A DNA stretch of 32,000 nt, from NCBI GenBank assembly GCA_041657425.1, contig JBBABY010000007.1, forward strand, positions 1-32,000. The letters are read 5' to 3'. This stretch comes from an archaeon (GTDB taxonomy: Archaea > Iainarchaeota > Iainarchaeia > Iainarchaeales > CSSED10-239). Numbering within the stretch: the stretch's first letter is position 1; each line of letters begins with the position of its first letter. This document shows positions 1-32,000 of this stretch, piece after piece. A model generated the notes under the pieces. That model ran no database searches, was not told where the DNA came from, and saw only the letters and a program-made list of their open reading frames with translations. The translations under genes were made by a program, and so were the position numbers.

Positions 1-1602
1 AATATAAAATTAGAGACTAATTCTCTACCAAATAGTTATACGATGACTGCTAAGATGCTTGTTGGTCAGGAAACAGTTGTTCCAATAATTGAAACCATTG
101 CAGGAATATATTCTGAAAATACTCCAATTATTATTTCTGCACCATCAGATACAAATATCTATTATACAATAGATGGAAACACTCCAACAACCTCTTCAAC
201 TCAATATTTTGATCCAATTACCAATTTACCAGTAGGCAATATTACTTTGAAAGCAATTGCAAAGAAACCAGATTCTTATGTTAGTGATGTGGCAAGTGTA
301 AATTACACGATAACTGGGACAGTTGCTGATCCAGTTGCTTCTCAACCACCCGGGAATGTTGCTTATAATTCTCAAGTAACTTTAAGTACAATTACAGAAA
401 GTGCAACAATTAGATATACTCTTGATGGCACAGAGCCTAATGAAAGTTCTCTAGTTTATTCTAATTCTAATCCAATTGTTATAGATCAAAACTTAACATT
501 GAAAGCAAAAGCTTACAAGGCAGGATATGCTGCAAGTGCAATTGTAGAGTTTAATTATACAGTTCAAATTGCAGAACCACCAGAGGCATCTCCATCACCA
601 GGAGTTGTAAATTATAATTCTGAAATTGTATTATCAACAACAAGAACTGAAACAATAATAAGATATACTCTTGATAATAGTGAGCCAGATGAAAGTTCTA
701 CTATCTATGAAAATCCAATAATAATTACTGATGATACAATATTAAAAGCAAAATCTTATAGAGACGGATTTGCTCCAAGTACAACGGCGGATTTTAATTA
801 TACTGTTCAAAAAGTTACAACTCCAACAGCATCTCAACCGAATGGCAATGTTAATTATCTTTCTCAAGTAACTTTAAGCACAACAACAACTGATGCAACA
901 ATTAGATACACTCTTGATGGCTTGCCTCCAAATGAGAGTTCTTTAGTTTATTCTTCACCATTAATAATCGATAGTAATAAAACTATAAAAGTAATAGCTT
1001 ACAAAGATGGCTTTGCTCCAAGTGGAACAATAACTTTTAATTATACAATTCAAACAGTTATGACTCCAACTTCATCTTCGCCTCCTGGGTTTATTGATTA
1101 TGGCTCTCAAGTAGCTTTAAGTACAACTACTCCAGGAGCAGTAATTAGATATACAATAAATGGTTCAAATCCAACAATCGGTAGTGCAATATATCATTTT
1201 CCAATATCAATTGGTAGTTATCTAAACCTAAAGGCAAGAGCTTACAAGGATGGTTTTGCTCCAAGTCCTGTAGCAAGTTATATTTATAGAGCCGGAGTTA
1301 CAACTCCTAGAGCAGATATTCATGGGGGAAATTATGAATCTCCAATAGAAGTAGTACTTAAAACTTCAACAAATAGAGCAGTTATAAAATATACTCTTGA
1401 TGGAACAGACCCAACATTTGCTACAGGCCTAACATATACTTTTCCAAACCCAATTCCAATTTCGTCAACTACAACTTTAAAAGCAAAAGCATATATCTAT
1501 TCACAACGCCCTCAAGTAGTAGCTTATGATACTGCAGAAGCAGTTAAACCAATAAGATTAGAAAGCGAACTATTAACTGAACATTATGTGTTTCCAGAAT
1601 AA
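1..1602 (+). CDS. Surface/secreted protein fragment (5' end off-window) made of six tandem chitobiase/beta-hexosaminidase C-terminal-like (CHB_HEX_C_1-type) repeats
   Basis: Frame 1 is open from nt 1 with no stop before the ATG at 43, so the ORF is 5'-truncated. It has six ~81-86 aa repeats with the signature (I/V)xYT(L/I)(D/N)GxxP..SS..Y..PI.I.....LKAKAY(K/R)(D/A)G(F/Y)A(P/A)S......(F)NYT. Confidence 0.8.
   Translation, partial: NIKLETNSLPNSYTMTAKMLVGQETVVPIIETIAGIYSENTPIIISAPSDTNIYYTIDGNTPTTSSTQYFDPITNLPVGNITLKAIAKKPDSYVSDVASVNYTITGTVADPVASQPPGNVAYNSQVTLSTITESATIRYTLDGTEPNESSLVYSNSNPIVIDQNLTLKAKAYKAGYAASAIVEFNYTVQIAEPPEASPSPGVVNYNSEIVLSTTRTETIIRYTLDNSEPDESSTIYENPIIITDDTILKAKSYRDGFAPSTTADFNYTVQKVTTPTASQPNGNVNYLSQVTLSTTTTDATIRYTLDGLPPNESSLVYSSPLIIDSNKTIKVIAYKDGFAPSGTITFNYTIQTVMTPTSSSPPGFIDYGSQVALSTTTPGAVIRYTINGSNPTIGSAIYHFPISIGSYLNLKARAYKDGFAPSPVASYIYRAGVTTPRADIHGGNYESPIEVVLKTSTNRAVIKYTLDGTDPTFATGLTYTFPNPIPISSTTTLKAKAYIYSQRPQVVAYDTAEAVKPIRLESELLTEHYVFPE
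100..1525 (+). repeat. Intragenic tandem repeat, six copies, period about 245 bp (coding domain repeats)
   Basis: The strings attagatatactcttgatgg / attagatacactcttgatgg / ataagatatactcttgataa recur at about 410, 660, 900, 1140 and 1385. The protein-level repeats are listed in the CDS entry. Confidence 0.8.
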
Positions 1603-1605
1603 TCT

Positions 1606-2034
1606 CTAAATTTTTTCTTTTTCTATTTTTCCTAATTTCTGTACTTGTTTAGCAAATGCGTCATTGTATTCTTGTTTGTAATAAACTTTCTTTATTCCAA
1701 ATTCTATCATATACCTAGAACAAGAAACACATGGACTATAAGTAGAGTATAACTCTGCGTCTTTAAGATCACAACCCTTCTTTAAAGCATCAATCATGGC
1801 CCTTTGTTCTGCACAGATGCCTGTACATAGTTCATTTCTTAGGCCTGACCTAAACAAAAAATAGTTCTTTGCACAACCAATAACTGAGCAAGGGGAAATA
1901 TTAGTAGAGTTACCATTATGTCCTCTACCTATGATTTTTCCATTTTTAACAATAACTGCGCCTATTTGCTTTCTTAGGCACAAAGCAGCTTTTTCTTCAT
2001 TTTCTAGTACTCTTTTTATGGAATTTAGGTTCAT
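1606..2034 (-). CDS. dCMP/CMP-type zinc deaminase (ComEB / dCMP deaminase-like)
   Basis: 142 aa. It has a GRGHNG...C..GC....C block, then CAEQRA (Cys where the family usually has the His of HAE) and SPCVSCSRYMIEFGIKKVYY (PCxxC). It is convergent with the previous CDS, with the stop codons 3 nt apart. Confidence 0.75.
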   Translation of the reverse strand: MNLNSIKRVLENEEKAALCLRKQIGAVIVKNGKIIGRGHNGNSTNISPCSVIGCAKNYFLFRSGLRNELCTGICAEQRAMIDALKKGCDLKDAELYSTYSPCVSCSRYMIEFGIKKVYYKQEYNDAFAKQVQKLGKIEKEKI

Positions 2035-2076
2035 ATTAAAAACAAAAGATGAATCTATTTAAAAAGCTTACTAGGG

Positions 2077-2096
2077 ATATAATATATTATATAATA
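2077..2096. promoter_or_regulatory. Palindromic TATA-like module ATATAATATATTATATAATA in a divergent intergenic region (deaminase <-> L7Ae)
   Basis: The 16-nt perfect palindrome atataatatattatat spans 2077-2092. The same 20-mer recurs at 11128-11147 in another divergent intergenic region. Both are preceded by aacaaaag(a/c)t. Confidence 0.5.
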
Positions 2097-2154
2097 TACT
2101 TTTTTCTATAAGTGAAAAAAGCCGATGAAAAAACAGAATTTTGGAGGTTTTAGA

Positions 2155-2685
2155 ATGGCAGACTATGTTAAGTTTCAAATACCTGAGGATCTTAAGAATC
2201 TTCAAGCAGAGGTTATTTCAAAAGTATCTAAATCAGGAAAGATTAAGGTAGGAATAAATGAAGTAACAAAAATGGTTGAAAGAAATACAGCAAAATTAGT
2301 ATTAATTGCTCAAGATATTTCACCAGCAGAAATCGTAATGCATGTTCCAGTAATATGTAAGGAAAAAAATATTCCATTCAGTTACGTTTCAACAAGAGAA
2401 GAACTTGGAAAGATTTCAGGAATAGGCGCAAAGGCAAGTGCAGTTGCAATTGTTGATGAAGGAGTTCTTAAAAAAGAATTTGCAGCATTAATTTCAAAGA
2501 TTGAAGAAATAAGTGGTGTAACCGCTAAATCAAAGCCAAGCGAAGATAAACCAAAAGCAACAGAACATAAAGTTGCAGAACATAAACCAGCAGCTGAAAA
2601 GAAACCTGTTGAAAAAAAAGAAAAGCCAGTTGTTAAAAAAGAAGTAATTGTTGAAGAAAAATCAGCAGTTGCTGAAGAAGAATAG
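2155..2685 (+). CDS. rpl7ae: Ribosomal protein L7Ae with a ~55-aa Lys/Glu/Pro-rich C-terminal extension
   Basis: The core GKIKVGINEVTKMVERNTAKLVLIAQDISPAEIVMHVPVICKEKNIPFSYVSTREELG is a typical L7Ae/L30e fold. GGAGG at 2143-2147 lies 7 nt upstream of the ATG at 2155, so I prefer that start to the track start at 2125. The tail KSKPSEDKPKATEHKVAEHKPAAEKKPVEKKEKPVVKKE... is extra. Confidence 0.9.
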   Translation: MADYVKFQIPEDLKNLQAEVISKVSKSGKIKVGINEVTKMVERNTAKLVLIAQDISPAEIVMHVPVICKEKNIPFSYVSTREELGKISGIGAKASAVAIVDEGVLKKEFAALISKIEEISGVTAKSKPSEDKPKATEHKVAEHKPAAEKKPVEKKEKPVVKKEVIVEEKSAVAEEE

Positions 2686-2696
2686 GTGAATTAAAA

Positions 2697-2906
2697 ATGG
2701 CAGAAGAAGGAGTTCCAGCAGAAATTGTTGAAATTGTTGGAAGAACAGGTTCAAGAGGCGAGGCAACTCAAGTTCTTTGTAGAATTTTAGATGGCTTTGA
2801 AAAAGGAAGAATAAAGAAAAGAAATGTTAGAGGCCTTGTAAAGAAAGGCGATGTTTTAATCTTAATGAATCCTGAATCTGAAGCAAAGGACATTAGAGGT
2901 CGCTAA
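2697..2906 (+). CDS. rps28e: Ribosomal protein S28e
   Basis: VEIVGRTGSRGEATQVLCRILDG..KGRIKKRNVRG.VKKGDVLILMNPESEA matches the S28e pattern. An AGGTGA SD overlaps the L7Ae stop. Confidence 0.9.
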   Translation: MAEEGVPAEIVEIVGRTGSRGEATQVLCRILDGFEKGRIKKRNVRGLVKKGDVLILMNPESEAKDIRGR

Positions 2907-2921
2907 AAAAGGTGAAAACAA

Positions 2922-3125
2922 ATGATATGTACATTTTGTGGTAAGGAAATAAAAAAAGGTATGGGAATAATCTATGCTAAAAAAGACGGAACAATAAGTT
3001 ACTTCTGTACAAGTAAGTGTAAGAAGAATCAATTGTTAAAGAAATATAAGCCACTAAAGACTAGATGGACAGACACTTATCACATAGAAAAAGCAAGACA
3101 TCAAAAAAAGCACGCAAGTGCTTAA
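2922..3125 (+). CDS. rpl24e: Ribosomal protein L24e
   Basis: CTFCGKEIKKGMGIIYAKKDGTISYFCTSKCKKN...KPLKTRWT is the L24e zinc-ribbon pattern. Confidence 0.9.
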   Translation: MICTFCGKEIKKGMGIIYAKKDGTISYFCTSKCKKNQLLKKYKPLKTRWTDTYHIEKARHQKKHASA

Positions 3126-3218
3126 TTTTTTCTTTTTTATTTCGACCAAAAGAAAGTGTTTGTTAGTTTTTAAAAAAGAGAGTGATAAAAAATAGTATAC
3201 AGACAACCAATAATCACT

Positions 3219-4940
3219 GTGATGGGTCATATTGATTCCGGAAAAACAACATTTTTGGATAAGATTAAAGGCACAGCAATAGTTGATAAAGAAGCTGGAA
3301 AAATCACACAGCATATTGGCGCAACAGAAATTACAATTGATGTAATAAATAAGTTTAGCGGACATTTAGCAAAGAAATATAATTTTGAATTAATGCTTCC
3401 TGGTTTATTATTTATTGATACTCCAGGGCATAATGCTTTTGATAATTTAAGAGAACGAGGCGGAAGTCTTGCAGATTTAGTAGTACTAGTAATGGATATA
3501 AATAAAGGATTACAAGTACAGGATATTGAGACGATTAATATTCTAAAGATGTATAAAGTTCCTTTTGTAGTAATTGCAAATAAGGTTGATCTAATCAATG
3601 GTTGGCACCAAGAAGGAAATGATATCACAAATAATCTAACAACTCAAAGCAAACATACAGAAGAGAAGTTCGATGAATTGTTATATAGAATTGTTGGACA
3701 ATTGTACGATAAAGGATTTCAAGCAGAAAGGTTTGATAGAATAAATGATTTTACAAAACAGATTGCAATAATCCCTGCAGCTTGTGTGAAGTCATGGGGA
3801 CTTGCGGAAAGCATTTTGTTCTTAACAGTTTTAAGTCAGAAGTTTTTAGGAAAGAAAATTACAATTGATGAAAATGATTATATGCAAGGAGCAGTCCTTG
3901 AAGTTGGAGAGTTAAATGGAATTGGGGCAACTGCTGATGTTATTGTCTATCAAGGAAGTTTAAAGGTTAAAGACGAGATTGTTTTTCCAACAAGATGTGG
4001 CTTACAAACATCTAAAATAAAGATGATGTTAAAACCAAACTTCATGACTGCAGTTGATAAGAAAGGCGCATTTGATAAGATTGAAGGAATCAGTGCAGCA
4101 GCAGGAATAAAGATTGTAGCTCCAGAGATTGACAAATGTCTTCCAGGAGCAGTAATTGTTTCAGCAAATGATAAAGAAGCAATTGAAAATCTAAAAACCA
4201 AATCATATAGTTGTTTTATGAAAGGATGCACAGGTGCGTTTGTTAAAGCAGATACATTAGGTTCCCTTGAAGCATTACAGAAACTTCTAGAGAAAGATGG
4301 AATATGTATTGCAAATTCAGATATTGGGGAATTTACAAATAAAGATTTAACAGAATTAAAAATATTAAATGAAAAGGATAAACTTCAAGGAGTATTATTT
4401 CTCTTTAATGTTAAGATATCAACAGAGTTTGAAGACGAAACCAAGAAGTTACAAATCCCTATATTTAAAAATAATATCATATATAAATTAATTGAAGATT
4501 ACCAAGATTGGCTTGGTAAAACGAAGAAAACAGATAAAGATAAATTACTAAAGGAAATAATTTATCCATGTAAGTTTAAAATTCTTCCAAATTTCATATT
4601 TAGAAGTTCTAAACCTGCAGTTGTTGGCGTTAAGATACTTGATGGCCGCCTTATTTGTGGCGCAAAGGTTTCCTTAAATGGAAACAATATCGGAGAAATT
4701 GAAGGCATCCAAACAGATGGTAAGCAAGTAGAAATTGCAAATAAAGATCAAGAAGTTGCAGTGTCAATTAAGGAAGCAACTTATTTAAAGGACTTTAAAG
4801 AAGGAGATGTTCTTGAAGTATCATTAAATTTAGATTTAATTTCAAAGCTTGAGTTACTTGAAGGAGATTTAAGTAATTCTGAACTTGAAATGATTGAAGA
4901 GATAAAACAGGAAATATACAGAAAGCAAAATCAAGAATAA
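3219..4940 (+). CDS. infB: Translation initiation factor aIF5B (IF2-type GTPase); start uncertain
   Basis: G1 is GHIDSGKTT, G3 is DTPGH, G4 is NKVD, and the domain order matches aIF5B. Homology (KIVYRQPIITVMGH) continues upstream of the GTG at 3219 back to a stop at 3186-3188; see findings. Confidence 0.9.
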   Translation: MMGHIDSGKTTFLDKIKGTAIVDKEAGKITQHIGATEITIDVINKFSGHLAKKYNFELMLPGLLFIDTPGHNAFDNLRERGGSLADLVVLVMDINKGLQVQDIETINILKMYKVPFVVIANKVDLINGWHQEGNDITNNLTTQSKHTEEKFDELLYRIVGQLYDKGFQAERFDRINDFTKQIAIIPAACVKSWGLAESILFLTVLSQKFLGKKITIDENDYMQGAVLEVGELNGIGATADVIVYQGSLKVKDEIVFPTRCGLQTSKIKMMLKPNFMTAVDKKGAFDKIEGISAAAGIKIVAPEIDKCLPGAVIVSANDKEAIENLKTKSYSCFMKGCTGAFVKADTLGSLEALQKLLEKDGICIANSDIGEFTNKDLTELKILNEKDKLQGVLFLFNVKISTEFEDETKKLQIPIFKNNIIYKLIEDYQDWLGKTKKTDKDKLLKEIIYPCKFKILPNFIFRSSKPAVVGVKILDGRLICGAKVSLNGNNIGEIEGIQTDGKQVEIANKDQEVAVSIKEATYLKDFKEGDVLEVSLNLDLISKLELLEGDLSNSELEMIEEIKQEIYRKQNQE

Positions 4941-5006
4941 AAAAAAGAAATAAATAATAATAAGAAAATAGAAAAATGAAAATTAAAAAAACGAGGTGTA
5001 TGAAAT

Positions 5007-5411
5007 TTGAGACTAGTATTATCAGAACCAAAAACAAAAAAGAGTTATAACGTAGAAGCAGATGAAAAGATAAAATTACATTTGCTTGGAAAGAAAATAA
5101 AAGATGAAGTTGACTTATCTAGTATTTCTACAGGATTAAAGGGAGTAATTACAGGTGGATCAAATAAAGAAGGATTTCCAATGCATATAAAACTTGATTC
5201 TGAAAACTCTAAAAAGATTCTAACTACTAACGGTATTGGTTTTAAAGCAGATAGAAAAGGAGAAAGAAGAAGAGTTAGAGTTGCAGGAAGAATTGTTACA
5301 CAAACAACCGCTCAAGTTAATATTAAATTAACAGCAGGAGATACAACTGGCTTCTTTGAAAGATTCCCTAAAGTTGTTAAAGAAGAAGAAACAAAAAAGA
5401 AAAAGAAATAG
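5007..5411 (+). CDS. rps6e: Ribosomal protein S6e
   Basis: RLVLSEPKTKKSYNVE...ITGGSNKEGFPM matches S6e. The start is TTG, with a GAGGTG SD at 4994-4999 seven nt upstream. It has a Lys-rich tail. Confidence 0.88.
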   Translation: MRLVLSEPKTKKSYNVEADEKIKLHLLGKKIKDEVDLSSISTGLKGVITGGSNKEGFPMHIKLDSENSKKILTTNGIGFKADRKGERRRVRVAGRIVTQTTAQVNIKLTAGDTTGFFERFPKVVKEEETKKKKK

Positions 5412-5423
5412 TTGATGAAATAA

Positions 5424-6614
5424 ATGGAAAGCATACAATCAGTTTTAAATATTGGAGTTGTGGGTCATGTTGATCATGGAAAGACCACATTAACTTCAAA
5501 GATAACTGGCACTTGGACAGATAAACATTCTGATGAAATTAAACAAGGAATATCTATTAAGTTAGGTTATGCTGATGCTTGCTTTTATAAATGTAAAAAG
5601 TGTGTAGGAATACAAGCTTACGGAGTTACAAATAAATGTAATTTGTGTGGTGGAGAAAGAGAACTAGTAAGAAAGGTTTCTTTTGTTGATGCCCCAGGTC
5701 ATGAAACATTAATGGCAGTAATGCTTTCTGGTGCAACTCTTCTTAATGGCGCAATACTTGTTATTGCAGCAAATGAAGAATGCCCACAGCCAAGAACTAT
5801 TGAACATTTCTCTGCATTAAAAATGCATGGAATAAAAAATATGGTTGTTGCTCAGAACAAAATGGATCTTGTAACTAAAGAAGAAGCATTAGAAAACTAT
5901 AAAAAGATTAGGAATTTTTTAGATAGCGAAGGTTATAAGCACGTTCCAATTATTCCAACCTCTGCGCATTTTGATGCAAATATTGATGCTTTAGTTTATG
6001 CTCTTTTAAGTGCAATACCTGTTCCAGAGCTTGATACAGCTGCTCCATTAAAGATGAGAGTAGTAAGATCATTTGATATCAATAAGCCAGGAACAATAAT
6101 TGATAAACTAAAAGGAGGAGTACTTGGTGGAGCAATACTTTGTGGAACACTTTCTGAAAAACAGAAAGTGTGGCTATATCCTGGGATAACAAAGCCGGTT
6201 GAATTAACTATAGAATCATTAAACTCAAATGGAGTTTCATTTAAAAAAGTTCATGCAGGTGGACTTATCGCAGTTGGAACAAGTCTTGATCCTTTTTTTG
6301 TTTCTGGAGACAAGATGATTGGACAATTAATTTGTGAAGAAAGTTCAAAACCATTAATGAGTCAAGAATTAGAATTAAATTATATTAAGATTGAAAGATT
6401 ATTAGAATCAAATAAAGACAATATAAGAATTGGAGAAAATGTTGTTTTAATTATTGGTACAGCCGCACATTTAGGAACAATAAAGAGAATTAAAGGAGAC
6501 CAAGTATCAATCTCTTTGAAGAACATTGCAGTTTATTACAAGGATGAAACAATTGCAATTAGCAGATTAATAAGTGGTCGTTGGAGATTATCCGGATATG
6601 CACAAATCAGATAG
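5424..6614 (+). CDS. eif2g: Translation initiation factor aIF2 gamma subunit
   Basis: NIGVVGHVDHGKTTL, a zinc knuckle CKKC....CNLCG, DAPGHE and QNKMD are in the EF-Tu-like domain order. Confidence 0.92.
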   Translation: MESIQSVLNIGVVGHVDHGKTTLTSKITGTWTDKHSDEIKQGISIKLGYADACFYKCKKCVGIQAYGVTNKCNLCGGERELVRKVSFVDAPGHETLMAVMLSGATLLNGAILVIAANEECPQPRTIEHFSALKMHGIKNMVVAQNKMDLVTKEEALENYKKIRNFLDSEGYKHVPIIPTSAHFDANIDALVYALLSAIPVPELDTAAPLKMRVVRSFDINKPGTIIDKLKGGVLGGAILCGTLSEKQKVWLYPGITKPVELTIESLNSNGVSFKKVHAGGLIAVGTSLDPFFVSGDKMIGQLICEESSKPLMSQELELNYIKIERLLESNKDNIRIGENVVLIIGTAAHLGTIKRIKGDQVSISLKNIAVYYKDETIAISRLISGRWRLSGYAQIR

Positions 6615-7005
6615 AATTGCAAATATCATAGTTGATACAAATGTATTAATCTACATGTATGAACTGAAAAGAGACATCTTTGAATTTGCATTAACTGTTC
6701 TTCCAAATGGCAAGTTTTTTGTTCTTGCAAACTCAATAAAAGAAATTGAAAAAGTATATAAAGATAAACCAGGCAAACTAAAAATATTAAAAAATTATTT
6801 AGAAAAGCTAAAAGAATTAAAGAAATTTGAAATTTTAGAACCAAATATGGAATTACCAGAAAAATACAAAAAAGTGGATAATTTATTAATATATTTAAGT
6901 AATAAATATATAATATACACTAATGATAAAATATTAAAATCAAAAATTAAGAAAAAAGGAAATAGAGTTTTAACATTAAGGTTACATGATGTTTTCTTAA
7001 ATTAA
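6598..7005 (+). CDS. PIN-domain protein, Fcf1/Utp24-like (COG1412-type), in the conserved position after aIF2-gamma
   Basis: The acidic PIN residues sit in IIVDTNVL, SIKEIEK and IYTNDKIL. I prefer the ATG at 6598 (MHKSDRI...) to the track start at 6574; it overlaps the eif2g stop by 17 nt. Confidence 0.7.
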   Translation: MHKSDRIANIIVDTNVLIYMYELKRDIFEFALTVLPNGKFFVLANSIKEIEKVYKDKPGKLKILKNYLEKLKELKKFEILEPNMELPEKYKKVDNLLIYLSNKYIIYTNDKILKSKIKKKGNRVLTLRLHDVFLN

Positions 7006-7026
7006 AAAAAGGAGTACTGAAACAAA

Positions 7027-7656
7027 ATGGGTTATAAAAAATATAATTTGGAAGGAATTGTTAGTATTGCTCCACAAAGATTATCTGGAGAGTTAAAGGA
7101 TATTATTCTTAATCAATTATGCAATGATTATGAAGGAATGATTGATAAGAATATTGGAGTGATTGTTGCAGTAACAGACGTACTTTCTCATGATATTGGA
7201 GAGATTGTTCCTGCTGATCCAAATGTATTTTTTAGAGTTAAGTTTTCAGTTATTACTTATTTACCAAGATTACATGAGATAGTAAATGGTTTAGTAACAC
7301 AAGCAACAGATTTTGGGGCATTCATTAAGATTGGTCCTTTTGAAGGATTATGTCATGTTTCTCAGGTTATGGAAGATTTTAATTCTTATAATGCTGAACT
7401 TCCAGGATTTACAGGAAAGGAAAGTAAGCAAACACTTGTTGTTGGAGAAACAGTTCTTGCAAGAGTGGCAAACGTTAGTTTAAAGCCAAGTATTGCAGAT
7501 ACAAAGATTGGTTTAACAATGAGACAATTTGGGTTAGGAAGACCAGATTGGCAAAAAGCAACTGTTAAGAAAGAAAAAGTTGTAAGAAAGTCTTTAACAA
7601 ATACAAAAGGAAAAGACGAGAAAGCAGATAATAAATCAAGATCTAAAAAGAAGTGA
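7027..7656 (+). CDS. rpoE: DNA-directed RNA polymerase subunit E' (Rpo7) with S1 domain and Lys-rich tail
   Basis: The N-terminal Rpb7-like fold is followed by the S1 motif GLVTQATDFGAFIKIGPFEGLCHVSQV. The C-terminal tail is KKEKVVRKS...KSRSKKK. Confidence 0.88.
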   Translation: MGYKKYNLEGIVSIAPQRLSGELKDIILNQLCNDYEGMIDKNIGVIVAVTDVLSHDIGEIVPADPNVFFRVKFSVITYLPRLHEIVNGLVTQATDFGAFIKIGPFEGLCHVSQVMEDFNSYNAELPGFTGKESKQTLVVGETVLARVANVSLKPSIADTKIGLTMRQFGLGRPDWQKATVKKEKVVRKSLTNTKGKDEKADNKSRSKKK

Positions 7657-7662
7657 TTATTT

Positions 7663-7881
7663 ATGGTATACAAAGCATGCAGAAAATGTAGAAAGATTGT
7701 AGAAGATGGAGAGCAAGATGAAGACAAGACTTCTATAAAAGAATGCCCAATCTGTGGAGGAAATACATTTACTACATTTTGGAAAGGAAATGCATTAATT
7801 GTAGATCCAGAGAATTCAGATATTGCTAAAGCAATGGACGTAAAAACCCCAGGAAGATATGCATTAAGATTAAGTAGATAA
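7663..7881 (+). CDS. spt4: Transcription elongation factor Spt4 (RpoE'')
   Basis: It has a zinc ribbon CRKC...CPICG followed by W.G...IVDPE.S.IAK......PGRYALR. Confidence 0.88.
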   Translation: MVYKACRKCRKIVEDGEQDEDKTSIKECPICGGNTFTTFWKGNALIVDPENSDIAKAMDVKTPGRYALRLSR

Positions 7882-7904
7882 AATCAAAATTAAAGGAGAT
7901 TAAT

Positions 7905-8210
7905 ATGAATATAGAAATTGAAAAACAAAGAAATGAATTATTGCATAGAACTGCAGTAGTTGCAAAGATAAAAGGTCCAAAAACTCCAAGTAGACAAGAA
8001 CTTTTAAAGAAAGTTGCTGCAATGCTTGGTTGTGACGAGAAATTACTTGTAATAGATAAAATTAGTCAACAATCAGGACAACAATTAGTTATTGCATATT
8101 TGAAGTTATATGACAATTCCAAATTTTTAAAGGAATTAGAATTAAATTACAAGATTAAAAGAACAGGAAGTCTTGAAGAAAAGAAAGAAGTAAAGAAAAA
8201 AGAAGAATAA
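7905..8210 (+). CDS. rps24e: Ribosomal protein S24e
   Basis: NELLHRTAVVAKIKGPKTPSRQELLKKVAAMLGCDEKLLVIDKI matches the S24e pattern. Confidence 0.9.
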   Translation: MNIEIEKQRNELLHRTAVVAKIKGPKTPSRQELLKKVAAMLGCDEKLLVIDKISQQSGQQLVIAYLKLYDNSKFLKELELNYKIKRTGSLEEKKEVKKKEE

Positions 8211-8230
8211 ATTAAAATGGTGATTATAAA

Positions 8231-8455
8231 ATGGGTAAAAAGAAGGGCGGCGGAGTAAAGAAAGGAAAGACAAAGCATAAGCCAACAGTTAATATTAAAG
8301 TAAATAAATTTTACAAAATAAGCGGAGACACAGTTGAAAGAATTGGAAAAGATTGTCCAAAGTGTGGAACTGCAGTCAAAATGGGTTTACATAAAGCAAA
8401 AGATGGAAAAATAAGATACGCTTGTGGTAAATGTGGAATGAATGTTTTTGATTAA
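8231..8455 (+). CDS. rps27ae: Ribosomal protein S27ae
   Basis: It has a basic N-terminus followed by the zinc ribbon CPKCG...........CGKCG. Confidence 0.88.
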   Translation: MGKKKGGGVKKGKTKHKPTVNIKVNKFYKISGDTVERIGKDCPKCGTAVKMGLHKAKDGKIRYACGKCGMNVFD

Positions 8456-8483
8456 TTTTAAAAACATCTATTTTTGATAAAAC

Positions 8484-9023
8484 ATGCAATACATCCCAGA
8501 AGATTTTTTGTTGGATGTTTTCTTATTTCTTATTCCTTTTTATTTTATATTTTTAGTTGATAGAATTACTATTATTTCTCAGGTTTTTAGATCACAAGGA
8601 TTAATTAAAAAACCATTTTGGGAAATTCTTAAGCAAACAGTTATTATTTTCTTTTTGCTTTTTTGTTTAAGCTATGCTCTTGGATTATTTTCTTATTTGT
8701 TTGGAGTTTCTGATTTAGAACTTGTAGGCGAAGAAATACTAAAGATTTCTCCAATACTTATTATTTATCTTTTTGTTATTAGAGTATTTATGGAAGAATG
8801 GTTCTTTAGGGGATTTCTTACACCAAGGATTGGAGCGATATTCTCTAGTGCTTTATTTGCAGTTGGGCATTTTGCTTATGGCTCATGGGTAGAAGTACTT
8901 GGGGCCTTTATTCTTGGGTTATTTCTTGCAAAAATGTATGAGAAAACAGGAAATCTTTGGCCAAATGTGTTTGCGCATACACTTTATAATTTTGTAATTT
9001 ATTTATTTATGATTGCATTATAA
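8484..9023 (+). CDS. CPBP-family intramembrane glutamic endopeptidase (CAAX protease/Abi-like)
   Basis: It is multi-TM, with the motifs EEWFFRGFL (EExxxR), FAVGH (FxxxH) and HTLYNF. Confidence 0.8.
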   Translation: MQYIPEDFLLDVFLFLIPFYFIFLVDRITIISQVFRSQGLIKKPFWEILKQTVIIFFLLFCLSYALGLFSYLFGVSDLELVGEEILKISPILIIYLFVIRVFMEEWFFRGFLTPRIGAIFSSALFAVGHFAYGSWVEVLGAFILGLFLAKMYEKTGNLWPNVFAHTLYNFVIYLFMIAL

Positions 9024-9507
9024 ATTAAACTAAATTAACTGATTTTAGTTAAAAATAACTTTTTCTCGTTAATCGTTTGCTAACTACTCAATTTGGGGGC
9101 GCTTAATCACTGCCCAAAATATGTTACATTAACTTGAATTTAAGTATTCCAAAAGATACATCAAATCGCCACCAGTATATATATACTGCCATCTACATAT
9201 ATATTTTGGAATTTGGTATAACAATCCAAACAATTCTAGCAAAACTAGATAAGGAGCAAAAACGGATTAAAACCAACGTAATCTTCCAGGGGGGGTCGAA
9301 AAGATTGCTGTATAAAAACAAAATAACTCTGAAAAAAAAATCAGGGTCGGTATAGGCAAGAGAAATATGCTATTACCTGGCTTGAAGGTCGAAACAGAAT
9401 ATTAGTGTTGTTTTCTCTTGTCTTAAACTATTTCTTTCTCAAATCAAAACCTTTAAAAACATCTTTGGTATTATTATTTTTAATAATTAATGATTTGGTG
9501 ATGTGTT

Positions 9508-10344
9508 TTGGTAATTAAAAAAAAGGCAATTAAAAAATCAACTACAACTGTGAAAGCAAATTCTAAATTTAAAGTAGTTGTAAAATCAAAAAAGCAAGTG
9601 CTTGCAAATAAACCATTTTCTATTTTAAATAAAAAAATTACTTCTAAACCAGAATTTGGCAAATTTGATTTACACATTCATTCAAAGTTTTCTCCATGTG
9701 CAGTTATTGAACCAGAAACAATTGTTAGAAAGGCAAAGGAAGCGGGACTTAGAGGTTTTGCAATAACTGATCATAACACTATAAGGGCATGGCCAGAATT
9801 AACAAAACTTGCAAAAGAAAATGATTTAATATTTGTTCCAGGGCAAGAAATTGATGTGACGTTTAATGGGAAAAAATTAGGACACCTTTTAGCACTTTTT
9901 ACTTACGATAAAATTACTTCTAGTGATATATATGAAGTAGTAGATGAAGCAAGATCCCAATCTGCTCTTCTTTCTCTTCCGCACATGTTTGATTCAGGGA
10001 GGTATTTTAAAGGAATAGATATTTTAATGTCTAATGGTCCACTTTCTAGATATGTTCCCGCAGTTGAAACATTTAATTCAAGAGTATTAACTTCGTGTGC
10101 TAATGATTTAGCAAAAGATTTTGCACATAAGCACGGATTGCTTCAAACTGCAGGTTCTGATGCACACATGCCATACGAAATTGGAAATGGTTATGTTATT
10201 GCTAAAGCAGAAACAGAATTAGAATTATTAAGAGAAATAAAACTTGGCAGAGTAGTTGTTAACGGGCAACTTTCCGGTATTGGCCCAAGAATACACACAC
10301 TTGGAGCATATCTTAATATTGTTAAGGATAAGATGTTTAAATAA
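9508..10344 (+). CDS. PHP-domain metal-dependent phosphoesterase with a ~50-aa Lys-rich N-terminal extension; start uncertain
   Basis: DLHIHSKFSPC and FAITDHNT are PHP motifs; GSDAHMP is the distal His motif. There is no in-frame ATG before the PHP core. Candidate starts are TTG 9508, GTG 9550 and GTG 9598. Confidence 0.75.
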   Translation: MVIKKKAIKKSTTTVKANSKFKVVVKSKKQVLANKPFSILNKKITSKPEFGKFDLHIHSKFSPCAVIEPETIVRKAKEAGLRGFAITDHNTIRAWPELTKLAKENDLIFVPGQEIDVTFNGKKLGHLLALFTYDKITSSDIYEVVDEARSQSALLSLPHMFDSGRYFKGIDILMSNGPLSRYVPAVETFNSRVLTSCANDLAKDFAHKHGLLQTAGSDAHMPYEIGNGYVIAKAETELELLREIKLGRVVVNGQLSGIGPRIHTLGAYLNIVKDKMFK

Positions 10345-10352
10345 AAGATTTA

Positions 10353-11078
10353 TTAGATTGTCAATATCTTTCTTAAATTTATATTTCTATTTTCTAGATT
10401 CTTTATAATTCCTTCCATGTGTCCAGCGCCAACAACAACCACGATTGTTTCTTCTGGAATTACTTGCAAATTATATGCAATAAATTCATCTCTTTCATCA
10501 ATTAATATTTCTTTAAGTTTTTTGTGTCTTTTAGTAAACAACTTCATTATTTCTTCAATGATTTCTGATTTCTCTTCTTCATTTTCAACTTCTGACATAA
10601 GTCTATCGATATTTATTTTTTCAACTTCTTTTTTTGGAATAAATAATCCTCCAAAGATTACTTTTACTTTCTCTCCAAATGTTAATCTTTTTAGTAACTT
10701 TTGAAGAGTGATGTTTATATCTCTGTCTACAAGATAGATTTTTGCTCCAACTTCTTTTGCACCCTCAACAGCAGAGAGCATTTCCTCTCCTGGAGTGATA
10801 TTAAACTTCTTTGCAATTCCTTTTTGTAGTCCACTTAAGATATAGTTAAGAAGAAAAACAGACTTTTGTTTAGTTTTAAAAATGTTTGAAAATTTTGGTT
10901 TCTTTTGCTCTTCAGGATGCATAAGGGCATATAATCTATTAGTATCAAGCTCTACACACACAGCCGTTGGTTTCTTTTCAAGTATGATATTTTTAACTTG
11001 ATCTCTGTTTTTAGAAGACACATGAGCAGTTCCAACAATAATAATATGTTTATTTTCAAAATCAATTTCTTTAATCAT
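10353..11078 (-). CDS. TraB/PrgY/GumN-family protein
   Basis: HIIIVGTAHVSSKNRDQVKNIILEKKPTAVCVELDTNR plus the C-terminal VVVGAGHMEGI are typical of the TraB family. Confidence 0.75.
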   Translation of the reverse strand: MIKEIDFENKHIIIVGTAHVSSKNRDQVKNIILEKKPTAVCVELDTNRLYALMHPEEQKKPKFSNIFKTKQKSVFLLNYILSGLQKGIAKKFNITPGEEMLSAVEGAKEVGAKIYLVDRDINITLQKLLKRLTFGEKVKVIFGGLFIPKKEVEKINIDRLMSEVENEEEKSEIIEEIMKLFTKRHKKLKEILIDERDEFIAYNLQVIPEETIVVVVGAGHMEGIIKNLENRNINLRKILTI

Positions 11079-11127
11079 ATTTAATCTTTTCTTTAGTAGA
11101 AAGGTTTTAAAACAAAAGCTTTAAAAT

Positions 11128-11147
11128 ATATAATATATTATATAATA
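11128..11147. promoter_or_regulatory. Second copy of the palindromic TATA-like module ATATAATATATTATATAATA (TraB <-> surface protein divergent region)
   Basis: The 20-mer is identical to 2077-2096. It lies 57 nt from the TraB ATG and 41 nt from the ATG at 11177. Confidence 0.5.
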
Positions 11148-11176
11148 GTATAATAAACAATTAAAAAATGTGCTAA

Positions 11177-14100
11177 ATGATGATAGGTAAAAAACTATTA
11201 ATTATATTCGTATTTATATTACTATTAAATGGAATTTTTGCAGAAGTTACAAGTATTACAATTTCTAAAGAATATGCAAGAGACACAGGCACTATAATTA
11301 ATTTTTCAGGAACTTCTGATGAAGCTTCGGGGGTTGCACAATTGACTATATTTTCTGGTAAAAATTCAACAGGTATAGATTTTAATGCAAATATTGTAGG
11401 TAGTGCATTTGCTGGAGGATTCTATATTGATATAGATGGTGAGCCAGTTTCAGGAACAAATCCCACAATTGACACAGATAGTAATGACACAGTCACTGTT
11501 AAAGATAAATTTAATGACACAACTAATGATACGATATGGGTAGATTCTATAGAACCAAATAATGTCGCAGTATTAACAATAGCTGGAGATAATAAATTTG
11601 AAGATTATTTTTCTGGTAAAATTAATGTGAGTTATAATCCTACACTTATAACTGACTCTACATCTTCTGGAGTCGACAAGCACATTATTTATATAGTGTC
11701 AGCAGGAAGTCCAGAAAGTTATTCTAGTTCTACAAAGAAATTCATAAATAATAATGATGTAGGCACAAAAGATATTAATTCTTTGTCTCCAGTAATTGCA
11801 GATGGAAATTATTATGTAGTCGTTGATGCAAATGATTTAGCAGGAAACGTATCAACATCTCTACAAGTTCTTGCTACAAAAAAGAATGTTTATTTTGATA
11901 ACACAAAACCATCAATTTCCTCTGTTAAATTAGATTCCACTACTGCAACAATAGCAAGCAATAAAATTTATACTGGGGATACAAATTTTAGTTTAACAGT
12001 TCTATTAACAGAAGTATCTGGTGTAAAAGCAAGTAGTAGTTTAACTTTAATTCGTCCAGATTCTGGGTCAAGACTTAGTAATTACGATATTACAAACGGA
12101 TTTGTGATAAATTCTGAAGACATAGCAGGTGTATGGGTTACAGGAGATATTTTTAAAATTTCAATTGATGCAAATGATAATGTAAATAACAGATATACTT
12201 CTGATTTTAATATTATTGTTGATCTTAATGCGCCACCAGTTCCAGTAACAACTGCAGTAATAGAAGATGTAGATAAAAATGTTACAATTACTTGGACAGC
12301 AGTTACAGATACAGGTGGTTCTCAATTAAAAGAATATAAAGTTTATAGAAGTTCTTCTTCTTTTACAACAACACTTCCATCAACACTTATTTGTACAACG
12401 ACATTATTAACTTGTATGGATACAACAGAGAAAGATTCAGATGAAAGTTATTTTTATGGTGCTGTTGCAATTGATAATGCTGGAAATATCAGTTCTGCAA
12501 ATACCGATTCAGTAACTACTGGTCCAGAATGTACTGTAACAATTAATGATGATAATGATTTTACAAATTTAGCAACAGTTAATTTAGATTTAACTTTCTC
12601 AGAGGATGTTAATGAAATGTCTTTTAGTTGTAACGGAACTACGTTTTCTACATATGTTGCTGAAGATGATATAGCCACTTTTAATATAACTTCAGGAAAT
12701 GGTTGTAGTACTACAAATGAAGAAAAAACTGTTTATTTTAGAGTAAAAACTGATGATGAAGATGATCCAAGAACAACAATTTGTACAGATGAAATATATT
12801 ATGATACAACGGACCCAGATGTGCCAACAGGATTAACTGCACAGACATTAATAAATGGTGCCATAAAATTAACTTGGACAGAATCTGATGATGAAAATAC
12901 AGATTCGTTAATTAATTATAGGATTTATTACGCAGACACAAATGTTACTACTTCTTCAAGTTATAAAGAAGTAGAAGATTCATCAACCTATACTTATCAA
13001 CCAAATGCAGATGTAAATTTATATTTTAAAATTAGTGCAATTGATGAAGCAGGAAATGAATCAAATTTAAGTTCAGCAGTTCTTGGAATTGCAAAAAAGA
13101 TTGGAGCGGATTTTACAATAACAATAGGACAGTCAAATGATCTTAATAACGTAGTTTATGTTGGCGCAGGATCGCAGACCATTACTTTTGAAAGTGATGA
13201 ATCGTTAACAGGAAATCCAGTAGTAAGTGTTAAACAAGCAAGCGATGCTTACACAACAATAACGTCTACTTATGATAATACCACCAGAAAAGGAACGGCA
13301 TCATTTAATTTTACAAAATCAGGAGTAGGGATAATTAAGATTACTGCCACAAATACAAGTAGTGAATCATCAATTACCGAATATACATTTACAATTGATG
13401 CAAATATTCCAGATTATAATTTTGGACATACTAATCCTAATCCAGCAACCTACCATTTTTATTTATCAAATCTTCCAACAGATATCTATAGAGTAAGATA
13501 TATACTTGATTCAAAAACTGAAATTTGTTTTAAAGAATTAGTTACTGATTATAATTGTACATATGACGCAAATACAACTGCAGATGGTAATCACATAATA
13601 GTAATTCAATTATATGATAAAGCATTAAATGTTAAAGAAAAATCATTCTCATTTGTTTTAAATCTTGTTGATGAAGACCAGGTTACTTGTGATGAATTAA
13701 AAATTGTTGTTGCAACTAAATTAGGAAAAGTATTAGAAGATTTAGATTTATTTACTGCTGTTGGAATAGATAAAGATTTAGATAAGACCATTCCTGAAAA
13801 ATTAACAATAGTTACTGCAAAGAAAACTACGGGAGATGGAAACTATTCTGCAAATAATTTTGCAATAGCTAAAGACGAATACACATTTGCAAAAAATGAA
13901 TTAATATTAATTGAAGAATTATTACCTAAGATTAGTATATTTAAAACAACAACAACAACAACAATTTTTGATGAAAATACCGTAGTTCCTGAAACCATGA
14001 TCTTAGATGCAAATATAATTACAAAAACTAAGGCATTATATACTGAAAAATCAATTTCTGTAGATAGAAACTTTGAGATAATAAAAATCGGTGTTCAAAA

Positions 14101-14722
14101 TTTCTTTTCAATAACTTTATCTGTTAAAAATACAAGTGCAACAGAAAAAACAATAACCATAATTGAAGAAATTCCAAAATCATTTGCAGGTAATATTTCT
14201 CAATTATCTTTTAATAATAAAATAGATGTATTAGTTAAAGATCCAATAATTAAATATACAATGAAAATTCCTGCAAGTTCTTCAAAAGAAATAACTTATA
14301 GATTATTAAAACCAGTAACTGAAGTAGATATGGTTACGAAATACAATACTATTAAATTTGCAAGCCCATTAATTATTGATGGAAATATAACTAGCGCTCA
14401 ATTAAATATTAAACGCCCAGTAAATACTAACATTTTGATTTATTTAATATCAATAATTATTGTATTTATAATTATTGTTGTAATAATTGGAGCAATATCA
14501 AATTATAAACAAAAACTAAATGTTACAGTTAAGCCTGATTCTAAGAAATTAATGTACGATTATTTAGGAATTACTGATAGTAATAAAACTGCTGCAGAAA
14601 ACAATACGACTACACAAAATACAAAAGATCAAAAATCACAATCAGAAACTAAAAAATCAGACTCTGGGGAAAAATTTCAAGAAGATTATGATTATATTCT
14701 TTCTGCAATTAAAAAAAGGTAA
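11177..14722 (+). CDS. Large cell-surface protein: signal peptide, Fn3-like modules, many N-x-S/T sequons, C-terminal TM anchor and cytoplasmic tail
   Basis: The N-terminal signal is KKLLIIFVFILLLNGIFA. Fn3-like segments are VTITWTAVTDTGGSQLKEYKVYR and IKLTWTESDD..INYRIYY. The TM segment is ILIYLISIIIVFIIIVVIIGAI near the C-terminus. Confidence 0.7.
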   Translation: MMIGKKLLIIFVFILLLNGIFAEVTSITISKEYARDTGTIINFSGTSDEASGVAQLTIFSGKNSTGIDFNANIVGSAFAGGFYIDIDGEPVSGTNPTIDTDSNDTVTVKDKFNDTTNDTIWVDSIEPNNVAVLTIAGDNKFEDYFSGKINVSYNPTLITDSTSSGVDKHIIYIVSAGSPESYSSSTKKFINNNDVGTKDINSLSPVIADGNYYVVVDANDLAGNVSTSLQVLATKKNVYFDNTKPSISSVKLDSTTATIASNKIYTGDTNFSLTVLLTEVSGVKASSSLTLIRPDSGSRLSNYDITNGFVINSEDIAGVWVTGDIFKISIDANDNVNNRYTSDFNIIVDLNAPPVPVTTAVIEDVDKNVTITWTAVTDTGGSQLKEYKVYRSSSSFTTTLPSTLICTTTLLTCMDTTEKDSDESYFYGAVAIDNAGNISSANTDSVTTGPECTVTINDDNDFTNLATVNLDLTFSEDVNEMSFSCNGTTFSTYVAEDDIATFNITSGNGCSTTNEEKTVYFRVKTDDEDDPRTTICTDEIYYDTTDPDVPTGLTAQTLINGAIKLTWTESDDENTDSLINYRIYYADTNVTTSSSYKEVEDSSTYTYQPNADVNLYFKISAIDEAGNESNLSSAVLGIAKKIGADFTITIGQSNDLNNVVYVGAGSQTITFESDESLTGNPVVSVKQASDAYTTITSTYDNTTRKGTASFNFTKSGVGIIKITATNTSSESSITEYTFTIDANIPDYNFGHTNPNPATYHFYLSNLPTDIYRVRYILDSKTEICFKELVTDYNCTYDANTTADGNHIIVIQLYDKALNVKEKSFSFVLNLVDEDQVTCDELKIVVATKLGKVLEDLDLFTAVGIDKDLDKTIPEKLTIVTAKKTTGDGNYSANNFAIAKDEYTFAKNELILIEELLPKISIFKTTTTTTIFDENTVVPETMILDANIITKTKALYTEKSISVDRNFEIIKIGVQNFFSITLSVKNTSATEKTITIIEEIPKSFAGNISQLSFNNKIDVLVKDPIIKYTMKIPASSSKEITYRLLKPVTEVDMVTKYNTIKFASPLIIDGNITSAQLNIKRPVNTNILIYLISIIIVFIIIVVIIGAISNYKQKLNVTVKPDSKKLMYDYLGITDSNKTAAENNTTTQNTKDQKSQSETKKSDSGEKFQEDYDYILSAIKKR

Positions 14723-14728
14723 ATACAA

Positions 14729-15913
14729 ATGATTAAAGGATTAGAGACAAAAGTAGTAATTGTTGGAGGGGGCCCAGCAGGGTTGTATTGTGCATATTTA
14801 ATTAAAAGATTTAATCCGCAGATATATGTAACACTTATTGAAAGCGATAAAGAAATTGGGGTTCCAGTAACTTGTACAGGCCATGTATCAATTGTGGGTT
14901 TAAAAAAATTAAAATTAACTCCATTTCTAGATATTGATAAATTAGTAGTAAATAGAATAAGAGGAGCAAGAGTTCATGGTTCTAATAAAGCCGAATTGGA
15001 ATTTAGAACTAAGAAATTCCAAACAGTTGTTTTAAATAGAGAAATCTTTGATAAAGAAATAGAAAAGCTTGCCAGAAATGTAGGCATAGAAATATTATTA
15101 GAGCATCAAGTAGTTGAAGTTAAAGAAGATTCAATTGCAGTTAATATCTTAGCAGAAAATAGATTGATTTATCTAGATTATAGTTATTTGATTGGAGCAG
15201 ATGGTCCAAATTCTATTGTGAGAAATAGTTTTTTTGAAAAACCAACAACTGATGATTTTATTACAACTTATCAAGTAACTGCTAATGGGGATTTTACAAA
15301 AGATTTGGTTGATATTTATTTTGGAGAATTTTCTAAATCTTTCTTTGGTTGGGTGGTCCCAGAAAGTGCAACAGTTGCAAGAATTGGAATTGGCGTGCCT
15401 TTGGGGAAAAATCCAAGAATTGCTTTTGATCAATTTTTAGAAAAAAAAAATCTTAAAATTACAAATTTAAAATTTAATACCGCTGGGGTTATTCCGATTG
15501 CTAAGCCAATGAATAGCTATATTGAAAAAAATAAACTGCTTATTGGAGATGCAGCTTGTTTTGTTAAAGCAACAAGCGGTGGCGGGTTAATCTTTGGACT
15601 TGCAAGTGCGGAATGCGCTGCAAAAGCAATAACTGAAAGATTAAAAAATTTTAAGGACGTAAAAAGCTATAATAAACATTTACGCTCATATATTATGGAA
15701 CTAAATATACATTATAAACTTCATAAATATATAAATAAGCAAACAAATTTTGAATTTGATAATTTATTATTAAAGTTAAAAGATGCAGGAATAGAAGAAT
15801 TTTTGAATAGCAATGGAAATATTGATTATCCAAGCGAATTTATTCCAAAATTAATATTTTATCCAAAGTTTTTATTATTCTATAATGAAATAATCAATAT
15901 AATTAAATCTTAA
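14729..15913 (+). CDS. FAD-dependent geranylgeranyl reductase family oxidoreductase
   Basis: VVIVGGGPAGLYCA is the dinucleotide fold; GADGPNSIVR and LIGDAACFVKATSGGGL are also present. It starts 6 nt after the preceding CDS. Confidence 0.75.
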   Translation: MIKGLETKVVIVGGGPAGLYCAYLIKRFNPQIYVTLIESDKEIGVPVTCTGHVSIVGLKKLKLTPFLDIDKLVVNRIRGARVHGSNKAELEFRTKKFQTVVLNREIFDKEIEKLARNVGIEILLEHQVVEVKEDSIAVNILAENRLIYLDYSYLIGADGPNSIVRNSFFEKPTTDDFITTYQVTANGDFTKDLVDIYFGEFSKSFFGWVVPESATVARIGIGVPLGKNPRIAFDQFLEKKNLKITNLKFNTAGVIPIAKPMNSYIEKNKLLIGDAACFVKATSGGGLIFGLASAECAAKAITERLKNFKDVKSYNKHLRSYIMELNIHYKLHKYINKQTNFEFDNLLLKLKDAGIEEFLNSNGNIDYPSEFIPKLIFYPKFLLFYNEIINIIKS

Positions 15914-15928
15914 ATTGGAGGAAAAAAT

Positions 15929-17929
15929 ATGAGAAAAATAATATTAAGCATTTTATTGCTTTTATGTTTAAGCATGACTGGATTAATTTATGCTGATGGA
16001 GAAGGAAATGGAAATGGAACAGGCGCTGCTGATGATTTAGCGGTTTGTCCAACAGACATGTTTACGTGTCCTAGCGGGATGTTAGTTCCAAGAATTCAGG
16101 AACTGAATTGTGAATTTGCACCATGTCCTGAGTATGTTGGTCTTGAAAAAATTGATGAAAGTATAGATACAGGGGCAGACGAGGTAGATTTTGAAACTCA
16201 CGCAAGTGATAGTTCTACAACTGATAACTCCATTTCAGAAACTCCAACCATGACGTTGGCAGTTGAAACAGAATGTCAAACAAAAATCCAAGCAATTAAT
16301 GAACAAATTATTGCAAAAGATAAAAATTATAAAGATGAATTAAAATTATTATTGCCTGGATATTATGCAGCAAGAGCAAAATATCTTAATGCAGTGGTTG
16401 CATATAAAGAATGTGTATCTAGAAAAATTTCTGATAAATTAAATTCAGTAACAACTTCTGCAAGTTCACAATCTGGCGGGTCAGGAATGACTGCAAATGT
16501 GGTTGTTGCAAATGCAAACGCAAATATAAATCGCAGATTGATTGCACAAAATGCAAGTGTTGTTCCAAATCTACAAACGGCTACTGCAACAAGCGCAATT
16601 ATGCCAGTTGATACAATCAATGTAGATGAATTAGATTTAGAAATTATAGAATTGCCTGATACTAATGCAACTTATTGTAAGGATCAAAGAGCGGTATTAA
16701 AGACAGAACAAACTGAATTAAAAGCAGAGATATTGAAAATAAATACATTAAGAGAAAAGTATAAATCAGATTATACAGAAATACAAACTTTAGAAACACA
16801 AAAAAAAGAATTAGTGAAAAGTTGTTATCCTGAAAGAGCTTTACCAGGTATGATGGCAGATTGTAAAGTTTCAAAGGAATTATTAGAAAAGAGAAAAGAA
16901 TTAGAAAAACAATTAATGAAATTACAAAATGAATTCACTTCAGAAAATAGTGCAAATAAAGAAGAATTCATTGCTACATATAAACAAGTAAAAGAAGAAC
17001 ACAGAATGATTTCTGAAAAAATTAGTTCCATAGAAAGTACATGTAAGCAAACTGCAAGAATAATGACTCAAGAAAATAGATGTCAACCAAATGAAGGATT
17101 GATGCAAGAAATAAATAAAATAAAAAATAGTTTATCTATAGAAACAGATCCTGATAAGATATATCAGTTAAAAACTGCATTAGAGTATGCTCTTAAAAAG
17201 ATGAATAATGGATGTGGGATTAGTAATCTTGGAGATGTTTCAACAACTGCAACTAATGCACAGCCAATTTCTGAAGCAGAGATGTTAAGACAAGAAATTC
17301 AAAGATTAAAATCACAGATTCAAGATAAAGATAAAGAAATTAACTCTTTAAGGGAATCAATGAGAGCATTTACTGGCGAAATGAAAGTCGCTAATGCGGA
17401 ACAAAAGACAAAGTTATTAGAAGATAACTTTGAAAAAGTTTTAGAACATACAACGGCAGTAATCACCAGTAGAATTGCAAAATTAAAAGAAAAGATTAAT
17501 GAGATAGAAACTTCAAAAACAATTTCTGAAGAAAATAAAGTGAAGATAATTTCAGATCTAAATGATAGAATCGCTTCATTAAATCAAATCTTAGATAAAT
17601 TAGCTAATGCTATAACCGCTGACGAATTAAAACAGATTATGGCTGATTCAAAAGTTATTGATGAACACGCAATTCTTGAAGGAAGAATTACTTCATTAAA
17701 TCAAAGTATTTCAAAGTTAAATGAGATTTTAGAGAAATATTATGTCACTTCAGATAAATATGAAACTTATAAAGCAAGTATAACTGAATTATTAACAAAA
17801 GTTTCAACATTAACTGAAGATACAACTAAAGACGAATTTGAAATCGTAGTTAACGAATATAAAGATTTAAAGCGAAAGATAATTGATGAAGGAAAAAACG
17901 TGAAACTAAAAGCAGAGGTGAATAATTAA
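15929..17929 (+). CDS. Secreted protein: signal peptide, six-Cys N-terminal knob, ~550-aa coiled coil
   Basis: The signal peptide is KIILSILLLLCLSMTGLIYA. It is followed by CPTDMFTCPSG....ELNCEFAPCPE and then long heptad-like K/E/L/I-rich sequence. Confidence 0.6.
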   Translation: MRKIILSILLLLCLSMTGLIYADGEGNGNGTGAADDLAVCPTDMFTCPSGMLVPRIQELNCEFAPCPEYVGLEKIDESIDTGADEVDFETHASDSSTTDNSISETPTMTLAVETECQTKIQAINEQIIAKDKNYKDELKLLLPGYYAARAKYLNAVVAYKECVSRKISDKLNSVTTSASSQSGGSGMTANVVVANANANINRRLIAQNASVVPNLQTATATSAIMPVDTINVDELDLEIIELPDTNATYCKDQRAVLKTEQTELKAEILKINTLREKYKSDYTEIQTLETQKKELVKSCYPERALPGMMADCKVSKELLEKRKELEKQLMKLQNEFTSENSANKEEFIATYKQVKEEHRMISEKISSIESTCKQTARIMTQENRCQPNEGLMQEINKIKNSLSIETDPDKIYQLKTALEYALKKMNNGCGISNLGDVSTTATNAQPISEAEMLRQEIQRLKSQIQDKDKEINSLRESMRAFTGEMKVANAEQKTKLLEDNFEKVLEHTTAVITSRIAKLKEKINEIETSKTISEENKVKIISDLNDRIASLNQILDKLANAITADELKQIMADSKVIDEHAILEGRITSLNQSISKLNEILEKYYVTSDKYETYKASITELLTKVSTLTEDTTKDEFEIVVNEYKDLKRKIIDEGKNVKLKAEVNN

Positions 17930-18141
17930 TGGATAAAAAATTATTAATTATCGGAGGAGTTGTTCTTTTGGTGTTGATTGTTGTAGGACTATTTGTGTTT
18001 ACTGGTAGTAGTGAAAGTAAAGACAGTGCAGATACAACAAACATCACAAATCCAGCACTTCAAGCAGATTTAGATGCATTAAATCAAGGCGATATAGCTC
18101 TTGATTCTAATGAAATTTCAGAAATTATAGAAGTAAACTAA
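17929..18141 (+). CDS. Small single-pass membrane protein, translationally coupled (TAATG overlap)
   Basis: It has an N-terminal TM segment LLIIGGVVLLVLIVVGLFVF. Its start overlaps the stop of the previous CDS by 1 nt. Confidence 0.5.
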   Translation: MDKKLLIIGGVVLLVLIVVGLFVFTGSSESKDSADTTNITNPALQADLDALNQGDIALDSNEISEIIEVN

Positions 18142-18235
18142 TCTTTTACATTCTATTTTATTTCTTTTTTATTTTAATTCTATTTATAAAAATAACTGTT
18201 TATAAATTATATATCAGTTAAGACCTTTAATTAAT

Positions 18236-18308
18236 AGCCCGATAGTGTAGTGGCCAAGCATGCAAGGCTTTGAACCTTGCGACAGGAGTTCGAATCTCTT
18301 TCGGGCTA
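18236..18308 (+). tRNA. tRNA-Gln (anticodon UUG)
   Basis: Hand-folded cloverleaf: acceptor agcccga/tcgggct, D stem gtgt/gcat, anticodon stem caagg/ccttg with loop cTTTGaa, T stem aggag/ctctt with loop ttcgaat. It has an A1:U72 pair, as in archaeal tRNA-Gln. A TATA-like tttataaatta lies about 26 nt upstream. Confidence 0.9.
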
Positions 18309-18337
18309 TCAGTAAAGGCATTTAAAACAACCAAAAA

Positions 18338-18412
18338 GGGAGTGTAGCTTAGTCTGGTTGGAGCACCCGACTGATAATCGGGCGGTCGCAGGTTCGAATC
18401 CCGCCTCTCCCA
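18338..18412 (+). tRNA. tRNA-Ile (anticodon GAU)
   Basis: Acceptor gggagtg/ctctccc has a U6.U67 mismatch. D stem is gctt/gagc. The anticodon stem cccga/tcggg carries loop ctGATaa. T stem gcagg/cccgc has an A51.C63 mismatch, with loop ttcgaat. Confidence 0.8.
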
Positions 18413-18413
18413 C

Positions 18414-18421
18414 TTTTTTTT
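18414..18421 (+). terminator. Oligo-T (T8) tract immediately after tRNA-Ile(GAU)
   Basis: tttttttt begins 2 nt after the discriminator base. Archaeal terminators are typically oligo-T tracts. Confidence 0.5.
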
Positions 18422-18460
18422 AAATCTTTTCTTTATAATACTATTTAACAGTGATAACAA

Positions 18461-19342
18461 ATGCCAAAAGAAATTGAATGTTTACTAAACAACGGATATT
18501 GTTTTAGGGATTCTAAAAAGAAAGAAATTGCTATATTAATGATACATGGTTTTGCGGCTTCTCCAAAGGAGCTAGAACCACTTGCTGATTTTTTAAAACC
18601 AGATTTTGATGTGTTTGTTCCATTGTTACCTGGTCATAAAACAAATATGGATGATTTCAGTAAGAAGAAATATACTGATTGGTTAGATTTTTCTGAAGAG
18701 TTATATACAAAATTACAACAAGATTATCCGAAAGTAATTTTATTAGGCTTTTCAATGGGGGGAACCATTTGTTTAAATCTTGCGTCAAAGAAAAATCCAT
18801 ATAAGATAATAACAATATCTTCGCCAATTGATTTCTTTGATATTAATTTCACAAAAGGAATATTAAACGAGCTTCGAAATACAAAAATAAGTCTTGCAAC
18901 AATTGTTTCTGAAATACAAGCGCTTTCAGTTAAAGAAAAGCAAGATAAAGAAAAAGACAAGGCTGCAAAAGTAGATAAAATAAAAACCGTATTTCAAAAT
19001 ATCTATAGTAAAATAAGAAAAGATTTTATTAAAGTAAATAATGATATGTCTGATTACATAGACACATATGAGGAAATATCTTATGCTGCAGTTCATGAAG
19101 TATTTATGCTTGCGAAAAACACTAAACCTAAATTAGGAAAAATAAAAGCAGATATTTTAGTAATTCACAGTCGTGGAGATACATTGATACCAGTAAGTAA
19201 TTCTTTTGAAATAATTAATGGTGTATCAAGTGACAACATTGAATTGTGTTTAGTAAATAATTCTAAGCACCACGTAATTATTGACAGTGATCACGATATT
19301 GCATTTAAGAGAATAAAAGACTTTATCACTCGGACATTCTAA
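18461..19342 (+). CDS. Alpha/beta hydrolase (carboxylesterase/lipase-like) with a charged cap insertion
   Basis: MIHGF is the oxyanion HG, GFSMGG the nucleophile elbow, HSRGDTLIP the Asp and NSKHHVI the His. There is a KEKQDKEKDKAAK insert. Confidence 0.75.
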   Translation: MPKEIECLLNNGYCFRDSKKKEIAILMIHGFAASPKELEPLADFLKPDFDVFVPLLPGHKTNMDDFSKKKYTDWLDFSEELYTKLQQDYPKVILLGFSMGGTICLNLASKKNPYKIITISSPIDFFDINFTKGILNELRNTKISLATIVSEIQALSVKEKQDKEKDKAAKVDKIKTVFQNIYSKIRKDFIKVNNDMSDYIDTYEEISYAAVHEVFMLAKNTKPKLGKIKADILVIHSRGDTLIPVSNSFEIINGVSSDNIELCLVNNSKHHVIIDSDHDIAFKRIKDFITRTF

Positions 19343-19349
19343 TTCCAAT

Positions 19350-19835
19350 TTACTTTATCTTAGTATTAACAAAAGAAAGATTTGGTTTTATCATTTGTGA
19401 TTGCTTATCAAAGTTTGCAGTTCCAATTATTTGAGAATTGAAAATGCAAATAATATACCCACTGGAAAGAGTATTAATTTTAATTGCATCTTTTGAACTT
19501 ATGTCTTTGCCTTTAAAATAATCATTTGCTTGTTCTCTTGAAAATGTTACTGAATTGTGCATGATCTCTCCTGCTTTAAATAATCCAAAACCAAGAGACG
19601 AAGGAGTGTAGTCTTTGAAATTAGAAAACAATTCAATTCCAAATCCATTAACATAGTTTCTGTAAAGTAGTTGTTCAATAATCTTTCTTGTTTCTCTTGA
19701 TTGAGAGATAATGGAAACAGAATGCCCAGATATTGTAAATAAATAATCACGAAAAAAATCCTTTTCAATTCCAAATCTTGAATTAAGATAATTGATTAGT
19801 TTTTCTCTAGTCTTTGTATCAAGTAATTTTGTCAT
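19350..19835 (-). CDS. Stand-alone RsmF-type C-terminal (PUA-like) RNA-binding module, coupled to the upstream NSUN methyltransferase
   Basis: I prefer the ATG at 19835 (MTKLLD...), 4 nt after the methyltransferase stop. The layout resembles the RsmF C-terminal domains: ...NYLNSRFGI..., SVTFSREQANDYFKGKDI and GYIICIFNSQIIGTANF......IKPNL. Confidence 0.55.
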   Translation of the reverse strand: MTKLLDTKTREKLINYLNSRFGIEKDFFRDYLFTISGHSVSIISQSRETRKIIEQLLYRNYVNGFGIELFSNFKDYTPSSLGFGLFKAGEIMHNSVTFSREQANDYFKGKDISSKDAIKINTLSSGYIICIFNSQIIGTANFDKQSQMIKPNLSFVNTKIK

Positions 19836-19839
19836 GTGT

Positions 19840-20763
19840 TTATTCCTTTTTAATCTTACAAATAAAGAAACCTTCAATGTCTGATTTGTGTGGCCATATC
19901 CTTATTGCTTTTTTAATTTCTGGATTTAGTTTCTTTTTATTGAATTCAATAATTCCTTTATCGTGGACAAGACCAGGAATTGAAATTTCTTCAATTTTTG
20001 CATTTGTGTTTTTCTTAAGAAGATAATCCACGACTTCTTCATTTTCTTCAGGGGAAAGTGTACAAGTAGAATAAACAAGTGTGCCTCCAATTTTAAGAAG
20101 AGAAAAAGATTTCTCAATTAGCTTCTTTTGAAGCTCTGCTTTTCCGGAAACATCTCTTGTTGACCAACCCTTAAGACTATCAGCTTTCTTTCTAACCATT
20201 CCTTCACAAGAGCAGGGTGCATCAAGAAGAATCTTATCAAATCTAAGACCAAGATCAAATTTGCAACCATCTTGGCAAGTGATGACTGTGTTAGTCACTC
20301 CAAGTCTCTTTAAAGTAAACTTTAGTGTCTTTAATCTGTCTTTATCGACGTCATTAGCAATAATTAACCCCTTATTGTTCATAATTTGAGCAAGTATTCC
20401 TGTTTTGTTACCAGGAGCTGCAGTTAAGTCTAGAATAACATCTGTTTCTCTTGGATTTAACACAAAAGCAGGAAGCATAGAAGAGATTTCTTGCATTTGA
20501 AATAATCCAATGTTTTGTTCTATGGTGTTACCAAGGCCAGAAACCTCAGACTTAATAAAGTATGCCTTCTCTAAAAATTTAGTTTGTTCAATCTCAATTC
20601 CTTGTTCTCTAAAGAAGGAAGTATCTTCTCCTTTAAGAGTATTCATAATTAATGATTTAGTTAATCTAGTCTTACAGCTTTCAAAGAACTTCTCTGATTC
20701 TTCTTCTCCAAGTATGGATTTATACTTATCCATAAATTCTTTAGGTAAATAAACTTCGCTCAT
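19840..20763 (-). CDS. NOL1/NOP2/Sun-family RNA (cytosine-C5)-methyltransferase
   Basis: DLTAAPGNKT is the SAM motif I, ILLDAPCSCEG the motif IV PC, and LVYSTCTLSPEENEEVV the motif VI TC. Confidence 0.88.
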   Translation of the reverse strand: MSEVYLPKEFMDKYKSILGEEESEKFFESCKTRLTKSLIMNTLKGEDTSFFREQGIEIEQTKFLEKAYFIKSEVSGLGNTIEQNIGLFQMQEISSMLPAFVLNPRETDVILDLTAAPGNKTGILAQIMNNKGLIIANDVDKDRLKTLKFTLKRLGVTNTVITCQDGCKFDLGLRFDKILLDAPCSCEGMVRKKADSLKGWSTRDVSGKAELQKKLIEKSFSLLKIGGTLVYSTCTLSPEENEEVVDYLLKKNTNAKIEEISIPGLVHDKGIIEFNKKKLNPEIKKAIRIWPHKSDIEGFFICKIKKE

Positions 20764-20884
20764 AATAAGATTAGTCTTACAAACATATTTAAAAGAGAAT
20801 TAGAGAGTAAAGAAATACATATATAAAGCTAATCCTTCATAAATTATTTATATAAGAACTTTTTTTAAAACAAGGTAATCAAGT

Positions 20885-21073
20885 ATGTTTGTGTTTATGG
20901 TAACAAAGAAGGAAGAGAAGGACCAAGACTACGATCTTGATGACTATGACTATGATGGTGATGAGACATTAAGAGAAGAGAAAGAAGACATTGAGACCGA
21001 ATATACTCCTGAAGACTTTGAAGATGAAGACGAAGAAGAATTCGATACAGATCATGATTTTAGCGATGACTAG
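20885..21073 (+). CDS. Hyper-acidic mini-protein (62 aa, D/E/Y/F-rich)
   Basis: The ORF is in the track: MFVFMVTKKEEKDQDYDLDDYDYDGDE...EDFEDEDEEEFDTDHDFSDD. No family is recognised. Confidence 0.45.
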   Translation: MFVFMVTKKEEKDQDYDLDDYDYDGDETLREEKEDIETEYTPEDFEDEDEEEFDTDHDFSDD

Positions 21074-21112
21074 AATCATATTTTTTTAAAACACAAAAGG
21101 TGAAAAAGAGAA

Positions 21113-21271
21113 ATGTACGTAATAAACAACGATTGTGCAGGTAATTGTTACAAGTGCGATGCAGCTGAAGAAGATGATGAAGACTTTGAAGACTTTGACG
21201 AAGAAGACACAGAAGAAACAGAAGAAGGCGACGAAGACTTTGATGATGAAGATTTAGATGAAGAGGAATAA
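21113..21271 (+). CDS. Second hyper-acidic mini-protein (52 aa; absent from the ORF track, presumably because of its size)
   Basis: The ATG at 21113 is preceded by AGGTGA at 21098-21103. Translation: MYVINNDCAGNCYKCDAAEEDDEDFEDFDEEDTEETEEGDEDFDDEDLDEEE*. Confidence 0.45.
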   Translation: MYVINNDCAGNCYKCDAAEEDDEDFEDFDEEDTEETEEGDEDFDDEDLDEEE

Positions 21272-21397
21272 ATTCCTTTTTATTTTCTATTTTTAAGAGT
21301 AATTTTTTTAAGAAAAAAGTGTTAAAAAATACCTATTTAAAGGCTTCTATACCTAATATATAATATACTAATTTTACAAAAAGTGGGGTTTTAAAAC

Positions 21398-21805
21398 ATG
21401 AGTCAAGAAGATATGGAAAATCAAGTAACAGAAACTGTTGATGAAGAAATTGCTGATGCAGTTGAAGATGAAGACATTGAATTAGATGATAACAAATTGC
21501 CTTTCCCTAATGCTACAGTTGTTAGATTAATGAGAAAGAATCTAGACAAGCATAAGCAGATTAAAGGAATAGTAAAAAAAGAAATGAATCTTTTCTTAGG
21601 GAGAATTGTAGAAACAATTTGTAAGAAGATGAATGGTCAAGAATATAGTTACGTTGATTATGGAATGTTTAAGCAAGCAATTGAAACATTCGAAAACATA
21701 CAATCAATTGAACTTGAAAAAATTAGAATAATTAAAAATCTAGAAAAGATAAAAGCAGAATGTGATATCTTAATAGATGATGTTGAAAGAAAATTCCATA
21801 CATAA
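21398..21805 (+). CDS. Histone-fold protein (CBF/NF-Y/archaeal histone superfamily) with an acidic N-terminal tail and a C-terminal coiled-coil extension
   Basis: LPFPNATVVRLMRKNLDKHKQIKGIVKKEMNLFLGRIVETICKKMNGQEYSYVDYGMFKQAIE fits alpha1-L1-alpha2-L2-alpha3 of NF-YB/Dr1-like histone folds. A 32-aa D/E-rich segment lies N-terminal and about 40 aa of heptad-like sequence lies C-terminal. Confidence 0.6.
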   Translation: MSQEDMENQVTETVDEEIADAVEDEDIELDDNKLPFPNATVVRLMRKNLDKHKQIKGIVKKEMNLFLGRIVETICKKMNGQEYSYVDYGMFKQAIETFENIQSIELEKIRIIKNLEKIKAECDILIDDVERKFHT

Positions 21806-21855
21806 GTTTTTCTTTCTTAACCCCAATTTAAAATAATATAAAGGAGATAATAATC

Positions 21856-23484
21856 ATGAGTAATAATCAAAGTCAAAATACTTCTTTCTTACCAGACGGT
21901 ACTCAAAGAGATAGAGGAAAAGATGCTCAAAGAATGAACATCATGGTAGCTAAAGCAGTAAGTAATGCCGTTAAATCAACTCTTGGTCCTAGAGGAATGG
22001 ATAAGATGCTTGTTAATGATATGGGAGATGTCACAATCAGTAATGATGGTGCAACCATATTAAAGGAAATGGCAATTGAACATCCAATAGGAAAGATGCT
22101 TGTTGAACTTGCAAAAAATCAAGATGATGAAGTAGGCGATGGAACAACTAGTGCTGTAATAATTGCTGGTGGTTTAGTTTCAAAGGCTGAAGGTTTACTT
22201 GATGAAAACATCCATCCATCAATAATTATTAAAGGATATAAGATGGCTTCTGAAAAAGCAGTAGAGTACTTTACAGAAATTTCAGAAAAGATAACAATTA
22301 ACGATAAAGCAGAATTATTAGATATTGCTAAAACTTCAATGACAGGAAAAGCTTCCGAATATAGTACAAATTTAGGAAACATTGTTGTTGATGGAATACT
22401 TAAGATTTCAAAATCAAATAAAGAAATTGAAAGAGATCAAATAAAAATTGAACAAAAGATTGGTGGTAATCTTTCTGATACAAAATTAATTGACGGAATT
22501 GTTCTTGATAAAGAAATTGTTCATTCAGAAATGCCAAAGAATATTAAGAATGCAAAAATTCTTTTAGTAAGTTCAGCATTAGAAGTTAAAGAACCAGAAA
22601 CAGAAGCAAAGATACAAATCACTTCACCTGATCAACTTCAAGCATTTATTGACCAAGAAGAACATGTTCTAAAAACAATGGTTGATAGAATTGTTGCAAC
22701 TGGTGCAAATGTTGTTGTTTGTCAAAAAGGAATTGATGACTTGGCTCAACACTTCTTAGCTAAAGCCGGAATTTTAGCAATCAGAAGAGCAAGACAAGGA
22801 GACATTGAAAGACTTGCAAAAGCTACAGGCGCAAAGATTGTTAATAGGTTAAAAGACGTAACTGCAAAAGACTTAGGAACAGCAGAACACGTTTACGATA
22901 AAAAGATTGCAGGAGACTTCATGTTGTTTATTGAAGGTTGCCCAAACCCAGGTTATGTGACAATACTTCTTAGAGGAACATCAGAACAAGTCTTGGCAGA
23001 AACAGAAAGAACATTAACTGATGCAATTGGCGCAGTCATCTCTACTCTTAAAACAGGAAGATTTGTTGCAGCTGGCGGTTCTTCAGAAATTGAAGTTGCT
23101 TTAAGATTAAAGGAATTTGCAAAGACAATTGGCGGAAGAGAACAACTTGCAATTGAAGCATTTGCTGAAGTTCTTGAAATCATACCAAAGACTCTTGCAG
23201 AAAGTGCAGGCCTAGATGCAATAGACACAATTGTTTCTTTAAGAAACAAACATCAAGATCCAGCTAATAAACACATAGGTGTTGATGTTGTTAATGGCGC
23301 ACTTGCTGACATGAAAAAGAAGAAAGTAATTGAACCAATAGCAGTTAAGACTCAAGCAGTCACATCAGCTGCAGAAGTTGCTGAAATGATATTAAGGATA
23401 GACGATATCATTGCAGGAGCATCCTCTCGCCCAAGAGGCCCACCAATGGGAATGCCTGGCGGCATGGATATGGGAGATATGTAA
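21856..23484 (+). CDS. ths: Thermosome subunit (group II chaperonin)
   Basis: [23 protein letters not shown] and [10 protein letters not shown] are present, with a C-terminal [10 protein letters not shown]-type tail ([12 protein letters not shown]). Confidence 0.95.
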
Positions 23485-23492
23485 AATATTAT

Positions 23493-23954
23493 TTAACAAT
23501 AATATTTTCCTTCTGCTTTCATTTTCTCAATTTCTTTTTTTGAATATATAATTTCAGTTCTAAGCGCAATTTTTCCCGCTTTTTTTTCTGTCCAAATTCT
23601 TGCAAATTCGTTGTAATTTTCGTAATTTCCTGTTTTTGTATTGAAGGTGCGTTTTTTAGTAATAATTAGTTCTTCTCCATTTATTGGAAAATCTAATGGT
23701 ATTCTTTGTATTTCCATACCTGGACCAAAATGTTGGCCCATTCTATAGCCATTATCTAAAACCGTAATTCCTTCAACAAAGTATTTCTCTTCAAAACTTT
23801 TAAATGGTTCTCTATTGTACTTTCTTTGATTTAATTCTGAATTTTTGGAAAGATATTTTATTGGTTTTGATTTTTCAGGTCTTTCACTAATAATTGCAGT
23901 TTTTTGTTTAATTAATTTTTTTTTTATTCTTAATCTTGGTTTTGGGATAGGCAT
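23493..23954 (-). CDS. Hypothetical basic protein
   Basis: The 153-aa ORF has a GGAGGAAT SD (reverse complement of 23961-23968). No motif is recognised. Confidence 0.5.
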   Translation of the reverse strand: MPIPKPRLRIKKKLIKQKTAIISERPEKSKPIKYLSKNSELNQRKYNREPFKSFEEKYFVEGITVLDNGYRMGQHFGPGMEIQRIPLDFPINGEELIITKKRTFNTKTGNYENYNEFARIWTEKKAGKIALRTEIIYSKKEIEKMKAEGKYYC

Positions 23955-24061
23955 TTTAATTATTCCTCCATTAATTTTAACAAATTTATAACTAATAAAT
24001 GTTAGAACACATTTTTAAATATAAGTTTATCTCTAATCTTTTCTTTTTCTTTTCTTAAATA

Positions 24062-24170
24062 CACTAATTCTTGGACGGAGTGTGAGCCAACTCGCCGAAG
24101 GATATATATCGCATCTTTGTTTTTATATTAATTAAATTAATTAACTTAAAAAAGGAGATGAAATAAAAAA
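24062..24170 (+). promoter_or_regulatory. Conserved upstream module, copy A: GC-rich box, (AT)4, TATA-like ttttatattaatt, SD
   Basis: It aligns with 31412-31524. Shared strings are cactaatt, gccaac(t/c)cgccgaa(g/t)gatatatat, tttttatattaatt(a/t)aattaattaac and ggagatga. Confidence 0.6.
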
Positions 24171-24488
24171 ATGGCAAAAGAAAATAATACAAAATTAATA
24201 ATTTGGGCAGTAGTTGCTTTAGTTATTGGCGTAGTAATTGGATTACTAATTACAAATATTGTAACCACGGGGAATGCAAAATTCAGTTTACAACAGAAAG
24301 AAGTAATAGATCAAGCATTAGATAAACTACAAGAAGGTGGAGAACTTATTACGGCTGCTGATGGTTTATGTTGTGCAAGAGGAGCTAAAGCTTCTTCAGT
24401 AGGATATACTTACAACACAGATGGCGCCTCTATAACCATAGTATTAACTCCTGTTTGTAATGGTTCTGCCTGCGTCTCAGTTAAATAA
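24171..24488 (+). CDS. Small secreted/membrane-anchored Cys-rich protein (paralogous leader with 31525)
   Basis: The signal-like N-terminus is MAKENNTKLIIWAVVALVIGVVIGLLITNIVTTGNA. The mature part contains CC....C....C. Confidence 0.6.
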   Translation: MAKENNTKLIIWAVVALVIGVVIGLLITNIVTTGNAKFSLQQKEVIDQALDKLQEGGELITAADGLCCARGAKASSVGYTYNTDGASITIVLTPVCNGSACVSVK

Positions 24489-24602
24489 GTTTTAATTTGG
24501 GGATTAATTAAATCCCTTTTTTCTATTTTTTTCTAAAATCGCAAGGTTTTTAAATAACTTCTTAACTTAAGTATATAATAAAAACCAAACCTTTGATGAG
24601 AG

Positions 24603-24947
24603 ATGATATTAGAAAAAATACAAGACATAAAGCATTTTCAAAAAAAGGTAGATTTAGTAGCTAAGGTTATCGAAAAAACAAACATCAGAGAAGTTGTTTC
24701 TAAACTCGATGAAACAAGACATAATGTTTGTGAGATTCTAATTGGAGATGAAACTGGAACTGTATATCTTACAATGTGGGATGATGCCATCAACAGAATC
24801 CAAATTGGAAAGACATATTTGTTCAAGAATTTATTTTCTTCAGAATTCCAAAAATCAATGAGACTTAACATAGGTAGATTTGGCCAGTTTGAAGAATTCT
24901 CAAAAGATGTAGATGTTAATTCTGGAAATTTTAGATCCCAATTATAA
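24603..24947 (+). CDS. Single OB-fold nucleic-acid-binding protein (SSB/RPA-like)
   Basis: VDLVAKVIEK...V.....H.VCEILIGDETGTVYLTMWDD......IGKTYLFKN........MRLNIGRFG is the typical OB-fold anticodon/ssDNA-binding pattern. Confidence 0.65.
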   Translation: MILEKIQDIKHFQKKVDLVAKVIEKTNIREVVSKLDETRHNVCEILIGDETGTVYLTMWDDAINRIQIGKTYLFKNLFSSEFQKSMRLNIGRFGQFEEFSKDVDVNSGNFRSQL

Positions 24948-25035
24948 TTAAATAACCTTTAAATAGATTTCTACGATTATATTATTTAATAGACCAGTTT
25001 TTTTAAACACTTTTTATAAAAGTACCAAATGTAAT

Positions 25036-25110
25036 GGGGGTATAGCTCAGCCTGGTCAGAGCAGTGGTCTTATACACCAAAGGTCGCAGGTTCAAATCCT
25101 GCTTCCCCCA
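25036..25110 (+). tRNA. tRNA-Ile (anticodon UAU)
   Basis: Acceptor gggggta/ttccccc has a U6.U67 mismatch. D stem is gctc/gagc. The anticodon stem gtggt/accaa carries loop ctTATac. T stem is gcagg/cctgc with loop ttcaaat. A TATA-like tttttataaaag lies about 20 nt upstream. Confidence 0.85.
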
Positions 25111-25171
25111 CCTTTGGAATTTTTCTTAAATAAATATCTTTAAAAACATATTTCTAATCTATTTCATTAAT

Positions 25172-26542
25172 ATGATTGTACAAGATACTAAGAAAATATT
25201 TTTTTGGATATTTGGGGTAGTCTTCGGGCTATTAAATTATCTCTTATTAAAGAATCAGTATATTTTTTCATCAACAGAATCTGCATTTATTGTTCCTGCA
25301 ATTTCGTTAATTATCTTTATTTTGTTTTTTATAGTTGGAATATTTGTATCTAAGATATCTCAGGTTAGTTATTTATCAATTACTAGAGAGAAAGATATTC
25401 AAAAAATTGAAGACACAATAAATACAGAAGAAAAAGCAAAAAAATTAAAACAATTAATAAAAAATCTAAGGAAAACACTAAATTATGTGTTGTCTAAAAA
25501 TTGTTCTAAAGAAGCAATACAAGTTTTATCTGATTATATAGGAATCGATAAAGACGCTTCAGAAAAATTAATTTATAGTTTTAAACATTTAAGACAAATC
25601 AGATATATTTATTGGAGTGTTGGAGTAGTTCTGTCTATTACAAGTATAGTTTTAATTTTTAATCTAAGTTTTTTTGAATCATTAAGACAACCGTTAATTA
25701 TCCCAATTTTAATATCTTTGATTATCTTTATATTATTCTTTATTGAGGGATTTTTAATTATGAGAATGCCAGAAAAGATATATATTGATCTTTTAAAAAT
25801 AAATGAAAAATCAAAAGAAGAGCAAAAACAAAAAATACAAAATGAAAAAGAAATATTAGAAATAAAAGAGAAAACAACGCAGAAATCAGTTGACAGTATT
25901 AAAAAAGCAATTAAATATTTAATAAAGATGAATGGGAATAGATCTTGGATTTTAGAATTATTAATAAATAATGGTTTTAGTAAAGAGGCATCTGAAGACA
26001 TTATTTATCAAACTGTTAAAGAGCAAGAATTTGAAAATAAATTGAAAATTGATTTGGCATCTTCTAAAGCTACAAAAGAATTATTTATTTCAAAGATTCA
26101 TGATGATTTTATAATTTTAAAAGAAATCTATGCAGAAATGGTTTCGCTTAAAAGCTATGTTTCTCATTTAGAGGATAGACAAAAGAAAATGGAAATTTTT
26201 ATTGCAAAAAATATTAAAACCGAAAAATTTGAGAAAAGTAAAATTTCAGAAAAAGACATTCAGAAATCATCAGTTAAAGTAGTTCCTCCATTACCAAATT
26301 CTACAGAGATTGATCCTAGTAAGCAAGTTGATTTTTTATATTTGATAATCAAGCCATTTACTTATAAATACACAAAAGAAGAAACTCAAAGTATCTTATT
26401 ATCTTTAGGATATACTGAATCAATAATTGCTGACGTTTTCATTCTTCTTGAAGAAAATAATATTGAATTTAGAAAAGAAAAAACCCAAAATTTTGCATCA
26501 ACAATAAATGATTTTTATGACGAGATTATAGGCAATAAATAA
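25172..26542 (+). CDS. Membrane protein with an internal tandem duplication (2-TM module + coiled coil + small helical motif)
   Basis: SLIIFILFFIVGIF (module 1) matches SLIIFILFFIEGFL (module 2). A helical motif occurs three times: SKEAIQVLSDYIGIDKDASEKLIY, NRSWILELLINNGFSKEASEDIIY and TKEETQSILLSLGYTESIIADVF. Confidence 0.6.
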   Translation: MIVQDTKKIFFWIFGVVFGLLNYLLLKNQYIFSSTESAFIVPAISLIIFILFFIVGIFVSKISQVSYLSITREKDIQKIEDTINTEEKAKKLKQLIKNLRKTLNYVLSKNCSKEAIQVLSDYIGIDKDASEKLIYSFKHLRQIRYIYWSVGVVLSITSIVLIFNLSFFESLRQPLIIPILISLIIFILFFIEGFLIMRMPEKIYIDLLKINEKSKEEQKQKIQNEKEILEIKEKTTQKSVDSIKKAIKYLIKMNGNRSWILELLINNGFSKEASEDIIYQTVKEQEFENKLKIDLASSKATKELFISKIHDDFIILKEIYAEMVSLKSYVSHLEDRQKKMEIFIAKNIKTEKFEKSKISEKDIQKSSVKVVPPLPNSTEIDPSKQVDFLYLIIKPFTYKYTKEETQSILLSLGYTESIIADVFILLEENNIEFRKEKTQNFASTINDFYDEIIGNK

Positions 26543-26640
26543 AATTAAACTATTTTAAAAACTTTTTCTTATCTTAAATATATATTAGTTTGGTTCTTTT
26601 TGTAAGAACTGGTATTTCTAATTAAAAACGGAAAATTAAT

Positions 26641-29493
26641 ATGTCAGAACAATTTAGTAATAAAACAGAAAAAGAAATTAAAAGTTATTGGGAAGTAAAT
26701 GGAATTCCAGAAAAAATAAGAAGTAAGAAATCAACAAAGAACTATTACTTTGTAGACGGCCCACCTTATGCTTCTGGTCACTTGCATTTAGGAACTGCAA
26801 TGAATAGAATCCTAAAAGACTTAATTATAAGATACAGGAGAATGTCTGGGTATAATGTTTTAGATATACCTGGTTTTGATACTCATGGAGTTCCAATTGA
26901 AGCAAAGGTGCAAAAAGCATATGGCTTAAAATCAAAAGAAGATATTGAAAAGTTTGGAATTGATAAATTCACAATTGAATGTAAGAAGTTTGCAACTGAG
27001 CATATTGATGATATGTCTAAAGAAATTTATAATCTTGGACAATGGATGGATTGGGTAAATCCCTATAGAACACTTGATAAATCATATATGGAAACGGCGT
27101 GGTGGGTTTTTAAGAAGGCAACTGAAAAAGGGTTATTGTACCATGACAAATACCCAGTACATGTTTGTCCAACTTGTGAAACTGCAGTTTCTTTTAATGA
27201 GATTGAGCATCAAGATTTAGTTGACAATTCTATTTATGTAAAGTTAAAATCAGTTGATGATCCAAATACTTACTTTGTAGTTTGGACAACAACTCCTTGG
27301 ACACTTCCAGCAAATTTAGGAATTATGGTTCATCCTGGTTTTAAGTATGTTGAGTTAATTCACGAAGATACAAAATACATTGTTGCAGAAGAACTAGTTT
27401 CTAAACTTGTAAAGGAATTTGGTTGGCAAGATTATTCTCTTGGAAAAATCTTTTTAGGAAAAGAACTTGAAGGCAAGAAATATGAACCAATCTTAGGCGA
27501 ATGTTTAGAGAATATAGAAGAATTAAAAAAAGACTCTTACAAAGTAATTCTTTCTGCAAGGTTTGTTAATTTAGAAGACGGAAGCGGACTTGTTCATTGT
27601 GCACCAGGACATGGTAGAGAAGATTATCAAGTTGGAAAAGAAAATGGGCTTTCTGCTTATTGTCCAGTAACAATTGTTGGAGTTTATGATAAAACCATTA
27701 ATTGGCACAGTGGAGAAAAAGTAAAATCTCTTGATCCTAAAATTATAGAATATTTAGAAGAGAAAGGAGCAATTCTTGGAAAAAAATCAATTAAACATTC
27801 TTATCCTGTTTGTTGGAGATGTTCAAGTCCGTTGCTTCAAGTTGCTTTACCACAATGGTTTTTAAGAATTGAACCAATGAGAGAGAGATTAAAAGAAATA
27901 AATAAAGAAGAAGTAACTTGGTATCCGGAATGGGCAAAAGAAAGATTTGATAATTGGTTAGATTCAATTTCTGATTGGCCAATTTCAAGAGCAAGATATT
28001 GGGGAACACCAATACCAATATGGCAATGTGATAATTGTAAAGAGATTGAAGTATTTGGAAGTCTTGAGGAATTAAAAGTTAAAGCTCCAAGTGTTGATTT
28101 AGAAATGGATCTTCATAAACCAGGTATTGATCACATTACTTACAATTGTAAATGCGGAGGAACAATGAAAAGGATACTAGAGATCTTTGATGTCTGGTTT
28201 GATTCAGGAATTGCTTCTTTTGCAAGTCTTGGCTATCCAAAAAAGCAAGAATTATTCAATCAATTCTGGCCACCAGATATTAATCTAGAAGGTAGTGATC
28301 AGATAAGAGGTTGGTGGAATTCACAGATGATAGTTTCAGCAATTTGTTTTGATAAATCTCCATATAAGTTTGTGGCTCTTCATGGAATGGTTTTAGCCGT
28401 TGACAAAAGAAAACTTTCAAAATCTCTTGGTAACGATAAACCATTGTCTGAAAGATTTTCAGAATTATCAATCGACTATTACAGATATTACTTTGCAAGA
28501 GAATACAATGGAATGGATGTTGTAATTGATGAAAAGAAGTTTTTAGATATTAAGAGAGTATTTAATCTTCTTGAAAACATTTATTCATTGATGTCATTAA
28601 TGGATGACAATTTAAGATTTAATCCAAGTAGTGAAAATGATAAACTAGAAGTAGAAGATAAATGGATTCTTTCTAAGTATAATTCTTTAGTTGAAAGTTA
28701 TCATAAGAATTATCAAGGTTGTAACTTTTCAAAAGCTACAACAGATATTGAGAAGTTTATCTTAGAAGATTTTAGTAGAACTTACATTAAGTTAATAAAG
28801 AAAAGAGAAAATAAAAACAATGTTTTAAATCACATTTTCTCTGGTCTGTTATTGTTACTTTCTCCAGCAGCGCCACACTTAACTGAATATCTTTACTTAA
28901 AGTTTAAAGACAAGAAAGAAACAATACACTTAGAGGAGCTTCCAGTTGCTAATCTAAAATTAATAGATAAGAACTTAGAAGAAAACTTCACAGTAGCTCT
29001 AGACATTGTTCAAGAAACACTAGCTGCAAGAGAAAGAACAAAGAAAAGACTAAGATGGATTCTTCCAAGACTTGTAGTTGTAACTGCAGAAGCGAATAAA
29101 CTTGAAGGAATTAAAGAAATTGTTTCTAATATGGCAAACGTAAAAGTTGTTCTTCTTCAAGAAGATGTTCCAAAAGGAAACTATGAAGAAGGAAAAGTTT
29201 CTGAAACTCTTTCAATCTATCTTGACTTAGATATTCCAAAAGGTCTTGAAGAAGAATGGGAATTAAGTGAACTTACAAGAGCCATACAATCAGAGAGAAA
29301 GAAAAACAATCTCACTCCAAGCCAAGTAGTAAGCCTAAATATTGCTTGTTCAGACATTGCATTTATTGAAAGCAACAAAGCAGCAATAGAAACAGGAACA
29401 TCAACCAAGCTTTCTGTTGTTCCATTTGATGCAAGTAACACAAGCAAGCAAAAGTTAATAGAAAGAGAAGTTTACTTCTCTTTTTCTTTTTAA
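26641..29493 (+). CDS. ileS: Isoleucyl-tRNA synthetase
   Basis: GPPYASGHLHLGTAMNRILKD is an archaeal-type HIGH region; DTHGVPIE, DWPISRARYWGTPIPIW and KLSKSLGN (KMSKS) follow. At 950 aa it seems on the short side for an archaeal IleRS, judged from memory. Confidence 0.88.
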   Translation: MSEQFSNKTEKEIKSYWEVNGIPEKIRSKKSTKNYYFVDGPPYASGHLHLGTAMNRILKDLIIRYRRMSGYNVLDIPGFDTHGVPIEAKVQKAYGLKSKEDIEKFGIDKFTIECKKFATEHIDDMSKEIYNLGQWMDWVNPYRTLDKSYMETAWWVFKKATEKGLLYHDKYPVHVCPTCETAVSFNEIEHQDLVDNSIYVKLKSVDDPNTYFVVWTTTPWTLPANLGIMVHPGFKYVELIHEDTKYIVAEELVSKLVKEFGWQDYSLGKIFLGKELEGKKYEPILGECLENIEELKKDSYKVILSARFVNLEDGSGLVHCAPGHGREDYQVGKENGLSAYCPVTIVGVYDKTINWHSGEKVKSLDPKIIEYLEEKGAILGKKSIKHSYPVCWRCSSPLLQVALPQWFLRIEPMRERLKEINKEEVTWYPEWAKERFDNWLDSISDWPISRARYWGTPIPIWQCDNCKEIEVFGSLEELKVKAPSVDLEMDLHKPGIDHITYNCKCGGTMKRILEIFDVWFDSGIASFASLGYPKKQELFNQFWPPDINLEGSDQIRGWWNSQMIVSAICFDKSPYKFVALHGMVLAVDKRKLSKSLGNDKPLSERFSELSIDYYRYYFAREYNGMDVVIDEKKFLDIKRVFNLLENIYSLMSLMDDNLRFNPSSENDKLEVEDKWILSKYNSLVESYHKNYQGCNFSKATTDIEKFILEDFSRTYIKLIKKRENKNNVLNHIFSGLLLLLSPAAPHLTEYLYLKFKDKKETIHLEELPVANLKLIDKNLEENFTVALDIVQETLAARERTKKRLRWILPRLVVVTAEANKLEGIKEIVSNMANVKVVLLQEDVPKGNYEEGKVSETLSIYLDLDIPKGLEEEWELSELTRAIQSERKKNNLTPSQVVSLNIACSDIAFIESNKAAIETGTSTKLSVVPFDASNTSKQKLIEREVYFSFSF

Positions 29494-29512
29494 TTTTCTA
29501 AGGAAATAAAAT

Positions 29513-30211
29513 ATGCCAAGACCAAAACCCGGTTGTGAAAAAGTACCACTAGGGAAAGGACATTTCATACAAGGCAAAGATATTTTTAAAACAGAAATTG
29601 CAACAATTGAATTACCTGAATGGAATAGACATATTGAAATATCAGAAAATAGAGAAAAAGATGTAACAAATATTAATTTTGAAAAATTAAAAAGAATAAT
29701 TGTTGCAATGGCAAAGAAGAAGGGAATGACTCCTTCTGAGTTTGCTTCAAAAACTGTTTTTGAACATTCTCATATCGGAAATATTGTTCCAAGTGAAGGC
29801 GACCTTGCTACACTTATTGCATTGAATTTAACTTGGGGTTTTGAAAAAGCGAAGATCTATAGAGTTGACGGAAAAACAAAAAAGATAATAGGGCATTTGG
29901 AGTTAAAATTTAATTTTGATAAAAACATACTTTCTAAATTAAAGCATGATCCTGCAGATATTAAAAAGAATTTACCGAATCTAAAACAAATAGGTATCCC
30001 AGTAAATACAATGGGGTTATATGTTGGTATTTGTGAGGCAGTTGATAATTATGTAACTGCAGTAAAATTACAAAAACCAAGTTGGCCAAAAGATTACACA
30101 AAAAAATATGCAAATATGCTAGTTCTTCAAAAATTAGGATTTGAATATAAGTTTGTTCCAGCAGAAGGATATAATATTTTAGATGAGGATATGGATTTTC
30201 ATAAAATCTAA
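29513..30211 (+). CDS. Hypothetical protein with a JAB/MPN-like metal motif
   Basis: FEHSHIGNIVPSEGDLATL resembles the JAMM/RadC signature HxHx7SxxD, but with a 6-residue spacer. No other motif is recognised. Confidence 0.5.
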   Translation: MPRPKPGCEKVPLGKGHFIQGKDIFKTEIATIELPEWNRHIEISENREKDVTNINFEKLKRIIVAMAKKKGMTPSEFASKTVFEHSHIGNIVPSEGDLATLIALNLTWGFEKAKIYRVDGKTKKIIGHLELKFNFDKNILSKLKHDPADIKKNLPNLKQIGIPVNTMGLYVGICEAVDNYVTAVKLQKPSWPKDYTKKYANMLVLQKLGFEYKFVPAEGYNILDEDMDFHKI

Positions 30212-30216
30212 GTATT

Positions 30217-30419
30217 GAGTTGTACACAATATGTGTACAGCTGAAATTAATGAAACTGTGACAATTTGTCACGAGTTGTCCCCAATTTGGGTACAACTGA
30301 AACTAATTGTTAGATAGCTTTAAAAAAAAGTGAGTTGTCGACAATTTGTCGACGGTTGTGATTAAGGATTATAATTTGAGTTGGTGACAATTTGTCACCA
30401 GCTGTACGATAAAATCGTA
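30217..30419 (+). repeat. Array of five covarying hairpin repeats (consensus GAGTTG-arm-CAAtTTG-arm'-CAGCTGAAAtTAA) plus one extra hairpin
   Basis: R1 is 30217-30255, R2 30258-30272, R3 30273-30308, R4 30332-30367 and R5 30378-30404. A further hairpin tacgatAAAatcgta is at 30405-30419. See the first finding for the arms. Confidence 0.85.
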
Positions 30420-30571
30420 TAGTTGATTTTTGATTTTGTGAAATCTCGATACCTTTAAATTCAAATTTCAAAAATACAAAGAAAAGTAGATAAAACCCGC
30501 ACTGGACAGCTACCCTCCCGAAAATAACCCTTCTTACAAAAACAATATATTTGCAATGGGAGGTTGTTTTT

Positions 30572-31408
30572 ATGGAGGTAAATAATTCAGTTGCTATTTT
30601 TGAAAGCAAAAAAATAAGAAGATTGTGGCAGGAAGAAGATTGGTGGTTTTCTGTAGTTGATGTGGTTGAGGCGTTGACTGATAGTCCTTTTCCAAAAACT
30701 TATTGGAGGAAATTAAAAGATAAAGAATTTAATGAAATTCAACCGTACCCGATTTGGGTACCGTTGAAATTAGTAGCTGAAGATGGAAAATTAAGAGAAA
30801 CAGATTGTGCAAATCTAGAAGGGATATTTAGAATAATCCAATCTATCCCTTCTCCTAAAGCAGAACCTTTTAAACTATGGTTAGCAAAAGTAGGTTATCA
30901 AAGAATTGAAGAAAACTATGATCCAGAACTAGCAATCAACAGAGCAATGAGTACATATTTAAAAAAAGGATATTCAAAAGAATGGATAAATCAAAGATTG
31001 AAAACAATTGAAGTTAGAAAAGAATTAACTGATGAATGGAATAGATCAGGAATAGATAAACCCTCTGACTTTGCATCGTTAACAAATACTTTAACAAAAG
31101 CTTGGTCAGATAGAACAGTTAAAGAATATAAAGAATTAAAGCATTTAAAAAAAGAAAATCTAAGAGATAACATGACTAATATTGAACTAGTTCTTAATCT
31201 TCTAGCAGAAGCAACAACAACAGAAATTTCAAAAGTTGAAGAGCCGAAAGGATTTTTTCCAAGTGAAGATGTAGTTAGAGCGGGTGGAGAGATAGCAGGT
31301 AACACAAGAAAGAATATAGAGAAGAGACTAGGCAAAAGTGTAATCAGTTCAAGAAACGCAAAACACCTTTTAGAAGAAAAGAAAAAGAATCAAAATTTAA
31401 TTAAATAA
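30572..31408 (+). CDS. Bro-N domain protein (antirepressor/DinD-like family)
   Basis: AIFESKKIRRLWQEEDWWFSVVDVVEALTDS is the Bro-N motif. It is followed by FRIIQSIPSPKAEPFKLWLAKVGYQRIEE and LKKENLRDNMTNIELV. I prefer the ATG at 30572, with GGGAGGT at 30558-30564, to the TTG at 30551. Confidence 0.75.
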   Translation: MEVNNSVAIFESKKIRRLWQEEDWWFSVVDVVEALTDSPFPKTYWRKLKDKEFNEIQPYPIWVPLKLVAEDGKLRETDCANLEGIFRIIQSIPSPKAEPFKLWLAKVGYQRIEENYDPELAINRAMSTYLKKGYSKEWINQRLKTIEVRKELTDEWNRSGIDKPSDFASLTNTLTKAWSDRTVKEYKELKHLKKENLRDNMTNIELVLNLLAEATTTEISKVEEPKGFFPSEDVVRAGGEIAGNTRKNIEKRLGKSVISSRNAKHLLEEKKKNQNLIK

Positions 31409-31411
31409 CCT

Positions 31412-31524
31412 CACTAATTATGGGGCGCGTCTTGCGCCAACCCGCCGAATGATATATATATATATATATATCGGTTCTCTTTTTTATATTAATTTAATTA
31501 ATTAACTAATGGAGATGATTAGAA
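31412..31524 (+). promoter_or_regulatory. Conserved upstream module, copy B: GC-rich box, (AT)10, TATA-like element, SD
   Basis: It aligns with 24062-24170. The local hairpin ggcgcgtcttgcgcc is at 31423-31437. Confidence 0.6.
31452..31471. repeat. (AT)10 dinucleotide microsatellite between the GC-rich box and the TATA-like element
   Basis: g-atatatatatatatatatat-cgg here; the paralogous position 24102-24109 has (AT)4. Confidence 0.9.
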
Positions 31525-32000
31525 ATGGTAAAAGAAAATAATATAAAATTAATAATTTGGGCAGTAGTTGCTTTAGTTATTGGAGTAGTAATTGGATTGT
31601 TACTAACGAATTTAGTTATTACGGGGCAGGCTGTAAATTTGAATGAAAGTAAAATGGTAAGGAGCGAAATAGATCCAAGATTTGGGACGGAAACATTTGA
31701 ATCTACTTTAAATCTTAAAGACCCATATCTCATATATGCAAATAAAGAAATAGAGGACTATATTATACAAAATAATATTGATCTTTCAAAAGGAACAATT
31801 TTTCGTGAGAGTACTGATGGCAAATTAGAGAAAAGTTCAAATATAGTATTTTATCCTGATACAGATTATATTTCTGAATTTAATGGAATAGATATAACTA
31901 TTTTAAATAGAGCAACAGGAGAAAATGTTACACCAAAAATGCGCAATTGTACGATTTATAATGGCAGCGGACGTCGGTCCTTACGTCATCAAAAATGGTT
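31525..32000 (+). CDS. Secreted protein, 3'-truncated by the window end; its leader is paralogous to 24171-24278 (absent from the ORF track)
   Basis: The ATG at 31525 is preceded by GGAGATGA, and frame 1 stays open to nt 32000. MVKENNIKLIIWAVVALVIGVVIGLLLTNLVITGQA matches 30 of 36 residues of the 24171 leader, after which the sequences diverge. Confidence 0.7.
   Translation, partial: MVKENNIKLIIWAVVALVIGVVIGLLLTNLVITGQAVNLNESKMVRSEIDPRFGTETFESTLNLKDPYLIYANKEIEDYIIQNNIDLSKGTIFRESTDGKLEKSSNIVFYPDTDYISEFNGIDITILNRATGENVTPKMRNCTIYNGSGRRSLRHQKW

Follow-up and report, generated by a model that had tools for sequence, protein, structure and literature searches.

A hypervariable coding palindrome in the Bro-N/PDC-S13 gene family and its orphan copies upstream of an archaeal member

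A gene of the Bro-N/PDC-S13 family in an archaeon carries inside its coding sequence a palindrome whose arms vary freely in sequence, complementarity alone being conserved. In ~240 homologues of bacterial, archaeal and prophage origin the palindrome is found at the same codon, and its pairing follows strict Watson-Crick rules. It closes, on the 3′ side, a ~110-nt hypervariable block from which an alpha-helix of a winged-helix-like N-terminal domain is also translated. Six intergenic units of the same kind lie just upstream of the archaeal gene. No described system matches a coding palindrome accompanied by upstream orphan copies. The reading tentatively preferred here is that the gene's own product recognizes the palindrome as a dyad or cruciform at the DNA level, and that the orphans offer it further sites close to the promoter.

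The locus and its protein

The window, meaning the whole 32,000-nt stretch analyzed, covers positions 1-32,000 of the forward strand of contig JBBABY010000007.1 (GCA_041657425.1) from the archaeon CSSED10-239 (Iainarchaeales). The Bro-N/PDC-S13 gene (30572..31408, + strand) encodes 278 aa and was characterized with Pfam, PADLOC, AF2 and Foldseek. Its hypervariable module (30665..30768, +) spans residues ~32-65 and is composed of helix 41-54 (nt 30692-30733), a loop and the palindrome. The palindrome itself, TTCAACCGTACCC-GATTT-GGGTACCGTTGAA (30731..30775, +; arms 30738-30750 and 30756-30768), encodes Q57-L65 (QPYPIWVPL). On the same strand, an upstream ORF of 232 aa (29513..30211) without a family match ends with its stop codon 6 nt before the first intergenic unit, R1, and occupies the slot held by YhcG/DUF1016 in related loci. 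In total the window holds six intergenic palindromic units (30208-30425) and the one in the Bro-N CDS (30731-30775).

The original prediction had such units filling the entire gap to the Bro-N gene; they fill 30212-30425 only. The remainder, 30426-30571 (+), between array and ATG, is a separately conserved block shared with loci L161, L162, L170, L175 and L189, and it probably serves as promoter and leader. It includes the conserved blocks TTTTGTGAAAT... (30429-30480, +) and GCACTGGACAGCTACCCTCCCGAAAATAACCC (30508-30540, +) as well as a TATA-like box, TTTAAAT, near 30455 (+). A diversity-generating retroelement, integron, invertase or transposase was considered and set aside, as the 23 window ORFs scanned include no such gene; the same scan returned no recombinase, reverse transcriptase, integrase or RAYT. 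In an Rfam scan of the window three tRNAs alone reached the gathering score, and the units were without a match.

The Bro-N domain is matched by Pfam (6.6e-11), and the PADLOC profile PDC-S13 (PDLC04920) gives a full-length match (E = 1.7e-120, residues 1-273). PDC-S13 is a candidate defence family only, and the papers searched yielded nothing relevant on a PDC-S13 defence function or on Bro-N proteins with a palindrome, hairpin or hypervariability. The AF2 model (pLDDT 86) contains helix 28-35, helix 41-54 and a beta-hairpin wing, and its top Foldseek matches are chains of the DdrC homodimer (E 8.5e-7 to 1.8e-4). The model suggests that the product is a DdrC-like winged-helix DNA-binding dimer with helix 41-54 as its putative recognition helix. 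NCBIfam DinD matches residues 137-219 weakly, and a sequence search of solved structures gave no meaningful match. The family is rare in phage and plasmid collections (4 and 22 records, respectively), and on these counts a phage or plasmid origin was rejected. The exact window protein is absent from the contig index, and the matches listed by a metagenome scan for variants of the window locus are mostly distant relatives. In Chondrinema, BRO paralogues adjoin parA-parB.

A palindrome conserved in structure and variable in sequence

Family members range from 42 to 60% identity across two domains of life, and a sister architecture whose C-terminal domain differs has the palindrome too. It is 25-31 bp long. 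Among 95 distinct sequences, 91.3% of the cells are complementary, compared with 24-34% when the partners are slid; 10 of 11 pairs change on both sides. The covariation score is 0.78 vs 0.23 in shuffles, and none of 500 shuffles scored as high. The inner six pairs are free of mismatches in 135 of 162 sequences, with one mismatch in 25 and more in 2; the mismatch-free set covers 25 different arm sequences. Complementarity is held over all 10-13 positions of each arm, including those that are free within one module type, as in AACTG...CAGTT vs AGTTG...CAACT. Loss of the palindrome was seen only in a 42%-identical Chlorohelix homologue. The window's own genic palindrome scores 40.2 bits with the covariance model described below and folds into a hairpin of -10 kcal/mol (z = -4.3). 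By its distribution, the genic palindrome is ancestral.

These homologues carry the original claim of compensatory covariation rather than a fixed half-site; their support is needed because five or six copies alone are thin evidence. Whether the equivalent position in homologues is palindromic with covarying arms had been left to an alignment, and it is. Because the arms stay complementary, the five or more codons spanned are forced into reverse-complement pairs, and the homologues confirm the earlier proposal that such pairs dictate the peptide. The pairs include V/H (GTG-CAC), V/N (GTT-AAC), Y/V (TAC-GTA), S/G (TCC-GGA), S/R (TCG-CGA and TCT-AGA), F/K (TTT-AAA) and L/K (CTT-AAG). The centre codons also occur as reverse-complement pairs: AAT in 65 and ATT in 19 cases, AAA in 57 and TTT in 3, AAC in 9 and GTT in 1. 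In the AF2 model the palindrome encodes a low-confidence surface loop, residues 55-62.

The codon usage of the arms separates the DNA level from the RNA level. Leu/Gln codon pairs are TTG-CAA (39) or CTG-CAG (26), the wobble combination TTG-CAG and the mismatch CTG-CAA both being at 0. Where the third base of Glu or Gln faces the first base of Leu, A-T and G-C together make up 157/157 cells, with no G·T, and G·U accounts for 8/1045 cells overall. With perfect covariation at synonymous codons and next to no G·T wobble, the constraint points to DNA or templated copying and not to an RNA fold. Complementarity further reaches the 1-3-nt centre, where an RNA loop could not pair. The asymmetry of mismatches (G·T 8 vs A·C 29) was tried as an indicator of the folding strand and discarded, being confounded by amino-acid replacements at pairs 7-8.

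Orphan units in the window and at other loci

A covariance model trained solely on the genic palindromes of homologues and then run over the 32-kb window finds the window's units and nothing else (next best score 15 bits, E = 0.11). The pattern GAGTTG-N4-CAATTTG-N4-CARCTG, which matches at 30217, 30273, 30332 and 30378, has 5 matches vs 0.03 expected from shuffles, and folding each unit as a DNA hairpin gives z-scores of -3.1 to -5.2. R1 (30208..30252, +) consists of the palindrome AGTTGTACACA-ATA-TGTGTACAGCT and the 3′ flank GAAATTAAT; it would read ELYTICVQLKLM, a peptide that is genic in P0002/L170. It reaches 38.4 bits (E = 1.7e-7) on the + strand vs 18.5 bits on the - strand, with a DNA hairpin of -7.5 kcal/mol (z = -4.1). 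R2 (30258..30272, +) is a core only, GTGACAATTTGTCAC (VTICH allele; z = -3.8, partial covariance-model match), which is identical to the core of R5 and abuts the GAGTTG of R3. R3, GAGTTGTCCCCAATTTGGGTACAACTGAAACTAAT (30271..30308, +; 28.5 bits), is a hybrid allele, SPIWV, joining a left arm of S..G type to a right arm of Y..V type with 11/12 pairs, and this hybrid is also genic in P0035/L171. R4 (30332..30366, +) has the core GTCGACAATTTGTCGAC (STICR allele) within a degenerate outer stem; the covariance model matches it partially (30336-30354), and its orthologues are U1, a unit of L175, and the STICR orphans of both L170 and L189.

R5, GAGTTGGTGACAATTTGTCACCAGCTG (30378..30404, +; VTICH allele; 25.2 bits, z = -4.95), shows that pairing is maintained without translation: its GGTGACAATTTGTCACC is orthologous to GGTTACAATTTGTAACC in L175 and L189, a compensatory change from G-C to T-A in a non-coding unit. 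R6, CAGCTG-TACGATAAAATCGTA-TAGTTG (30399..30425, core 30405-30419, +; YDKIV allele; z = -5.2), has its CAGCTG linker in common with R5. Its counterpart in an alignment with the L175 and L189 arrays is their third unit, and YDKIV is encoded by the genes of L175 and L184. The positions and sequences given in the original prediction were all correct and its five intergenic copies are real, the sixth, R6, having been seen there only as the 'YDK' tail of R5.

All six units stand in gene orientation between the flanks GAGTTG and CARCTGAAATTAAT, and they lie in three reading frames, as had been stated, with stops in some. Identity to the gene extends over ~9 nt of flanking sequence on their 5′ side and ~14 nt on their 3′ side, and they have neither promoter nor ORF. 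They differ from one another in sequence and are irregularly spaced (56, 59 and 46 nt). The earlier observation that the units mimic the in-gene peptide can be made more precise: the orphan alleles YTICV, SPIWV, STICR, VTICH and YDKIV recur exactly as genic alleles in the closest relatives. The resident genic allele of the window is matched by none of the window's orphans. A reading of the orphans as terminators was rejected on inspection, no T-run following the units.

Orphan units of ~40 nt, consisting of the palindrome segment alone, are present at eight other loci, always upstream and in gene orientation (+), and although non-coding they preserve their complementarity. The co-occurrence of upstream copies that the original prediction asked about is seen at these loci; most loci are without orphans. 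Because only 9 loci among the 261 sources searched have them, any function that orphans have is dispensable. In the flanks of these 261 sources no copy was found except in or just upstream of the gene. At some loci (L095, L128, L076, L270) the orphans lie 20-130 nt from the ATG. They are cognate to the resident allele in L270 and L052 (identical) and in L189, and nearly so in L076; in L175, L170, L095 and L128 no orphan matches it. Unrelated phyla have orphans in this upstream position and orientation, and unit order is conserved among the archaeal arrays, which are homologous. The STICR core is identical in four lineages whose flanks diverge, the array has collapsed to one fused unit in L170 and L189, and three contigs with the same protein (P0006) have identical arrays.

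A hypervariable module exchanged as a block

Between backbones that are 93-95% identical, the segment replaced runs from about -96 to +13 around the palindrome centre. Genes that are nearly identical elsewhere thus exchange this module by recombination. The arm type changes much more rapidly than the backbone, just 34% of pairs having it in common at 90-95% backbone identity, and most of the loci with rapid allele turnover are without orphans. In six independent pairs the exchanged block ends on its right side where the palindrome has its 3′ foot. The palindrome is not at the middle of the block, whose edges are also the points where amino-acid conservation resumes. P0016/L178 contains an in-gene double unit, and in P0016 the right-hand junction lies inside an old palindrome; in the hybrids SPIWV and STICV the two arm types meet at the centre. 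Boundaries of a hairpin-only cassette were sought among the closest archaeal relatives and rejected, sequence 5′ of the hairpin being divergent as well.

Helix and arm travel together. Residues 46-47 of the helix predict the arm type: SD goes with Y[DE]IV in 35/39 cases, RK with VTCH-type arms in 28/29, KV or RV with VTCN in 30/32 and NA or SA with S[HQ]xG in 17/17. No uncoupling of helix type from arm type was seen among 157 distinct sequences. This coupling can be explained by physical linkage alone, because helix and arm are separated by 30-60 nt within a block whose divergence does not allow crossovers inside it.

Comparison with known systems

Several known systems share some of these features. 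A parS site within spo0J/parB is a palindromic binding site inside the gene of the protein that binds it, and the parS sequence is conserved. Here too, palindromic DNA lies within and beside the gene, and a dyad-symmetric site in the CDS of a DNA-binding dimer, which is a prediction in the present case, constrains the encoded peptide. Unlike parS, the sequence is hypervariable, complementarity alone is conserved and binding is putative. The attC sites of integrons are imperfect structures of 57-141 nt with R''/L''/L'/R' boxes, extrahelical bases and RYYYAAC/GTTRRRY cores; they lie at the 3′ ends of cassettes and need IntI. The present units resemble them as DNA sites in same-orientation arrays with conserved structure and variable sequence. 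In contrast to attC, they are near-perfect palindromes of 25-31 bp with AGTTG...CAACT feet, and no integrase is among the 23 ORFs scanned. Type III toxin-antitoxin loci such as ToxIN are defined by tandem near-identical repeats of ~36 nt that are transcribed with the toxin and set apart from it by a terminator. Such repeats are absent here, and a promoter-like conserved block separates array and gene.

Segmental gene conversion from short donor sites diversifies vlsE and pilE/pilS. It is also documented for tprK of Treponema pallidum (PMC7593977). As in these systems, an expressed gene with a hypervariable segment is adjoined by short, silent, non-identical copies with short conserved flanks. 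The differences are that replacement of the hairpin alone was not seen, that the segment exchanged exceeds the orphans in size and that an array is missing from most family members; nothing in tprK, vlsE or pilS corresponds to the palindromic form of the present units. Another comparison is offered by the coding palindromes of Nematomorpha (PMC6649704), which are likewise perfect inverted repeats in CDSs with both arms translated and codons paired in phase. Imperfect intermediates are lacking there and few here, suggesting active arm-to-arm conversion. The Nematomorpha repeats reach 284 bp, are scattered over many genes and are gained and lost between species, whereas the present family has a single 25-31-bp palindrome at one fixed codon, with many discrete alleles and non-coding upstream copies. 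Intragenic invertons (bioRxiv 10.1101/2023.03.11.532203) are inverted repeats in CDSs that recode a protein when the intervening segment flips, and the centre codons here occur in both orientations. Unlike invertons, the spacer is 1-5 nt, no invertase is nearby and flipping is deduced from between-species comparison only.

Template-switch mutagenesis at quasi-palindromes is documented in E. coli (PMC7202029) and could plausibly account for concerted arm change and for a flipped central triplet. This is a process of mutation rather than a system, and it leaves positional conservation and the upstream copies unexplained. The closest fold to the modelled protein, DdrC of Deinococcus radiodurans, is a DNA-binding, lesion-sensing dimer (PMC11347143, PMC9303277) with a winged-helix N-domain and a helical C-domain. 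The modelled protein shares 10-12% sequence identity with DdrC. DdrC recognizes nicks and breaks regardless of sequence, and no palindrome is reported for ddrC.

Interpretation

The preferred reading, held with less than even confidence, treats the palindrome as a cis element at the DNA level, which could be a duplex site with dyad symmetry or an extruded cruciform or hairpin, and not as an RNA structure. The gene's own product, modelled as a DdrC-like DNA-binding dimer, would be the most likely binder, which would amount to self-recognition or autoregulation. A site placed beside the variable helix would keep protein and site together through module swaps, and the six intergenic units would be a stack of similar sites immediately 5′ of the promoter. 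The orphans stand in the places expected of operators. The perfection of the arms is probably aided by templated quasi-palindrome correction during replication, which would explain the all-or-none complementarity and the reverse-complement centre codons (AAT/ATT, AAA/TTT). Among the earlier hypotheses, that of a structured operator array is the one favoured, at the DNA level; its alternative form as a 5′ leader is unlikely with the units upstream of the promoter/leader block. Against the preferred reading, a sequence-specific autoregulator has no obvious need of non-matching orphans (the window, L175, L170, L095 and L128), and full-arm complementarity exceeds the usual reading of a dimer and fits structure or templated conversion better than a classic operator. 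The lack of sequence specificity in DdrC, the sufficiency of linkage to explain the helix-arm coupling and the rarity of orphans weigh against it as well. In a related and rather unlikely proposal, the ~110-nt block would be a portable specificity module with recognition helix and cognate palindromic target back to back, the upstream array being a target panel for other module types. Protein and site would always be inherited and exchanged together, in a dozen or more ancient types common to bacteria and archaea. The array's targets might be, for example, those of paralogues or incoming elements, tying expression of the candidate defence gene to the Bro-N specificities in the cell.

Two other explanations, each somewhat unlikely, accommodate parts of the evidence. 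The orphans may be silent donor mini-cassettes that replace the genic palindrome, five residues, by non-reciprocal gene conversion or template switching across the linkers GAGTTG and CARYTGAAATTAAT, comparable to tprK, vls and pilS. This proposal of the original prediction is compatible with the anatomy: the promoterless, ORF-less partial copies lie beside the expression site in its orientation, share flanks with it and encode alleles of the closest relatives that differ from the resident one. Arm type also outpaces the backbone, and unit-level recombination has left footprints (the P0016/L178 double unit, the SPIWV and STICV hybrids, the L170/L189 array collapse). The mechanism fares less well, as variation is not confined to donor-sized mosaic segments: the exchanged ~110-nt segment includes helix 41-54, which the orphans lack and which is never uncoupled from the arm. 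Turnover is equal at most loci, though these have no orphans; some orphans equal the resident allele (L270, L052), arrays are identical in the three contigs with one protein, and the window has no recombinase or reverse transcriptase. The palindrome may instead be functionless and self-maintaining, with template switching keeping arms matched in a tolerant loop, the reading frame forbidding deletion and the orphans as by-products. The 135/162 perfect inner stems, lack of wobble, reverse-complement centres, low-confidence loop and compensatory change in non-coding orphans agree with this, and a like argument was made for Nematomorpha, with a mechanism documented in E. coli. It is harder to reconcile with one fixed codon kept in nearly every member across two domains and a sister architecture, with the absence of the scattered repeats and frequent gain and loss of the Nematomorpha type, or with orphans recurring at a defined place in unrelated phyla and in conserved order in archaeal arrays; template switching alone also gives no account of 40-nt copies reaching the promoter region.

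The remaining alternatives are less probable. Arms of 12 bp are short for SbcCD-type cleavage, which counts against a recombination hotspot in which a hairpin or cruciform stalls forks or is cut (SbcCD, Mre11-Rad50), converting the adjacent module as the palindrome sequence hitch-hikes. The block edge at the 3′ foot in six pairs, the P0016 junction, the hybrids joined at the centre and strict Watson-Crick pairing all suit a DNA structure of this sort, yet the block is off-centre relative to a break-induced conversion tract, its edges match resumed amino-acid conservation and the orphans are given no role; a hotspot is improbable. An RNA hairpin, acting in mRNA stability or translation with the array serving as a structured leader or, in the manner of type III toxin-antitoxin systems, giving rise to a small RNA or antitoxin, is very unlikely. 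Its attractions are stable hairpins with a conserved A/U-rich loop and variable stem, and a ~35-nt unit array directly upstream of a possibly toxin-like defence gene, recalling ToxI-ToxN. Set against these are the missing G·U pairs at cost-free synonymous positions, pairing up to the centre, orphans upstream of the promoter/leader block, non-identical units and no curated Rfam family. Insertion of a mobile palindromic element (REP/BIME, RPE, MITE or attC type) in-frame in the gene and in the spacer seems scarcely credible. The intergenic palindromes are short and clustered, with conserved structure and variable sequence, as such elements can be. Neither the 32 kb nor the 261 other sources searched contain many dispersed copies of a conserved sequence: in the latter, copies are confined to the gene and the region immediately before it, and arm sequences vary. 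The units also fall short of attC in length and do not have its motifs, and no integrase or RAYT gene is nearby. The earlier idea of a hairpin that colonized the ORF finds no support as a recent event, given an ancestral genic copy at the same codon in bacteria and archaea and no other copy in the window.

Significance

In this family, a constraint of DNA structure or symmetry overrides the protein code across bacteria and archaea, and such cases are very rare. PDC-S13/Bro-N-DdrC-like proteins are abundant, with 8000 or more homologues, and the palindrome lies at the border of a discrete hypervariable module that recombines among them. Annotation and selection analyses (dN/dS) will misread the region unless the constraint is recognized. 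If the palindrome is the protein's own target, the family would offer a built-in testable ligand and a natural library of >25 cognate pairs; if it is functionless, prokaryotes would offer no better example of templated conversion perpetuating a coding palindrome.

Palindromic units in and upstream of the Bro-N gene

The Bro-N coding sequence opens with an ATG at 30572 and carries a palindrome whose arms occupy 30738-30750 and 30756-30768. Upstream of the gene lie further, intergenic palindromic units (R1-R6, here called orphans). The original prediction listed five of these, and its sequences and coordinates were right; the total was too low, as a sixth unit, R6 (TACGATAAAATCGTA, 30405-30419), is also present and has a CAGCTG linker in common with R5. 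The pattern GAGTTG-N4-CAATTTG-N4-CARCTG has five matches compared with 0.03 in shuffles, its intergenic positions being 30217, 30273, 30332 and 30378, and every unit folds as a DNA hairpin far above shuffled controls (z -3.1 to -5.2). A covariance model trained on the genic palindromes of homologues recovered the window's units and had no match elsewhere in the window.

The units had been described as filling the gap in front of the gene, which is true of 30208-30425, whereas the remaining spacer (30426-30571) is a separately conserved block. Two non-coding segments, TTTTGTGAAAT... (30429-30480) and GCACTGGACAGCTACCCTCCCGAAAATAACCC (30508-30540), recur in related archaeal loci, and both are duplicated in front of the YhcG/DUF1016 gene inserted in L170 and L189. 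CCCTCCC could pair with GGGAGG just 5′ of the start codon. Together the two blocks are probably a promoter, placed from conservation, and a structured leader. A different perfect palindrome, TCACCAATATATTATTGGTGA, which the window lacks, is found a few nucleotides 5′ of the Bro-N start codon in related loci (L162 2985-3000, L175 2905-2925, L170 1765-1785, L178 1058-1078 and L189 2475-2495).

A complementary palindrome maintained across the family

Homologues of the Bro-N protein number in the thousands; at least 8000 were scored, every one significant. The sample comprised about 260 loci, drawn from genomes of bacteria and archaea, from metagenomes and from predicted viral contigs. In nearly all fetched loci the coding sequence contains a palindrome with 10-14-bp arms, centered on the codon that corresponds to I61 in the window's protein. 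The expectation that this position would be palindromic with covarying arms in homologues was borne out. In an ungapped alignment of 95 distinct 45-nt segments, standard pairs occupy 91.3% of cells, compared with 24.5-34.4% after shifting the 3′ partner by 1-3 columns; both-sided changes occur in 10 of 11 pairs (345 cells), and the covariation score is 0.78 versus 0.23 in shuffles, none of 500 shuffles scoring as high. The six inner pairs are free of mismatches in 135 of 162 distinct sequences, despite 25 different arm sequences. Because the arms stay complementary, homologous peptides follow the pattern X1-X2-c-X2′-X1′ built of reverse-complement codons, as had been proposed from the window's copy: V/H (GTG-CAC), V/N (GTT-AAC), Y/V (TAC-GTA), S/G (TCC-GGA), S/R (TCG-CGA, or TCT-AGA in Chondrinema), T/C (ACA-TGT), L/K (CTT-AAG), F/K (TTT-AAA) and H/V (CAC-GTG).

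At purely synonymous positions covariation is perfect. Leu(-3) and Gln(+3) are encoded as TTG-CAA in 39 cases and CTG-CAG in 26, never as TTG-CAG or CTG-CAA, while the third base of Glu or Gln(-4) and the first base of Leu(+4) are A-T or G-C in 157 of 157, never G·T. Overall, G·U appears in 8 of 1045 cells, and the arms are complementary up to a center of 1-5 nt. Had selection acted on an RNA fold, one would expect G·U pairs to be tolerated, above all where third positions are free in A+T-rich genomes. That they are missing points to an element acting as DNA, whether duplex dyad or hairpin/cruciform, or to a mechanism that copies one arm to make its partner.

The palindrome is retained in BRO paralogues of Chondrinema that have another C-terminal domain; every paralogue has an allele of its own, and several of these genes directly follow parA-parB. 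One strain of Chondrinema litorale (L182, L191, L192) has at least 11 plasmids that each bear such a palindrome-bearing paralogue, one of them near a replication initiator gene, a placement suggestive of some role in maintaining the replicon or its identity. A 42%-identical homologue on a Candidatus Chlorohelix plasmid (L181) lacks both the palindrome and two residues (AEGFAEGIEPLKLKSADGK), and could be used as a natural palindrome-less control.

A hypervariable module ending at the palindrome

The arm type is nearly independent of the remaining protein. With backbone identity computed without residues 45-69, the same arm type is found in 11-14% of pairs at 60-70% identity, which is chance level, in 34% at 90-95% and in 72% above 95%. 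DNA alignments of such pairs (L034/L120, L037/L159, L170/L169, L126/L158, L112/L134 and L108/L153) reveal a divergent block from about -96 to +13 of the palindrome center, its right edge coinciding with the palindrome's 3′ foot, between flanks 85-100% identical. A helix, 'xxYWxxLKxx', is encoded within this block, and knowing the two residues that follow YW is almost always enough to predict the arm type: SD goes with Y[DE]IV (35/39), RK with VTCH-type arms (28/29), KV or RV with VTCN (30/32), NA or SA with S[HQ]xG (17/17), and YR, YK or FK with STCR (8/8). The variation therefore consists of discrete helix-plus-palindrome module types, which different phyla have in common and which recombination moves among backbones. 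No switching of the hairpin alone was found among the loci compared.

Footprints of rearrangement are also present. In P0016 (L178, 1245-1300), an in-frame 21-nt insertion leaves the gene with two units in succession, VTNCNQL followed by NDKILQLKL, the extra one partial; this looks like a module replacement with its right-hand junction inside the old palindrome. Hybrid palindromes joined at the center encode SPIWV (R3 and the homologue P0035) and STICV (Chondrinema), the arrays of L170 and L189 have collapsed to a single fused unit, and center codons occur as reverse-complement pairs (AAT 65/ATT 19, AAA 57/TTT 3, AAC 9/GTT 1). Such features are consistent with hairpin-mediated template switching of DNA (PMC7202029).

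Orphan units in other loci

Upstream hairpins co-occur with the gene elsewhere, as anticipated. Across 261 other sources, the covariance model found non-genic copies at eight further loci, all on the gene strand and upstream of the gene: archaeal L175-L177 (2-3 units), L189/L190 (1+2) and L170 (1), Paludibacter L076 (4), Paceibacterota L052 (2), the metagenomic L095 (2) and L128 (1), and the IMG/VR contig L270 (1). The archaeal arrays are homologous to one another: R4-R5-R6 of the window (STICR, VTICH, YDKIV) align in the same order with units of L175 and L189, followed each time by the block TTTTGTGAAAT..., then GCACTGGACAGC...CCGAAAA and the ATG. Orthologous orphans differ by a compensatory change (GGTGAC...GTCACC versus GGTTAC...GTAACC), and the STICR core is identical across four lineages with divergent surroundings; complementarity is thus upheld in non-coding copies too. 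Orphan and resident allele agree in L270, L052 and L189 and almost agree in L076; in the window, L175, L170, L095 and L128 they differ.

Protein and genomic setting

The protein matches Bro-N in Pfam, the candidate defence family PDC-S13 in PADLOC (1.7e-120) and a PHROGs family of unknown function; a sequence search against solved structures gave no match. In its AlphaFold model (pLDDT 86), strands at 7-27 and two helices (28-35, 41-54) precede a loop of lower confidence (55-62), a beta-hairpin (63-81) and a helical C-domain. Residues 57-65, which the palindrome encodes, belong to the loop and to the first part of the wing. The best Foldseek matches are chains of the Deinococcus DdrC homodimer (E 8.5e-7 to 1.8e-4), at 10-12% identity and modest TM-scores. 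DdrC, a DNA-binding dimer of the winged-helix type, acts as a sensor of DNA breaks (PMC11347143, PMC9303277). In L113 (305-1444), a full-length copy is preceded in tandem by a truncated N-terminal Bro-N fragment of 91 aa; each has a palindrome, the two alleles differ, and the gene that follows is an ORF of 848 aa, by eye a candidate helicase or restriction subunit.

The window carries housekeeping genes of a DPANN-type archaeon rich in A+T (IleRS, aIF2-gamma, aIF5B, thermosome, L7Ae, RpoE), with predicted tRNA-Ile (anticodon TAT) at 25036-25112 and tRNA-Ile(GAT) plus tRNA-Gln(TTG) at 18235-18413; no recombinase, integrase, reverse transcriptase or Cas genes were found in it. Among homologues of the Bro-N protein, the nearest are labeled archaeon, Woesearchaeota or Nanoarchaeia. 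The upstream ORF (29513-30211, 232 aa) matches nothing in Pfam, NCBIfam, PADLOC or PHROGs, and its slot is held by a YhcG/DUF1016 gene in related loci. Directly 3′ of the Bro-N stop codon, a G+C-rich hairpin, GGCGCGTCTTGCGCC, is followed by an (AT)11 microsatellite (31418-31480), unusual for such an A+T-rich genome, which may be a terminator or boundary element.

Possible roles of the palindrome

The genic palindrome is an ancestral, strictly complementary DNA-level element. It sits at the 3′ end of the hypervariable, recombining module of a probable DNA-binding dimer, and several lineages also have copies of the palindrome alone upstream of the gene. Of the phenomena described so far, the coding palindromes of nematomorph mitochondria come closest; those are scattered, gained and lost (PMC6649704), whereas the Bro-N palindrome is fixed, allelic and family-wide. 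The donor sites of tprK (PMC7593977), parS within parB, attC, REP elements and intragenic invertons each have one feature in common with it and fail on the others. We found no earlier description in the open-access full-text literature; one may exist elsewhere.

Orphans serving as silent donor cassettes for the genic palindrome would account for the anatomy, but the size of the exchanged blocks and the helix-arm coupling make this unlikely. We think it equally doubtful that the palindrome simply maintains itself without function: its all-or-none pattern is what such an element would produce, yet its conserved position and recurrent upstream placement are not. Ranking below these are a recombination hotspot, which is improbable, an RNA structure, slightly more so given the strict Watson-Crick pairing, and a mobile hairpin element, which we consider very improbable. 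The reading we tentatively prefer is a cis site for the gene's own product. Three points weigh against it: the majority of orphans are non-cognate, the symmetry exceeds what read-out by a protein needs, and linkage alone can account for the helix-arm coupling. On this reading, the palindrome would serve that product as a dyad or cruciform, its arms kept perfect with the help of templated correction, and the orphans may provide additional sites close to the promoter.
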